A stretch of DNA of 64,000 bases from a virus (IMGVR_UViG_3300028887_000083:1-64000), one strand, 5' to 3'; positions 1-64,000 are shown, numbered from the stretch's first letter. The notes: generated by a model from the letters alone, not told the origin. Numbers and translations: made by a program.

Positions 1-2320
1 AATTACGTTCTTTGTCCCTCATTCCGTTATCCAATATAGTTTTGTTTATGTTCCATAATGACGAACTTTGTGAATTGCCTATAATTGGATATTGCGTGTT
101 GTCCCATTGATATAACACATTTATTTTTATATTATACTTTATAAAGAATGGTCTATACCAACTTTCATCACAATTCAACACATATTCGTTTCTCAAACTC
201 TCAAACTCATAAGATTCTTTTGGAAACACAAAAGGAGGAAAACAACATCTACCTGCGATAAATTGATTTTTGTGTGACGGTTCTTTTATAAAAAAATTTT
301 CCTTGACTTTCAATCCCACATATTCAACACTCCTTGAAGAATACACAGTGATACAATTTTGGTGTTTTTTAGATTTATTCACAAGTTCTTCTAAAAATGA
401 TGGTTTATATAAAATATCGTCATCAAGGAGAATATTATATGCGTTATCAAAATACTTAAAACAATCATATCGTTTATGCCCTTTTGTGTTTTGTTTAACC
501 CACATAACATCACTCAATAAATGCTCATCAATACACTTCTGGATGGATTGTGGTAAATTATTTTTGTCATACTCTTCTTCTGACAACCACAACACAATTT
601 TATTTGGTTTCAATGTTTGTTTACGTAAGTTGTTAAGCATTATTGGCAAACACCAATCACGTTGTTTCCATGTGGTAACATTAACAACAACGTTAGCATT
701 TAATATATTTTCTATTGTTTTGTATGCTGTATTTTTTCTTTTTTCAACTGGTTGTTTTGTATAAATATCACTTAATGCACATATATCGTTCTTTTTATTA
801 AAGGTAAACGGAAAAGATGCTTTTGCGAAACATTGTTTATAGTTGTGTTTTTCTATAACATATTGAAAAAACATATCATCTTCTATGACATTTTGAGGAA
901 TGCCCAAATTCAACATCCCAATAAATGTGTCATAATATTTGGGATTGTACAACGTTGCCGCACCACAGTTTGTAACCATTTTACTATGCCTGTATGAATA
1001 TGTTGCAAATGATTTGTCGTTCTCATATAGTTTATATAATTCACCAACATAGTCACGAGTATATATACAATCATCATCTGCACTGATGATTGGAACGTTT
1101 TTATATTTTTCCATTGTTGGAATAATTTTCTTGTAGGATTTTGTGTTACGTATTACCCATAAAAGTTCAAATTTTTCAAATCTTTTTTGAAGTTCCATTG
1201 GTAATTGTTTCTCTTTTGTAGAAAATTCCTCTTCACTTAACACTAAGACTATATGAGTATTTTTGCATTTATCAAAAATGGAATCTATTGTTTCGTGAAC
1301 ATACCTAATTCTTTTTGTCCACGATGTCAATGATACTATTGTTCGTTCTCCATTATATTTTTTGTGTTTATATATTGTAAGTCTATTGTCAAAAATAATC
1401 TTATATTGTGTTGTTTCTGTTTTTATATTCCTTTCGTTTCTACTTTGTGTTCTTACAAAATCATCAAGTTTTTTTCGCTTCTCGGACTTCAACGATGTTT
1501 CTTCTGAAAACTCCAATGAATTTTCCCTTACCCTTCTATTATAGAAAATGTTTTCAAATTTCTTAACATTAACAACATCAGAAATTCTATACAAAAAATC
1601 AAAATCACCACTTATTCTCCAATTTCTATAGCCACCAAATTTATCAAAAATATCATGTTTAATCATATGAGAACCCCACGCTAACCCACAACTATCATCA
1701 CCCTCAAAATTATGATATTGATAACGAACTAAATCTACACCATTTAAATTATTCTTAAATATTTTGTCTAACATATCATTCGGCATAACATCATCAGTAT
1801 CAAATCTTAATAACCAATCATATCTCGCCAATTTCATAATGGTGTTACATGTAACATAAGTTCCCACGTTCTCGTTCATCATATATACCGAGAGATTCTT
1901 GTACTTGTGCATTATCTCCTTAACTTTGGCAAGTGTTTTCTCACAAGCGTCGATACCAAGCAATATCTCCCAATTGTCATGTGTTTTGAACCACGTTTGG
2001 TTTGCGATGCTGTCAAGACACTCTTCTATGTAGTCTTGTGTGTTCCAAGCACTGAGACATATTGACACACCACCGTCGTTTTCCTTTAGAATATTGTTTT
2101 TGTGTCTGTTTGCAACTCTATTTTTTGTACCAGGTGTAATATAGGTGTTGTCATACATCATGGCAACGGCGTTGTTGCTTGTCATGGGTTTCACTGTTTT
2201 ATGTGTTGTTATTTTACGGGTGGTACTCTTTGCTTCATTATTCTGTTTTTTGTCTATGAGGGCATATTGTTCCACTCGTTTCCTTTTGGGTCTTTCCATT
2301 CTGTCTCTTTGTAGTTTCAT
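1..2320 (-). CDS. Multi-domain glycosyltransferase (three tandem GT-A domains), 3' end runs off the window
   Basis: Not in the ORF track because it has no stop in the window. Hand translation from ATG 2320 stayed open wherever checked: GT2 domain (VSICLSAWNTQDYIEECLDSIANQT...LRFDTDD), second domain (IVSLTSW...IISADDD), third domain (VNVTTWKQR...ILLDDDILY). Confidence 0.85.
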   Translation of the reverse strand, partial: MKLQRDRMERPKRKRVEQYALIDKKQNNEAKSTTRKITTHKTVKPMTSNNAVAMMYDNTYITPGTKNRVANRHKNNILKENDGGVSICLSAWNTQDYIEECLDSIANQTWFKTHDNWEILLGIDACEKTLAKVKEIMHKYKNLSVYMMNENVGTYVTCNTIMKLARYDWLLRFDTDDVMPNDMLDKIFKNNLNGVDLVRYQYHNFEGDDSCGLAWGSHMIKHDIFDKFGGYRNWRISGDFDFLYRISDVVNVKKFENIFYNRRVRENSLEFSEETSLKSEKRKKLDDFVRTQSRNERNIKTETTQYKIIFDNRLTIYKHKKYNGERTIVSLTSWTKRIRYVHETIDSIFDKCKNTHIVLVLSEEEFSTKEKQLPMELQKRFEKFELLWVIRNTKSYKKIIPTMEKYKNVPIISADDDCIYTRDYVGELYKLYENDKSFATYSYRHSKMVTNCGAATLYNPKYYDTFIGMLNLGIPQNVIEDDMFFQYVIEKHNYKQCFAKASFPFTFNKKNDICALSDIYTKQPVEKRKNTAYKTIENILNANVVVNVTTWKQRDWCLPIMLNNLRKQTLKPNKIVLWLSEEEYDKNNLPQSIQKCIDEHLLSDVMWVKQNTKGHKRYDCFKYFDNAYNILLDDDILYKPSFLEELVNKSKKHQNCITVYSSRSVEYVGLKVKENFFIKEPSHKNQFIAGRCCFPPFVFPKESYEFESLRNEYVLNCDESWYRPFFIKYNIKINVLYQWDNTQYPIIGNSQSSSLWNINKTILDNGMRDKERN

Positions 2321-2345
2321 ATGTTTGTCATTTTCCTATAATATA

Positions 2346-3272
2346 TCATTTGAAGAGTTTTTTCAACATCTGTTCCTTCTCGGGTGTTCTTTCATTATAT
2401 CGCCAATAGAAATTAATGCTTAAACGGTTCTTGCTTGAACCGTTTCCTCTTCTTTTTCTCTTGATATTCACAAACTCCTCTGTGGATTTGGTTACATAGT
2501 GTGCAATGTAAGCCCAATCATGATTTACAACAGGCAACGTAACGGATGCCGAGTATTGTATTACCTTACCATTATTCAGGGACAATGTCTTTTTTCCCTT
2601 ATTCGGGTCGCTCGTGTAATGCACGTTGGTTATCTTTAAACCCTTGATACCTGTTCTGACAAAGGACTTGTAGTATTTGTTCACATCGTTGTTCTTGCAC
2701 GGAACGGTGAAGCGTTCCCTGACAGGTTTGCCCTCATACTCCAAATGTCCGCCGTCACTGTAGCAAAGCCAATTTATTCTTATAATGTTGATATTGTCGA
2801 ACACGGATAATGAAAGGTATTCCTTGACAGTCTTTGCGTTTTTAAGAACAAGGAACTCGTCGACATCCAAAAACATAATCCATTTGTATAAATTACTGTT
2901 TTTGTTGTAACAGTCTTGATATGCGGATACTTGTATTTGACAGGATGTCTGTTTTTTTCCACGATAGTCTATGACAGTCACCTTTTTATTCTGAACATAG
3001 TCCGTGATGGGTGTCTCGCATTTCTCACCTTCGGGGTCATTGTTGTCATATATGTAGATATGGTCAAAACCGAGGTTGAGATGATATTCAACCCACTCCC
3101 TAAGATACAGGTTTTCCATTTTTGCCATGCAACACAATGCAACCTTATCAACAGGTGTGCCATTCGAAACTACGGGAGGTGATATTGTTACCTTGTTCTG
3201 TGATGAAACCACAGGTTTCTTGGCAACATTCCGCCTTATCATCTGTTTCTCATGGTTGCGGTGAATGTACAT
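2346..3272 (-). CDS. Glycosyltransferase (GT2/GT92-like)
   Basis: LCCMAKMENLYLREWVEYHLNLGFDHIYIYDNN and WIMFLDVDEFL (DxD) motifs. Confidence 0.85.
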   Translation of the reverse strand: MYIHRNHEKQMIRRNVAKKPVVSSQNKVTISPPVVSNGTPVDKVALCCMAKMENLYLREWVEYHLNLGFDHIYIYDNNDPEGEKCETPITDYVQNKKVTVIDYRGKKQTSCQIQVSAYQDCYNKNSNLYKWIMFLDVDEFLVLKNAKTVKEYLSLSVFDNINIIRINWLCYSDGGHLEYEGKPVRERFTVPCKNNDVNKYYKSFVRTGIKGLKITNVHYTSDPNKGKKTLSLNNGKVIQYSASVTLPVVNHDWAYIAHYVTKSTEEFVNIKRKRRGNGSSKNRLSINFYWRYNERTPEKEQMLKKLFK

Positions 3273-3278
3273 GATAAA

Positions 3279-4415
3279 TTATTCCTTTCCTATCTCATTA
3301 TCTAAAATAAAAGCGTTGAACTCATCCCACGGTGTGTATTCATCTATATCCTCATCGTCATGGACTCCAAATTTGGAAACATAGCCCTCAAACGGCTCAC
3401 CTACCAACTCAACATATTTTGGATTGTTGATAACTACATAAGACATTCCATTGCCACGTATCGGTGAAGCGGCATCAAAGTCAATATAAGGCGAGAGAAG
3501 GTTATGGTTTATGTCAATGAAGTTATATTTACCGTTTTTCTTTACCATAATAAAGTCATTAATGCGTTTGTTAAGCGCTGAATCAGTCTTGCCTGTATCT
3601 TGAAATTTATCAATATCTTTTCCATAAAAAGTACGACCATCGACATCGTTGAAAATAGTGTCCACTGTATCCTGAGTAAACACATCGTTTTTCCAAGTCT
3701 TGCCGCCATCAGTTGAATATGCAATAGGGAGTATATTCTTAAAGTCACGCACAACCGAGACGTGTCCGTCATGACCGCCATAAAATATAAATCCTGCAAC
3801 ACCATGTTTAATCAACTCATTGTCACCTATACGTGTCCATACCCTTAAGACGTTTTCACTTGTTCTACCTTCGATACGAGTTAAACCATCCCATAAACCC
3901 GAACGTTTGAATTTTTCACATTCCTCTTTTCCGAAAAACATGTAAAGTTGACTTTCAATTCGCCAATTCTCACCATGTACTTTCTGTGCAATCTCTTTGT
4001 TATATATCAAGAAGTTTTTGAATTTACTGAGTACAATCATCTTGATGAAAGTATCACCATATATTCCTTTCTTGACATTATCATTAGATGAAGAAAGACG
4101 ATAAGTTGAATAGACGCCCGGTCCATACATGTTGCCCGCCTTTGCGCCTGTAAAAGCCCTGTCAAAACCGTTCTTGAATATGGAAGGAACGTTTCTGCGG
4201 TCGGTTATCTGATATATAACAGGAAACCCACAAACATATTCTTCCTGAGTCTTGCTGTCAAACCTGCTATTATTCTTATCTTTAAAGTCATCAACCGTCA
4301 ATTCCTTTTCACCCTCTTTCTGTTGATACAGTTCATCGACTTCCTCATTAAGAGTGTAAGAACCACCTTTTGCGGGATTATAGTTATTTATGAAAATTAA
4401 TTTATCTAAATTCAT
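3279..4415 (-). CDS. PARP/ART-fold ADP-ribosyltransferase-like protein
   Basis: YQIT...SIFKNGF...GNMYGPGVYS resembles the PARP-type NAD-binding signature (HGT...I...GF...G.MYG.GVY), with Gln at the His position; C-terminal WG-repeat-like KKNGKYNFID. Confidence 0.6.
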   Translation of the reverse strand: MNLDKLIFINNYNPAKGGSYTLNEEVDELYQQKEGEKELTVDDFKDKNNSRFDSKTQEEYVCGFPVIYQITDRRNVPSIFKNGFDRAFTGAKAGNMYGPGVYSTYRLSSSNDNVKKGIYGDTFIKMIVLSKFKNFLIYNKEIAQKVHGENWRIESQLYMFFGKEECEKFKRSGLWDGLTRIEGRTSENVLRVWTRIGDNELIKHGVAGFIFYGGHDGHVSVVRDFKNILPIAYSTDGGKTWKNDVFTQDTVDTIFNDVDGRTFYGKDIDKFQDTGKTDSALNKRINDFIMVKKNGKYNFIDINHNLLSPYIDFDAASPIRGNGMSYVVINNPKYVELVGEPFEGYVSKFGVHDDEDIDEYTPWDEFNAFILDNEIGKE

Positions 4416-4424
4416 TTCGAACTA

Positions 4425-6107
4425 TTAGTTTTTAAAAGCATTATTCATCCTCTGCACCATCTCATAAAACTTCTCCTTATTGTCTTGTATAGTTTCTTCG
4501 TCACTTGGTTTATTGTCATCAACCACTTTCAAATCAAGCATATTGGCAAGTTTATCAGGAGTCATTAACATATGTTCAAACATTTCTTTTTTCACTTCAT
4601 TCAATCCCATTGTGTTGTTGTCTGTCATTTCTTTATTGGGTTGTTTTATTTCAGCGTTCTTTATGAGTTTTACAAGTTCCCTCTGAACACCTTCTCTCTC
4701 CTTGGAAAACATTTCCAACAGTTTGTTGATAATGTTACTGTCATGTATCAATGTTTCTTTGTTAACAACACCACCCTTCAAGGCAGTTATACTCTGACTG
4801 TCCCACACACCGCACATATACAATACCACACCACAGATACGGGTCACTGAAGCAGCCCTGTGTGTATCTCTTGCAATTTTGTATTCACTTTCAAGAAGTT
4901 TGTCAACATACTCACGAAGAAGACGTGGAAACAGAGTAAAGAAGTCGGGGTTGTTTTTTGCTTTTGCCATGCCCCTATATTTGGTGACTATGTCGTTCAT
5001 ACCCATCTCTTCCAAACGTGTCACCAATACCTTGAAATACAACTCGGCATTGTTGTCAAGCATCTTTTTCAAGGTATTATATAATTTCTCATTCTCGGGC
5101 GGCACACTTGTCTGTGAAAGATATTCCCTTGTCAAGTCGTTAGGTTCACCTGTCAGGTTATTTTTCATACCATAACGGGTAATCCTCCAATCGTCATTAG
5201 GGTCTATCGGGTCAACCTCACTACTGTCATATCCAACTGCAGGTCCACCAACCCCATAACGGTTAGATGCTTGTAATTTCATGGCGTACATAGCCTGTCC
5301 TTGGTATTTGGCATCATTCTTATTAAAATCAATACCGTGAGTGTCTGCAAATTTTTGTGCATCATCCGCACCAACTTTGTTCATGTCACTCCAATCGGCA
5401 TAGTAAGTGATTTTCTGAGCATCAGGTCTAACTTTACAGTTGAAGAACTTTTCCCAATTGTTTGCGGTTGTTACAAATGAAGCATTAGGTTTCTGTGAAA
5501 GTATAAGTTTAGCGTTTCTTAACGATAATTGATGTCCGTGAACATATTCAAACAGTTTACCGAATATCTGTATATATTTTTCAGCAACCTTGTCAAGTTC
5601 ACCTGAAGCAAGTGACTGTAACATTCCTGTCCACTTCTCATTTGCATTCTTTTCGGTTTCTATAAAATCCTCTTTTGAAACAGTATTTTTCAATAGTTCC
5701 TCTTGATTTGGTACTTGATATCCCATTTCCTTAAAAAAATCAAAAACAGCATTAACTACTTTTGACCCTTGGTTTTTAGTGTCAAGTTTATTAATTTTAA
5801 GTGCAAAAGTAACATTATCACCATTTTCTTGCACATTGCACATATACTTACTTAAACTATTTCCAAATTTTTCGGATAATTGTTCAAATTCATCGGGCGT
5901 TACCTTAAAATTAAAAAATAGAATAGGGCGTAATTGGTTAATACCATTATTTGGGTCATTGGGGTCAACCCCTTTACGATAACCAAAATTTGTCATTTTT
6001 TTCCAAGATTGTTGTACATTTACGTCAAGCATCTTGGGTTGCTGCGGTATCTGTTCACCTTCCTTGAGGTAATTGCTTATGTCTTCAAAAAAGAGATAGT
6101 CGTTCAT
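4425..6107 (-). CDS. Protein with ArdC-like ssDNA-binding domain
   Basis: HQLSLRNAKLILSQKPNASFVTTANNWEKFFNCKVRPDAQKI matches the ArdC-N pattern (YS..N..LI..Q.P.A..V.....W......V). Confidence 0.6.
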   Translation of the reverse strand: MNDYLFFEDISNYLKEGEQIPQQPKMLDVNVQQSWKKMTNFGYRKGVDPNDPNNGINQLRPILFFNFKVTPDEFEQLSEKFGNSLSKYMCNVQENGDNVTFALKINKLDTKNQGSKVVNAVFDFFKEMGYQVPNQEELLKNTVSKEDFIETEKNANEKWTGMLQSLASGELDKVAEKYIQIFGKLFEYVHGHQLSLRNAKLILSQKPNASFVTTANNWEKFFNCKVRPDAQKITYYADWSDMNKVGADDAQKFADTHGIDFNKNDAKYQGQAMYAMKLQASNRYGVGGPAVGYDSSEVDPIDPNDDWRITRYGMKNNLTGEPNDLTREYLSQTSVPPENEKLYNTLKKMLDNNAELYFKVLVTRLEEMGMNDIVTKYRGMAKAKNNPDFFTLFPRLLREYVDKLLESEYKIARDTHRAASVTRICGVVLYMCGVWDSQSITALKGGVVNKETLIHDSNIINKLLEMFSKEREGVQRELVKLIKNAEIKQPNKEMTDNNTMGLNEVKKEMFEHMLMTPDKLANMLDLKVVDDNKPSDEETIQDNKEKFYEMVQRMNNAFKN

Positions 6108-6147
6108 ATTTACCTTTTTTATATATAATTTCTTTTTAAGATAAATA

Positions 6148-6576
6148 TCACAACTCTGTCAAAATTAAATCCCTCTTGGCTAACTCACCTTTAATTTCAT
6201 CTATCTCCTGCCCGTAGTAGAAAATAAGTCTTAATGACGGATATTCCTCGTAATAGTCTATGTTCTCATAGGCTATAGCCAAACACCCGTCACAAACATC
6301 CTGATAGGAACAGCAACATGAATCCTGTCCCAATGTGAACAGGATATTTGTCTTTAATTCAAAGACTTTCTCATAGTCACCTTCATTCGGCTGCAAAAAT
6401 CTGCAGTTGCAGGCGGGTTTCTCACCCCATTCCTCCATCCATACGTCATCTATATTGGTTGTGCAAAGGAAATGGTATATATTGTTTCCTTCAGAATCGA
6501 CACCAACAGGAATAATATATATGATTTTCAGTTTTTCCTCCTCAACATTAAAATCTATATCATCTATCATCACCAA
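6148..6576 (-). CDS. Hypothetical phage protein
   Basis: 142 aa ORF in the minus-strand gene run. Confidence 0.7.
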   Translation of the reverse strand: MVMIDDIDFNVEEEKLKIIYIIPVGVDSEGNNIYHFLCTTNIDDVWMEEWGEKPACNCRFLQPNEGDYEKVFELKTNILFTLGQDSCCCSYQDVCDGCLAIAYENIDYYEEYPSLRLIFYYGQEIDEIKGELAKRDLILTEL

Positions 6577-6967
6577 TAATGTTACTTGTTATTATTGTTT
6601 CACCGACAGTCTCCAAATACTCACTGTTAGTCATGGTGTCGGTTTCAACACATTCATTTTTCTCAATATTTTCAGACTTTTTGTCTTCTTTTTTACATTC
6701 ATCTTCCGATTCAAAATCCTTTGTAAAGTAGTCAGGATATATATCGAAAGAAAACGTGGGACAACTTAAATCCATGTGTGAGATAAAGCCGCCAAGCGGA
6801 CTGTAGTTGTTGTTTTCAGACATCGTAGCCTTGCAGTTATGGAGTTTTGTGTTATTGTATCCATCCTTAAATACAAGGTCAAATCCCTCCTGAGGGTTAA
6901 GTGTCACCTGTTCACCGTTGCGGCTTATTATGGTGACTAAAAAACGGTCATTTTCTACTCTTGCCAT
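6560..6967 (-). CDS. Hypothetical phage protein
   Basis: 135 aa ORF tightly coupled to the helicase stop. Confidence 0.65.
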   Translation of the reverse strand: MARVENDRFLVTIISRNGEQVTLNPQEGFDLVFKDGYNNTKLHNCKATMSENNNYSPLGGFISHMDLSCPTFSFDIYPDYFTKDFESEDECKKEDKKSENIEKNECVETDTMTNSEYLETVGETIITSNIIGDDR

Positions 6968-6968
6968 A

Positions 6969-8924
6969 TTATTTTCCTTTCTCTGTTTCTGATTTTATTG
7001 TTTCTTTCATCAACATTTCCTTATACACCACCTTGTTGAACATTTCCTCCGACACGCTGTTGTTGAAAAGCATATATATGCAGGTTACATCCTTTGTCTG
7101 TGTTAATCTATGGACACGTGACTCCGCCTGCAGGTTGGATGCTGCTACCCAATCATAATTATTGAAAATAACCTTACATGCTGCAGGGAGACTTAAACCC
7201 ACGCCCGACGCTTGGATTTGGCCTATAAACACTTTTATCTTTTTGTCATTATTGAAGGCATCCTGTGCAGCATCCTTTTGCTTGGTTGACATGCCGCCCT
7301 TGTATATCACAGCCTTCTCGCCGTAATATTCCTTTAACATTCTCAACTCCTCAGTGAACACTGTCATTATAACAACCTTCTCCCCATCCTCGATGAACTC
7401 GTTCGCAGTTTCAATGGTATGTTTTACCATCTGTCTGCCGAAGAATTGTCTTATAAGACTACCTTCGACAAGTTTTCTGTGCTTGTCAATGTCGTTTTCC
7501 TCATAGTCATTCCAATAATTGTCATATGTGTTGTCAATGGACACATTCTGTCCTTCCTGAGCCTTGACATAGTCACTCCATAACCTGTTGTACTGTTTCA
7601 TTTCATCCTCATCAAGGTCAAAATACCTGCGTTCTACGGTCTTGTCAACCATTACACCAACATCTGTAGTAAGTCTGCGTATATAACAGTCCTTAATCTT
7701 TTCCCTCAACTCGTCAAGATTCTGTATTTCACCGAATGTATAGTATGTACCCCCGTCACGCTTGTTATGCTTTACAGCACCACAATACTGCTTGATGTAG
7801 TATTGATAGTCATTTGTCACATCAGCGTTGATTAGTTTCAGAATATGATACAAGTTCATCGGTGTATTGGTGAGAGGCGTACCCGTCAGGAGAAAAATAT
7901 ATCTCGGGTTGGATTTTTTGAGGAAGTCATAGATAGTCTTGTACCGTATCGATGTGTTGTTTGACAGTTTTTGTGCTTCGTCTATGATGACACAGTCAAA
8001 ATCATGCAGAAAAAGTGGTGAATTTTCAAGACATTTCTTTATATCCTCCTTCTTGGTACTTTTCTTCATCTTCTGCACAAGTTTACCTGCACTGTTCTTA
8101 ACCATCACAGGTCTCTGATACACTTCCACGACACGACCCTCACTGTCCTTTATCTCCACATCTTCAAAAACAGGTTCCTCCGCCACCTCGTAGAACTTCT
8201 GAACTATCTCATAGTTGATAATGGTAAATCTGCTTGGTGTGTCTTTCCACTTGGAACCGTTTATTATCTCAACATCCTCGGGATTGCAATATCTTAAACA
8301 TTCCTTTTTCCAATTTGTCTTAAGTGATGCGGGGCAGATGATAAGAACATGTTCAGATTTAGTTTCCAATGCAGCAACTACAGATGTGAGAGATTTGCCG
8401 AGGCCCATCTCATCTGCACAAATGCACTTCTTGTTGGTAAATAAAAACCTTATTCCGTCTTTTTGGTGTTCTCTTAAAGTAAACGGATTGTCTAACTTGG
8501 ATGTATGGTTGTCGTATTTTGAAAAGTCAATCTCGGTAGATTTCCAATCAACGTCAAACAACCTGTCCAAGATTCCCTTCTTCTGAATATAGACAAGTTT
8601 GGCAGGTTCCGACTGTCTGTACATGACATAACAATGATAGGACTCACCCATCTCACCGATAATTTTCATTATCTTTATTTTTTCTGGAATAAACGCATAC
8701 TTGTTCTTCTCATACAGTTTTTGACCCAATTCCCTCGAAATCTTCACAACTTTGTTTACTTCAACAGGCTCGTAGTCGAAATTCTTACATATATATTCCA
8801 CCTCAAAGTCACCCAATACCTTGCCACCTCTCTTGTATTGGACGGAGAGCATAGACACGAAAGGATTTTTCCCTTGATAGTCTTCAAGTATTGAATACGC
8901 TTTCTTTATCTTTCTTGGTCCCAT
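6969..8924 (-). CDS. SNF2/DEAD-like helicase
   Basis: ADEMGLGKS (Walker A), IIDEAQ (Walker B), LTGTP, QAESRVHRLTQ (motif VI). Confidence 0.95.
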   Translation of the reverse strand: MGPRKIKKAYSILEDYQGKNPFVSMLSVQYKRGGKVLGDFEVEYICKNFDYEPVEVNKVVKISRELGQKLYEKNKYAFIPEKIKIMKIIGEMGESYHCYVMYRQSEPAKLVYIQKKGILDRLFDVDWKSTEIDFSKYDNHTSKLDNPFTLREHQKDGIRFLFTNKKCICADEMGLGKSLTSVVAALETKSEHVLIICPASLKTNWKKECLRYCNPEDVEIINGSKWKDTPSRFTIINYEIVQKFYEVAEEPVFEDVEIKDSEGRVVEVYQRPVMVKNSAGKLVQKMKKSTKKEDIKKCLENSPLFLHDFDCVIIDEAQKLSNNTSIRYKTIYDFLKKSNPRYIFLLTGTPLTNTPMNLYHILKLINADVTNDYQYYIKQYCGAVKHNKRDGGTYYTFGEIQNLDELREKIKDCYIRRLTTDVGVMVDKTVERRYFDLDEDEMKQYNRLWSDYVKAQEGQNVSIDNTYDNYWNDYEENDIDKHRKLVEGSLIRQFFGRQMVKHTIETANEFIEDGEKVVIMTVFTEELRMLKEYYGEKAVIYKGGMSTKQKDAAQDAFNNDKKIKVFIGQIQASGVGLSLPAACKVIFNNYDWVAASNLQAESRVHRLTQTKDVTCIYMLFNNSVSEEMFNKVVYKEMLMKETIKSETEKGK

Positions 8925-8987
8925 GGTATAAACATACTATTTTTTTAAGATATATTTATATTATAAACAAATATAATAAAATTAGGC

Positions 8988-9503
8988 ATGGCAAACAACA
9001 CCTTAACACCTGTCAATCGAAGCAATCTGTTCTACTCCGAGGAAGACTTTCAGTTTGAGACGGACTTGATGATTGATTATATGGAAGAGGATATTAACCA
9101 AACCGTGGTGCTTTACAGGGTTGACAGAACAAGGACAAATATAAACGTCATAAGTCAAAGTTCTATCGACGGTATTATCTTTGAGACACCTGTGGAACTT
9201 CCATGTATGTACAAGATTGAGGAGTCACAGTTGAAATCCTATGACAAGAAAACAAGCAATGGCGTGTATGCCATAAACGGCAACCTGACCGTTTGGATGA
9301 TGCCGAAGGTTCTCGAGAAATACGAGACCGACATTATGAGGGGTGACTATATCGGTGTTCAGATTGAAACTAACAGAATGGCTTACTTCGTTGTGACCGA
9401 CGACGGAAAGGTTAACACCGCCAATGAATACAATATAGGCGCTTACAAAACGGGATGGAGGGTTATAAAGTGCTCTCCACAGGCTGAATTTAAAGGAGAA
9501 TAA
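8988..9503 (+). CDS. Probable neck/head-completion protein
   Basis: Size and position before the tail genes, VVLYRVD...FETPVEL pattern, preceded by the ATATTTATA motif. Confidence 0.5.
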   Translation: MANNTLTPVNRSNLFYSEEDFQFETDLMIDYMEEDINQTVVLYRVDRTRTNINVISQSSIDGIIFETPVELPCMYKIEESQLKSYDKKTSNGVYAINGNLTVWMMPKVLEKYETDIMRGDYIGVQIETNRMAYFVVTDDGKVNTANEYNIGAYKTGWRVIKCSPQAEFKGE

Positions 9504-9506
9504 TTT

Positions 9507-10619
9507 ATGGGACAGAATCCAAAACATACAAGGACAAATTTAAGACTGAAGCATGAAGCGTGGGGACACGGTCAGGTTATGGATAACTATATGGATTCGC
9601 TTGACCATGCGGATGGTTTTCCTAAACCTGTGGAATATGAGGATATAGACAGGGCTGTCCTTGAATTTGTAAGGGATAAGATTGTCATACCCACAGGTGA
9701 CAAGTTTGCCCCTACATTCACCTTGTTCAGTAACCAACGTTTCTCTGAATATTCACAGACATGGGAACATGTCGATGAGGAAGGAAACCTTCTAATGGAT
9801 TTCAAGACAGTGAACAGGGAACTTAACCCAAAATGGGGAAACAGTCAGGGTGGCAACTATAACATACCGGGTGACAGAAGATATACCGTCTTAATGAAAG
9901 AAGTGCTTGACGATAACGGAACAGAAAGTTATGAGGTACATTCAATGGCGCAACCATTATCGGTTGACATAAACTACACTGTCAATTTTGTGACGGCGGA
10001 TTGGGACCAAATCAATGTTTTCAATGAAGCAATAGTTAATCTGTTCAGGAGTTTGCAACACTATATCTGTCCAAATGGGCATTATATGCCATTGAAGATT
10101 GACCAAATAAACGATGAGACTGAATATGCGATAGATAACCGTAAAATATATATTCAGTCCGTTTCCCTGCTTCTCTATGCCTATGTGATACCGAAAGCGT
10201 CATATAAGATTGAGAAATTCCCGAAAAGAACCTTCATCGGTACGGCTTATGACAAAAACTATCTCAAGCCGCACGTTGACGTTGAGGATATTGACGACAG
10301 CAAAAGTACGTTGGTCATAGACTTCAGGGCTAATGTTGACAAGAGCGAGTTCATGTTTGACGATGACATGAAAATAGACTATGTGGAGACAGATAATGTA
10401 AGGGATTTCAAAATTTACATCAACGAAAAGAAATTACCGTATATTAAAAATGATATATCGGACAGTGAAGATGTAATGAAGAAAAAATACAACTTCAAGA
10501 TAACATTGGACGGAGAACCTGTCACCGTATGGCTAAACAACGAGGATGAGGTTCGCATACTCATAACCCACTTTGAATCACCGATGCCTTCAAAGATGAT
10601 TTTTCACCTCAACAGATAA
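9507..10619 (+). CDS. Probable tail completion/terminator (gp15-like) protein
   Basis: PKPVEYEDIDRAV...QPLSVDINYTV pattern; lies just upstream of the sheath gene. Confidence 0.5.
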   Translation: MGQNPKHTRTNLRLKHEAWGHGQVMDNYMDSLDHADGFPKPVEYEDIDRAVLEFVRDKIVIPTGDKFAPTFTLFSNQRFSEYSQTWEHVDEEGNLLMDFKTVNRELNPKWGNSQGGNYNIPGDRRYTVLMKEVLDDNGTESYEVHSMAQPLSVDINYTVNFVTADWDQINVFNEAIVNLFRSLQHYICPNGHYMPLKIDQINDETEYAIDNRKIYIQSVSLLLYAYVIPKASYKIEKFPKRTFIGTAYDKNYLKPHVDVEDIDDSKSTLVIDFRANVDKSEFMFDDDMKIDYVETDNVRDFKIYINEKKLPYIKNDISDSEDVMKKKYNFKITLDGEPVTVWLNNEDEVRILITHFESPMPSKMIFHLNR

Positions 10620-10760
10620 CTAGTTATCTAGAAGTGATATATTATCTATATATTAATAACTCTATAATAATAAAAATAAAATAATATCTTAAGGAATATT
10701 ATTTTATTTTTTATAAATTAGTTATTAATAACTAGTATGTCTAGCGTGACTAGTTATATG
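10615..10760. repeat. AT-rich palindrome cluster (origin-like or bidirectional terminator)
   Basis: Perfect palindromes GATAACTAGTTATC (10615-10628) and TAGTTATTAATAACTA (10719-10734), a 16-bp inverted repeat (10672-10687/10696-10711), five CTAG. Confidence 0.75.
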
Positions 10761-10767
10761 AAAAAAA

Positions 10768-11268
10768 TCATTCATTATAATCATCATCATATTCTCTGTT
10801 TTCTAAGTCATCCCATACTTCAATATTGTCAAACTCTTCTCTTGATAACTCTCTCCTGCTAACTATCGGTTCGGTACTAAACAAGGCAAGACAGTCGGAC
10901 ATGTTGTGGTTTGCTTCGAATTCATAACCATTGTAGCCCTGCGACAATACTTCCTGTGCTTCCTCTTCATCCAACCCTTCATAATAATCCATCTCATAGC
11001 CGAGAATATCGTCAAGGTCATATATTGACACTAAATGTAATTTATTCAAATCTATTTTAACTTCCTCCACCCTATTTCCGTATGCACGGGCGTAACTTAT
11101 GTCATCGGTCAGCCAAATCATATTATCCTTTTGCGAACCGTATTTGGATTTGTAACCCCTGTACCAAATTTCGTATTTTTCACCTTGTTCTTCAAGGATT
11201 GTATTGATTGTTTCCTTTATTATGGCGTGAAGGGTTGATTCTGTCAGTTTTATAATTCTCTTAGGCAT
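10768..11268 (-). CDS. ADP-ribosyltransferase-like (ART-PolyVal-type) protein with conserved N-terminal leader
   Basis: Leader IIKLTESTLHAIIKETINTILEE; WYRG...IWLTDDISYARAYG...GYNGYEF. Confidence 0.6.
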   Translation of the reverse strand: MPKRIIKLTESTLHAIIKETINTILEEQGEKYEIWYRGYKSKYGSQKDNMIWLTDDISYARAYGNRVEEVKIDLNKLHLVSIYDLDDILGYEMDYYEGLDEEEAQEVLSQGYNGYEFEANHNMSDCLALFSTEPIVSRRELSREEFDNIEVWDDLENREYDDDYNE

Positions 11269-11331
11269 AAAGTCTTGTTTATTAATAAATAGGTTTATTT
11301 TCTCGTTTCAGGAACTTTTGAAAAATGAACT

Positions 11332-11341
11332 GATATTTATA
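11332..11341 (+). promoter_or_regulatory. Phage (late-type) promoter motif (G/T)ATATTTAT, representative copy
   Basis: Same sense-strand motif shortly upstream of genes at 8952, 15439, 17111, 19448, 36882, 44288, 45773, 57438, 59338 (+) and 6141, 16851, 22444, 22867 (-). Confidence 0.7.
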
Positions 11342-11374
11342 TATAAATAATAATTTCCAAAACAATAACAAATA

Positions 11375-14300
11375 ATGGCAAACAGAACAAATACAACAAG
11401 ACAACATTCGGCACCTGGTTTGTATTTTGACGAGAAAGAACTTCAGTATGCGTCAAAATCGCTCGGTATCACAACACTTGGTGTATCTGGTGAAACCTTG
11501 AAAGGTCCTGCTTTCCAACCGATAACGGTTAAGAATTGGAGAGAATATCAGACTTACTTCGGTGGCACAAGCACCGCAAAATTCAAGGGAAGCCAATATC
11601 CAAGGTATGAATTACCGTACATCGCCAAGTCCTATCTTGAACAGTCACAACAGCTCGAAGTCGTGAGAGTGCTCGGTCTTTCAGGCGTGAACGCAGGTCC
11701 TGCTTGGGTTATTACAGGAACCAAACATATCCTTTACAGCGGTCTTACCTATGTTGAGGTTGACTACATCCCTGAAGGTGAAACTCCTGTACATATGGAT
11801 AAACCTATTGACCCGAGAGATATAACCGACGACGATACGCAGTTTCCTCCATATATTATGGATGCAACGGGTTCAAAATGGCATACCACTTGCAGTGAAC
11901 AGCCTGCAGGTTGGGAAAATACCGAAGAATTCTTAGATGAACATGTCTATAAATACGACGAGGATACAGGTTATTACGTAAACCACAACGGTGAGGAACT
12001 TCCGAACAATTTGGATGAACTTGACCAAACAATGTTCGCCAAGGTTGTGGAAGGTGTAACTTTCTACTATGTGAAGGTTGATGTGTACACCTATTATAAG
12101 AAAACAAGAATGAGCAACATTCAGCTTCAGAATGAAGACATCAACAATTCATATAATAATATGGTTGTTGCAGTTCTCCGTTCACGTGGTGAACACAAGA
12201 GAGCCGCTTTCGTGAGACATCCAACCCCATCGGACATCGAGAACGGTGTTTGCGACGACGTGTACGAGTTTGACGGTATCGAGTATCTTGCGGATGAGGT
12301 TACACTCGAACCCACAAAGAGTTTAAAACTCGGTTCTTCATGCAACCCAGGTTATTCAAGCACAACAGGTGATTTCACGGTTGACCCTTATAACAACGGT
12401 ACTTTCACTGTGGTTGTCAAGACTAACGTCGGTGAAGAGAAACGCTACAACGTTTCGCTGAACGAGGGTGACAAGAACTACATCTATAATGTTTTTGGCG
12501 GCAACCCCGAGGAAGGTGACACTGAAATTTACGTTGAGGAACTTTACGATGTGGCATTGAAACAACTCATCGCATCAGGTGAAATCAATGCTATCAACAG
12601 CGAGGTGTTGAAATATCCTGCAGTTTACATTGTTCCTAAATTCGTTGATGTTGACGACATTATAGACGAAGACAACGTGCTTACGAGAAGTTTTATCGGA
12701 AAACGTTATCTTTACAGCGACAAGATTGCTGACGGACGCGAGTTCCCGATTCGCTATTCTCTCGACAAGGGTGCCACATGGTTTGAGGCTCCCGGTATCA
12801 CAGGTATGATTTACTCCGTAATCTCTCATACCAACCCTGATAATGGCAAGAAGGTTTACTTCTACGGTGCTTATCTCGCCAATGCCGATTTCACTTGGGC
12901 TGAGATAGACAAGGAAGACGTTCCTGATGGAATAGAATGGATACCTTGTTCACAGGATGTAACCGACGAACAGCAGAACTGGTTTGAAGAAAAACCTGAG
13001 GCATACGCTTCATCTCCTGAATACATCAGAGTTGGTGACATCACTTCAAGCGGCAGCGGTTCAGGTAGCGAGGAATATCAATACTTCAAGAAAAAGATGA
13101 CTGATTGGTATCCTTCAGAGGACAGCAAGAAACCGACCGAGTACCTTACCGTGTTTGACTACACTACCGATGTTGCGGAGAACAACAATGTTCTCAACAA
13201 CTGCGTGAGAGTACTTGCTGACGATATGTTCTATATCTATACCAAGATAGGAAATCCTCATTGCGACAACAGCAGTTGCGAAACTCCTGACGTGTATCCT
13301 ATAACTCTTGACTTCAATAACTATAAGGAATCTTACAGATATGCTTCAACCCCTTGGTTCGTGTCAGAGGTTAAGGGTGACGCAGAGAATGTGGAACTCC
13401 ACAAACTGTTCAGATTCCACACCATTTCCGACGGTAACAACAGTACCACTGAGTTCAAGGTCTCTATCGAGAATATTGACCCGACTGCAGGTACATTTGA
13501 CGTTGTCCTGAGAGACTACCTCGATTCGGACATCAACATGACAACCATCGAGCGTTTCAACGGATGTAACCTCGTTCCTGGTTCAAACGACTACATTTCT
13601 CTCAAAATCGGTTCGTTTGACGAGCAGTACGAGCAGAAATCCAAGTACATCACCGTTGAGGTTATCGAGAACGACACAACCAAGACCTCTGTTCCTGCAG
13701 GTTTCCTCGGTTATCCTGTGAGAAACTACAGCGGTACAGGTGTCAAGACCCGTTCATACAAGTATGTTGCATGTGAGTCAGGTGAGGTCAGCGGCACTCC
13801 CGTTCATATGGATGCAATTCCTTCGGCACAGACATTGACTGACGACAGCCCCGAGTTCATAGAGGTTGCAACCGATTACTACAAGAAGGTTGACGCCCTC
13901 TCAACAGAACCTGTACAACCTTTCTTCAAGTATAATATCATGATTGACGACGAACTGAAGCCAAAGAAACAGTACTTCGGTGTTTCCGACTTGGTCGGTA
14001 TCGACAGCGACGTGTTCGCATACAAGGGTGTTGAGGCTTACAACGGTGTTCCTCAGGGACTCACCCCTTGCTTCCACTTGGATGCACGTATTTTCAACGG
14101 AACTCCTGATGCTGACGGTTACATCTACTCGGATGGTCTGAAACAGAAAGTTTCTGTGGATGATATAACGGGTTACTCATGGTCGACCGTTGCCAAGGGT
14201 GAGGTGACCAACGAAGGTATCGAACCCCGTATCGGTGGTGACGACATCATGGCAGGTACTATCTATGAGGACAAGAAATACCGCAAGTTCACCGCTGCTT

Positions 14301-15352
14301 TCTACGGCGGTTGGGATGGTTGGGATTACTACAGGACAAGCCGTACCATCGGTGATGAGTACCGTTACAGAGAATACAAGGGTGCCATCAACCCGACAAG
14401 CGGTTACGGCAAGATGTTCAGCGTAATCAAGAACGCTGAAAGCATCGGATTCGACAATGGTGAGAAGGTTATTACAAGTGACTACTACGCTTACCTTGCA
14501 GGTGTCAGACAGTTTGCTAACCCGAAGACCATCGAAATCAACGTTCTTGCAACTCCTGGTATCGACTACGTCAACAATAACCAACTCGTTAATGAGGTTA
14601 TCGACATTGTTGAGGATGAGCGTACCGACTGCGTGTACATCACCACCACACCTGACAAACCTTTCGGTGCATCGGATGCTGAAGAGGATATGTACACTCC
14701 TGACGAGGTTGCTTACAACCGTGAGGACAGTGACATTGACTCCAACCACACCGCAACCTATTATCCTTGGGAAAAATACTTCGACAGTGCCAACAACCAA
14801 TACATCTACCTCCCAATTACAAGAGACGTTGTTGCAAGCATCGCTCTTACCGACAATATCGCTTGGCCGTGGTACGCTGCAGCAGGTTGGAACCGTGGTA
14901 ACCTGTCGGGTATAAGACCTAAGAAAAAACTGAAACTCTCTGAACAGGATACCCTTTACGACGCAGGTGTCAACTTCATCAACTCGTTCGCAAACGAAGG
15001 CGACAAGATTTGGGGTGACAAGAACCTGCAGATTAAGGACACTATCCTTAACAGACTTTCGAAACGCAGACTTCTGCTCAGAATCAAGAGGCTCCTTCAG
15101 AACGCTTGTATCGGTCTTCTCTTCGACCCGAACGACGTTCAGATGTCCAAGTCTGTCAGAAACAGCGTTGAAAGCGTACTTGAGAACGTACAGAACAATA
15201 GGGGTATCACCGACTACCGTGTTGAAATCGACGACTCGCCCGAGACGCGTGACAAACTCGGACTCGGAGTTACCTACTACATTAAGGCTTCTCCTCTCTT
15301 GGAGTGGATACAGTTCACGAGTGTTCTGACACCTCAGGGCATGGAGTGGTAA
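11375..15352 (+). CDS. Tail sheath protein (large, with insertions)
   Basis: SAPGLYFDEKE...GETLKGPAFQP N-terminus; INVLATPGID, YYPW, WYAAAGWNRG, IWGDKNLQ, RGITDYRV C-terminal sheath motifs. Confidence 0.95.
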   Translation: MANRTNTTRQHSAPGLYFDEKELQYASKSLGITTLGVSGETLKGPAFQPITVKNWREYQTYFGGTSTAKFKGSQYPRYELPYIAKSYLEQSQQLEVVRVLGLSGVNAGPAWVITGTKHILYSGLTYVEVDYIPEGETPVHMDKPIDPRDITDDDTQFPPYIMDATGSKWHTTCSEQPAGWENTEEFLDEHVYKYDEDTGYYVNHNGEELPNNLDELDQTMFAKVVEGVTFYYVKVDVYTYYKKTRMSNIQLQNEDINNSYNNMVVAVLRSRGEHKRAAFVRHPTPSDIENGVCDDVYEFDGIEYLADEVTLEPTKSLKLGSSCNPGYSSTTGDFTVDPYNNGTFTVVVKTNVGEEKRYNVSLNEGDKNYIYNVFGGNPEEGDTEIYVEELYDVALKQLIASGEINAINSEVLKYPAVYIVPKFVDVDDIIDEDNVLTRSFIGKRYLYSDKIADGREFPIRYSLDKGATWFEAPGITGMIYSVISHTNPDNGKKVYFYGAYLANADFTWAEIDKEDVPDGIEWIPCSQDVTDEQQNWFEEKPEAYASSPEYIRVGDITSSGSGSGSEEYQYFKKKMTDWYPSEDSKKPTEYLTVFDYTTDVAENNNVLNNCVRVLADDMFYIYTKIGNPHCDNSSCETPDVYPITLDFNNYKESYRYASTPWFVSEVKGDAENVELHKLFRFHTISDGNNSTTEFKVSIENIDPTAGTFDVVLRDYLDSDINMTTIERFNGCNLVPGSNDYISLKIGSFDEQYEQKSKYITVEVIENDTTKTSVPAGFLGYPVRNYSGTGVKTRSYKYVACESGEVSGTPVHMDAIPSAQTLTDDSPEFIEVATDYYKKVDALSTEPVQPFFKYNIMIDDELKPKKQYFGVSDLVGIDSDVFAYKGVEAYNGVPQGLTPCFHLDARIFNGTPDADGYIYSDGLKQKVSVDDITGYSWSTVAKGEVTNEGIEPRIGGDDIMAGTIYEDKKYRKFTAAFYGGWDGWDYYRTSRTIGDEYRYREYKGAINPTSGYGKMFSVIKNAESIGFDNGEKVITSDYYAYLAGVRQFANPKTIEINVLATPGIDYVNNNQLVNEVIDIVEDERTDCVYITTTPDKPFGASDAEEDMYTPDEVAYNREDSDIDSNHTATYYPWEKYFDSANNQYIYLPITRDVVASIALTDNIAWPWYAAAGWNRGNLSGIRPKKKLKLSEQDTLYDAGVNFINSFANEGDKIWGDKNLQIKDTILNRLSKRRLLLRIKRLLQNACIGLLFDPNDVQMSKSVRNSVESVLENVQNNRGITDYRVEIDDSPETRDKLGLGVTYYIKASPLLEWIQFTSVLTPQGMEW

Positions 15353-15372
15353 GAAATTACCATAACATAACG

Positions 15373-15410
15373 AAAATAAGCGGTAATGTAAAAATTACCG
15401 CTTATTTTTT
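15373..15410 (+). terminator. Rho-independent terminator
   Basis: AAAATAAGCGGTAAT-loop-ATTACCGCTTATTTTT after the sheath gene. Confidence 0.8.
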
Positions 15411-15474
15411 ATTAATGGAGATATTTTTTATTAATGGAGATATTTATAATAAATAAGACACTAAAAAATTATAT

Positions 15475-16188
15475 ATGAAACAGACTATCAATCTTGACGA
15501 AAATAAATTCCGTGAACTTATCAAGGAAAATGTTAGACAAATTCTGAATGAAGCCGAAAACGGTGGTTGGGTTGTTGAAACAAGTGAAGCTGAAGAAGCT
15601 TATAATTTTGCGGCACAAATTTTAGGTAATGAAGAACTTAATCAAGCAATTGTCAGGGCAATGTCAAATGAAACACTTGCACAAATCCTTGCATACCTTT
15701 TCCGTATGTACAACCTGAAAGAATGGGGAGACTATAAAGCGAAAATGGATGGTTTAAATGATTATGAAGAAGACATGTTTATCAATGAGACACTGAACGA
15801 ATATGAGGGTATGGATGACAGTTGGAGTTACGCCGCCGTCTTCGGTGAAAACCAAAGGGATATTTACGACATGCTTTGGCAGGTTAAACTTGCCCTTCAG
15901 AAAAAAATCAAGAGGGGTGTTGAAATTAGAAAAGACATCCTTGCAAATTCGTCGGTAGTTCGCAGGGCTGCGCAAATCACCTTGAAACGTTTCAATGAAT
16001 ACAATAAAGAAGTGGGTGAAGAACCATTCGATATGGATAATGAGGTTAAACGTGGTTTGAGAGAATACTATGCAGAGAAGATTCTCAACTGGATTAAAGA
16101 AGAAGAGTGGAATAAGCAAAACCAATCAACCGACGAGACTATCAACGAGACACTGAAAAGGATTTTCAAAACAATCAAAAACCAATAA
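15475..16188 (+). CDS. Hypothetical protein with conserved N-terminal leader
   Basis: MKQTINLDENKFRELIKENVRQILNE; repeated INETL motifs. Confidence 0.75.
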   Translation: MKQTINLDENKFRELIKENVRQILNEAENGGWVVETSEAEEAYNFAAQILGNEELNQAIVRAMSNETLAQILAYLFRMYNLKEWGDYKAKMDGLNDYEEDMFINETLNEYEGMDDSWSYAAVFGENQRDIYDMLWQVKLALQKKIKRGVEIRKDILANSSVVRRAAQITLKRFNEYNKEVGEEPFDMDNEVKRGLREYYAEKILNWIKEEEWNKQNQSTDETINETLKRIFKTIKNQ

Positions 16189-16212
16189 CAGTATATTATT
16201 TCGTATTGTAAA

Positions 16213-16307
16213 CAAAAGCGGATTTTTCAATCCGCTTTTTCTATTTTCGCTATGTGGATGTTACACTAAAAAACTACGGCTAATTGAGACAACCGCCGTA
16301 GTTTTTC
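16213..16307. terminator. Two terminator hairpins between convergent genes
   Basis: AAAAGCGGATT..AATCCGCTTTT and AAAAACTACGGC..GCCGTAGTTTTT. Confidence 0.75.
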
Positions 16308-16327
16308 GAAATATGTAAACAGACGTC

Positions 16328-16816
16328 TTAGAAAGTCAGTATGCAGTATGTGGGCTGAAGTGTCAACTCGATTGTTGCGAGGTCATCCGAGTTGTAGTCC
16401 AATTCACCGAACTTTGCGTCGGTTATCTGACAGCCTTTCAGTATCCACTGCGATACAGCTGTACCCGTCGGGTCAACCATCTCAAGGATAAGGTCACGCT
16501 TGTAGGCAACTGCATAACCCATACGTCCCGTTACACTCTCTGCGTGGAGACGCACCCATTCCATGACAGCCTGCGAAGCTGAAGGTCCGATTGGGTCTTT
16601 CAACGAAATCGAAATGGTGTCCCATTTGTAACGTCCCGCAACATAGGTCGAGGTGTTCATGAAGGGTATCTCAGTGTTTCCGATGTTGATTGAAGGTCTC
16701 GAGGCAGTGCTCACCCACCACTCCTGTATTCCAAGGTCGGAAGGAAAACGAACCAAAAACCTATTTTTACGTAATGGTTCGTATTCAATGGGCATTTTCA
16801 AAATTAAATCGTTCAT
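16328..16816 (-). CDS. Tail tube protein (T4 gp19-like)
   Basis: YEPLRKNRF...RPSI...YVAGRYKWDTISI...DPIGPSASQAVMEW...YKRD...W.L.G...FGELDY. Confidence 0.92.
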   Translation of the reverse strand: MNDLILKMPIEYEPLRKNRFLVRFPSDLGIQEWWVSTASRPSINIGNTEIPFMNTSTYVAGRYKWDTISISLKDPIGPSASQAVMEWVRLHAESVTGRMGYAVAYKRDLILEMVDPTGTAVSQWILKGCQITDAKFGELDYNSDDLATIELTLQPTYCILTF

Positions 16817-16866
16817 ATTAAAAATTTTTTAGTATATTTATTTCTGTAATTATAAATATCACAAAA

Positions 16867-17052
16867 ATGAAAAAAGAAAAAAATTTAGAAAAGTTTATTG
16901 AGAAGTCAAAAAAAGTTCACGGAGACAAGTATGATTATTCTAAGGTAGAATATGAAAACAGTACAACACCTGTATGTATAGTTTGTCCCGAGCATGGCGA
17001 ATTTTTACAAACACCCGTGGTACATGTAAAGGGTTTGACACAGTTAAATTGA
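16867..17052 (+). pseudogene. 5' fragment of a DUF723/Hef-type homing endonuclease, cut off by the IS607 left end
   Basis: FIEKSKKVHGDKYDYSKVEY...CIVCPEHGEFLQTP..H..G repeat stops before the expected GCPxC, at GGG 17031-17033. Confidence 0.75.
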
Positions 17053-17122
17053 AAAATAAGAAAAAATATGAAACTTTTATAAATAATATGTAAACTTTTT
17101 CTTTTAATGCAATATTTATAAT

Positions 17123-17326
17123 ATGGAAAGAAAATTAAAACAAGCAATGGAGAACGCACCAAACGCAAAATATAAAGTTGTTGAAGTCACCAAGGACTAC
17201 TACAAACTCGAAAACGGTGACATCTTCGAGCATACTTTCGATATAGACAATAACATCACTGTCGAAGAGTTCCAAGCAATGCTCGACAACGCAAGAAAAA
17301 TAATGGAGAACATCATCGATGAATAA
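17123..17326 (+). CDS. Small hypothetical protein inside IS607, overlapping the tnpA start
   Basis: 67 aa ORF preceded by AATATTTATA. Confidence 0.7.
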   Translation: MERKLKQAMENAPNAKYKVVEVTKDYYKLENGDIFEHTFDIDNNITVEEFQAMLDNARKIMENIIDE

Positions 17327-17957
17327 CGGTCTGCTTAACATAAAACAAGCATCTGACTACCTTGGTGTGTCAAAAGACACATTGAGGAAGTGGGACAAGA
17401 ACGGTAAACTTAAACCACTGAAGACAATCGGTGGGCATCGCAGATATTCCGTTCAAGACCTTGACAAGTTTGTCGGGAAAGAAACTACGGAAGAACGGGC
17501 AACCGACGTTATTTCGTGCGCTACATATGCGAGAGTTAGTTCAAACGAGCAGAAACAAAAAGGCGACTTGGATAGACAGTCGCAAAGACTCTCCGAATAT
17601 TGTGCAAAGCAGAACATCCACGTCACGCACATCATAAAGGATGTTGGAAGCGGATTGAACGACAACCGAAGTGGGTTCAACAGGCTGACAGACCTAATCA
17701 TTAGCGGTAAGGTTAATATGCTTGTGATAGAACACAAGGACAGACTGACGAGGTTCCAGTTCAACTTCATCCACAAGATGTTCGAGAGTTACGGATGTAA
17801 GGTCATTGTGCTGAACGGAATGGACGTGAGCAACACCGAGGAGTTGACCGCAGACATGATGTCTCTTTTGGCAAGTTTCAGCGGGAAGTTCTATGGTAAA
17901 CGCAGTGCGGAAAGAAGAAAAAAGAAGCAAAATAAAGATGAAAATAAGATTTTATAA
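17319..17957 (+). CDS. tnpA: IS607 TnpA serine recombinase (MerR-type HTH + resolvase)
   Basis: LGVSKDTLRKWD...GGHRRY; YARVSS; DLDRQ; DVGSGLN; EHKDRLTRF; EELTADMMSLLASFSGKFYGKRS. Confidence 0.97.
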   Translation: MNNGLLNIKQASDYLGVSKDTLRKWDKNGKLKPLKTIGGHRRYSVQDLDKFVGKETTEERATDVISCATYARVSSNEQKQKGDLDRQSQRLSEYCAKQNIHVTHIIKDVGSGLNDNRSGFNRLTDLIISGKVNMLVIEHKDRLTRFQFNFIHKMFESYGCKVIVLNGMDVSNTEELTADMMSLLASFSGKFYGKRSAERRKKKQNKDENKIL

Positions 17958-18078
17958 CACACCGAATAGTTGGTGGTATGTTGGAATGGGATATAGAAAA
18001 TACCACTGGTTTTATATCAGTTTTCTAACAAAAACAATAACCCTCTATTGGGGAAAAAACACAAAATACATACCTTGA
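17938..18078 (+). CDS. 46 aa aromatic-rich ORF between tnpA and tnpB
   Basis: MKIRFYNTPNSWWYVGMGYRKYHWFYISFLTKTITLYWGKNTKYIP; overlaps the tnpA end and stops just before the tnpB ATG. Confidence 0.55.
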   Translation: MKIRFYNTPNSWWYVGMGYRKYHWFYISFLTKTITLYWGKNTKYIP

Positions 18079-18079
18079 A

Positions 18080-19339
18080 ATGTTAAGGGCAATTAAAATA
18101 AGGTTATATCCAAACAGGGAGCAGGAACTGAAACTCAACAAGGTTTTGGGTTGCTACCGATTTGTCTATAACCAAATGCTTGCCCTTAAACAGCAAGAAT
18201 ACAACGAAAACAAGAAATCATTGGGACTTACCGACCTTTCGAAACATTTTCACGGAACGTTGCTGAAAGATGAACAATACGCCTGGTTAAAAGAACAGAA
18301 CACCAAAGTGATGAAGCAATCCATAAGACAGATGCTTTCGGCGTATGACAAGTTCTTCAAACAGCACAACGGATTCCCGAAATTCAAATCAAAGAAGGAT
18401 AGACAGTCGGCGTTGTTTCCGTTGGAAGCAATATCGAAGGGAAACAAATTTGACGAAAGAAAGATAACATTGACGCAACCATTAAAGGATATTAGGTTCA
18501 GATGTTCGGACCTTTACTTCAAGAGGCTTCAAACATACAGGGATGGTATAAGATGTGCTACCTTATCGAAAACCAAGAGTGGTAACTACTTTTTATCCAT
18601 ACTTGTTGAATTGCCACAAAAGGAAGCCGTGAGATTTGGACAGACGGATGCACATGTTGGCATTGACCTTGGAGTCAAGGACTTTGTAATCACAAGCGAC
18701 GGAGAGGTGTTTGAAAATAGGCACTTCTTCAAGAAACAAGAGAACAAGGTTGCGAAACTACAAAGGCAATTAAGTAGGAAGCAGAAAGGTTCGAACAATC
18801 GGAACAAACAGCGTGTTAAGATTGCAAAGGCATTTGAGAAACTTACCAACCAAAAGGAAGCGTACATACATAGTGTGGTGAATGGGTTACTTGCTTATTA
18901 TGATGTCATGTTTATGGAAGACTTGAATGTGCAAGGTATGTTGAAGAACCATAAGTTAGCCAAGGCGATACAGGAGATTGGGTTGTATAGGTTCAGACAG
19001 ATACTTGAATACAAGGCAATGGACAACTACAAGGAAGTGGTGTTTGTCGGTAGATTTTATCCAAGTTCGAAGACATGCCACAAGTGCGGCTACGTCTACA
19101 AGGGCTTGACCCTTGGCGAACGTGAGTGGACTTGCCCCGTGTGCGGTGAACATCATGAGAGGGATTTGAACGCTGCGATTAATATCCTTGTTGAAGGTGA
19201 AAGAATAATAGGGTCCCGTAGACCCGAATTCACGCCTGTGGAGAACCCAACCGTGGACGAACGCACGGAGACGTGCCTAAGAAGCGGCGGTTCGTCGAAA
19301 CAGGAAGCGGAAACTGATGGGAATCACAGGTTTTCATAG
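18080..19339 (+). CDS. tnpB: TnpB RNA-guided endonuclease
   Basis: KIRLYPN...RFVYN, GIDLGVK (RuvC-I), MEDLNV (RuvC-II), CHKCG...CPVCG zinc finger, RDLNAAINI (RuvC-III); catalytic D/E/D present. Confidence 0.97.
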   Translation: MLRAIKIRLYPNREQELKLNKVLGCYRFVYNQMLALKQQEYNENKKSLGLTDLSKHFHGTLLKDEQYAWLKEQNTKVMKQSIRQMLSAYDKFFKQHNGFPKFKSKKDRQSALFPLEAISKGNKFDERKITLTQPLKDIRFRCSDLYFKRLQTYRDGIRCATLSKTKSGNYFLSILVELPQKEAVRFGQTDAHVGIDLGVKDFVITSDGEVFENRHFFKKQENKVAKLQRQLSRKQKGSNNRNKQRVKIAKAFEKLTNQKEAYIHSVVNGLLAYYDVMFMEDLNVQGMLKNHKLAKAIQEIGLYRFRQILEYKAMDNYKEVVFVGRFYPSSKTCHKCGYVYKGLTLGEREWTCPVCGEHHERDLNAAINILVEGERIIGSRRPEFTPVENPTVDERTETCLRSGGSSKQEAETDGNHRFS

Positions 19340-19373
19340 GTTTCCGTGTACGGTTTTATAAGGTATGGGATTG
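19205..19373 (+). ncRNA. Predicted TnpB omega/reRNA scaffold plus guide
   Basis: GC-richer, structured 3' tail of tnpB (e.g. GCGGAAAC...GTTTCCGT stem) ending at GTACGG 19353; guide would start TTTTATAAGGTATGGGATTG; boundaries inferred. Confidence 0.6.
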
Positions 19374-19407
19374 TGGTCTTTATAAGTATATTTGGAAAAA
19401 ACAATAA
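19354..19407 (+). pseudogene. 3' fragment of a Hef-type homing endonuclease
   Basis: Translates FYKVWDCGLYKYIWKKQ*, homologous to YYKIYNCGLVRYVWRKS* at the end of 35600..36088. Confidence 0.75.
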
Positions 19408-19487
19408 AAAAATTTATTGAAAATATTGTTTTATTTTATTTTTATAGTATATTTATAAATGAATAATAACTTAAAACAATAAAAATT

Positions 19488-21200
19488 ATGAATGAAAACA
19501 AACTTTTAACAACAAGTGAAGTTGCAAAGAAATTGGGTGTGACGCCTGATTGTATCAGAAAATGGGATGAAAGCGGTGTATTGAAAGCCGATTACACAAC
19601 TGAAGGTGGACACAGGAAATACAAGGAGTCCACGGTGAACGAATACTTGGAAAAAGATACTTTGGGTAGTTTTAATGTAATGATGACAAATGTTAGGGAG
19701 GAATGGGCAAAGAAAAAATATGTAGATTTGTCAGAAAAAATTGAGGAAAGAACAAATTCATATTTGACTGATGAAAAAAACAAAACATGCATGCCTGTTG
19801 TGAGATTGGGTGATGATGACACTATTGCCTTAGTAAAAGATGGTTTTATAGTAAGAACCGGTTTTTACCTTTCCGGACATCCTTTTTTAAGCGACGCCAA
19901 GTATACTACTGACATGAAAACGCGGTATGAATATATGTCAGCTTTAAATGGTAAATCTAATCCTACATTAGAAAAGTGGATGGAATATGATATTGATAAT
20001 GTGTGGGCATATATAAATTGGGAGTACTATACTGTTAAAGATTTTTCTTTTCAAAGATTAAGTTCCGAACAATTCATAAAAATAATTTTAGAAGAAAACT
20101 TTGAGGGGATAATTCATAACCATAAAGATGAATTAAAATCAAACAAATATTCGGTTCAAGGATATGAAAGGTATATCACTTGTTTTGCAAAACAGGTGAT
20201 GGATTACTATCTTATCAAACATCATGATGAGTTCGATTATGATAATGAGGATTTTCGGACATGGTTTAAAAAGGGAGACTATGCAGTACTTCGTGTTATT
20301 TTTAAAAGTGGGATTTACACATTCCGTTTTGAAAATAATTCATCCAATTGGATGAGCATTCATGTTTTTGATGAATGTAAGTTCAACAAAATAATGAATG
20401 CTTTTAAACATAATCTTATAAAATGTGAACTTTCAGATAGTAGAGTTGGTTATGTGGATGATATTATTGACGAGGTATTCGGTGACGTGAAGGAAGATGA
20501 AGATAGTGAAAAAAGTGATATTATTGTTGATGCATCATTCATGGCACGTGTGGAGGGATTCAACCAAACGGTTGATATAAGTGAGAATGATATGTTAAAA
20601 TTAGGTGATAAAATGAATAATTTAGAGTGTGTATTTTTGGATGAAATGAGTAAAAATGGCATAGTATGTGTAGATGATACAACCCCCATTTCATTTGCGC
20701 TCGGGCGGACTGATAAAAAAACTGACATCGAGGTCGGAGGTTTAAAGAAATGGCAAACAAGATTACATGTAAAACATACCAAGGAATATGATAATGATAA
20801 GCAAGCATATCTTCTTAAAGCATTGAAAGAGAAACTTGATACATGCAAATACCTTGTATTGGATGAGAACTATGAGACCAAGTTTATCGAACCTAATACA
20901 GATTTGAATGATGAAAACAAGGTGTGGAAGGAAAATGAACTTAAACATCTTGACTTTCCCATCATACATGAGTTTAAGGACAATGCAGAACATAATAGGG
21001 TTGTGAGACGAGTTGTATTTTGTCCGTGCTGTGGTAATACCCTACATAGCAAAACCCCAACGATGTACAATCCTTTCTCAATGGAAAGTCAAGCTGTGTG
21101 TGTATGTGACCGATGTGGAAAAACAGTCAAAACTGAACATGCGTATCCTCGTCTTGTATTTAAAGATGTAAACGGAGATGACTTGAAAGTTTGGATGTAA
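19488..21200 (+). CDS. MerR/IS607-type HTH fused to an unknown domain with C-terminal Zn ribbon
   Basis: LLTTSEVAKKLGVTPDCIRKWDESG...TEGGHRKY; no YARVS resolvase motif; CPCC...CDRC near the C-terminus. Confidence 0.75.
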   Translation: MNENKLLTTSEVAKKLGVTPDCIRKWDESGVLKADYTTEGGHRKYKESTVNEYLEKDTLGSFNVMMTNVREEWAKKKYVDLSEKIEERTNSYLTDEKNKTCMPVVRLGDDDTIALVKDGFIVRTGFYLSGHPFLSDAKYTTDMKTRYEYMSALNGKSNPTLEKWMEYDIDNVWAYINWEYYTVKDFSFQRLSSEQFIKIILEENFEGIIHNHKDELKSNKYSVQGYERYITCFAKQVMDYYLIKHHDEFDYDNEDFRTWFKKGDYAVLRVIFKSGIYTFRFENNSSNWMSIHVFDECKFNKIMNAFKHNLIKCELSDSRVGYVDDIIDEVFGDVKEDEDSEKSDIIVDASFMARVEGFNQTVDISENDMLKLGDKMNNLECVFLDEMSKNGIVCVDDTTPISFALGRTDKKTDIEVGGLKKWQTRLHVKHTKEYDNDKQAYLLKALKEKLDTCKYLVLDENYETKFIEPNTDLNDENKVWKENELKHLDFPIIHEFKDNAEHNRVVRRVVFCPCCGNTLHSKTPTMYNPFSMESQAVCVCDRCGKTVKTEHAYPRLVFKDVNGDDLKVWM

Positions 21201-21222
21201 TTGATTAATAGGTATAAAAACT

Positions 21223-21256
21223 AAAACCCTCCTGAAAAATCGGGAGGGTTTTTTTA
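21223..21256. terminator. Bidirectional terminator
   Basis: AAAACCCTCCTGA..TCGGGAGGGTTTTTT between convergent genes. Confidence 0.8.
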
Positions 21257-21284
21257 TGAGAAAAAAAGAACTTGTAAATTTAGA

Positions 21285-21725
21285 TTAATCGTCATGCCAA
21301 TCAGTGTTAGAAATATAAAGATTTCTTATCTTTCCACGACCACCGAATTCAGGAAAAAACCACTGAGGACATAAAACCAAGCGATAACCGTTATTTTTGT
21401 TATCAAAATAATATGCCTGATGCGGGCGACTTGAACCACTATATTCATAGCCTTCTTTATTAAGAAGTTCTCCTACTTTATTAAAATCTACAATTTTATC
21501 ATATATTCTCTCACCATTAAAGAGCGTGTTCTTAATAAGTCTTATCAAACGTACTTCTTCATCTTCGTGGTCTAAAGCAATTTTAGCCGCCTCCATTTCA
21601 GGGTCGTCACCAAAATCAGACATCATATTGCGCGGGTCAACACCAATATTTTGCAGTGTATTGACAACACCTTCCTTAATAATGGTTTTGAGTTCATGTT
21701 CATTCAATCTGATAATCTTTTTCAT
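21285..21725 (-). CDS. Hypothetical protein with conserved N-terminal leader
   Basis: MKKIIRLNEHELKTIIKEGV. Confidence 0.75.
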   Translation of the reverse strand: MKKIIRLNEHELKTIIKEGVVNTLQNIGVDPRNMMSDFGDDPEMEAAKIALDHEDEEVRLIRLIKNTLFNGERIYDKIVDFNKVGELLNKEGYEYSGSSRPHQAYYFDNKNNGYRLVLCPQWFFPEFGGRGKIRNLYISNTDWHDD

Positions 21726-21744
21726 TACTTAAAGAATTTTAGGC

Positions 21745-22158
21745 TTATTTCTGTCCGTTGCCTTTTGCCTGTGTCTCGATAGGTTTATCAACTGTGGATA
21801 AAAGTTTCGACAACATTTGATACTCAGCAGTTTCAGGTTTTTGTGCGAGTTTTGCAAGTCCCTTGATAACTGCAAGACGTATGTTTGAAAGAATTTCCTT
21901 AACCTCAGGGTCGGCAACCTGTTCACTTGGGACCTGTCCCTGTATTGGAGTCATATCACCACCGTTATCCATAGGTTGAGGCTCATCCATTGGTTCATTC
22001 GGAAGCGGGGCTGTGTCATAACCCGGGTTGTCCGTTTCGTTTTCGCTTGGTGAGTTGAAAACCATTTCCATCAGGGTCTGTCTTCTGTTCTTGGCAGGTT
22101 TAACGCCGTGCAAATCCTGTCTCAGTTCGTTTATAAGTTGTCTTGTATTTTTTGCCAT
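21745..22158 (-). CDS. Hypothetical protein with Pro/Asp/Met-rich linker
   Basis: PMDEPQPMDNGGDM; LINE motif. Confidence 0.7.
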   Translation of the reverse strand: MAKNTRQLINELRQDLHGVKPAKNRRQTLMEMVFNSPSENETDNPGYDTAPLPNEPMDEPQPMDNGGDMTPIQGQVPSEQVADPEVKEILSNIRLAVIKGLAKLAQKPETAEYQMLSKLLSTVDKPIETQAKGNGQK

Positions 22159-22178
22159 TGTGATATATGCTTTATTTG

Positions 22179-22418
22179 TTAATTATTTTCGTTTGGGGTT
22201 ATATCCAATGCACTCAAAGCCTCTCCTATAATATCTTCTCTTTTGGAAATAAGTTGGTTGAGGATGTCACGTTTTTGTTTGTATTCCGCCAATTGTTCTT
22301 CCGACATGTGGGAAACACTGTCGTTCACCATGCCCATCATGCTTTCGTTTGAAAACATCTCACTGCTGTATATGTCGATAAGTTTCTGACAGAGTTCAAG
22401 TTGGTCAAGTTGTTCCAT
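22179..22418 (-). CDS. Hypothetical protein
   Basis: 79 aa ORF in the minus-strand operon. Confidence 0.65.
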   Translation of the reverse strand: MEQLDQLELCQKLIDIYSSEMFSNESMMGMVNDSVSHMSEEQLAEYKQKRDILNQLISKREDIIGEALSALDITPNENN

Positions 22419-22458
22419 AAATTAATAAATGTTTTATATTATAATAAATATCGGACAA

Positions 22459-22851
22459 TTAATATTTTGACAGTTTGTCAAATGTTGCGAGAAACTTGTA
22501 TTTGGCAAGGTCACCCTTGAAGTCGTCTATTGCTGATATAATCCCCTTATATTCATCTTTATTGGAGAATGTATTGGAGAGTGATGTGAGGATGTCATCC
22601 ACGTATTCGCAGAGGTCACCAATATGTTCAGCGTTCCTTATGTCATGTTTAAGTGAGAAGTCACTGAAGGCAGGCTTGCCGTCGGTTCCGAAAAACTGTT
22701 CTGCAAGTGTGTCTGCAAATTCCACGATACCGTCCCTTACCTCGTCACACAGTTCGTGTTCGTGATTGGTGTCGGTTGAGTAGTGTATCATCTTTGTCAT
22801 GTCGGCATAGAGGTACAGTTTCATTATCTCGTCGCAAATTTTCTGTTTCAT
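22459..22851 (-). CDS. Ferritin/Dps-like four-helix protein (DUF5856-like)
   Basis: KMIHYST...HEHELCDE...ADTLAEQFFG...KYKFL resembles the Dps-like H-x-H/D/E pattern. Confidence 0.55.
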   Translation of the reverse strand: MKQKICDEIMKLYLYADMTKMIHYSTDTNHEHELCDEVRDGIVEFADTLAEQFFGTDGKPAFSDFSLKHDIRNAEHIGDLCEYVDDILTSLSNTFSNKDEYKGIISAIDDFKGDLAKYKFLATFDKLSKY

Positions 22852-22926
22852 TTAAATGTGTTTTTATATAAATATAGTGAAAAAACAAAGAAATAACTAT
22901 ATATTATATTAACATTCTTTTATTTT

Positions 22927-23499
22927 ATGATAAAACAGCCGTCAAGAAAAGGTGCAAAGAAAAAGGTCAGGAAGCCCGTGGTGAAAAAGAAAGGTGGGAC
23001 TCGGAAAAAGAGTCAGGATTACGGGGTGTCTAAACTCGAGTCCGACTTTGCCCACAATTTCCTTGACAAGATGAAACTGAACTACGTTTATGAATACGAG
23101 GCAAAGGAAATAGGGAGATTTTATGACTTTGCGATAGTGGCGATACCCACGAATGTTGAATTGATAATGGAGGAGAAAAACGGCGTTTCGGCAATTTCAC
23201 AGAACAGGAACGATGTGCGTGTATTGTTTCTCTTGGAAATTGATGGTGACTATTTTCACTCCAATCCCAAATATTTTGGCAAAAAAGATTTGTCTCCTAT
23301 GCAGAAACACAACAAGTTTGTGGACAAACTCAAGGATGAGTGGTGCGAGAAGCACAAGATACCGTTATTGAGGATATGGGAGGATGACATACGGAATAAT
23401 CCCAAGGCGGTGTTCAAGATGATTGATGAAGTAATTGAAAAGTTGGACAAACTTGACAGGATAAAGGCAAATATAAACAAACCGCACAGAAAACGTTGA
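22927..23499 (+). CDS. Vsr/DUF559-like PD-(D/E)XK endonuclease
   Basis: FYDF...LEIDGDYFH...DKLK...IPLLRIWEDD; Lys-rich N-terminus. Confidence 0.8.
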   Translation: MIKQPSRKGAKKKVRKPVVKKKGGTRKKSQDYGVSKLESDFAHNFLDKMKLNYVYEYEAKEIGRFYDFAIVAIPTNVELIMEEKNGVSAISQNRNDVRVLFLLEIDGDYFHSNPKYFGKKDLSPMQKHNKFVDKLKDEWCEKHKIPLLRIWEDDIRNNPKAVFKMIDEVIEKLDKLDRIKANINKPHRKR

Positions 23500-23545
23500 A
23501 AAAAATAAACAAAAAATATAAATTAATAATAAAAGCATCATACAA

Positions 23546-23743
23546 ATGGAAATGGAACCTAAATACAGCATGAACGACATCGTTTATTTCACAAACGAGA
23601 AGGGTAACTATTGTTGCGGTGTCGTGATTGGGATATACAACGTTGGATATTGCGTTGTGTACGACATTGAGATAAACGACGACTACCTCGGATATGTCGT
23701 GAAGCGTGGTGTGGACGAAAAAATGATGAGTGTGAAAAAATAA
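23546..23743 (+). CDS. Small hypothetical (SH3-like) protein
   Basis: PKYSMNDIVYF...GVVIGI pattern. Confidence 0.55.
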   Translation: MEMEPKYSMNDIVYFTNEKGNYCCGVVIGIYNVGYCVVYDIEINDDYLGYVVKRGVDEKMMSVKK

Positions 23744-23763
23744 CGGATAAAGAAAGAAAATGT

Positions 23764-24378
23764 ATGAACGCATGTAACGGAAAGGATTCGACAATTTCAC
23801 TCTTGGTGCCGTACAGCAACGGGGACGCCGAGAAGGGGTTTGTATATTCGGGCGGTGACATAACCGAACAGCAATACAGCCGCATGATGATAGACACATA
23901 CAACAAGTACAAGGACGGTGTGCGTGAGATGTACACCGAGCGTTGCGGCTACAATATGGCTATCAACAACTTTGACAAGGAGATTGTGAAATATACACAG
24001 CAACAGTTCTTCTATGACGAGACCAAGGTGAACATATACAACGGTGACGGCTCGGCGATGACGATTGACGAGTTGATTGGGCACTTTCAGGCTGAGAGAC
24101 CGTTCATCATGGTCATTAACATGTACAAGATGGGCGATAACAGTTCACTTGAAAGTGATATGAAGGTATGGATGAGGGAATGCCTTAAGATTACGAGAAA
24201 TCCGATGTTCAGTGAGGTTGAGAAGATACAGTACCTTTCCAAGAAAAACATGAAGATAAAGTTCGACGACGCAAAGTCGAGTGCAGTACTTTACAACTGC
24301 AAGATGGTTGACGTGAAGAACAACACCACGTTTGTTTTCATTGTCGAGAAGATAATATTTGTTACAGACGGAAAATAA
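23764..24378 (+). CDS. Hypothetical protein
   Basis: 204 aa ORF in the plus-strand run. Confidence 0.7.
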   Translation: MNACNGKDSTISLLVPYSNGDAEKGFVYSGGDITEQQYSRMMIDTYNKYKDGVREMYTERCGYNMAINNFDKEIVKYTQQQFFYDETKVNIYNGDGSAMTIDELIGHFQAERPFIMVINMYKMGDNSSLESDMKVWMRECLKITRNPMFSEVEKIQYLSKKNMKIKFDDAKSSAVLYNCKMVDVKNNTTFVFIVEKIIFVTDGK

Positions 24379-24402
24379 AGGAGAAAAAAAATATAATAGA
24401 AT

Positions 24403-24855
24403 ATGAATGAAGAAACAATAAAAGATGTTTCGGATGAAACGATAAAAAATGTTTCAGATGAAACAAAAGAGGTAACCGAAAACACATCGTTTGCCGAATT
24501 ACCGCTAAATGATTTTCTAAAAAACTTCAAGTTAGGTGAAGATATAAAAAAAGAATATAATATAAACGGTAATGATACAACAAAGAAGAAAAAACCATCA
24601 TTATTGATAAAGAGTCTATTGGAAAAGTGTGATTTTTTATCAACACACAGAAAGAAGCAACATAGCCCTGAATTAGAAAGAATGAAAGAACTGAACAGAA
24701 TTCTTTGTAGGGGGGAGAAATTTGTATCATTAAAAAGTAAACTTGTTGATTACAGCAACGAAATACAAAGACATAGTGATGAAATTGCCAAACTGACAAA
24801 GGAACAAAACGAAAAAATAAGACAATTTATGAATAATAATAACGATATATTATAA
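24403..24855 (+). CDS. Hypothetical protein with N-terminal 8-aa tandem repeat
   Basis: EETIKDVS-DETIKNVS-DETKEV. Confidence 0.65.
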   Translation: MNEETIKDVSDETIKNVSDETKEVTENTSFAELPLNDFLKNFKLGEDIKKEYNINGNDTTKKKKPSLLIKSLLEKCDFLSTHRKKQHSPELERMKELNRILCRGEKFVSLKSKLVDYSNEIQRHSDEIAKLTKEQNEKIRQFMNNNNDIL

Positions 24856-24860
24856 ATAAA

Positions 24861-25220
24861 ATGAGCATAATAGACTATTACAGGGAAAAACTCGATTCGG
24901 AACGTGAAATCGAGATACCGATGACCGACGAGGAGGAAATTGCCGCACAGGGTGAGTATGACAGATGGAAACAAGGTAACAGAAAGATTGAGGAGGACAT
25001 TGACCGCTTCATGAGAAACAAGATTGGTGCAATAACCGCAATCATGGAACTTAGTGACAGGATGCGTGTGGTGAACGGTGACAAGGTTGTCATTGATGAT
25101 AAGAAGAAAGACGAACCGAGAAACGACAACAGTGAGGAGATACGACTCCTGAAAGAGCAGAACGCACTGCTTAAAGAATTATTGCTTAAAAATTCAAACA
25201 ACAATGAATGCAACAGATAA
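24861..25220 (+). CDS. Hypothetical protein
   Basis: 119 aa ORF, coiled-coil C-terminus. Confidence 0.65.
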   Translation: MSIIDYYREKLDSEREIEIPMTDEEEIAAQGEYDRWKQGNRKIEEDIDRFMRNKIGAITAIMELSDRMRVVNGDKVVIDDKKKDEPRNDNSEEIRLLKEQNALLKELLLKNSNNNECNR

Positions 25221-26505
25221 AATGAATCATTTTGAATCATCATGTTCCGAGGATTTCAAGAATAAAAAGAAACAGGGACAACGTTCCATTGAGGAAATCA
25301 AAAAAGGTTGTGAAGAAAACCTTAAAGACGTGACCAACCAAATGCTTGCAGATATTCTTTCCAAATATGCTGACAAGTTGGATAACACACGGAAGAAAAT
25401 GATAGAAGAAGCAATGAAGGAAAACGAGGAACTTGACGAGTTTGCAAAAATACAGCAGAATACTGAGGACAGTTACAATATGATGAATTTGCAACTCGGG
25501 AGACTTTGGGAAATAAGGGAAGATGAACCGTTTTTCTTCACAAGAAAGATGTATGACATCATGACAAGCATCGGAAACAGGAATACCAACACCCTTGTAT
25601 TGAAGACAAGGCAGTGTGGAATGACCACATTGATGTGCATGTACACACTCCTGTATTTCAAGATGCACAGGAACGAGGGTAAAACCGTGTACATTGTTTC
25701 ACAGAAAAAAGCACAAACAACATGTATCATATCAAAACTATCAAGATACTATGGTGAAAAGGATATGTTAAAGTCATCAGACCGTGGCTGCATTGTTGAT
25801 GAGATATGTGGTAACTATGTGTGCTATCTGAGTTCATATATGGATTTAAAAAACCTCAAAATAAACGAACCCGATATCGTTTTCTTGGATGAAACCGCCT
25901 TTTGGGGCGCAAACGAGAAGAAAAAATGGGAAGAATACATTCATAGTTTCAAGGAATACCCGAAAGTTGTCGAGACAACGACTATCAATCCTAAAGACAG
26001 GACGGCTTTCGATGAACTGATGGTTCCCAAGACAGGTGTATATCCTTATATGCCTGACATGTGCCTTGACACTGTTGACGGTTCTACAAGTTATGACGTG
26101 TGTGCTCCTGTTGAAGTGTTCTTTGTCAATTGGTATGAAACACAGTGGGGCATAAAGGAGGGTATAACCTTCACGAGGGATATAAACGGCACCGAAATCA
26201 AGATACAGATGCAGGCTGACGACGTCAAGAAGATGCTTGTCGAGCCAAGCGGTGTCATTAAGACATTGACACACGAGGGGTGGAAACTTACATCCCCGAC
26301 ATTGGAGAAAATGATGTCTTTACGTGCCTGTAATAATGAAGATGAAAACATTGAACGCAGTTTTAAAGACTTGTACAAGAATACAATCATGAAAAATGCT
26401 TCACGCTTGACTAAAAAAGAGGCTCTTGAAATCACAATGGAGGATATTATCTCGATTTTCACCAATCCCTTGTTCTGGGAAAGCGTTTTTGAAAAAGAAA
26501 AATAA
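25204..26505 (+). CDS. Terminase-large-subunit-like ATPase (divergent, apparently without nuclease domain)
   Basis: VLKTRQCGMTT (terminase-type Walker A), VFLDETAFW (Walker B), TTT motif. Confidence 0.65.
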   Translation: MNATDKMNHFESSCSEDFKNKKKQGQRSIEEIKKGCEENLKDVTNQMLADILSKYADKLDNTRKKMIEEAMKENEELDEFAKIQQNTEDSYNMMNLQLGRLWEIREDEPFFFTRKMYDIMTSIGNRNTNTLVLKTRQCGMTTLMCMYTLLYFKMHRNEGKTVYIVSQKKAQTTCIISKLSRYYGEKDMLKSSDRGCIVDEICGNYVCYLSSYMDLKNLKINEPDIVFLDETAFWGANEKKKWEEYIHSFKEYPKVVETTTINPKDRTAFDELMVPKTGVYPYMPDMCLDTVDGSTSYDVCAPVEVFFVNWYETQWGIKEGITFTRDINGTEIKIQMQADDVKKMLVEPSGVIKTLTHEGWKLTSPTLEKMMSLRACNNEDENIERSFKDLYKNTIMKNASRLTKKEALEITMEDIISIFTNPLFWESVFEKEK

Positions 26506-26533
26506 ACTACATATAATTAAAATATAGACTTAT

Positions 26534-28138
26534 ATGGCAACAAAAAAGGAAAAAGAGGCAAAACAGGCTAAACTCGACGAGGAAAAATACCGCAGGAGTA
26601 GTCAAATCGCCATTATCAAGGCATCCAATCAAATGATTGAGGAAGCCAAGGAGTTGGTTGAGGAGAAACTTGGCGGTGACGAGCGCCAACTGTACAAAAT
26701 GCGCAAACTCCTTGACGAGGCACAGGACGAAAACCTTTCAACAGGTAAGAATTATCTCCAAGCCACACCCGAGGAGATTGAGAACAGTGTGTATACTGAG
26801 GCAAACGACTATTACAAGAACAAATATCAGAAGCATCTTGAGGATAGGGGTGTTACCGACGAGGAACTTCGCAACAAGAGTTACGGTACGCCTGTCGGAA
26901 GCAAGGCTCAGGTTGTAATGAGTGCCGACAGCAAGAAAAAGGAGGATAAAAAATGGTATTCGTTCATGAAAACCAAGTCCGAGAAGACCAAGGACGGTGA
27001 GGAAATTATATCCGAGATTAACCAAAGCAAGAGAACCATCAAGGGTGAGGGTTACTATGACGATGGTGACGACATCAAGGACGGCGGTGACATTATGAAG
27101 GACATTATCAAGAATAATGAGACTGTTTCTGAGAAACCGTCGGTTAAGGAAAAGGAGGAACAGAACAGCAGCATCAACCAAAAGATTGAGGAAAGGATTG
27201 ACCTAGGTTTGGTTGGTGAAACGAAGGAGTATCCTGACTTTGACCCGTCTGCCGTGAACCCGATGACAAGGTATGACATTATCGAACTCCCGTCACACGG
27301 TGAATGCTATGCCCACAAGAAGGGTAGAATCCCAGTTAGGGAACTCACTGCTTCGGATGAAAACCTCATCGCTTCCCCCAACATGTATACCAATGGTCAG
27401 TTGATTGACACAATTCTCAAAAGGTGTATTCTCGACAAGAATTTCAGTGTTGAGGACATGTGCACAGGTGACAGGGACGCTGTTGTACTATGGTTAAGAA
27501 GTACCGCCTACGGTCCTGAGTATACAATGTCAGCCCGTCATCCTGAGACAGGAAAGGAATATACTTCAACTATCAATTTAGGTGAGTTCAGATATAAGGA
27601 TTTCAACCTCAAGGGTGATGAGAACGGGCATTTTACCTATTCATTTAAAAATGGTGATATTGCCAAATTCAAGATACTTTCAAACAAAGAGATTGACGAG
27701 TTGCAGCGTGAAACAGCGTTGAAATACATTAATCAAGAAAAGTTTATTGTCTACGAGAAGATAACCGCCATTGAAATGCAGGTTAAGGAAATATTCAAGC
27801 GTGATACAGCAGATAACACTTTAAATGATGCAATTGATTATATAAAGGAGTGGGCAAACAAGGATAGTGTTAAGGAATATGGTGACACACTTTATACTAA
27901 TTTCGTTACCAATTCACTTATAAGGAGAACGGTTAGTATTAACGGTAATGATGACCCTGAATATGTGTCAGAATATATAAATAACCTCCGCTTGTCGGAA
28001 TCACAGGCATATCGCAAATATCTGTTTGAGAATGTTCCTGGTTTTGATTTTTCAGTGGAGATACAAATTCCTGAGTCCGACGGAGGTGGCTCGTTTGAAA
28101 GTACCTTTCAATATGGGAATTATATATTTATTGCTTAG
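26534..28138 (+). CDS. Baseplate hub/tail assembly protein (T4 gp26-like C-terminal half)
   Basis: YDIIELPSHGECY...LTASDENLI...GDRDAVVLWLRSTAYGPEY; lies upstream of the tape measure gene. Confidence 0.75.
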   Translation: MATKKEKEAKQAKLDEEKYRRSSQIAIIKASNQMIEEAKELVEEKLGGDERQLYKMRKLLDEAQDENLSTGKNYLQATPEEIENSVYTEANDYYKNKYQKHLEDRGVTDEELRNKSYGTPVGSKAQVVMSADSKKKEDKKWYSFMKTKSEKTKDGEEIISEINQSKRTIKGEGYYDDGDDIKDGGDIMKDIIKNNETVSEKPSVKEKEEQNSSINQKIEERIDLGLVGETKEYPDFDPSAVNPMTRYDIIELPSHGECYAHKKGRIPVRELTASDENLIASPNMYTNGQLIDTILKRCILDKNFSVEDMCTGDRDAVVLWLRSTAYGPEYTMSARHPETGKEYTSTINLGEFRYKDFNLKGDENGHFTYSFKNGDIAKFKILSNKEIDELQRETALKYINQEKFIVYEKITAIEMQVKEIFKRDTADNTLNDAIDYIKEWANKDSVKEYGDTLYTNFVTNSLIRRTVSINGNDDPEYVSEYINNLRLSESQAYRKYLFENVPGFDFSVEIQIPESDGGGSFESTFQYGNYIFIA

Positions 28139-28301
28139 TCATATCAATGAAAAACAGTTTAAATATGATATGTGGCTTTGTCACGCATACATGAAAATGA
28201 GAATGGAGGACATTTATAATCTCCCCGTAAGCGACAGGAAGGATTTTATAAGGATACACAACAAGGTTACAAAGGAACAGAATGAAAAAATGAAAAAATA
28301 A
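28113..28301 (+). CDS. Small tail/baseplate assembly protein (gp51-like or frameshift extension)
   Basis: DMWLCHAYMKMRMEDIYNLPVSDRKDFI; overlaps the previous gene in its +1 frame; start uncertain. Confidence 0.6.
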   Translation: MGIIYLLLSHINEKQFKYDMWLCHAYMKMRMEDIYNLPVSDRKDFIRIHNKVTKEQNEKMKK

Positions 28302-28365
28302 GGGGAAAGAAATTCCCCTTTTTTATTTATTGGTATTTATTATATAGAGAAATAGCAGATACAAT

Positions 28366-31300
28366 ATGGCAAAAATAGATGATGAAATATCAGAATTAAA
28401 AGATGCAATAAAAGGTCTTGATAGGTCACTTAATTCTTTTAACAAAGGTTTTAAGGATAATGTTAAAGATTGGCTTACTGGCGGTAAAACCAGTGAATAC
28501 CAAAAGAAATTGGGTGAACAACAAGATTTATTGGATAAGGTAAAGGAATACGAAGAAAAAATAAAAAACACAAAAGAAGGAAGTAGTAAAAATAAAAAAT
28601 ACAAAGCCCAACAAGCAAAAGCGAAAAAAGAAGCTGAACTTGCAGGTAAGGAAGCCACCCAATTAAAGAAAGCAGGAAACGCTGCTGCAGCAGCAAAAAT
28701 AGCGGGCATGGCTACTGATATTGCTAAAAAAGGTGCTGATTTATGGCTTAAAATGAAGGAACTTGATATAAAGGAACAACAAATCAAGTTATCAGCCGCT
28801 ACAAAAATAGTTTCAATGCAAACCGCAATGTATGGAAAAGCGGTTAGTAATGGAATAAAATCAGGTACAGGAACAATTACATCAAGTATAAAAGAAAATG
28901 TTTACACAAGTATGGATAATGTTCTTGAAATTGGTAAACAGTCTTTAATCAATTCAGTGGAAATTTCAAAAATAAATTTTGATAAAACTGCTGATTTATC
29001 AATAAATCAGATAAATAAAAGCGTGGCTGTGGTAGATGCGGCTGCAGGGGCAGTATCAGGGGCTTTAAGTTCAATACCTAACCCATATACAGCAATAGCA
29101 GGTGGATTAATTTCTATAGGGCAAGCAATTTTTGATGCAAAAAAACAAAAAGAAATTATGCAGCTTGAGTATGCTAAGGAAGTAATAGGTATGGAAAAAG
29201 ACCTTGAAAAACAATTTATGGAAACAGTTCATGAATTGGTATCAGGTTTTACGGCGATGATTAAAAAAATTGATGACAATTTAATGAATTTGGATAATCA
29301 GTCACATTTTATTGCCAGAAATTTTGGGTTTTATGGTAATAGTCTTGAACAATATACAAAGGCAGCGGCAGATATAAATGTACAGATGGCCGGTATTGGT
29401 AAAACATATGAACAATTTAAACAATCACAAGAGAATTATATTAAAGAGTCGGGACGTAATGTTTTAATGAATGGAAACGAAGGGTTAATGACTTCATCAC
29501 TTGATATGTTGTTTGGACTTGGGGATGGTGAAGCAAGTCAATTAATGGGGGCAATGAATGTTTTTAATACATCCATAGAAAGTGGGTCGGATATAATGTT
29601 TGAAATGTATAAAACCGCCAATAAGATGGGTGTGTCAAATCAGAAATTTGCAAAGGATATGCAGAAGAACCTTAAACTCGCCGAAAAATATCAATTTAAA
29701 GGTGGGGTTAAAGGTATGATGGATATGGCACTTTGGGCACAGAAGACGAGATTTAATATGGATAGTCTTAGTGGTATGTTGGATAAGATGCATACGGGTA
29801 ATATTGAGGATGTTCTTCAGACAAGTGCTAAGTTAAACGTACTCGGTGGTGCCGCAGGAATGCTATCAGACCCGATGTCAATGCTATATAATGCTTATAT
29901 GAATCCTGCTGAATATGCTAAAAACATAAATAAAATGATAGCGGGATATGGTTCTTTTAATAAAGAAACGGGTGAAACCACATTTAACATAGCAGAACAA
30001 ATGAGAATAGAGGCAATTGCATCGGCTACGGGAACGTCAAAAGAGGATTTAATGAATCAGGCGAGACAGGCAAATAAAGAAAAGGTTTTAAAGCAAAAGT
30101 TTGGCAATCGTTTTAGTGGGGAAAAAATGGATTTATTAACGCAACATGCTACTTATGACCAAAAAAATAAAAAGTGGGTTATAAATGTGATGGGTAATGA
30201 CGGAAAAGTGACACAAAGAAATGTAGAAGATTTAAGAGAAAATAGTGAAGAGTTTGAAAATATTTTTCCGAAAGACACACAGGAACAACTTGTAGATGTT
30301 GCAAAACGAATACTTTCTTTAAAAGAAAGAGAGGTTGCAATAGACGAAGGAAACCGAGCAGAACTTATGAGGGCAACTCAAGGTAAACAGAAAGAGGAAA
30401 CCTTGAGGCAACAAATGATAACACAAGGATATAATGAAAGAAATTTTGGTGATAATACTAAAATTTTGGAAGGTGGGTATGAACAAGCAACAGAATCATT
30501 AAGATTAAATTTAAACACATCTGAACAAGTAATTAAAAACCAAGAATTAATTCAAGGGTATTATGAAATGAGTAATCAGACGATGCAATTAATGGGTAAT
30601 AATGTTGAAAAATATACAGCAGCATTAAATGCAACATTGAATGGCAACCAAATAGATTTTTTAAATGTATTGGGAGGTATTCCTGGTATGGGAGATAATG
30701 TAGCACAAATTAAAGATGCTTTATTTAAAGTGGCAGGTATACAAGGAACTCGTGAACAAAAAGCAGGACAAGCAAAAGCAATGGTTGGACAAAAACGTGA
30801 CGACGCTTTTTATAAAAAACTTTCTGAATTATATGATGTGGATAATGATATGTTCAGTACAAATTGGGGTACAATCAAACATCATATGGAAAAAGGTGAA
30901 TGGGATTTAAATGAGAACGGTGTGTTAATTGATACAAAAACAGGTCTTCCTTTATATTTGAACAATGTATCTAAAGAGGAAAATGCTATAGATTATGCAA
31001 GAAACTTAAATACATTTGGGCATACTATGGCGAGAGCTGGAATAATGGGTGCCGGTATATATACAGCAATACAAACCGGTGGTGCCGCAGCACCGGCTGC
31101 TATTGCTGCTAGTGTTGCGGGTAGAGCAGCATATAATAAAAGTATGGCAGTACATAAAGCCAATGACCTCATCATTTCCCCACGAAACGGGGGTATGTTT
31201 GAAACTGACCCCGAAGACACAATTATGGCATTCAAACCTGGTGGGTCATTAGAGAAGAGTGCACAGAAAAACGGTGGTACAGAAAACATCAACCTAACAG

Positions 31301-31470
31301 TTAATGGAACCTTAACATTATCAACGGGTAATCAGAAGATAGACCTTATGGAATTGGTAAGAAATGACCCTGATGCTTTAAGAAGTCTTACTGAAAAGAT
31401 ACTTCTTGAAGCAAGTTCAAACAAGTATGGCGGAAGACACACCTTCAATGCAAGTAGGTACACAATATAA
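28366..31470 (+). CDS. Tape measure protein
   Basis: 1034 aa helical, Ala/Lys/Gln-rich; follows the chaperone genes; YQFKGGVKGMMDMA motif. Confidence 0.8.
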   Translation: MAKIDDEISELKDAIKGLDRSLNSFNKGFKDNVKDWLTGGKTSEYQKKLGEQQDLLDKVKEYEEKIKNTKEGSSKNKKYKAQQAKAKKEAELAGKEATQLKKAGNAAAAAKIAGMATDIAKKGADLWLKMKELDIKEQQIKLSAATKIVSMQTAMYGKAVSNGIKSGTGTITSSIKENVYTSMDNVLEIGKQSLINSVEISKINFDKTADLSINQINKSVAVVDAAAGAVSGALSSIPNPYTAIAGGLISIGQAIFDAKKQKEIMQLEYAKEVIGMEKDLEKQFMETVHELVSGFTAMIKKIDDNLMNLDNQSHFIARNFGFYGNSLEQYTKAAADINVQMAGIGKTYEQFKQSQENYIKESGRNVLMNGNEGLMTSSLDMLFGLGDGEASQLMGAMNVFNTSIESGSDIMFEMYKTANKMGVSNQKFAKDMQKNLKLAEKYQFKGGVKGMMDMALWAQKTRFNMDSLSGMLDKMHTGNIEDVLQTSAKLNVLGGAAGMLSDPMSMLYNAYMNPAEYAKNINKMIAGYGSFNKETGETTFNIAEQMRIEAIASATGTSKEDLMNQARQANKEKVLKQKFGNRFSGEKMDLLTQHATYDQKNKKWVINVMGNDGKVTQRNVEDLRENSEEFENIFPKDTQEQLVDVAKRILSLKEREVAIDEGNRAELMRATQGKQKEETLRQQMITQGYNERNFGDNTKILEGGYEQATESLRLNLNTSEQVIKNQELIQGYYEMSNQTMQLMGNNVEKYTAALNATLNGNQIDFLNVLGGIPGMGDNVAQIKDALFKVAGIQGTREQKAGQAKAMVGQKRDDAFYKKLSELYDVDNDMFSTNWGTIKHHMEKGEWDLNENGVLIDTKTGLPLYLNNVSKEENAIDYARNLNTFGHTMARAGIMGAGIYTAIQTGGAAAPAAIAASVAGRAAYNKSMAVHKANDLIISPRNGGMFETDPEDTIMAFKPGGSLEKSAQKNGGTENINLTVNGTLTLSTGNQKIDLMELVRNDPDALRSLTEKILLEASSNKYGGRHTFNASRYTI

Positions 31471-31485
31471 TCATATAAACAATGG

Positions 31486-32028
31486 ATGGTTGTGAAACAG
31501 ACAATAAGGTTAACAGAAAACGAGTTGAAATATATTGTAAAGCGTGTTCTACATGAAATAGCGGATTCCAATTTTAACGTTGGGCCTGTTTTTCATTGCG
31601 GAAGCCCCGTTTCCGAAGAGGAATTCAGGGATGTGATATGGTTTAGCAACAAACCGTTGACCGATTTCGGTGAACCTCATGAGTATATGCTAAGGATGAA
31701 TAACCCCTTGGTTGTGCCGCCATGTTTCACTACGTGGACAGAAAAACTATGGGGCTATTGTTGTGATGAGGATGGAACCCCAAACAAAGACATAAACGAC
31801 CCTCAGTTAACAGAGATATTGCCACCAATTATATGGGATATGGTACAGAAATCTGATGAGGAATTGGAGATAGGTGATGCCCCATATATTCTTGCTGATT
31901 TAAAAAAAGAAGGTAAAGTCAATTATGACGGAATGATTATAAAGAATATAGGTGAAACATGTTCAGGTTGGGTTGATGTTGACGATTATATTGTTTTTTC
32001 ACCACAGCAGGTAAAAATGATAAGGTAA
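31486..32028 (+). CDS. ADP-ribosyltransferase-like (ART-PolyVal-type) protein with conserved leader
   Basis: Leader TIRLTENELKYIVKRVLHE; VFHCG...IWFS...YMLRMNNPL...YDGMIIKNI...DDYIVFSPQQVK. Confidence 0.7.
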   Translation: MVVKQTIRLTENELKYIVKRVLHEIADSNFNVGPVFHCGSPVSEEEFRDVIWFSNKPLTDFGEPHEYMLRMNNPLVVPPCFTTWTEKLWGYCCDEDGTPNKDINDPQLTEILPPIIWDMVQKSDEELEIGDAPYILADLKKEGKVNYDGMIIKNIGETCSGWVDVDDYIVFSPQQVKMIR

Positions 32029-32058
32029 ATACTTATATTAAAGGTATAATAGCGTAAT

Positions 32059-35000
32059 ATGGCAAAGGTTGAACAGATAGTAAACAATGTGACAGGTGCG
32101 ATGGAGAATATAAACAGCACCTTCAACAGTATAGCCAACTATACAATGAAGGGCAGTGACGACAGGCAGCATGGACTGATGGGTCTTATCATGGGTCCTG
32201 TCTACAGTCTGTTATGGAAAGACCTGACAGTATTTGTTGACTCAATGTTAGGAATAAACATAGGTGACTACTGTGACTTCAACAAGAGGAATTACGGCTA
32301 CATGACTCGCCTGATGCTCATCAACCTTTGGGAAAAACAGACAACATTGTCAATTCTTGGCGATAACGCCATGAACTTTGGTGATGGTAACTCAATCTCA
32401 ACCCCCGCACAGAAACCTGCATATACGCAGGGAAACTACTATGGTGACTTTGTAAATGAGATACACAGTAATCCTGACGGTGTTGATTCCACAAGGGCAA
32501 CCTATGCAAGAAACGAGAAGACAAATCCGTATCGTGAGTATTACAATCTGTATCCCGATGAACTTGACAAGTTTTCAGGTGAATTAAGTGATTTAGACAA
32601 GTGGGATACCCAAAACCCCAATTCCATACTATATAAGACCAAACAACTGTTCAACCAACGTAAGATAAACACCATTATATCACGTTTCGGTACAAACGCG
32701 GATGATGACTCATCCAAATTGACATATGGTGGGCAGGTACGAACCGACTATGGTGAGTCACACGGTAGGAACCTTTTGAAGAAGGGTGCAGAGGAAAACA
32801 GGTCATCCTATACTCAAAATGGATATAACAATCCGTACTGCAGGGTATGGACACACCATCACCAATATGACAAATACAGCAAGGTGATAAGACCGTTCGT
32901 GTTTCAGGATGCAAACGGTGACCCGACAGGCAATTTTGTTGCACCGAAGGAGTTCCATAAATGGAAAGATGCTGATTGGGCAAACGGAAACAATGGGGAA
33001 TATGCGTGGAAAAACAGTGACAGCACGGGTTGGGACAAATCGGTACTTAAGGATGGCATACTGAATATTGCCCCCAAATATGTTAATGGCGGTGCATCGA
33101 ATGTGCATACGAAAGACTGTATGTTCTCAATCGAGAATCTTGCATGGAAAGACTATGACCCATATTCATTTGAACAGGCGCTTTCATGGGAACAGAGAGG
33201 ACCGATGGGTGGCAGGATAATGTGGTTTCCCCCATATGGTATTACCTTCCAAGAAACCACGACGGCTAATTGGAACAGGAACACCTTCATAGGAAGGGGT
33301 GAGGATGTATTTACCTATACCAATACTCAAAGACAAGGAACGCTTCGTTTTATCATGCTGACAGACCATCCGTCAGTGTTGGACTATGTGTCTTGGCATG
33401 AGGAAGGACAGGAAAATGTGAAAGACACTGATGTCTTGAGGTTTTTGGCGGGTTGTGATTCGGGTGACGCAAATGACGAAAACAGTATCCTGTCACACGC
33501 AAAGCCAACGCCTTTGACAGACGAATATACACAGATATGGCCGAAAGACACACGAATAATAAAGGCAGATAAGATACCTGTACCCGAAGTACCGCCACAG
33601 AGTGTTGAGGAGGTGAATTTTGCGGTATTTTATCCAAACAACTATTCAGGTATGTATGACAATAACGATGATGAATATCCTATCAAATATCTTTTGGCAG
33701 GATTAAACTCGGGACAGGATTTACAGGGTAACCGTGAGGAGATAACACTTGGAGAAGGTAACGGAAGAGGTTATGAGATGGGTGACTCAGGTATAACAGA
33801 CGAGGCAAGTGCAACGGCTGATTCCAAAACCACATATATAGTTGGAAATAAGTATGCTTGGTATCAAGGATGCAAGAAACCCTATGAAAGGGATGAGAAG
33901 AAACATTGGTTTTACAGGATTGACGGTGAATACAAGGTTCCAACTCAAAAGGGTTATTCAAAACAATCTATATATGCCAATACATATGCACAAACGTTGG
34001 TCACTAAGAGTGATTATACAGATTCAAAATCATATAAACTCAATTCATCTTTAACCAATTCCAAAGATTTATTTAAGGATGTAAAAGAGGAGACAGTATA
34101 CACATTTACCGAGGTTGTTGAGGCTATTGGAAAAGTGTGGAACTATGAAGAATATGTTAACTATACGCACCAATTCAATTCAAACTCTGAACGTGTGGAT
34201 AAACTTGCACAACTTTTTTCCGAGGCGATGGATAAAAGTGAGGATAAAAGTAAATTAAAATTAACCGATTGCACTTGCGATGGTATGTCCAATGCTCAAG
34301 GTGCAAACAGTTCTAACGAAACTAATAGAGAAAGAAATAAGATACTAGCTGAAGAGAGAGGTAAAACTATACAAAGATGGTTAAAATTATTCTTTAAAAA
34401 TGAAAAGATTTCTTTTGGAAAAAGTATTGCAGACCTTGGTCCTGAATATAAGAATAGTGGGGTCAGTGAATTAGGACCTAAACTTTATAGAAGTGCCAAG
34501 GTTAAGATGACATTCAAAAATGAGGTTCAGGAACCTGCTAAGAGTGAATACGATGACTACGTCGGCTACCATAAGACAAACGAGTTGGTGAATGGTAAAA
34601 AGGTGTATAAAGACAGTCAAGACCCGCCACAAAAATGGATTGAGATTGAGGAGGGTAAGTTCATTAAATACGACAACACTGCGGCTACAATACAGTCAAG
34701 AGTGAAAAACGGTGACTATTCATTCAATTTGACTAATGTTGATGATGGCGTAAATGACAAAGAAGGTGCATCCGAAAATAATATTTATAGATTTGACCAA
34801 GAATATCACTTCTTCAAGAAATTGGAGACTGACAAACCGTTTATATATGATAGTTTAATGAAAAAACTGCAGTATTTTGACCCTGCATTCCATTCAATGA
34901 CACCCGAGGGATTCAATGCACGTCTTACATTCCTTCACCAATGTACAAGACAGGGTGCAACTGTTGCAAACTCAGACAGAATGGGTGGTGCAGCAGGTAA

Positions 35001-35517
35001 TTTGGCATTCGGAAGACCACCGTTCTGTGTGTTGAGACTTGGAGATTTCTATAACCAAATGATTGTAATTGACAGTATATCCCTCAACTATGATGTCAGT
35101 GGAGGTATTACTTGGGATATGAACGAGGAAGGTATCGGTGTACAACCAATGATTTGTGAGGTTAATATCAATTTCACATTTATTGGCGGTAGTGATATGA
35201 CAGGTCCTGTACGCAGACTGCAAAACGCAGCGACATTCAACTATTACGCAAATGCGAGATTGTATGATAATAGGGCTGACAGGATTTCCTACGGTTACAC
35301 CAATTGGATGACAATGGGTGGTGCAGGAAATAATGAGATTGACAAGAATGCTTCTTACTATTATGGTGGTTCTATGTACAAAGACGAGGATACAAGGAGA
35401 GCCGAGAGGATTGCGGCTGCTGAAGAGAAAGTTGGGATGATGAATAAGATGAACCGTGAAATAAAGTATTGGGAAGACAAGCAGGCAGGCAAACCTACGT
35501 TTCCGTTTGTACCGTGA
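32059..35517 (+). CDS. Large baseplate/tail-tube-initiator protein with OmpA-like insert
   Basis: GRIMWFPPY...FIGRGEDVFTY and FGRPPFCVLRLGDFY...WDMN.EGIGVQPM domains; central RNKILAEERGKTIQRWL (OmpA C-like). Confidence 0.7.
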   Translation: MAKVEQIVNNVTGAMENINSTFNSIANYTMKGSDDRQHGLMGLIMGPVYSLLWKDLTVFVDSMLGINIGDYCDFNKRNYGYMTRLMLINLWEKQTTLSILGDNAMNFGDGNSISTPAQKPAYTQGNYYGDFVNEIHSNPDGVDSTRATYARNEKTNPYREYYNLYPDELDKFSGELSDLDKWDTQNPNSILYKTKQLFNQRKINTIISRFGTNADDDSSKLTYGGQVRTDYGESHGRNLLKKGAEENRSSYTQNGYNNPYCRVWTHHHQYDKYSKVIRPFVFQDANGDPTGNFVAPKEFHKWKDADWANGNNGEYAWKNSDSTGWDKSVLKDGILNIAPKYVNGGASNVHTKDCMFSIENLAWKDYDPYSFEQALSWEQRGPMGGRIMWFPPYGITFQETTTANWNRNTFIGRGEDVFTYTNTQRQGTLRFIMLTDHPSVLDYVSWHEEGQENVKDTDVLRFLAGCDSGDANDENSILSHAKPTPLTDEYTQIWPKDTRIIKADKIPVPEVPPQSVEEVNFAVFYPNNYSGMYDNNDDEYPIKYLLAGLNSGQDLQGNREEITLGEGNGRGYEMGDSGITDEASATADSKTTYIVGNKYAWYQGCKKPYERDEKKHWFYRIDGEYKVPTQKGYSKQSIYANTYAQTLVTKSDYTDSKSYKLNSSLTNSKDLFKDVKEETVYTFTEVVEAIGKVWNYEEYVNYTHQFNSNSERVDKLAQLFSEAMDKSEDKSKLKLTDCTCDGMSNAQGANSSNETNRERNKILAEERGKTIQRWLKLFFKNEKISFGKSIADLGPEYKNSGVSELGPKLYRSAKVKMTFKNEVQEPAKSEYDDYVGYHKTNELVNGKKVYKDSQDPPQKWIEIEEGKFIKYDNTAATIQSRVKNGDYSFNLTNVDDGVNDKEGASENNIYRFDQEYHFFKKLETDKPFIYDSLMKKLQYFDPAFHSMTPEGFNARLTFLHQCTRQGATVANSDRMGGAAGNLAFGRPPFCVLRLGDFYNQMIVIDSISLNYDVSGGITWDMNEEGIGVQPMICEVNINFTFIGGSDMTGPVRRLQNAATFNYYANARLYDNRADRISYGYTNWMTMGGAGNNEIDKNASYYYGGSMYKDEDTRRAERIAAAEEKVGMMNKMNREIKYWEDKQAGKPTFPFVP

Positions 35518-35552
35518 ACTGTATAACCAAAAAATAGTATATTTACCTATAT

Positions 35553-36088
35553 ATGGATACGTATGAATTCATAGTTAGGTCCAAGGCAATACACGGAGAA
35601 TGGAAAAATATCATATACAGGGTTTCAAATCTTCCACTGTTTATATTGGTTGCTTTTATAACGAAAGTATGGTAGGCGTTATGTCGTTTTTAAAAACAAA
35701 TAAAAACACCGATGAATGGGAACTGACAAGATTTGCCACAGATTATCACTATTTATGTTGTGGTATTGGGGGTAAATTATTCAATTACTTCATCAAGAAT
35801 TACAACCCTGAAGAAGTAAAGTCGTTTGCTGACAGGAGATGGACATCTGTAATTGATACAACACTCTACACAAGGCTTGGTTTTCAAGTGGACAAGATTT
35901 TACCGCCTGATTATTATTATACGAGCAATAAAGGTGATTTAATACATAAGTTCAATTTTAGAAAACAGAGAATGAACAAGAAATATGGTTACGATTTGTC
36001 ATTAACTGAAAGTGAGATGGCGCATATGACAGGGTATTACAAGATATACAATTGTGGGTTGGTTAGATATGTGTGGAGAAAATCTTAA
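35553..36088 (+). pseudogene. Internally deleted Hef-type homing endonuclease; C-terminal Mom/GNAT-like domain open from 35600
   Basis: ATG 35553 gives MDTYEFIVRSKAIHGE (start of a DUF723 repeat), joined out of frame to HIQG...WELTRFAT...SFADRRW...LGF...YNCG. Confidence 0.7.
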
Positions 36089-36107
36089 CAATTTTTAACA
36101 TTAAAAA

Positions 36108-36139
36108 TTTGGTCAAGTAAAAATTAAGTGTTACCTTTG
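36108..36139 (+). promoter_or_regulatory. Bacteroidota sigma-A-type promoter
   Basis: TTTG (36108-36111), 20-nt spacer, TACCTTTG (36132-36139). Confidence 0.75.
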
Positions 36140-36182
36140 CAAACGTAAACAAACAAATGGTAACACTTAAAATTATTGTATT

Positions 36183-36812
36183 ATGAAAAAGTTTTTTATT
36201 TTTGTCGTCGGACTTATCCTTGGATTTGTTTTCTTTGTTGCTTTCTCGAGTTGGGTTAAGGCTTTACCTGTTGATGAGGAAACAACTACAACCGAAAATG
36301 AGGTAAAACCTACAGATGAACCAACAGTAGTTGAGGAAATAGAAGTAGTGGAGGCTGTTGATTGTGAGAAGTTTGAAGATGAAGAGGAATGTTTTACCAC
36401 CAAAGAGAAAAATATCAAGTGGGTTACCGCTAAAGCTATAATAGATTCTGAAGGCAAAGTTTTTCTTAAAATAGAGGGGGAAACGGTTGAAAAAATAAAA
36501 TGTGTTGCAGTGCACTATAAACTTTATACATATAACGGAAACTATGTAAAATTGGGAAATGGAGAAAAATATAGACCAAATGAAACCGATGTGGATGATA
36601 TGGTGGGTCAATATGCTTCAGATTCTGATGGAGATATATTTTTTAATCTGAATAGTGAAGAAATACCAGCATCAAGTGTTGACAAAAATATTCTGAATAA
36701 CATAGCAGGTCTTGAGTTATCCGAAATTTATTTTGAATACCCCAACGATGAAGACTGTGAAAAATATATTCAGAAAGAATATAAAAGAAAACATCCTGTG
36801 ATATTGAAATAA
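36183..36812 (+). CDS. Membrane-anchored or secreted hypothetical protein
   Basis: MKKFFIFVVGLILGFVFFVAFSSW signal/TM segment, acidic linker, own promoter and terminator. Confidence 0.75.
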   Translation: MKKFFIFVVGLILGFVFFVAFSSWVKALPVDEETTTTENEVKPTDEPTVVEEIEVVEAVDCEKFEDEEECFTTKEKNIKWVTAKAIIDSEGKVFLKIEGETVEKIKCVAVHYKLYTYNGNYVKLGNGEKYRPNETDVDDMVGQYASDSDGDIFFNLNSEEIPASSVDKNILNNIAGLELSEIYFEYPNDEDCEKYIQKEYKRKHPVILK

Positions 36813-36832
36813 ACGTTTTTATCTATGCTTTT

Positions 36833-36862
36833 TAAACACAGTCGAAAGGCTGTGTTTTTTGT
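36833..36862 (+). terminator. Rho-independent terminator
   Basis: AAACACAGTC-GAAA-GGCTGTGTTTTT. Confidence 0.8.
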
Positions 36863-36895
36863 TTTCACAAACCCGAACCGCTATATTTATAATAT

Positions 36896-37210
36896 ATGGA
36901 ATACTACGACAGATATTCATCGTTCAGAAGCGGCGGTTATGTAGCCAAACCCTTACCGTTCCTCAAGATAAAGGAGAGGAGTACTGATATTTACATAACA
37001 TTTGACAAGGATAAGATGAGGATGGACACCCTGAGTTACAAATATTATGGTGACCCTAACTACGCATGGCTTATTCTTAATGCCAATCCAACATTGTCTC
37101 CTTACGAATACCTTATCGACGACGCCACGGTTATGAGGATACCTTATCCGTTAGACAGTGCTATAGAGAGGTATGAGGATTCAATAAAATCATATATGGC
37201 GCTTCATTGA
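36896..37210 (+). CDS. Baseplate wedge gp53/LysM-like protein
   Basis: RMDTLSYKYYGDPNYAWLILNANP...MRIPYPL. Confidence 0.85.
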   Translation: MEYYDRYSSFRSGGYVAKPLPFLKIKERSTDIYITFDKDKMRMDTLSYKYYGDPNYAWLILNANPTLSPYEYLIDDATVMRIPYPLDSAIERYEDSIKSYMALH

Positions 37211-37314
37211 AAAACAGGCAACAAAATAGTTATATTTAATAGATTAATTATAATAATTTTGTTGAAATACAATCTTAGAGGTGTTTACAACATAGATAAC
37301 ATATATTTTGAGAG

Positions 37315-40300
37315 ATGCCTGTTAACGAAAACGAAACACAAACCCCCGATAGAAAAAACAACCGAATTGTTTATGTTGAACCCAATGATTTTGAGGGTAG
37401 AATAAACAATGTACCTGTTACTCCTGACTATACAGATTATTGTATATTCTTCGACTTGATTGCCGAGGTTACTTCCCGTATGACTTATAACCAAGTGGAG
37501 GTAGTTGAAAAAAACAGTTCCACCAAGAGAACATATATATTTTCATGGATGACACGCAAGACGGTGGAAAATGCGGAGGGTGAAAAACCGACAAATTGGG
37601 TTTCATTCATGCACGGCGATGATGCGAATGAATACAAAAATAGGATAAAGCAGAACTATTTGACAACATACTACACAGACATCCACCTTAATGAAATAAG
37701 AAAGAGAAACATATATGAGGGATTGGGTGTTGAAAGTGTCAATATAACATATGAAAGCTACTATACCCCCACAGTCAAGATACGTTTTATCGACGTGAGA
37801 GGTTCTTCTTTATTCGGGCGCGAGGAAATTCTCCATAAAGATGATGAACTATTACCAGGTGATTCAATATGGGGAGGTTTCTTTACCTATCCGTATCCCA
37901 AGTACAAACTGATGTTCAAGGGGTTTTACGGTAAGGAAGTGACATTACACCTAACATTGTTGGATTGGAGGGCAAATTTCAATTCAAGTACAGGTAATTT
38001 CGAGATAGATGCAACGTTTATAGGTTATGATTTCGGTTTGATAGCCGATATACCGATGGCATATCTAATAGCGGCACCTAAATGTCGCTATGGTAGCAGT
38101 GGCAAGGTTTATTGGGAGAAACATAAAAACGATGTTGCATGGCAGCTGTCAACCAAAAGTGGGACAATGCCCCCAAAGACACTACAAGAGATTGCGGATA
38201 AGATAAGGGAGGCTGTACAGGTAAACGAACAGCAAGCAAACACTGAGACAACAGGACAGTCTTCTAACGGTGGTTCATCGACGTTGACTGAAACATTGAA
38301 TGATTCGGCGAAGGAAGAAGCGCTGAAAAGTTTAAAACAAGAGTTTGATTATTATGCGGCTGAATGGATTAATACTAAAAAATATACATGGTTACACAAA
38401 GTTAACGGTAAAGCAGTATCACAAATTTCTTTCACCAAACGTGAAAGTGGAAATGGATTCTGGTATAAGGATGATAATGCAATGTTTCCTACAGTAAAGG
38501 ATTGGCAGGTATATGGTGATGATGTGGTAAATCAGGCTTATAAGAATTATGTTTCAAGTGATTTTTTCAAGTATTATGCACGTACCGATTGGAAGTATAA
38601 TGTAAAGGAACATGATGTAATTAAGAGAAATAAACGTGTGTTGAAAGAGAAAATAGAAGCATACAAAACTTTATGCCCGAGTAGTGAACTGTTTAATGAT
38701 GGTGCTTGTCAAGATTTTGTTAAAAAAGTTACTGAAAATAAAGAAACTGAGTACAAAGCATATGATAATGAGATTGAAAGGTTTTGGGAATTTTTGCAGA
38801 AAGAGGTTGTTTCAACAACAACATCGGTTTCGACCACGAGTGGGGCAACTTCTTCGGGTACCACCACCTCTTCAACCACACCAACCGTACCCGATAAACA
38901 GAACATTGTTGACATTGCAGGGTTTTATCCTGTTATAGGCGACGTATTCAAACTTGTGTATTGTCACCTTGAAACCTTTATGGACATGATGTATACCTGT
39001 TGCGAAACTATACACAATCAGTTGAAGGATGGTGACAGGACTATCAAGAAACTTGGGTTGAAGTCAAATGATGAGATTAATGTTGTATTTTCATCAAACA
39101 TGGGTGAGAATGAAAAGAATGCAGGTGTTCCGCCGTTTCCGATGGTAATTGTCCGTGAAAAGGATAAGAAAAACAATGGGGCAAACGAAGGTGAGGCTGA
39201 TGTTGTTGAAACATTGGAATGGGTTGGAAATATCAAGGGGAAAACGGTTGATTGGGAGGAACAGAAACTTGTGGAAGCGTTAGTGATGGCGGTTGAGTCA
39301 TGGCTTGGAAGTCAAACATCCATACCGGCCGAATCAAGCGAACCTTACAAATTCTCAATATTACCGTGTGACCTCAATGACCCGAGCATATCCCCTGTGG
39401 CACTTGATGCAACAAACGGCGTGGGTAGTCTTGCGGGGTACTTAGGTTATCGTGTAGCATCTATATTCGGTATAAGTGAATATCCTGAGAAATACGCTGA
39501 AAATATCGGTAAACTTGAAGCGTTGTCATATTTTGACGGTTGTGGAAGCAAGGCGGCCATGGATTTAAGATTCTTTGACCAAATAGGAAATGAAAATGTA
39601 GCCGACAAACTGTATGATATGGCTTTATGTAAAGATGATAATTCACGTTACGACTTTGAAACGGTGAACAATCTTAAACTGTTCAAGAAAACACCACAGA
39701 TTAAAAGACACCCTGTGTTAAAGGAAAGTGGGGAAACGCTACAGTTTGGGCATGTTGATACTGATGATGATACCTCATTAATCAGAAGCCGTCTTGATAA
39801 TTGGGATGTCAAGAAATATTTTGACTTTAAGGGTGCCGATAGCAACAGTTATTTCAAACTGACAAAAAACTCGGATGCAAATTTTCTTTACAAGATACCT
39901 ACAACAGGAATTGTAAAGATGATAGGTGACAGTTCGATAACAAACGAAAATTATGTAAACAAGGAGATGTTTAACGTTTGTTATGGCGGCATGTATGGTA
40001 ACGGCGGTGACTATTATACCAAATTTGTTGAAGTGTATAATACACTTACAAAAGGTGAGTTTGCCTTGCATGGATATAAAGGCAATGTTGATGTCTCCGA
40101 CCTGATTAATTCAAAATGGAAGATAAAGCAGGATAACATTTTTACAAAAACCTCACAAACTTTTATTCAGCCGTCATATAAAGAGTGCGGAGTAGAGGAA
40201 AAATCTCTTTTCAACAATGATGGGATGATTTTGAAGGCTAATATGTTAACATTGGCAGATTTGAATGAAAAGTTGAATTCTAAGATACCGAGTTATGATA

Positions 40301-43068
40301 ATGAAAAGATGTCATATGACTCCAATGATGTTTTTGTTCATCAAACTAACATTATCATAGATGAGGGTGTAAAGAACACGTACAACGTTTTCGGTACACC
40401 TGTTTACTATGCACAGAACAATGAAAAGGATGAGACAGTTCGTGAAGCATCAAAAGCATTGATATTTCTCTTGTCAGTAATGAGAGGTTATGGTGAAGCG
40501 GCTTCCAATGTTATAAAACATGTTTTAACCAACAAGGATTCGTATATAGAGGGTATTCCTTGTGGAATAATGCTTTTCATAGGGGCACTTCTATACAGGG
40601 ATAGGTATATCAGTGAGAATAAGAAGGATTTGCTTAAAATTCCTGACAAATATAATGCGTTAGGATTAGACAATATTCCATGGTTAGATAGGTGGTATTA
40701 TGGTTTTGTGACAAAGGGGTGTAATACACCTTACAAGAAGACAAGTGAACTTATAGGAAGCGATATAATTGATGTTAATGTTAAAAATACATTTATTGAC
40801 CGTTTCTTAAGTTTTGTTGGTGGTGATTGGAAGACAATAAGCGAATCTTGTGAGTTGAAGGAAGTAGGTGGCAATCTTTTAACAAATGAAAATATTGATG
40901 AAAGAAATAAGAATTGTACCGATACCATTTTTTATACCGAAGGTGAAGATATGTATTCAGTGAAAGGCGTTTTTGATAATTTCAAGGAAAAGTATTCATA
41001 CATCAAAAAAGCGCCTAGCGGATTCCATTTGTATCTTTCTGAAACCAATCCTGCACAGACAGTACTCAAAAGTGTGTTCGTGAATTATGTGGTTATTGCA
41101 AACACAGGTGCAAACCTTTCAACTACAAAGAAGACTGTTGGGGTTTCAAAGAGTGTATTCAAATCATATCTTAACGGGTTTGTTAATCAGCTGCAGGATA
41201 TAAAGAATGCCGAAGTCACTTCTACCGATACAAAGGAGACCGATAACAGTTCAGATAACAAGGAGGGTGACATTGATATTAAACTTGAAACCTACAACAA
41301 TCTCCGTAACATTTGGGAGAGATGGTTGGTAAGCAATCCACGCCCGTCACAGGGATGGGGAAAGAAGGAACCGCCGATTTCTAACGATTCTTCTATCAAG
41401 GGTATGTACGATGCTTACAAGAAAACAGTGGATGTAGATGTACAGAATACAAACGAGAATATGGACTTCTCTGTAAGGCATTTCATGAACAACACGTTCT
41501 TCCTTGATTCAATGTTCAGGAATGTATATAAGAATTTGCATATAAACTGCGAAATATTGTTGCAGGCCATTGATAACTCAACAGAAAAGATGGTGTTTCA
41601 GTTTTTGGCTGATATAGCAAACAATCACCGCTGTCACTTCTTTGCTTTTCCCGACTATTTGGGATTCGGCGGACAACATAGCGACAGTGACAGAATGTAC
41701 GATGCAATGCAGACCATTTTTGAACCGAAACCATTTTCGAAAATTGGTAATTTTGATTCAATGAACAAATTGTTTGTGATGTATACATACAATCCTTCTG
41801 AAGTAATGGCAAATCAAAACAGTTATAAAAATGACAGTTTCGATTTGTATAGTAATGGGGATGACAATCGAATAATGGATACATTCAAGAGAGATACCAT
41901 AGGAACTACAGCATCACAGAGACGGGAAGGTGAGACGGACGAGGAATATGAAGATAGAGTAAGGATGACAAGGTATGGATACCATATACCTTCGTTCGGT
42001 ATTACATTTGGTAGGCAAAATAACCATATATTCAAGAATGTCAGCCCTAGTATGAGTAACCCGATACAGACCGAACAATCAATTAAAGCAATGTCTGCAA
42101 TAGCGCAGAAGGGAAAGGGCGGTGCAGGACACTCAGTTGTATTTCATGGACAGGATTTGTGGAATATATATTCGGGCTATTCATATAATTGCAAGGTGGA
42201 TATGATGGGCAATGCACAGATTATGCCACTTATGTATTTCCAAATGCTTAACATTCCGATGTTCAGGGGCGCGTATATGGTTTTCAAGGTGACACATTCC
42301 ATGCGCCCTGGTGACATGACAACGTCAATAGAGGGTATGAAGATGTCAAGATATACACTGCCGTGGTGTGAGGAATGGTTCACTGATGTCTATTTCGACA
42401 AGGATGGAAATATCATTTCGAAGGAGGAATATTATAATTTACAGAATTGTGGGGAAGATGATTTAGATGTTGGCACACAATATTTTGCAGCAAAGAAAAG
42501 TGAAAAGGCATTGGAAATTAATGATGGTAAACCGTTAGGGAGTACAAAGAAGGATTATACAGAAACCGAAGCTTATAGTAAAACGGTAATTGCAGTTGTA
42601 CATGTCAGAACGGGAAAGGATAAAGAAGCGTATGCATTGTTAAGGGTACATAAAAAAGTTGCAAATACAGTTGTTAAAATTTTTAATGAAATATATACAA
42701 AATGTCCTGATTTTTATTTCTCTATAGATAGAGCGGAAACAAAACAATATAACGAAGCAAAGGTTTTGTCTGATGCGGAAAGCGAAAAAATTGGAAAGAT
42801 ACAAACAGGTACGTTTTATGCTTATAGTTACAGAAATGTATCAGGTAAAGGGTGTTTATCCAATCATGCGTATGGAGTTGCAATCGATATTAATCCTGCA
42901 AACAATCCATATACAAAAAACACTTCAGAATTATCGAAGTCATATAATAAAAACAAGTCTGTGAGAAAAACAAGTGACGATGTAGTAAAGATATTTTATG
43001 ATAACGGATGGGGATGGGGTGGAACTTATTATGACTTTATGCATTTCAGTTACTTCAATGGTGCTTAA
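37315..43068 (+). CDS. Giant baseplate hub protein with C-terminal M15 peptidoglycan peptidase
   Basis: VKIRFIDVRG..LF, FKGFYGK, YNCKVDMMGNAQIMPLMYF hub-like motifs; C-terminal SNHAYGVAIDIN...WGG...DFMHFS (M15). Confidence 0.85.
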   Translation: MPVNENETQTPDRKNNRIVYVEPNDFEGRINNVPVTPDYTDYCIFFDLIAEVTSRMTYNQVEVVEKNSSTKRTYIFSWMTRKTVENAEGEKPTNWVSFMHGDDANEYKNRIKQNYLTTYYTDIHLNEIRKRNIYEGLGVESVNITYESYYTPTVKIRFIDVRGSSLFGREEILHKDDELLPGDSIWGGFFTYPYPKYKLMFKGFYGKEVTLHLTLLDWRANFNSSTGNFEIDATFIGYDFGLIADIPMAYLIAAPKCRYGSSGKVYWEKHKNDVAWQLSTKSGTMPPKTLQEIADKIREAVQVNEQQANTETTGQSSNGGSSTLTETLNDSAKEEALKSLKQEFDYYAAEWINTKKYTWLHKVNGKAVSQISFTKRESGNGFWYKDDNAMFPTVKDWQVYGDDVVNQAYKNYVSSDFFKYYARTDWKYNVKEHDVIKRNKRVLKEKIEAYKTLCPSSELFNDGACQDFVKKVTENKETEYKAYDNEIERFWEFLQKEVVSTTTSVSTTSGATSSGTTTSSTTPTVPDKQNIVDIAGFYPVIGDVFKLVYCHLETFMDMMYTCCETIHNQLKDGDRTIKKLGLKSNDEINVVFSSNMGENEKNAGVPPFPMVIVREKDKKNNGANEGEADVVETLEWVGNIKGKTVDWEEQKLVEALVMAVESWLGSQTSIPAESSEPYKFSILPCDLNDPSISPVALDATNGVGSLAGYLGYRVASIFGISEYPEKYAENIGKLEALSYFDGCGSKAAMDLRFFDQIGNENVADKLYDMALCKDDNSRYDFETVNNLKLFKKTPQIKRHPVLKESGETLQFGHVDTDDDTSLIRSRLDNWDVKKYFDFKGADSNSYFKLTKNSDANFLYKIPTTGIVKMIGDSSITNENYVNKEMFNVCYGGMYGNGGDYYTKFVEVYNTLTKGEFALHGYKGNVDVSDLINSKWKIKQDNIFTKTSQTFIQPSYKECGVEEKSLFNNDGMILKANMLTLADLNEKLNSKIPSYDNEKMSYDSNDVFVHQTNIIIDEGVKNTYNVFGTPVYYAQNNEKDETVREASKALIFLLSVMRGYGEAASNVIKHVLTNKDSYIEGIPCGIMLFIGALLYRDRYISENKKDLLKIPDKYNALGLDNIPWLDRWYYGFVTKGCNTPYKKTSELIGSDIIDVNVKNTFIDRFLSFVGGDWKTISESCELKEVGGNLLTNENIDERNKNCTDTIFYTEGEDMYSVKGVFDNFKEKYSYIKKAPSGFHLYLSETNPAQTVLKSVFVNYVVIANTGANLSTTKKTVGVSKSVFKSYLNGFVNQLQDIKNAEVTSTDTKETDNSSDNKEGDIDIKLETYNNLRNIWERWLVSNPRPSQGWGKKEPPISNDSSIKGMYDAYKKTVDVDVQNTNENMDFSVRHFMNNTFFLDSMFRNVYKNLHINCEILLQAIDNSTEKMVFQFLADIANNHRCHFFAFPDYLGFGGQHSDSDRMYDAMQTIFEPKPFSKIGNFDSMNKLFVMYTYNPSEVMANQNSYKNDSFDLYSNGDDNRIMDTFKRDTIGTTASQRREGETDEEYEDRVRMTRYGYHIPSFGITFGRQNNHIFKNVSPSMSNPIQTEQSIKAMSAIAQKGKGGAGHSVVFHGQDLWNIYSGYSYNCKVDMMGNAQIMPLMYFQMLNIPMFRGAYMVFKVTHSMRPGDMTTSIEGMKMSRYTLPWCEEWFTDVYFDKDGNIISKEEYYNLQNCGEDDLDVGTQYFAAKKSEKALEINDGKPLGSTKKDYTETEAYSKTVIAVVHVRTGKDKEAYALLRVHKKVANTVVKIFNEIYTKCPDFYFSIDRAETKQYNEAKVLSDAESEKIGKIQTGTFYAYSYRNVSGKGCLSNHAYGVAIDINPANNPYTKNTSELSKSYNKNKSVRKTSDDVVKIFYDNGWGWGGTYYDFMHFSYFNGA

Positions 43069-43091
43069 TAAATTATAAAAAATAAATAATT

Positions 43092-43631
43092 ATGGCTTGT
43101 GGTTCAGCGTCAGAGAACTCATCATGTGTAGGAACAAAGACAATACAACTAACCGATGAGGAAAAAAAGAACAATAGAATGATTCTTCTGAAGGTTCTAT
43201 TGGATAACGGATTCAGTTGTGTCGCCGCTTCAGGGGTAGTGGGTAACATAATGGGTGAGTCAGGTGGCAATCCAACTGCATACAACTCTTGTGATGGAGT
43301 AGAATGTACACCGAGTGTGGGTATATGCCAATGGCATGGCTCAAGATACACACGACTGAATGATTTTGCCAATAAACAAGGTAAGCCGTGGAATGACATG
43401 GAACTACAGGCACAGTTTATGATATGGGAATTCAATAATACACATAAAGAGGCCGCAAAGAAGATAAAGGAACAAACCACTCCTGAAGATGCTGCTATTG
43501 CATGCTGCATTTTTTACGAAGTTGCGGCTCATTGTCACAACCCTTGGAAGACGAACGGAAAATGGGATTGTTCTAAAAACAGAAAACAAGCAGCACAAGA
43601 AATGTATCAAAAATGCACAAATCAACAATAA
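43092..43631 (+). CDS. Phage tail lysozyme (Phage_lysozyme2-like)
   Basis: AASGVVGNIMGESGGNP...GICQW...R...Q..F...E. Confidence 0.85.
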   Translation: MACGSASENSSCVGTKTIQLTDEEKKNNRMILLKVLLDNGFSCVAASGVVGNIMGESGGNPTAYNSCDGVECTPSVGICQWHGSRYTRLNDFANKQGKPWNDMELQAQFMIWEFNNTHKEAAKKIKEQTTPEDAAIACCIFYEVAAHCHNPWKTNGKWDCSKNRKQAAQEMYQKCTNQQ

Positions 43632-43668
43632 ATTAGTATATTTACATCAGCACTGATGTAAGACACGA

Positions 43669-44289
43669 ATGAAAAAATATTTGGGAAACATAGTAACCGC
43701 ATACAAAAGGGAGAAGTTTTCTCCTTTTTTTAATGTGGTGAAGGACATGCAGGAAATTATAGACGGATTACCCACATTGGTAATCGGCTTGGAAAACGCA
43801 AGGAACGAGATAGACGGGTTCACGATACTGAACAAACACTACAATGACAATATGTTGTGGTGGACATACAAGAAGACGGAGCGCAAGTATGAGTTTGACG
43901 AGGATATAGTTTCATTTTATGATTTCTGCACAAACACGTTTCTTGAAAAATACAGGTATGTTTATATTGACATTCCCAGATTCAGGTACAACAGACTGAA
44001 AAAATTAATCAATTATATCAATTCGCCGATTGACAAATTATGTTTCCAGACAAGAGACAATAATTTTCTATTTATCTACGACACTTTATCCAATAATGTG
44101 TTTGGACTTTCCTTGACATTGCTTGAGTATATCGGAATAGAGAAGGGTAAGGTCATAAAGAGGGTCAAGGCGAACCGTATGAACAGGTTTGTATACGACA
44201 CGTCGTTTATCGACCAAAGACTGAGGGGTGTGATAGGTGCCAATACACACTATATTCTTCCGTTGGCGGAAGTTTTTCTGAGTGTTTGA
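43669..44289 (+). CDS. Hypothetical protein
   Basis: 206 aa ORF preceded by TAGTATATTTA. Confidence 0.7.
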   Translation: MKKYLGNIVTAYKREKFSPFFNVVKDMQEIIDGLPTLVIGLENARNEIDGFTILNKHYNDNMLWWTYKKTERKYEFDEDIVSFYDFCTNTFLEKYRYVYIDIPRFRYNRLKKLINYINSPIDKLCFQTRDNNFLFIYDTLSNNVFGLSLTLLEYIGIEKGKVIKRVKANRMNRFVYDTSFIDQRLRGVIGANTHYILPLAEVFLSV

Positions 44290-44317
44290 TATTTATATAT
44301 AATAAAAGTATACTATT

Positions 44318-44644
44318 ATGTTTAAAGTGAGAAACAAGAAAACCTATGCAAAACATGTAAGGAGGAGACCCGAGAACATTGTTAAGCCGACAATTAAGAC
44401 AAATGTGAGTGTAAAGGTTGAGAAGAAAGACACCAAGTTGGTTGACGTGTTGTTGGAGAAAAAACAGATACTTCCCAAAGAGGAGAAGAAGGTGGAGGAA
44501 GTAATGGCGGTTGTAATGGAAGAACCTGCAACCACCATTGAAGAGGTTGTGGAGGAAGAAAACAACGGTGAGGAAACTCAAAAGCCCGCCGTCAAGAGGA
44601 AAACCAGAAAACCAAAAACAGAAAATAACGAAACAAAAGAATAA
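44318..44644 (+). CDS. Highly charged hypothetical protein
   Basis: Lys/Glu-rich 108 aa ORF after GATATTTATA. Confidence 0.65.
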   Translation: MFKVRNKKTYAKHVRRRPENIVKPTIKTNVSVKVEKKDTKLVDVLLEKKQILPKEEKKVEEVMAVVMEEPATTIEEVVEEENNGEETQKPAVKRKTRKPKTENNETKE

Positions 44645-44648
44645 CATT

Positions 44649-44807
44649 ATGGATAAGAAACTTAAAGAAATGGAAAACATGCTTGGTATAGAGAATACCG
44701 AGGAAACCAACGTTAAGGTTGAGAGAAAAGAGAAGGGCCTTTATGAGAGAACCACAAAGAAACCCGTTCTTATAACCGAGGATAACAAAGTAATGCTTAC
44801 CGACTAA
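44649..44807 (+). CDS. Small hypothetical protein
   Basis: MDKKLKEMENML...VLITEDNKVMLTD from ATG 44649. Confidence 0.6.
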   Translation: MDKKLKEMENMLGIENTEETNVKVERKEKGLYERTTKKPVLITEDNKVMLTD

Positions 44808-44837
44808 AAATAATTAAACAATGGGTACAGATTAAAA

Positions 44838-45665
44838 ATGGATTATAAATTCATAAAAGAGAATCATCTTGAAGAGTCTGTGAACAGACTTCGTAAGATA
44901 AACGAATATGTTGTTAATCCCTATACAAGGGAAGTTGATGACCCCAATCAAGGTCAGCAATCCCCAATGGATGGTGGTGCTTCTGATATGAACCAAGGTG
45001 GTATGCCGCCTCAGGGTGATGGACAGGCACCTGATATGGGACAGCAACCTCCAATGGACGGTGGACAAAGTGGTGACATGGGTCAAGGACAACAGCCCCC
45101 AATGGATGGACAGGCTCCTGATATGGGTGGTGATGCAATGCCACCTCAAGGCGGTGAGGATATTCCCGTAGGAACAGAAGTTCCTGACAATGGTGAAGGT
45201 GAAACCCCTGAAGGTGACGAGACAGTTGGTGAAGACGATGAGGTTATTGATGTTGATGAACTCACCAATTCGCAGGAAGCCGCTGAATACAAAATTGACG
45301 GTGTAGATGATAAACTTTCCAAACTCATGGGAATGGTTTCAAAATTTGAACAGGCAATTGAGGCAAGTGACGCAAAGATAGAAGACCTCAAGGCTGAGTT
45401 CGAGAAAAGAAACCCGACCAATGCGGAACGTATCAATATCCGTTCAATGAACAGTAAACCCTTTAATGTCAACCCGACAGAGTATTGGGATGAACAGAGA
45501 GAGAAAAATCCCAACTACGATGTGATTTCCGACAACAGTGTTTCTCCAGACAAGGAGGACAAACTCTATAAAATAACTGATGCCGATTTGGGTGATTTCA
45601 CCTCAGGTGACTTGGAGAGGAGTTTCAATAATTTCCCGAAAGACCTGAAGGATTACTTCAACTAA
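44838..45665 (+). CDS. Acidic low-complexity protein (scaffold-like)
   Basis: Repeats of QQPPMDG..(P)DMG, then a coiled coil. Confidence 0.7.
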   Translation: MDYKFIKENHLEESVNRLRKINEYVVNPYTREVDDPNQGQQSPMDGGASDMNQGGMPPQGDGQAPDMGQQPPMDGGQSGDMGQGQQPPMDGQAPDMGGDAMPPQGGEDIPVGTEVPDNGEGETPEGDETVGEDDEVIDVDELTNSQEAAEYKIDGVDDKLSKLMGMVSKFEQAIEASDAKIEDLKAEFEKRNPTNAERINIRSMNSKPFNVNPTEYWDEQREKNPNYDVISDNSVSPDKEDKLYKITDADLGDFTSGDLERSFNNFPKDLKDYFN

Positions 45666-45685
45666 TCGAGTCACAATATATAATA

Positions 45686-45718
45686 AAAAGCGAACCCTAA
45701 AAAGTTCGCTTTTTTTTC
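45686..45718 (+). terminator. Rho-independent terminator
   Basis: AAAAAGCGAAC..GTTCGCTTTTTTT. Confidence 0.8.
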
Positions 45719-45819
45719 GCGTTTTTTAACAAAAAAATAGTACATTTGTTTTGGATGAAAAATGGTTTGTGAGATATTTATTATATATACGATGCAAATA
45801 ATAAAAAAACTTTAATAAT

Positions 45820-46848
45820 ATGTCAGATTACAATGAAAACACTCCTTTCAACGAGGAGGAAAAAGAAAGAAGAAATGAAAATGCAGGTAAGAAAAAATTT
45901 GACCCGAAGAATTACCTTAACGTAAAGTTGGAAGAAAACGAAGACAAGAGGGAAGTCAGGATAAGAATTATCCCCGCCCAAGCAGGTTCCAACAAAATTT
46001 CCACAGACATTCACATTCACAGCCTTAAGGTTGACCCGCAGATTGCAAAAAGCGGTTTCAAGACCTTTACTTGTTTGAATGACAAACATCTTGAAGGTCA
46101 GCACGGTTGCCCGTTCTGTGAGATGTTCGATGAATATGCTGAGGAAGCGAAGAAACTCAAGGACAAAGACGGAAACATCGCAAACAAGGAGGAATGGAAG
46201 ACCCTTTGGAAACAGGCGTTCAAGTACCAACCCAAAATTGCTCACATCATCAGGGTTATCGACAGAGACCATGAGGATGAGGGTGTCAAGTTTTGGCGTT
46301 TTAACGAGTGGGACAACGGCAAGGGTAGTTATGACGAACTCAAGCGTATCTACAAGCAGTATAACGAAAACGCTGCGATAGAGAAATACGAGAATGAGTT
46401 CAAGAAGACCCCTTCCAAGGAAGAACTCGAGAACTATATGAAGACCGAGGACGGCAAACTTATCAGTTTCTATGACGTGTTTAATCTCAAAGACGGTCAC
46501 GACATTATACTTACCCTTACAAAGGGCGAGAACACAAAAGACAGGACTGAAGTTTCAATCGCAGCCGACCTGAGGGCAAAACCGTTGTCCTTAGACGAGG
46601 AACAGGTTGAAAAATGGATAAACGACGAAAAGACATGGCAGGATGCCTATGCTGTCAAGAATTACGATTACCTTAAAGTTGTTCTTGAAGGTGGCATACC
46701 TGTATTCGACAGAACTTTAGGTAAATATGTGTCGAGGGAAGAAAAGGAAAACAATGACAAGCAGGCGGAAGCCGAGGCTGTCAATGAAATCAACAAGGCT
46801 ATCAAGGATTCCGTGGAATCAGAACCTACCGATGACCTTCCTTTCTAA
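45820..46848 (+). CDS. Single-stranded DNA-binding protein (T4 gp32-like)
   Basis: IRIIP, H...C...CPFC zinc site, VIDRDHEDEGVKFWRF, acidic C-terminal DDLPF. Confidence 0.85.
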   Translation: MSDYNENTPFNEEEKERRNENAGKKKFDPKNYLNVKLEENEDKREVRIRIIPAQAGSNKISTDIHIHSLKVDPQIAKSGFKTFTCLNDKHLEGQHGCPFCEMFDEYAEEAKKLKDKDGNIANKEEWKTLWKQAFKYQPKIAHIIRVIDRDHEDEGVKFWRFNEWDNGKGSYDELKRIYKQYNENAAIEKYENEFKKTPSKEELENYMKTEDGKLISFYDVFNLKDGHDIILTLTKGENTKDRTEVSIAADLRAKPLSLDEEQVEKWINDEKTWQDAYAVKNYDYLKVVLEGGIPVFDRTLGKYVSREEKENNDKQAEAEAVNEINKAIKDSVESEPTDDLPF

Positions 46849-46904
46849 CAAACTCACGGGGAGAGTGAATAAACTCTCCCATTATTTACTTAAAGTTAAA
46901 AAAA

Positions 46905-47516
46905 ATGAGCAAATTATATTTTGAATATAGCCCGATGAATAGTGGCAAAACCGCTACATTGCTGATGAAGGCTTATTCCTTTGACAAGAATGGGCTTGCT
47001 GTGATGTGCATGAAGCCTGAAATCGACACACGTGACGGTTATGGTATGATAAAGAGCAGGGTTGGCATTGAACGTAAGTGTTATGTCATTGGTAAGGATG
47101 TAACCGACCTGTATCCCTTAGTTCAACAGTACGCTGCGGACAACAACAATCAGTTACCGTCATGGATATTGATTGACGAAGCGCAGTTTTTGACTGAACA
47201 GCAGGTTGATTGGTTTGCGTGGTATGTTGACAATATGGATGTGAATGTCATATGCTATGGTCTGAGAACCGACTTTCAAGGAAAACTGTTTGAAGGCAGT
47301 AAAAGGCTGTTTGAAATGGCGGATTCGATAAACGAACTGAAACTAACCTGCAGTTGTGGGCGTAAAGCCATTATAAACGCAAGGGTTGATGAAATGGGGC
47401 GTGTTGTAACTGAAGGTGAACAGGTTGAGATAGGCGGTAATGAGAGATATGTCTCAATGTGCCGCAAATGCTATAATAAGTACAAAAAAGACAATTGCGA
47501 TGTACGAGAAAGATAA
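46905..47516 (+). CDS. tdk: Thymidine kinase
   Basis: PMNSGKT, IDEAQFL, YGLRTDF, C.CG, Y.S.CRKCY. Confidence 0.97.
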   Translation: MSKLYFEYSPMNSGKTATLLMKAYSFDKNGLAVMCMKPEIDTRDGYGMIKSRVGIERKCYVIGKDVTDLYPLVQQYAADNNNQLPSWILIDEAQFLTEQQVDWFAWYVDNMDVNVICYGLRTDFQGKLFEGSKRLFEMADSINELKLTCSCGRKAIINARVDEMGRVVTEGEQVEIGGNERYVSMCRKCYNKYKKDNCDVRER

Positions 47517-47820
47517 ACTCCACGTGGTCTTCTACATTGATGTAAGCGGTATCAGTGACTTTGATGTACCCGCCTACGTCAGTGAGATTGCAAATACATT
47601 CAAAAGCGCTGACAACAGTGTGGTCAAGTATTTTATACCGACAACAAGCGGTGAAACGAGGATTGAGGTGTTGCCCACATTCAAGCAGTTTATTCCACAG
47701 GAAGACCTTGACGATATATTGACTGAGGAACTGACACCGCATTTCGATGAGATAAAGAAACGTGTGTTGGAACGTCTGTACGCCAAGGATGAAAAGAAAC
47801 TTGACAGTAACTGTATATAA
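47500..47820 (+). CDS. Hypothetical protein
   Basis: ATG 47500 overlaps the tdk end; VVFYIDV...YFIP...TRIEV. Confidence 0.65.
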   Translation: MYEKDKLHVVFYIDVSGISDFDVPAYVSEIANTFKSADNSVVKYFIPTTSGETRIEVLPTFKQFIPQEDLDDILTEELTPHFDEIKKRVLERLYAKDEKKLDSNCI

Positions 47821-47892
47821 TAAAGAAACACTTGACGTGATTAACACAACAATTTCAAATATGTAAATATAAAGTTATAAAACTGTAAACTT

Positions 47893-48498
47893 ATGAAAAA
47901 TCTTTTAGAAAAAACGTATGTTACAATGATGACAATGCTCGACAATTTTGAACGGTGCAAAGAAAAAATTGAAAGTAACGATGATAAAGATGATTGCCTT
48001 TTGGCGATTGAGAGGGCGATTAGTGAAATAAAAAGCCTTGAGGATAAGTATGTGACAGTCTTGGATAGTATCAAGCCCGATGATAATACATTACCAAAAA
48101 TAAGCGGAATAGAAGGTTATGAAGCGTTGCCTGAAATATGGATTAGGGAACTGAAAAAAGGTGACAAAGTCAAGTGGACTTGGAAAAGACCAAATTTTGA
48201 AGAGGATTTGGAATGGAGGGTAGTGTCCATAAATAAAGTCTATAGCCCTTACAATTTTTTACCCGTTATTGCCGTATGTATTCACAACGACAAGTATAAT
48301 GAGACAATCAAACTTCCCGACAATTTTGAAAATCTTAGACGTTTAGATGATAATGGCAATGAAATACCGATAGCGTTATTTACACCAATGTTGGAAAACG
48401 AGGTGTTGACATATCCTCCACATACACATAAGAGAATGACACCCGAAGAGGGGAGAAAATCCTTTGAGGAGTTTGCTAAAAAACAGAATAAAGAATAA
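47893..48498 (+). CDS. Hypothetical protein
   Basis: 201 aa ORF. Confidence 0.65.
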   Translation: MKNLLEKTYVTMMTMLDNFERCKEKIESNDDKDDCLLAIERAISEIKSLEDKYVTVLDSIKPDDNTLPKISGIEGYEALPEIWIRELKKGDKVKWTWKRPNFEEDLEWRVVSINKVYSPYNFLPVIAVCIHNDKYNETIKLPDNFENLRRLDDNGNEIPIALFTPMLENEVLTYPPHTHKRMTPEEGRKSFEEFAKKQNKE

Positions 48499-48522
48499 TG
48501 TAAACATATAAATAATAGATTT

Positions 48523-49737
48523 ATGAAACAAGCAGTAAAAAAAGGTGCGGGAGTCAAGACAAGCGGTCTTGCCGCATTCAAGGCAAAAAAAGGGTTAGGC
48601 TATCATGAAGGTGATAAGGTAACGACAGTATCAAGCAATGCTGACAAACCAATGCGTTGGCTGCTTATGCCCGAGGCATTCACCGATGCGCTGAAAATCC
48701 ACATCCCTATGAATTATGTGACATTGGTGGTTGGTCATTCCAACAGCGGTAAAAGCACCGTGTTGAACCATGCCATTGTAGCGGCGCAGAAGCAGGGAAT
48801 GATTCCCGTAATATTCGATACGGAGAACAATTTTGATTTCACTTATGCAAAAGACATGGGTATGGAGGCTGAACCTGTATATGGTGACGTTGAGGTTGAG
48901 GTTGTCGACCCTGAAACAGGTGAAGTGTCATATATAACCGAACGAAGAATCGTAAACTATGAGGGAAATTTCCTCTATTTCAACAATGCAATCCTTGCCG
49001 AAACCTACGGCAAGAATGATTACAGTACAGGAAAGGAAAACCCCAAGGGGCGTAAGGTTGCTGTTATTGAGGACATTGCCTTCTGTATGAACGAACTTCT
49101 CACCGCACAGGATGAGGGTGAGATTGAAAGCGGTTTCGTCTTTATTTGGGATTCAGTTGGTTCAATATCATCATATAAGAGTTACAAGAGTTCAACCAAC
49201 AATGCAATGTGGGATGCGGGCGCAATATCCGTTGCGTTCAATGGTATTGTGAACGACAGGATACCACGTTCCAGAAAAGTGTCCTCAAAATACGATAACA
49301 CTTTCATTGCATGTAACAAGGTTTGGCTTGATTCAATGAGCAACCCGATGCCCGGTGCGCCTCCGTCATTGTCATTGAAGGGCGGTAACGCTCTTTTCTA
49401 TGCAGCACGTCTTATTATTCTTTGCGGCGGACAGTTGAAGGCGGGTGTCAAGAAACTCACAGCCACTTCGAAGGGGCTGAACTACAACTATGCCTTGCAA
49501 ACCAAGTTAAAAGTGCTGAAAAACCAACTTCCAAGCCCATATACAGTTACATATGAAGGTGATGTGATTTGTACACCTCATGGTTTGATAAGTACAGACA
49601 AGACCGTGCTTGACAACTACAAGAAAAATCATGTGGCCGACATCCTCAAGCACCTCAACGAGACATCGACTAACGGAGAGGTTGTTACAGATGCGGACAG
49701 CATTGAGTATGGCGAGGAGGAAGAGACCGAGGTATGA
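48523..49737 (+). CDS. uvsX: RecA/UvsX-like recombinase
   Basis: GHSNSGKST, FDTEN, IWDSVGS, KGGNALFY, KVLKN. Confidence 0.88.
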   Translation: MKQAVKKGAGVKTSGLAAFKAKKGLGYHEGDKVTTVSSNADKPMRWLLMPEAFTDALKIHIPMNYVTLVVGHSNSGKSTVLNHAIVAAQKQGMIPVIFDTENNFDFTYAKDMGMEAEPVYGDVEVEVVDPETGEVSYITERRIVNYEGNFLYFNNAILAETYGKNDYSTGKENPKGRKVAVIEDIAFCMNELLTAQDEGEIESGFVFIWDSVGSISSYKSYKSSTNNAMWDAGAISVAFNGIVNDRIPRSRKVSSKYDNTFIACNKVWLDSMSNPMPGAPPSLSLKGGNALFYAARLIILCGGQLKAGVKKLTATSKGLNYNYALQTKLKVLKNQLPSPYTVTYEGDVICTPHGLISTDKTVLDNYKKNHVADILKHLNETSTNGEVVTDADSIEYGEEEETEV

Positions 49738-49800
49738 AGATAATTTGGGGTGGATAAAAAATCCACCCCTTTAATAACACTATAAAAATGTATAAGCGTT

Positions 49801-50709
49801 ATGTTCACGAACAGAAAGAAGATAAAATTTGATTACTGTACTGATGATGAATGCGCTATTTTGCTGAATGAATCGAGGCACCGCATGGATTTCCTTGATA
49901 AACTAAAGGATAATATTTTCATAAAAATTAAGGAAAGTGTGGATGTAATGCTGAATGAGCAAAAATTTGGCAGTACATTTGTTTTTGATGAAGAAAATGA
50001 TTTTTTTGGGAGAATGTTCATACATATCATCCTTGTCAAGGTTGATAATATAAACAATGCACGGAATTACGGTGGTAATTATTACAACGAGAAGGAATTG
50101 ACAAAAGGGAAACTTTTTGAAGTTGATTTTGAAATAACGATTGGTGTTAATGATGGTGGGCAATACAACGAAAACTATATCAAAACAATAATAGACCATG
50201 AAATCACACACCTTTATGATGATTTTGAGTGGCAAGCAACAGGCCACAAACCTTTGATAGATAAGAGCGAAGGTAATAAGGATAATTTCATAAGAGATAA
50301 CATAAATTCAAACGATGGTATGTTGAAATCATTGGCGTGGTGTCTTTATCTCGATAACTGGGTTGAAGAAAACGCATTTATCAACCAAGCCTATACTGAG
50401 TTTTCCAATGTTGGAATGACAAGACGGAATGTTCATACAAAAATTAAGTCAACAGTTGCATACAGAAATTACAACAAGGCTAAGATAGATATGGGCTATT
50501 ATATTGGCAACAATAGTGAACAGTATCTAAAAAGCATTTACAATAATATACTTTCTAAATATGGTAAGATTGGAATCCCGTCCCCCGCACAAGAAAACAA
50601 TTACAGAAACAAACTCAGAATGTGGTCGGATAACATATTCAGACATTTCATAAAACGTTACTGTTCAATTGTGTCTGAATATTTAGACAACCTACCTTTG
50701 AATCGATAA
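49801..50709 (+). CDS. Zincin-like metallopeptidase-domain protein
   Basis: IIDHEITHLYD (HExxH) and downstream Y...EENAF; LNE motifs near the N-terminus. Confidence 0.65.
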   Translation: MFTNRKKIKFDYCTDDECAILLNESRHRMDFLDKLKDNIFIKIKESVDVMLNEQKFGSTFVFDEENDFFGRMFIHIILVKVDNINNARNYGGNYYNEKELTKGKLFEVDFEITIGVNDGGQYNENYIKTIIDHEITHLYDDFEWQATGHKPLIDKSEGNKDNFIRDNINSNDGMLKSLAWCLYLDNWVEENAFINQAYTEFSNVGMTRRNVHTKIKSTVAYRNYNKAKIDMGYYIGNNSEQYLKSIYNNILSKYGKIGIPSPAQENNYRNKLRMWSDNIFRHFIKRYCSIVSEYLDNLPLNR

Positions 50710-50794
50710 TTTTTTGAAAAAATCCTTGTTTTTCCATCCGAAAAATAGTATATTTGTATTGATAAGTTAATAAATCTTTAAAACTTTTAAGAAA

Positions 50795-50983
50795 ATGAAA
50801 AAAATCAGTGAAATTTACGACAAATTGATTGAAACAGTTCAGGGCGTTAATGATGACGTTAAGAAATTTGACGGCGGTAACAAGAGTGCAGGCACCCGTG
50901 TCCGCAAGGCTATGCAGGACATCAAGGTTATTGCACAGGAAATCCGTGAAACCGTCAGCGAAATCAAAAACGCTGAGAAATAA
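50795..50983 (+). CDS. Histone H1-like Hc1-family small DNA-binding protein
   Basis: KF..GNKSAGTRVRKAMQDIK..AQE.R matches the Bacteroidota Hc1-like family. Confidence 0.8.
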   Translation: MKKISEIYDKLIETVQGVNDDVKKFDGGNKSAGTRVRKAMQDIKVIAQEIRETVSEIKNAEK

Positions 50984-51076
50984 CCTCAATCAAGGCAGGG
51001 ATGGGAATGGGATAATTTAATCCCATTCCCTTATTTTACAGTTCATATTGTTGTGCCACGTTGATTATAATTAAAA

Positions 51077-52243
51077 ATGGCAGTCAATCAGCCAATACCG
51101 AAAAGGATAATTGAGACAAAGCCTGAAATGGCAGTCAAGAAATACAACACACTCCTTGTTGACGGTTCAAACCTCTTGGAAGTGTGTTTCGCCAAGGATA
51201 AAAAACTGTCTTCAAACGGTTTGGAAGTCGGGGCGATTTTTCAGTTTTTATTACAGATAAAACTTTTGCTGCAGAAGGGTAATTTCCGTCATGTTTATGC
51301 TTTTTTTGATGGAAACTCGTCAGGTCAGTTGCGGTTTAACCTGAATTGTGAATACAAGTTGAATCGAGACAAGACATTTGAGGAGGAAGGTCTCTCCGAC
51401 TATATGAAGGAGGTCAATTCCAGAATAAAGTGGATGGAGAAGAAGATTTATAAGAAGCCCAAGCGCACCGAAGATGAAAAAGAGGCGTTTTTTAGACAGA
51501 AAAATGTTATTTTGAAGTGTTTGGATGAACTTTTTGTTAGGGTTCTCGAGTGTGAATACACGGAGGCTGATGATTTTATCGGCTATTACGTGACACACAA
51601 GGCACCTGAGGAAAGAATAGTCATTATTTCCAATGACAGGGACTTGACGCAGTTGATTTCCGAGGATGTGATTGTCTACATCCAATCGAAACATGAGTTT
51701 ATCAATACGAAAAACCATACCGAGAAGTTGGGGTATAATTACCAGAATGTTCTGTTGAAGAAAATGATTTGTGGTGATACTTCTGACAACATAAAAGGGG
51801 TGAAGGGTGTTGGCGAAAAGACATTGCTGACCAATTTTCCTGAGTTTTGTCAAAGGAAGGTAACATTAGACGAAGTAATCGAGAAAGCCAAGAAAATAAA
51901 CGATGACAGGGCGGCTGAAAAGAAAGCGCCGTTGAAATGGGCGGAGAATATTGTTGAGAGCATTACCGATGGATGTCAAGGCAAGAAATTGTATGAAATA
52001 AATGAAAAGATAATAGATTTGAAAAATCCGTTGATGACGGAAGATGCAAAAGAACTGTTGGAGGGGTTTATGCACACCCCTATCGACCCCGAAGGTCGAA
52101 GCATGACAAACCTTTACAATATTTTAATGGAAGCAGGTGTTGACGATTTAAGAGATGCAAGTGTATTTGGGAATTTTTTCACTGAATTTGGCTATGTCAT
52201 AGACAATGAAAAAAAGTTTTATGAAAAAAGCGTAGCGGAATGA
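51077..52243 (+). CDS. 5'-3' exonuclease / RNase H (T4 rnh/PolI-N-like)
   Basis: LLVDGSN, YK.NR, EADDFIG, SNDRDLTQL, GDTSDNIKGVKGVGEKT. Confidence 0.95.
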   Translation: MAVNQPIPKRIIETKPEMAVKKYNTLLVDGSNLLEVCFAKDKKLSSNGLEVGAIFQFLLQIKLLLQKGNFRHVYAFFDGNSSGQLRFNLNCEYKLNRDKTFEEEGLSDYMKEVNSRIKWMEKKIYKKPKRTEDEKEAFFRQKNVILKCLDELFVRVLECEYTEADDFIGYYVTHKAPEERIVIISNDRDLTQLISEDVIVYIQSKHEFINTKNHTEKLGYNYQNVLLKKMICGDTSDNIKGVKGVGEKTLLTNFPEFCQRKVTLDEVIEKAKKINDDRAAEKKAPLKWAENIVESITDGCQGKKLYEINEKIIDLKNPLMTEDAKELLEGFMHTPIDPEGRSMTNLYNILMEAGVDDLRDASVFGNFFTEFGYVIDNEKKFYEKSVAE

Positions 52244-52315
52244 ATAACCGATGAAAAAATAGTATATTTATTTTGTCAATTCACATTTTGGTTTAACCAT
52301 TAAAAATAAAAACAA

Positions 52316-53287
52316 ATGGATAACAATGATATTAAAAAAGAAGTAAAAATCGATAACAGCGCCTACATGGACCGCTTCAGGTTTTTACTCACCGCAAATG
52401 ATGATATTATTTGCGAAAGGTATTTCAAAATCAATTATTTCAACTATGCGGCTTTCGTTTCGAGTGAAATGAAGAACACTATTGAGGACATCGTCGCCCT
52501 TATCAAGAGAGACCTTGTTTCCAAGAGCCGTATCTATGAATGGTACACATGCGAGACACCTGTGAAAATTACAGGGTTTCTCCCCAACGGAATGGGTCTG
52601 CAGAACCCGAACAGCGAGTACATTACCTATCCTCCTGTTGAACGCAATCCCGAAGCGGTCGACAATACCGACGAGGTACATCCGTATGACGTGACCTTCA
52701 AGTTTGAACTACAGATGGCGCAAACTGTCAGTACCGACAGCGAAGGTAAGCCCACTTTTTCGAACTACAAAAAGATATATGAGGCTATATGGGACGGCAC
52801 CGTTTATCCGAAAGACATACGTCACAGAGTTGACCTTACAAACTCAATGGCACCCTACAAGAACAGGGACTTGAACTTTATGAATTTTGTACAAACCCTC
52901 AATTACCACATGGTAATTGGCAGACAAGACCTTGTGTACGAAATCATCAAGATGATATGTGAGACGTCAAGCGGTGAGGGTAAGCGGTATACCACATATT
53001 CGCTTTATGGCACAAGCACTGTGTCACAGGAACAGCCTGTATCATTGAAGAAGGTGGAGAACCGTATTTTCCACACTTATGAGCGTGATTCCAATGAGGC
53101 GATTGCGTGTGATGTCTATTCTGACAAGGATGGCATCTTGTGGGCTAAACTTCCGACAGGTGCATATCGCAAGGTTGTAGAGTACAGTTATGACCCATAC
53201 GGACAATATGTCAAGTCTTGGGAAAAGGCTGTCAGGGAAAAGACCGATGCATACAGAGCAAGCGTTGGTTTTTACGGAAGAAGATAA
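52316..53287 (+). CDS. Hypothetical protein
   Basis: 323 aa ORF between the exonuclease and helicase genes. Confidence 0.7.
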   Translation: MDNNDIKKEVKIDNSAYMDRFRFLLTANDDIICERYFKINYFNYAAFVSSEMKNTIEDIVALIKRDLVSKSRIYEWYTCETPVKITGFLPNGMGLQNPNSEYITYPPVERNPEAVDNTDEVHPYDVTFKFELQMAQTVSTDSEGKPTFSNYKKIYEAIWDGTVYPKDIRHRVDLTNSMAPYKNRDLNFMNFVQTLNYHMVIGRQDLVYEIIKMICETSSGEGKRYTTYSLYGTSTVSQEQPVSLKKVENRIFHTYERDSNEAIACDVYSDKDGILWAKLPTGAYRKVVEYSYDPYGQYVKSWEKAVREKTDAYRASVGFYGRR

Positions 53288-53348
53288 CGATTATTTTAAC
53301 ATCATGGTACCGCCCCCTCAAAAGGGCGGTACTTATTAACGTGAGATT

Positions 53349-54800
53349 ATGGCTTCAAAAACAAAAAACAGAGTTACAAACTTAAGTCTGTTCAGTTACG
53401 ACTACCAATGCTGCATCCTAAAACTCTTTATGGAGAACTCCGAGTTTGCAATGTCCACCATCGAGGTAATGGACCAAAACCATTTTACGGGCAGTGCTGA
53501 GTTGAGAAAGATAGCAGGCATACTGAAAGACAAAATACTTAAGCTAAACAGGACTATTTCATACGAGGAACTTGAACTCTATATTAAATCGACGATAGAC
53601 GATGCCATTACAGTTGAGAACTGTTTGGAGGTTATGAGACTTAAAATGATGCAGTGCCGTTTCGGACAAGCCGAATTGGATGCCGTCAAAGACGAATATC
53701 ACAACTTTCTCGTTGCAATGGAAACAATAAAACTCAACAATGAGATTAGTGAGTTGAACAAGGATGGTGCATCAAAGGATGATGTTCTAAACCTTTTTAA
53801 TGAATACGACAGAAAGACCACGTTTGCGGAAGTTGTTGGTACACCTGTGGACACTTCTCTTGATTATCTTTTAAGCCTTGCCGACGACGACAATTGTGTT
53901 GTTATCCCCACGGGTTGTAAACCTCTTGATGAGAGGTTGGGTGGCGGCATGAGAAAGGGTGACTTTGGCATTCTTGTTGCGGGTACAGGTATCGGTAAAA
54001 CTTGTGTAACAAGCGGGTTTGCTGCATATGCGGCATGGAAGGGTTATAAGGTTGCCCACATAATACTCGAAGACAAGCCTCAAGATATTGACTCGAAATA
54101 TGCAGGTTACATATTGAATCTGCCCGTCAGTTCATTCAGAGGTAAGACTGCTACCCCAGAAGGAAAGAAAAATTATAAAGAAAAAATGACAAGTATTCAT
54201 ACAGAGTACACATCTAAGATAGGTAAGAATCTTATGACAATACGTGCCATTGACCAAAATAAGAAAATACACAGACTTTCCGTCAGGGATATAGATGTCA
54301 GGCTGACAAAACTTGAAAACGAGGGGTTTAAGCCCGACCTTGTAATAATAGACTATTTTGACCGTATAAGATGTTCGGTTTCCAATGTCGAAATTTGGCG
54401 CAAAGACCAAATCATTTCAGATGAATTGAATGAACTTGCGGTGAATCATGACGTTGCTATGTGGGTGCCGAGTCAGGGTAACAAATCCACACAAGACCGT
54501 TCAACAAAAATCAACATTTCAAACATGTCGGGCGGTTCATGGAAGGGTTTCACCTCACAGATAGTGGTCGCCATGCAGAAGAACGTTGAAGACCTATCAA
54601 CTAAGGTAGCAACAGTACAATTACTGAAGAACCGCTACAACAACGACTTCACACCTATCGCTATCGAGTTCGACAACGGCACATGCCGCTTCGGTCAGGT
54701 GATAAATGACGACGAACCGATTTACGGGGACAGCGATGAAGCAAACAAGATAGCGGACAAGGTTTATGATGAAAACTATAAGTCTAAGAAAAAGAAATAG
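53349..54800 (+). CDS. dnaB: Replicative DnaB/gp41-like helicase
   Basis: LGGG...AGTGIGKT, IIDYFD, SQGN, LLKNRY. Confidence 0.92.
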   Translation: MASKTKNRVTNLSLFSYDYQCCILKLFMENSEFAMSTIEVMDQNHFTGSAELRKIAGILKDKILKLNRTISYEELELYIKSTIDDAITVENCLEVMRLKMMQCRFGQAELDAVKDEYHNFLVAMETIKLNNEISELNKDGASKDDVLNLFNEYDRKTTFAEVVGTPVDTSLDYLLSLADDDNCVVIPTGCKPLDERLGGGMRKGDFGILVAGTGIGKTCVTSGFAAYAAWKGYKVAHIILEDKPQDIDSKYAGYILNLPVSSFRGKTATPEGKKNYKEKMTSIHTEYTSKIGKNLMTIRAIDQNKKIHRLSVRDIDVRLTKLENEGFKPDLVIIDYFDRIRCSVSNVEIWRKDQIISDELNELAVNHDVAMWVPSQGNKSTQDRSTKINISNMSGGSWKGFTSQIVVAMQKNVEDLSTKVATVQLLKNRYNNDFTPIAIEFDNGTCRFGQVINDDEPIYGDSDEANKIADKVYDENYKSKKKK

Positions 54801-54929
54801 TTAATAGTAATTTTTTGTAAATCAAATATTTACAAAATTATTGTTCATAACTTTCTGATAACTGAAACAAATAAAAAATTGTCAATATGTATTGGTATTA
54901 ATCAGTACAATAATCTTAAAAAATTTGTT

Positions 54930-57335
54930 ATGGATAAGAAAATAGAATTAAATGAATGGCTTGATGGCAAACAACTTGGCATTGACATTGTGAACAAGAA
55001 GTACTTGCAGGAAGGAGAAACCTTCGAAGAGTGGATTAACCGTGTAAGTGGCGGTGATGATGAGGTAAAGCAACTCATCATTGAGAAAAAGTTTTTACCG
55101 GGAGGTAGAATATTAGCCAACAGAGGGCTTTCCAAAAACGGTATTAAATCATCCCTTTCTAACTGTTACGTCCTTTCGGTTGACGACAGCATTGAAAGTA
55201 TATATGAGTGCTGCGCTAAAATGGCACGTACCTACTCGTTTGGTGGTGGTGTCGGTGTGGACATAAGCAAGTTGAGACCGAGAGGTGCTAAGGTTAAAAA
55301 CACTGCAAAGGAGACAACAGGTGCAGTGAGTTTTATGAAGACGTTTGATACAGTAACAGGCACCATTGGCCAGTGTGGGAGGCGTGGTGCACTGATGATT
55401 TCGATATCAGTCAATCATCCTGATATATATGAATTTGTTGATATTAAGGCAAATACAGATGAAATCACTAATGCCAACATATCAGTCAGGGTAAATGATG
55501 AGTTTATGAAAGCAGTTGATGAGGATAGGGATTATCTTCTTCATTGGCCGTGTGAAATGGACATCAGTAAAGATGAATTAGACGCTGTAAGTGAATACAA
55601 TACGCTTGTAAAGGTTGATACTGTTTCAGGTCCTGTATACCTGAAAAAAATAAAGGCAAAAGACCTTTTCAACAAACTTGTTGTAAACAATTGGGACTAT
55701 GCGGAACCTGGAATCCTGTATTGGGACAGAATAAAGAGTTATCATTTAATGAGTGCAAATCCTGAGTTTCAGTATGCGGGCACAAATCCTTGTGCCGAAG
55801 AACCTCTTCCTGACGGTGGTGCATGCTTACTCGGTTCAATGAATTTGTATCAATATATTACAGAAGATAATCATTTTGATTATGACACATTTTTCAATGA
55901 CTGCAAGATTGCGACAAAGGCATTGAACGACATTCAGATAGAGGGTACTCCGTTACACCCGTTGGATATACAGACTGAGACCGCTATCAAATATAGACAG
56001 ATTGGTCTTGGTATATTCGACTTGGCAGGTGTACTTATCAGACTTGGTGTGCGGTATGGTTCCAAAGAGGCACAGGAAATAGCGGATAAGATTACACACA
56101 CAATGTTGATAGCTGCATTTGAGAAATCTTGTGACTTGAACGAGGAACTTGGTGTTAATGCCACATATGACCATATGTTCGACAGTACTTTCTACAAGGA
56201 AAGAATCGAACCGTTTATTCCTGAACAATACAAAGGGAAATATCCTTTGAACAGTCAATTGTTGACAATTGCCCCGACTGGTACTATTTCAACGATGATT
56301 AACGCCACATCAGGTGGTGGCGAACCCATGTTTGCTGTTTCTTATACAAGAAACACTAAATCAATTGGTGAAACAGCCTATAAGGTTTATCCTAAGGCGG
56401 TTTTGGATTACTACAACGGTGATGAAAGTAAAATCGACGAGTCTAATCTTCCCGAATCATTTATTACCGCAGGACAGTTAAACCCAATGGAACGTGTTGA
56501 AATGCAGGCAGCCCTGCAGAGAAATATTGATGCTTCCATTAGTTCAACTGTTAATCTGAACGAAAAGACAACGGTTGAGGATGTGTACAACATTTACATG
56601 GAGGCTTGGAAACATGGTTTGAAGGGTATTACCATTTTCAGGGACAACTGTAAGCGTGTTGCAATTCTGACAACATCGGCTCCGACTGAAAATAACGTTT
56701 TGTTCAATACAGTAGATGCCCCGAAGCGTCCAAAGGTTTTACCTGCTGATTTCTATCAGGTTAGAGTTAATGGCGAGAATTTCAGAATTTTTGTTGGGTT
56801 GTATGACGACAAACCTTACGAACTTTTTGCTATGCCTTGTGCAAACTGTGAGAAGATACCCAACCATAAGGGTAAGATAACACGTCTTAAAAAACGTATA
56901 TACAAGTTCGAGTCGGATTATATCACCATTGACAACATTGCGGTAGAACTCGACAAGGATTACGATATTTTCGGCGAGATTGACAAGATTTCGGATATTG
57001 TGAATGAGGGTAAGACCCTTAAGAAGAGTGATACTGAGATAGTCAAGGATGCTGTGTACAATATAAAGGAATGGAGTGAAAAAAGAGAGTACAGAAATGT
57101 TGCACTCCATATCAGTGGTAACCTTAGGACGGGAATGCGCCTTGAAGACATTATCAAACTTGAAGACAAATGCAATGACAATATTGTTTCCTTCAATAAG
57201 GCAGTCTCGAGAGTTCTTTCCAAATACCTGAAAGAAGAGTTCAACGGTGAGAAATGCCCTGAATGTGGTGGAGACCTTGTTGTTGCAGAAGGATGCGTTC
57301 ACTGTAATAGTTGTGGATGGAGCCGCTGTTCATAA
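54930..57335 (+). CDS. nrdJ: Class II (adenosylcobalamin-dependent) ribonucleotide reductase
   Basis: FLPGGRIL, SNCYV, RRGALM, TNPCAEEPL, IAPTGTIS, C-terminal CPECG...C..CGWS.C; no small-subunit gene adjacent; ATG 54930 preferred over TTG 54879. Confidence 0.92.
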   Translation: MDKKIELNEWLDGKQLGIDIVNKKYLQEGETFEEWINRVSGGDDEVKQLIIEKKFLPGGRILANRGLSKNGIKSSLSNCYVLSVDDSIESIYECCAKMARTYSFGGGVGVDISKLRPRGAKVKNTAKETTGAVSFMKTFDTVTGTIGQCGRRGALMISISVNHPDIYEFVDIKANTDEITNANISVRVNDEFMKAVDEDRDYLLHWPCEMDISKDELDAVSEYNTLVKVDTVSGPVYLKKIKAKDLFNKLVVNNWDYAEPGILYWDRIKSYHLMSANPEFQYAGTNPCAEEPLPDGGACLLGSMNLYQYITEDNHFDYDTFFNDCKIATKALNDIQIEGTPLHPLDIQTETAIKYRQIGLGIFDLAGVLIRLGVRYGSKEAQEIADKITHTMLIAAFEKSCDLNEELGVNATYDHMFDSTFYKERIEPFIPEQYKGKYPLNSQLLTIAPTGTISTMINATSGGGEPMFAVSYTRNTKSIGETAYKVYPKAVLDYYNGDESKIDESNLPESFITAGQLNPMERVEMQAALQRNIDASISSTVNLNEKTTVEDVYNIYMEAWKHGLKGITIFRDNCKRVAILTTSAPTENNVLFNTVDAPKRPKVLPADFYQVRVNGENFRIFVGLYDDKPYELFAMPCANCEKIPNHKGKITRLKKRIYKFESDYITIDNIAVELDKDYDIFGEIDKISDIVNEGKTLKKSDTEIVKDAVYNIKEWSEKREYRNVALHISGNLRTGMRLEDIIKLEDKCNDNIVSFNKAVSRVLSKYLKEEFNGEKCPECGGDLVVAEGCVHCNSCGWSRCS

Positions 57336-57468
57336 CAAATAATATCAATGATAATCTATATGGGACCTTATTTAAGGCCCCATTTTTAATAAAGAATAAA
57401 TTAGCGGGAAAATGAGAGTACTATTTTTATATTTTGTGATATTTATGAGTATGTAAAATAAGAAAAGC

Positions 57469-58524
57469 ATGGAAATAAATAGTAATGATTTACAACGACT
57501 GTATGTTGAAGAGAGGTTGACAATAAAAGAAATTGCTGCTATGTATGATGTATCATACAGTAAGATGCGTAGGACTTTATTGAAAAATGGTATAAACTTA
57601 CGAGGCAAAGGTGAGATGGATGGAAGAGTATACAAACATGTTGCACATAATAAAATTGTTTTGAGTGAAGAACAGGTTGACAAGTGCAAGGTGTTATATG
57701 AAAATAACGTTCCTGTTAATGACATAAGTGTTGAATTAAACATATCAAAGAAAGTAATTATTCGTTATGCCAAGGAATGTGGGTGGAAAAGAACCAAATC
57801 GATGATGAGCCGCGAACAGTATGATGACACAAATGACAAGATAATAATTTCAATATACAACGACGGAAAATCAACAACTGATATTGCCAAAGTTTTGAAT
57901 GTTACACATAGAACAGTAATTAATCACCTGAGGCATAATGGTATTGATAGAAGGAGTATATCAGAGGCACAGTTTTCCTATAACAACAAGGAAATACCTG
58001 AAGTTTTGCAAGATTATGAAAAACTGTACAATCTATATGTTGAAGAACGATTATCGAAAAAGGAAATTTCGGAAAAACTTGGTGTATCACCAAATGTTAT
58101 CAACCGCAAACTGAAAGAATATGGTATAAAGATTCGTGGTTGCAATGAAGCGTTCAAAGGAAGGCATGCCGGTTCTAAACATCCGAATTGGAAAGGAGGA
58201 GTAACTAGTTTATATGTGCGCATAAGAGAGATTATTTTCAAACCACAGGTGAGAAGTGTGTTAAAGCGTGATGGTTACAAATGTCAACTTTGCGGAAGTA
58301 CCAAAAATCTCCAAGTGCATCATATCCGTCATTTTTCCGAGATTTTCTATGAAATTCTGTCAGAACATCCTGAGTTGAATATAAACAGGGACAAGGAGGA
58401 ACTTGTTGGTATCATTTCCAATGACCAACGCATGTTGGATGAGGATAACCTTATCACTTATTGTCGAGACTGTCATTTGTTTGAGGTACACGGATATCAG
58501 AGAACAGACCGTAGTGGATGGTAG
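57469..58524 (+). CDS. Free-standing HNH homing endonuclease with tandem HTH repeats
   Basis: About four (LY)...EIA/EIS HTH repeats, HPNWKGG, RDGYKCQLCG...VHHI...NLITYCRDCH. Confidence 0.9.
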   Translation: MEINSNDLQRLYVEERLTIKEIAAMYDVSYSKMRRTLLKNGINLRGKGEMDGRVYKHVAHNKIVLSEEQVDKCKVLYENNVPVNDISVELNISKKVIIRYAKECGWKRTKSMMSREQYDDTNDKIIISIYNDGKSTTDIAKVLNVTHRTVINHLRHNGIDRRSISEAQFSYNNKEIPEVLQDYEKLYNLYVEERLSKKEISEKLGVSPNVINRKLKEYGIKIRGCNEAFKGRHAGSKHPNWKGGVTSLYVRIREIIFKPQVRSVLKRDGYKCQLCGSTKNLQVHHIRHFSEIFYEILSEHPELNINRDKEELVGIISNDQRMLDEDNLITYCRDCHLFEVHGYQRTDRSGW

Positions 58525-59294
58525 AAAAATAAAATTTAACAACAAAGAAAGACGTGAAACTTCCGCTTTTTATAAATCATGATTTAGGAAACCCACTCTA
58601 TTGTGACATCCTTAACGAGGATTTGAACGAGGGGTTAATAAAAACATATCCTCCTGAGGTTGTACTCAGGCATCTCAAAGATTTGTTTAACTTCACCGAT
58701 GAACAGATAATGTTAGTTGATTCAGCAACCAAGAGAGGCGGGGATGCGAGTAAAAGAATAGTCGTAAAAGTTGAAAAAAAGACGAGGAAAAAATAGAGAG
58801 TGTTAAACATGCTGCCAATTTGTGTGGCTATATATTGAATTTGGAGTGGAATACAGACGAAGGTGTCAATATGGTATTTATTCCAAAGTATTCAGGCGAT
58901 GTGACTGATATTGTGAAAAAAAATTGGTTCTTTAATACATATAACACCGATATACAACAAGGAGAATATTCTTAAAAATGGATTGTCTCCCAAAATAAAG
59001 AATACAATGTTCATGCACGACGGCAGGGTATATTTTTTTCCGAACGATAGTCGTCTGAACAGTGAAATATACTTCCAAATGCAGGATTTTGAGAAACATT
59101 TGAAGAATAAGTCCAATAATGGATGGTGGACGGCTTTTATAATTTCAGTAGATAGATTGAAAGATATAACTTTCTTTTACGACACATCTTATCGAAATGG
59201 CATTTATACTTATGATAACATACCACCGTCTGCAATTACAGGGCACGGTGATGTGGATTTGAATAAAGATATACTTGGAGTTAAAGAATATTGA
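58518..59294 (+). pseudogene. Disrupted ART/RNA-2'-phosphotransferase-like gene
   Basis: In-frame TAA at 58530; compensating frameshifts at A7 (58774-58780) and A8 (58916-58923); repaired frame reads ...LNEGLIKTY...HAANLCGY...LIHITP..NKENILKNGLSPK...RVYFF...YTYDNIPP. Confidence 0.65.
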
Positions 59295-59364
59295 AAATAT
59301 AGTACTATAGATATTTGCTTTAGGTTTTCCATTAAACTATATTTATTGTATATACAATGGAAAA

Positions 59365-59751
59365 ATGGCAAAAATACAAAAATATGGCATAAAGTTTCCG
59401 ATTACGATAAAGGGTGACGACAAATCTCTCCTTGATGTCAGTTATTCGGAGGCTGAAAGCATTAATTCAGAATTGATACATGTTCTTTTTACCCCCAAAG
59501 GGCAACGTCTCAGAAACCCGAATTTCGGCACAAATCTGATTCAATTCATTTTCAACCCCAATGATTCACAGAACTATGCTGACATAGTTTCAGAATGTAA
59601 GGAAGCAATAAAGACTTTTATACCGTCCTGCAAATTGAATAATATAGAAATATATGAGTCTGAGGATGGTCTCGGACTTTACGCTAACATATACTATTCA
59701 GTTTGGGAAAACGGGGTGACTTCATCATATAATACAGTTATCAAATTATAA
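59365..59751 (+). CDS. Baseplate wedge protein (gp25-like)
   Basis: YGIKFP...LFTPKGQRLRNPNFGTNLIQFIFNPND. Confidence 0.92.
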   Translation: MAKIQKYGIKFPITIKGDDKSLLDVSYSEAESINSELIHVLFTPKGQRLRNPNFGTNLIQFIFNPNDSQNYADIVSECKEAIKTFIPSCKLNNIEIYESEDGLGLYANIYYSVWENGVTSSYNTVIKL

Positions 59752-59754
59752 GAC

Positions 59755-61749
59755 ATGGCAGAAAACAGGATACAGTACACAACAAGGAACTATCAGGATA
59801 TAAAGAACAGCCTGACCGAGATAACAAGAAGATATTATCCAAGTCTTTTCAATTCCCTCAGCGACGCTTCAATCGGTGAATGGATGATTGACATTAATTC
59901 GGATATATATGATACCCTGATGTACAATATCGACAGGGCTTATCAGGAAACTGCGGTTGAATCTGCAAACAGCAGGGAAAGCCTTATAAATATGGCACGT
60001 ACTCTCGGCGTAAGGATACCTGGACCGAAAAGTGCTATTGTGGAGGTTGAAATCTCCTGTATCTTGCCACTTAATACAAGTGCTGTTGAAGGCAGTCCCA
60101 ATGACCTTGCGATTGCTGATGAAAGTTATGCCCCGTATATCAAGAGGGGAAGTCTGTTTAGTGACGGAAGCAACACGTTTGAACTGATGGAAGATGTGGA
60201 TTTCAAGAAACAGTTTGACATGAACGGTATGTCAAACAGAAAAATGATACCACGCAAAAACGCCAATGGTCAGATAATCGGCTACAAATACAAGAAATTG
60301 GCGATAGCGGCTGCGGGACAGAGCAAAATCTTCAAGAGATTTGTCTCAGGTGGTGACCTTGAACCGTTTATGAAACTAACACTTCAGGACAACAGCATAC
60401 TTGGTGTTGAGAGTATCATATTAAAAGAAGGCAGGTTGCTTGATACTAACCCTGCCATTTCGGAGTTTTATGTTGACAAGGAGAGCTATGAAGACCGTGA
60501 AGGAAGACCAACCATGCGATTTTTCGAGGTTGACAATCTCATCGACCAGTACAGGTTTGGTTACGAAGAACAGTTCTGTGAAAGAAATGACGGCGGTCCT
60601 GACTATTACAACCCTGTATGGGAGGCAATTGACATATTGGAGACCGAGGATGGCAATATACCGTTGCGAATGGCGGTTCGTGGCAAATGGAAACGCTTGA
60701 AAAATAAGTTTATCACTGAATACACCGAGAAGGGTATGCTTAACATTATATTCGGTAGCGGTCTGAGAAACATGTACGGTTGTATTCCTGATAATGCTTC
60801 CGAATACACCAAATACCGTATGTCAAGGATGGCGGCGAACGATTATATGGGTGTATTGCCCGAACCTAACACCACAATGTTCATATTATATAGAGTTGGT
60901 GGCGGCGACATGACAAACATCGGTGCAAACACATTAACAAATATCATTTCTCTTGCCTGCACCATAAACGGTAACTGTAATGACCCTGAAGATAATAGAA
61001 AAAAACAGTCTGTCAGGAGTTCAATAGAGGTAACAAACCCGACTCAGTCCTATGGCGGAAAAGATGCTCCGACCAATGACGAGATAAGGTATATGATGAG
61101 GTTTATCTCAGGCGAACAGAACCGTTGCGTCACACTTAACGACTACTATTCACGTCTGATGCAGTTGCCCGCCAAATACGGCACACCTTTCAGATGTGGT
61201 GTCGTTGAAGAGAACAACAAGGTTATCATTTATACTCTCGGTCTTGACTATAACGGATGGCTGACAAGTCTTCTGTCTGAAACGGTTGCTGAAAACATAA
61301 AGGAATATCTGTCGAATTATAGGATGATAAACGATTATGTGGAGATTCGTTCGGGTAGGATTATCAATCTATCGTTTGAGGCTGACGTATATATTGACAA
61401 AAGTTACGACAAAAGTGAGGTCAGCAAGAGGATAATCGAACTTATCCGTGACTATATGGACATAAGGAAATGGCAGATGGGACAGGATATTTTCATCGGT
61501 GACCTCGAAAAGGAAATTTCCAAACTCGACGGCGTGGTCAACCTTATTGATTTAAGGTGCTATAACAAGGTGGGTGACGGTTATTCTGATACAAAAATAA
61601 CCCAACAGTTGGTTGAGAATACTGATGTTGTTACTGACAATAATGAGATTGATTTGAGGGCAAGCGAAAAAACGCTGTTTGCGGATACAGGAACGATGTT
61701 TGAAATCAAGTACCCTGGGGATGTGGTTATAAATGTACGTGAAAGATAA
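59755..61749 (+). CDS. Baseplate wedge protein (gp6/J-like)
   Basis: YTTRNYQDIK..L, FELMEDVDF, YRVGGG...N, GGKDAPT..EIR, QNRCVTLNDY. Confidence 0.9.
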   Translation: MAENRIQYTTRNYQDIKNSLTEITRRYYPSLFNSLSDASIGEWMIDINSDIYDTLMYNIDRAYQETAVESANSRESLINMARTLGVRIPGPKSAIVEVEISCILPLNTSAVEGSPNDLAIADESYAPYIKRGSLFSDGSNTFELMEDVDFKKQFDMNGMSNRKMIPRKNANGQIIGYKYKKLAIAAAGQSKIFKRFVSGGDLEPFMKLTLQDNSILGVESIILKEGRLLDTNPAISEFYVDKESYEDREGRPTMRFFEVDNLIDQYRFGYEEQFCERNDGGPDYYNPVWEAIDILETEDGNIPLRMAVRGKWKRLKNKFITEYTEKGMLNIIFGSGLRNMYGCIPDNASEYTKYRMSRMAANDYMGVLPEPNTTMFILYRVGGGDMTNIGANTLTNIISLACTINGNCNDPEDNRKKQSVRSSIEVTNPTQSYGGKDAPTNDEIRYMMRFISGEQNRCVTLNDYYSRLMQLPAKYGTPFRCGVVEENNKVIIYTLGLDYNGWLTSLLSETVAENIKEYLSNYRMINDYVEIRSGRIINLSFEADVYIDKSYDKSEVSKRIIELIRDYMDIRKWQMGQDIFIGDLEKEISKLDGVVNLIDLRCYNKVGDGYSDTKITQQLVENTDVVTDNNEIDLRASEKTLFADTGTMFEIKYPGDVVINVRER

Positions 61750-61813
61750 ATAATCAAGGGGCTTGCAAAAACCCCTTTTTTTTTGTATATTTAAGTTATA
61801 AAAAGAATACACA

Positions 61814-62059
61814 ATGGGATGTAAATGTAAAGAGAAGGCTGTTGCCGCAGAGAAGTATTCCGATGATAAACATGTACTTGAGAAAATAGAGGGGTTAAAG
61901 AGAATCCCAATGGTTATAGGCCGTATAGTCATTGGAATTTTAGTCAGTGGAATACTTATAGTTAGTCTGCCTTTCTTGGTTTTGTTTGTTGTTTTCAACA
62001 CAGCCATGGGCAGAACCACACAGATAAACTTAAAGAGATTTTTTAACAAGAAGAAATGA
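61814..62059 (+). CDS. Small membrane protein
   Basis: MGCKCK start and one long hydrophobic segment. Confidence 0.65.
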   Translation: MGCKCKEKAVAAEKYSDDKHVLEKIEGLKRIPMVIGRIVIGILVSGILIVSLPFLVLFVVFNTAMGRTTQINLKRFFNKKK

Positions 62060-64000
62060 AAAACGAAAACAATTCATACAGGGTAAGAACGGGTGTCGGC
62101 ATCGACGCACCGAGCCATATTGACGTAAAACTTGACCAGACTTTTGAATTTCTCAATATTCTATCGCTTAAAATAGGTCAGAAGAATTTATATAAGATGC
62201 CCGCGTCCAATTACGGTATCATATGTGGTCGTGTGCTTGCCAATAAGACATTCGGTATTCCCAATGCAAGGGTTTCGGTTTTCATTCCCTCGGAAAACAG
62301 TGTATTTGATGTCAAGGACAATATATTGTACAACTATTCCACAGTCAACAGTTCAAACATGGACGGTATAAGGTACAACCTGCTGCCTTCATCATCCAAC
62401 AACGACTGCCATCAGACCGTCGGTTCAATGTATGAGAAGGAGTTTGTGCTTGACAACAATGACGTAATCAAGATATTCGACAAATATTACACATACACAA
62501 CAAGGACGAACAATGCGGGTGACTATATGATTTACGGTATTCCCGTTGGTCGCCAAATGCTGCACGTTGATGTCGACCTTTCCGACATAGGCGAACTCTC
62601 AATACGTCCCTATGATATGATATATAAGGGATACAATGTGAATCAGTTTGAAAGTCCCAACAAGTTCAGGAGGGATAAGAACCTCAACCGCCTTCCTCAG
62701 ATTTTCACCCAAGACAAGGGTGTGTATGTCTATCCGTTTTGGGGCGACACGTCTGACGACGACACAAACGCCTCAATAACAAGATGTGACATTGAGATTG
62801 ACTATAAGTTCGAACCTACCTGTGTATTCATGGGTAGCATTATAAGTGACACGGGCAGCGCAAGCATATCACACAAGTGTGTCCCCGACGATAAGGTTGG
62901 CAAGATGTCTGAACTTATCACAGGTGAGGGCAGGATTGAGATGATAAGGAAAACCTTCGACGGAAAGGTTGAGGAATTTTCCGTTATGGGAAACAGACTT
63001 ATAGACGGCAACGGTGTTTGGTGCTATCAGATACCGATGAACCTTGACTATGTTAGAACTGACGAGTTTGGTAATATAGTACCTACCGACAACCCCGACA
63101 CGGGTATTCCGACGAGGGCAAGGGTGCGTTTCAGAATTTCAATGGATGAACCTGGTACTGATGACACTGCAAGGAAACGTGCAAGGTTCCTTGTACCGAA
63201 CAATCCGAGAATAGATGGGAAGGACAATGGGATATACCCCGAGTTCAATAAATCGGAAAAGCATGAACCTGACTATGAGTTTGGCAGTAGGACCAAGGAG
63301 GAGAGTTACAGGGATTTGTTTTGGAATAATGTATATACTGTAAAGAGTTACATACCGAGACTGCAGAAAAAGAGAAGCCCCGCAAGCAGAAAGTTTACAG
63401 GTTTTAAGATGATTAATCACTTTGGTGACAACAATCCGTTACCGTATAACAACCTTCACATTAGAATGGGGTTTGTTTACAGGTTTCTTTGCAGCCTTCT
63501 GACAATGTTCATTGTGCTTGTTGCATCGTTGAATACGGTTATTGCAACCATTGGCTACATTTTATTGGGATTGGCATATTCGTTAGATGTGTTGGGGTAT
63601 ATATTTGGAGTGGTTTTGTCACCGCTTATATGGCTCATCCGTGTTTTTAAGGGGGAAGAAGTAGATGACGTTAGCGATTTAAATATTTTTAGTAAACTAA
63701 CATGCCCAATATACGGTGCAATACCAAAGATGTTCATTCAGATAAGTAATTTATGTGAAGAAGATACGATGGTTTTTGTACCGGGTGCAGGTGCATGGCT
63801 TAGGGGTTGTATAACGGCTGCATGTAAAATGAGAAAGGCTAATCATTGTGTTAATAATCAACAAGTGACAATTAGCAGCCGTGATAGTGAAGATTTAATA
63901 CCCCAAGAAATATCAATCAATGAAGATGGTGATGTTGATAAGAATGAAAAAGAAAAGGCGGACCTTTGTGAACTTGGAGAAAGTCAATGGACTACCGAAA
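62056..64000 (+). CDS. Large structural/tail protein, runs off the window
   Basis: Not in the ORF track (no stop). ATG 62056; YGIICGRVLAN..FGIPNARVSVFIP, TRTNNAGDYMIYGIPVG (carboxypeptidase-regulatory-like); hydrophobic stretch about 63470-63650. Confidence 0.8.
   Translation, partial: MKNENNSYRVRTGVGIDAPSHIDVKLDQTFEFLNILSLKIGQKNLYKMPASNYGIICGRVLANKTFGIPNARVSVFIPSENSVFDVKDNILYNYSTVNSSNMDGIRYNLLPSSSNNDCHQTVGSMYEKEFVLDNNDVIKIFDKYYTYTTRTNNAGDYMIYGIPVGRQMLHVDVDLSDIGELSIRPYDMIYKGYNVNQFESPNKFRRDKNLNRLPQIFTQDKGVYVYPFWGDTSDDDTNASITRCDIEIDYKFEPTCVFMGSIISDTGSASISHKCVPDDKVGKMSELITGEGRIEMIRKTFDGKVEEFSVMGNRLIDGNGVWCYQIPMNLDYVRTDEFGNIVPTDNPDTGIPTRARVRFRISMDEPGTDDTARKRARFLVPNNPRIDGKDNGIYPEFNKSEKHEPDYEFGSRTKEESYRDLFWNNVYTVKSYIPRLQKKRSPASRKFTGFKMINHFGDNNPLPYNNLHIRMGFVYRFLCSLLTMFIVLVASLNTVIATIGYILLGLAYSLDVLGYIFGVVLSPLIWLIRVFKGEEVDDVSDLNIFSKLTCPIYGAIPKMFIQISNLCEEDTMVFVPGAGAWLRGCITAACKMRKANHCVNNQQVTISSRDSEDLIPQEISINEDGDVDKNEKEKADLCELGESQWTTE

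Follow-up and report, generated by a model that had tools for sequence, protein, structure and literature searches.

An IS607-family element with a tnpB gene between two remnants of a Hef-like homing endonuclease gene in a large phage of the bovine gut

The motif of ISDra2 is TTGAT, and Hef of phage U5 is presumably the type member of the Hef-like endonuclease family. For CboIStron, the available text of the report gives TGGG as both target and TAM, a scaffold ending in UCGG and discrimination by the G at position -3 (bioRxiv 10.1101/2023.11.20.567912). The TAMs of IS607 TnpB proteins are AGGAG or GAGGG according to the accessible part of a second study, with GAGGG in 4 of 22 strains (PMC11061315). 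In phages, the positions of ISCaje1-4 differ between closely related genomes that also carry putative homing endonucleases, as far as the available description goes (PMC2853527). The literature was searched for a homing endonuclease gene harboring an IS607 element and for an adjacent deletion caused by IS607, and no description of either was found.

The locus described here (positions 16867-19407) is part of a virus stretch of 64,000 nt (IMGVR_UViG_3300028887_000083:1-64000), in the following called the window, whose own record comprises 120 kb. The phage is a large bovine-gut phage, and the locus is an IS607-family element within what is left of a Hef-like, free-standing homing endonuclease gene (Table 1). 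Both belong to known kinds of element, the present case is well documented, and the current understanding is not overturned. The endonuclease gene is divergent from and located upstream of the tail tube gene, which was used as synteny anchor for the comparison of the locus among relatives. The G + C content is 0.39-0.49 within the element and 0.26-0.33 in the flanks. The element is present once in the 120-kb record, and no further copy of the element or its RNA could be detected there by BLAST, TnpB domain search or covariance model. A DNA search against named phages yielded no near match to the locus; the sole distant match, at 66% similarity, was between part of tnpB and Prevotella Lak phages. 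For a neighboring protein of 570 aa, only the HTH was recognized in a protein-atlas lookup. A second endonuclease remnant, consisting of the C-terminal domain only, is located in the same window at 35600-36088.

Table 1. Features of the locus and its tail tube anchor gene, in window coordinates; a slash in a sequence marks an element junction.
Feature	Position	Strand	Basis or remark
Tail tube gene	16328..16816	-	Phage_T4_gp19 1.9e-6; phrog_4542 tail tube 1.2e-30
5' remnant of Hef-like homing endonuclease gene	16867..17033	+	55 codons + GG
AAGGG left-flank target motif, putative TAM	17029..17033	+	family flank statistics and CboIStron analogy
IS607-family insertion sequence, 2,320 bp	17034..19353	+	homology with related copies starts GGG/T, stops ACGG/T
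Left end, non-coding	17034..17122	+	conserved motif T-N4-AAC-N-GTTAA (left ends aligned by eye)
orf67, conserved 67-aa acidic protein	17123..17326	+	stop overlaps tnpA start
tnpA, serine recombinase, N-terminal MerR-type HTH	17319..17957	+	Pfam, PHROG, structures
tnpB, predicted RNA-guided nuclease, 419 aa	18080..19339	+	Pfam, PHROG, structure alignment
Conserved structured omega-RNA scaffold	19207..19353	+	ends at right end, ...GUGUACGG
Predicted 20-nt guide/target TTTTATAAGGTATGGGATTG	19354..19373	+	position just past right end, TnpB rule
3' remnant, same endonuclease gene	19354..19407	+	last 17 codons + stop

For the mapping of the element, 12 right and 13 left ends of related copies were compared with it. 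Judged by these sequence comparisons, its ends lie, to the base, at 17033/17034 and 19353/19354; the homology limits of the related copies agree with the IS607-type tnpA-tnpB element and the ends proposed in the initial annotation. On the left, AAAGGG (17028-17033) is followed by the T at 17034, and on the right the element stops with GTACGG at 19353. All 13 complete left flanks read GGG/T, with AAGGG seven times and GAGGG, GGGGG, TGGGG, TAGGG, ATGGG, and TTGGG once each, TGGGG being the natural insertion site in L166. The right ends have ACGG (12 of 13) or ACGT (1), with a T next in all 13, and homology stops there. Among 80 further loci, 19 fit the right-end pattern, all with TACGG/T, and the other 61 are outside it. 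Both junctions of the window copy are at a GGG/T motif, AAGGG/T on the left and, on the right, a site that reads GGGG/T in the relative L024. The final GG of AAGGG is the recombination core. The related copy L007 is inserted scarlessly at GG and without target-site duplication, and a tRNA-Thr(tgt) is rebuilt across the joint when its flanks are joined. As in the IS607 family, the window element has GG ends without terminal inverted repeats; a single end-to-end inverted pair was detected, with 12 nt at 83% (I19). A goat-gut copy of the element, with seven differences in 1,153 nt, is located in other flanks. In the contigs of runs X1-X4, neither a 17033 to 19354 joint nor a junction of the excised double-stranded circle through which IS607 elements move was found; since contigs drop rare variants, this absence is uninformative on excision.

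From left to right, the element consists of the left end, orf67, tnpA, tnpB, the omega-RNA and the right end. TnpA matches the Pfam families Resolvase (2.4e-24, residues 68-206) and HTH_17 and MerR (residues 5-52), phrog_6620 (1.7e-56) and the IS607-family catalytic-domain structures 6dgc (9.6e-28) and 6dgb (2.8e-18), with YARVSS aligned. It has the build of an IS607 transposase: the protein is a small serine recombinase in which a MerR-like HTH at the N-terminus precedes the catalytic domain at the C-terminus. TnpB matches OrfB_IS605 (1.2e-21), Cas12f1-like_TNB (1.5e-22) and HTH_OrfB (1.3e-18) in Pfam as well as phrog_506 (3.9e-117). Its best match among solved structures is the AI-designed nuclease 9yyg (E 9.9e-63), followed by ISDra2 TnpB, to which residues 3-372 align (8exa/8bf8, E 4.9e-52). 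In the alignment with 8exa, GIDLG, MEDLN, and HERDLN stand opposite GVDVG, TEHLK, and HDRDEN, and both CxxC pairs are aligned. These three columns hold what we take to be the catalytic residues of ISDra2 TnpB. The motif HERDLNAAINI is in place, and TnpB has the RuvC D-E-D residues, a zinc finger and an N-terminal HTH-like domain. The element is apparently functional.

The gene orf67, located between the left end and tnpA, was missing from the initial annotation. Of 16 related loci, 5 carry it ahead of tnpA (L007, L008, L009, L012, and L021). There are 23 protein clusters with 24 invariant columns, none with an informative name and three called 'hypothetical protein'. An AF2 model (pLDDT 74.7) had no Foldseek match in the PDB at E<=0.001, no PHROG family was matched, and all Pfam matches were below threshold (E 0.026-0.031).

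At the 3' end of tnpB, a conserved structured RNA reaches the right end of the element, as in TnpB/OMEGA systems, and overlaps about the last 44 codons of the gene. An alignment of 12 sequences (A1) contains 26 predicted base pairs, of which 16 have compensatory changes, and the covariance model R1 found one site in 120 kb, that of Table 1, with 150 bits and an E-value of 1.1e-26. In a search of positions 16000-20500 against Rfam at E<=1, neither RAGATH-18 nor a group I intron was matched, and only a weak L20-leader match occurred. The omega-RNA probably carries about 16-20 nt past 19353 as guide, and cleavage by TnpB would require a 5' TAM equal to the target motif of the transposase; both points follow the flank statistics of the element family and the analogy to described systems. 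The predicted guide is unique in its own record at up to three mismatches. Because it lies within the 3' remnant, it would be endonuclease coding sequence, as claimed in the initial annotation, and it corresponds to the codons F-Y-K-V-W-D-C.

By alignment, the two flanks of the element come from one endonuclease gene, of which they comprise codons 1-55 and the final 17 codons; relatives have this gene intact at the same locus. The left-flank ORF (16867-17052) translates as MKKEKNLEKFIEKSKKVHGDKYDYSKVEYENSTTPVCIVCPEHGEFLQTPVVHVKG, followed by LTQLN and a stop codon, and extends through the larger part of the first zinc-finger repeat, as far as H-V-K-G, breaking ahead of the second cysteine pair. 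It matches the phage endonuclease families phrog_4605 (1.4e-10), phrog_681 (1.6e-10) and phrog_559 (2.2e-9) and, by tblastn, 720 phage records. The left flank had been described as DUF723/Hef-type; its PHROG matches are at about 1e-10, and its DUF723 match (E 0.002, 18.5 bits) is under the Pfam cut-off of 20.9. The right flank translates as FYKVWDCGLYKYIWKKQ and a stop codon.

Aligning element-free relatives, the check suggested in the initial annotation, recovered the intact gene next to the tube gene in L024 (553 aa) and L027 (552 aa), which have a common C-terminus; in L022 a continuous endonuclease gene is found at the locus too, but with a different C-terminus. The proposed position of the element inside a Hef-like gene is thereby confirmed. 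The 5' remnant is 73% identical to the N-terminus of L024 and L027, and the 3' remnant is, over 16 aa, 87.5% identical to the C-terminus of L024 and 81% to that of L027. When the own record was searched with the intact L024 endonuclease, matches were found at 16879-17037 (E 2.6e-22, residues 4-56, 72% identity) and 19348-19404 (E 2.5e-6, residues 532-550), so that the likeness of the flanks is not due to chance. The intact L024 and L027 genes belong to phrog_559 (4.1e-136) and phrog_3339 (2.6e-91), the family is characterized by tandem treble-clef zinc-finger repeats (DUF4379/DUF723) at the N-terminus, of which intact relatives carry four, and full-length relatives in phage records are annotated as 'homing endonuclease' or 'Hef-like homing endonuclease'. 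The gene is patchy at the locus, being present in 6 of 34 relatives and missing in 28, and several relatives have at least two such genes close by (L022 at 4249-5901 and 1601-3298; L030 with 14 repeat matches).

Relative to both L024 and L027, 1,435 bp (codons 56-533) are absent from the window copy, and residues 56-533 of L024 have no counterpart at the locus. The loss comprises the central, restriction-endonuclease-like nuclease domain, for which that of L027 matches MTES_1575 at 1e-5, below the cut-off, as well as three of the four repeats and almost the entire C-terminal domain, which in this family is GNAT-like and finishes with the motif ...WDCG..KY.W; of this domain the last 17 residues alone survive. 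The halves are out of frame: GG at 17032-17033 forms codon positions 1-2, and the T at 19354 is position 1 of TTT. The earlier description of a missing middle, junctions at GG and halves that do not fuse in frame is thus correct. The left junction equates to the Gly codon of H-V-R-G in L024, and the right junction GG/TTTTATAAGG to TTGGGG/TTTTATAAGG. The left site of L024 is AGAGG/A, not GGG/T, and the right site of L027 is without GG. Goat-gut contigs (X2-X4; three runs of one study, 90% likeness threshold) follow the window to 17034 and then enter endonuclease repeat 2; because they align through 17034, AAGGGT was probably ancestral at the left site. The goat-gut relative of X2 record 9 is 94% identical and would carry the true empty site. 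The codons of QTPVVHVKG, used to look for a nearer empty site, had no match in IMG/VR. The single match in the metagenome collection, L130, was rejected as an unrelated chance match.

In the proposed explanation, the loss of 1,435 bp would have been produced by the element itself, either by insertions at both GGG/T sites followed by recombination between the copies, or by the recombinase joining one element end to the second site. The structure would fit the two-step and the one-step route alike, and neither was observed. The adjacent deletion between two GG sites suggested in the initial annotation agrees with this structure, but is one route among several. Loaded with its guide, TnpB would cut DNA in which a motif ending in GGG is followed by the guide sequence. 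Its first target would be the element-less joint AAGGG/TTTTATAAGG..., and recombination would then restore the element (restorative homing), whereas the right-end junction would be spared because it reads ACGG, with C at position -3, instead of GGG. Most likely, the role of the endonuclease gene was simply that of dispensable DNA tolerant of insertion. As a whole, this account, comprising the element in the endonuclease remains, the loss made by the element and restorative homing, is considered highly probable.

A different role of the guide would be an attack on intact endonuclease alleles. The 20-nt guide was compared with 24 IMG/VR loci encoding FYK[VI]WDCG, of which none has an exact match, 2 differ from the guide at one position and 16 at two positions, and GGG is directly upstream of the site in 4. 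The stretch is therefore conserved as peptide, not as DNA, and the earlier claim that the guide targets a conserved coding stretch holds at the peptide level alone. The best candidate target is the intact L024 allele, with one mismatch (position 12) behind TGGGG. The claim that the element could cut intact alleles in co-infecting phages is only partly supported: such cutting is possible where GGG and the sequence are present, as in L024, but is not a necessary function.

Carried further, the endonuclease gene would be the homing site of the element: in mixed infections, TnpB would cut intact alleles at the conserved C-terminal codons, and repair on the element-bearing genome would put the element in place of the endonuclease gene. 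The L024 allele, the use of TGGGG/T as natural insertion site in L166, and L145, in which the right end abuts codon ~3 of another endonuclease gene, point in this direction, and the patchy presence of the gene at the locus (6 of 34 relatives) makes it plausible that carriers and non-carriers meet in mixed infections. These points are set against the lack of exact matches and the few GGG motifs among the 24 loci, and against AAGGG as motif in 7 of 13 left flanks; single TAM changes abolish cutting by ISFba1 in the available part of the report (PMC11061315). Moreover, the 28 relatives without the gene would offer no target, an endonuclease homologue is located within 2 kb at only 3 of 80 further loci and at none of the 16 earlier loci, and tRNA genes are at least as common as flanks. 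This reading is accordingly rated unlikely. Equally doubtful is the idea that the recombinase goes beyond cut and paste and that it, or recombination between sister copies, joins an end to a second GGG/T, deletes the DNA between and re-aims the guide, here at a block of conserved codons of the endonuclease family, the element thus homing into and erasing intact genes in co-infecting phages; if true, one selfish nuclease would be parasitic on another.

As to the origin of the loss, an ordinary deletion, e.g., between the short repeats GGGT...GGGT, could have preceded a simple insertion at the resulting AAGGG/T joint, which would make a perfect target. Free-standing endonuclease genes often decay, as does the second remnant of the window, but the element would have had to land precisely on the joint of the older deletion, and both breakpoints are the recombination motif of the family, as an element-mediated event predicts. 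The flanks of L011 are mismatched as well, the left one holding a complete tRNA-Lys and the right one the 3' fragment of a tRNA; since only two element-bearing contigs were found in the search for its empty site, L011 is unproven as a second case of deletion. A prior deletion is regarded as quite improbable.

Very improbable is an origin of the flanks from two neighboring endonuclease genes, with a deletion of more than 1,435 bp and the loss of other genes, for which the close pairs of such genes in L022 and L030 would provide a precedent. Both remnants share their orientation, however, and in L024 and L027 a single gene by the tube gene matches the N-terminus and the C-terminus. Furthermore, a joint in X2 (17016 to 19387), weak with 25 letters on one side, connects position 19387 with the repeat region within a single contig. 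An assembly chimera that places a repeat element between unlinked pieces is hardly credible: related copies are abundant in the same sample type, the X2-X4 contigs break at the element's ends and the full assembly is backed by two sources only, the record and run X1, which may be the record's own source, but one X1 Logan contig of 62,229 nt covers 16300-20000 with no difference, and the flanks are the gene expected exactly here, in correct order and orientation.

The locus is a clean, base-mapped natural case of a collision between two selfish nuclease systems in the genome of a phage. The case suggests that an IS607/TnpB element can gain a guide otherwise than by simple insertion, because the 1.4-kb loss brought the present sequence beyond the right end, and this bears on how OMEGA guides change in nature. 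The TnpB that the element offers is compact and apparently active; its RNA scaffold is well supported, its 5-nt motif is predicted, and AAGGG and TGGGG versions are available as natural test targets. The locus also points to an IS607 lineage that resides in phages, has a conserved third gene and miniature derivatives, and favors tRNA genes and endonuclease genes, a siting to be expected if only insertions into dispensable DNA survive in phages.

Like ISCaje1-4 of the Campylobacter phages CP220 and CPt10, the window element is a TnpB element in a phage; ISCaje1-4 are of the IS200/IS605 type, unlike IS607, and in the available text nesting in an endonuclease gene is not described (PMC2853527). 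The remnants match phage Hef-like genes (phrog_559/phrog_3339) at the zinc-finger repeat of the N-terminus and at the very end of the C-terminus, although, unlike the intact genes, the window copy is a wreck. Like free-standing homing genes as presented in the accessible part of a review (PMC13565253), the gene is located between conserved genes and patchy among relatives.

ISDra2 TnpB (8exa, 8bf8, 8h1j) shares the RuvC motifs, the aligned zinc-finger cysteines and the overlap of the omega-RNA with the 3' end of the gene, but ISDra2 belongs to the IS200/IS605 elements and encodes a Y1 transposase, whereas the window element encodes a serine recombinase and is bounded by GG. Elements of the ISFba1 type, whose TnpB is guided by RAGATH-18-derived RNA, are likewise of the IS607 family and have, in the part of the report available, a 5-nt G-rich TAM, here predicted, and a guide of 20 nt located 3' of the scaffold (PMC11061315). 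There, the scaffold is entirely outside the coding sequence, whereas here it overlaps tnpB, and RAGATH-18 was not found at the locus.

The comparison with CboIStron follows the available text of its description (bioRxiv 10.1101/2023.11.20.567912). The window element differs by the extra gene orf67, its residence in a phage, a 5-nt motif that is mostly AAGGG, and its junction to two sites 1,435 bp apart, and no group I intron was found in it. The serine recombinase with HTH, the tnpB gene on the same strand, the GG core at both ends and the G-rich motif left of the element that probably doubles as TAM are common to both, and the scarless insertion of L007 corresponds to that of the Clostridium botulinum IStron. 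In both, the scaffold ends with CGG, so that the right junction differs from the motif at position -3 (ACGG against GGG here, TCGG against TGGG there).

The ends of the element were mapped using related phage loci from IMG/VR. A protein-seeded scan yielded 16 loci; their TnpB relatives have identities of 47-88%. On the right side, the window and 12 loci could be aligned up to ...TATACGG / GTGTACGG and differ directly beyond; the terminus is ACGG in 12 of these 13 sequences and ACGT in one, and the following base is T in all 13. When a conserved 19-nt block was used for a broader scan, 80 loci were obtained, of which 19 fitted the right-end pattern, all reading TACGG^T (junctions are marked by ^). 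On the left side, the copies become similar from GGG^T, followed by N4-AAC-N-GTTAA. Among 13 complete left flanks, AAGGG was found seven times and GAGGG, GGGGG, TGGGG, TAGGG, ATGGG and TTGGG once each; a 14th flank, truncated at a contig end, was left out of this count. In locus L007, the left flank through GGG and the right flank after ACGG restore a tRNA-Thr(tgt) spanning the joint. This copy is a simple scarless insertion and thus fixes the end positions exactly. In the window, the ends mapped in the relatives delimit an element of 2,320 bp, and the initial annotation had recognized an IS607-TnpB element and placed both ends (17033^17034 and 19353^19354) correctly. T is the first base past the right end (13/13 and 19/19 copies) and also the first base of the element; either the target motif is longer, GGG^T, or the assumed GG is not the precise crossover point. 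The G + C content of the element interior is 0.39-0.49 vs. 0.26-0.33 in the immediate flanks.

Features of the element and of the endonuclease remnants in the window
Feature	Position	Strand	Remark
Tail-tube gene	16328-16816	-	leftmost of the locus
Endonuclease 5′ remnant (short ORF)	starts 16867	+	55 codons, resembling zinc-finger repeat 1 in a phage endonuclease family that is widespread
IS607-family element	17034-19353		
orf67	17123-17326	+	67 codons, stop overlaps tnpA start
tnpA	17319-17957	+	serine recombinase with MerR-type HTH
tnpB	18080-19339	+	left of the right end GTACGG
Endonuclease 3′ remnant	19354-19407	+	17 codons and stop, FYKVWDCGLYKYIWKKQ; directly after GTACGG (ends 19353)
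570-aa protein	19488-21200	+	begins 81 nt past the endonuclease stop
Second endonuclease remnant	35600-36088	+	162-aa ORF, only the C-terminal GNAT-like domain

TnpB residues 3-372 align to ISDra2 TnpB (E 4.9e-52), with both pairs of cysteines and all three RuvC motifs kept. The catalytic domain of TnpA resembles solved IS607-family TnpA domains (6dgc, 9.6e-28; 6dgb, 2.8e-18), and its YARVSS serine motif is aligned in these matches. In five of the 16 loci (L007, L008, L009, L012, L021), orf67 is again found 5′ of tnpA, which makes it part of the element. It has no match to any known family or fold and appears to be translationally coupled to tnpA. As a third gene of this IS607 lineage it is strongly conserved, with 24 invariant columns over 23 clusters. 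The window tnpB ORF continues through the RNA scaffold (19207-19339) to 419 aa, unlike L010, L011, L015 and L019, which have a stop and a short insert 5′ of the scaffold.

The 147 nt preceding the right end are conserved across 12 sequences and share a common fold with 26 pairs; compensatory changes were seen in 16 of them. In the entire 120-kb record, a covariance model built from this alignment had a single hit, at this position; no match to RAGATH-18 was found. In IS607 systems described so far (bioRxiv 10.1101/2023.11.20.567912, PMC11061315, PMC13565253), the guide is the flank past a scaffold ending ...CGG, the TAM equals the G-rich target of the recombinase, and the right-end junction stays uncut because of its difference from the TAM at -3. 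The window element has the same pattern, GGG left and ACGG right, so the predicted guide is the sequence from 19354 onward, i.e., the endonuclease codons FYKVWDC. The 20-mer is unique in the record at ≤3 mismatches. Miniature derivatives (L150, L166, L186, L190) consist of left end, RNA scaffold and right end without genes, the left end lying only ~50-130 nt 5′ of the conserved RNA block; each would have its own guide.

For the identification of the interrupted gene, the tail-tube protein was used as synteny anchor in 34 related loci. In six of them (L022, L024, L027, L030, L035, L038) an endonuclease gene divergently adjoins the tail-tube gene, and it is intact in L024 (553 residues) and L027 (552 residues). 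Both proteins contain four zinc-finger repeats (DUF4379 1.1e-12, DUF723 1.2e-10), a restriction-endonuclease-like middle region and C-terminal domains ending ...GFYKVWDCGLFKYVWKKPAVE and ...AHKIWDCGLYKYIWKKED, respectively, before the stop. They fall in phrog_559 (4.1e-136) and phrog_3339 'homing endonuclease' (2.6e-91); full-length relatives (coverage ≥80%) occur in 133 named phage records, some annotated as 'Hef-like homing endonuclease'. The left remnant shares 73% identity with both N-termini, and the right one 87.5% (L024) and 81% (L027) with the last 16 residues. Compared with the window's own record, the L024 protein matches in exactly two pieces, which are the two remnants (E 2.6e-22 and 2.5e-6). 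In the DNA alignment, the left junction lies at GG in the codon for the glycine of H-V-K/R-G, and ACGG^TTTTATAAGGTATGGGATTG at the right junction has TTGGGG^TTTTATAAGGTGTGGGATTG as its L024 counterpart. By the coordinates of both relatives, 1,435 nt (residues 56-533) are missing in the window and the remnants are therefore one base out of frame. Thus the initial annotation was confirmed in that the element lies inside an endonuclease gene lacking its middle, with the halves out of frame.

As both breakpoints are GGG^T sites, an event made by the element is favored over a random deletion and a later lucky insertion. The element could have inserted at each site, followed by recombination between both copies, or the recombinase could have joined one element end to the second site; both routes would yield the identical product. 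Mismatched flanks were also observed in L011, with a complete tRNA-Lys left and a 3′ tRNA fragment right (same junction in L211); no empty site was found for L011.

Independent support for the ends comes from three goat-gut runs of a single study, which is not that of the window. Phage contigs track the window over 16300-17034 (45 differences in 735 nt) and continue past 17034 with 57 other letters and then a second endonuclease repeat; beyond 19354 there are loose ends. An element copy in two runs (X2, X3) shows 7 differences in 1,153 nt and starts, behind a different left flank, at 17029; compared over 17029-19354, both its flanks are unlike those of the window. This near-identical copy with different flanks suggests recent movement of the element between phage genomes.

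The record comprises 119,911 bp (rated 33% complete), the window being its first 64 kb. One window protein is also recorded on a 364,702-bp contig and relatives are contigs of 200-550 kb, so the phage is a large one. The whole stretch is contained in one bovine-gut run, which may be its source. The second endonuclease remnant, flanked by large tail/baseplate-like genes, shares 53% identity with L024 residues 387-550 (E 7.6e-61), ends in GYYKIYNCGLVRYVWRKS before the stop, and has no match to the guide at ≤3 mismatches. Residues 1-55 of the 570-aa protein share 40% identity with the TnpA HTH of the element (E 3e-10); the remainder has no family match, with cysteine pairs at the C-terminus, and no counterpart was found in L024 or L027.

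The further proposal that the guide cuts intact endonuclease alleles fared less well. A degenerate IMG/VR scan with the codons of FYK[VI]WDCG gave 24 loci, of which none matched the 20-mer exactly, two had one mismatch, 16 had two, four had three, and one each had four and five. GGG immediately precedes the target in no more than four of these loci. Of all candidates, the L024 contig comes closest, with a single mismatch (position 12) behind TGGGG, whereas AAGGG is the dominant left-flank motif of the family and TGGGG^T was found once as a natural insertion site (L166). For at least one IS607 TnpB, PMC11061315 describes no tolerance of any TAM change. A guide aimed at intact endonuclease genes is an open idea, but unsupported by these numbers.

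An endonuclease homologue lies ≤2 kb away in 3 of the 80 family loci, and tRNA genes flank the element at least as often as endonuclease genes: L007 (2353-2370 / 4273-4326, inserted in the D-loop of tRNA-Thr), L011 (2865-2938 / 4303-4332), L205, L210 and L211. The simplest reading is that insertions survive where phage DNA is dispensable. In a further family copy, L145 (~640-1250), the right end ...ATATACTG, with TG in place of GG, directly adjoins codon ~3 of another endonuclease gene, a shorter one (KKKTTEQFIKEAQKVHGDKYDYS...) whose start codon is lost.

Taken together, the structural interpretation is supported, the functional extrapolation only partly. Both phage-borne TnpB elements and IS607 biology are already known from earlier reports (bioRxiv 10.1101/2023.11.20.567912, PMC13565253, PMC2853527); compared with these, the window element is a new, unusually well-resolved example with a few features that merit a bench test.
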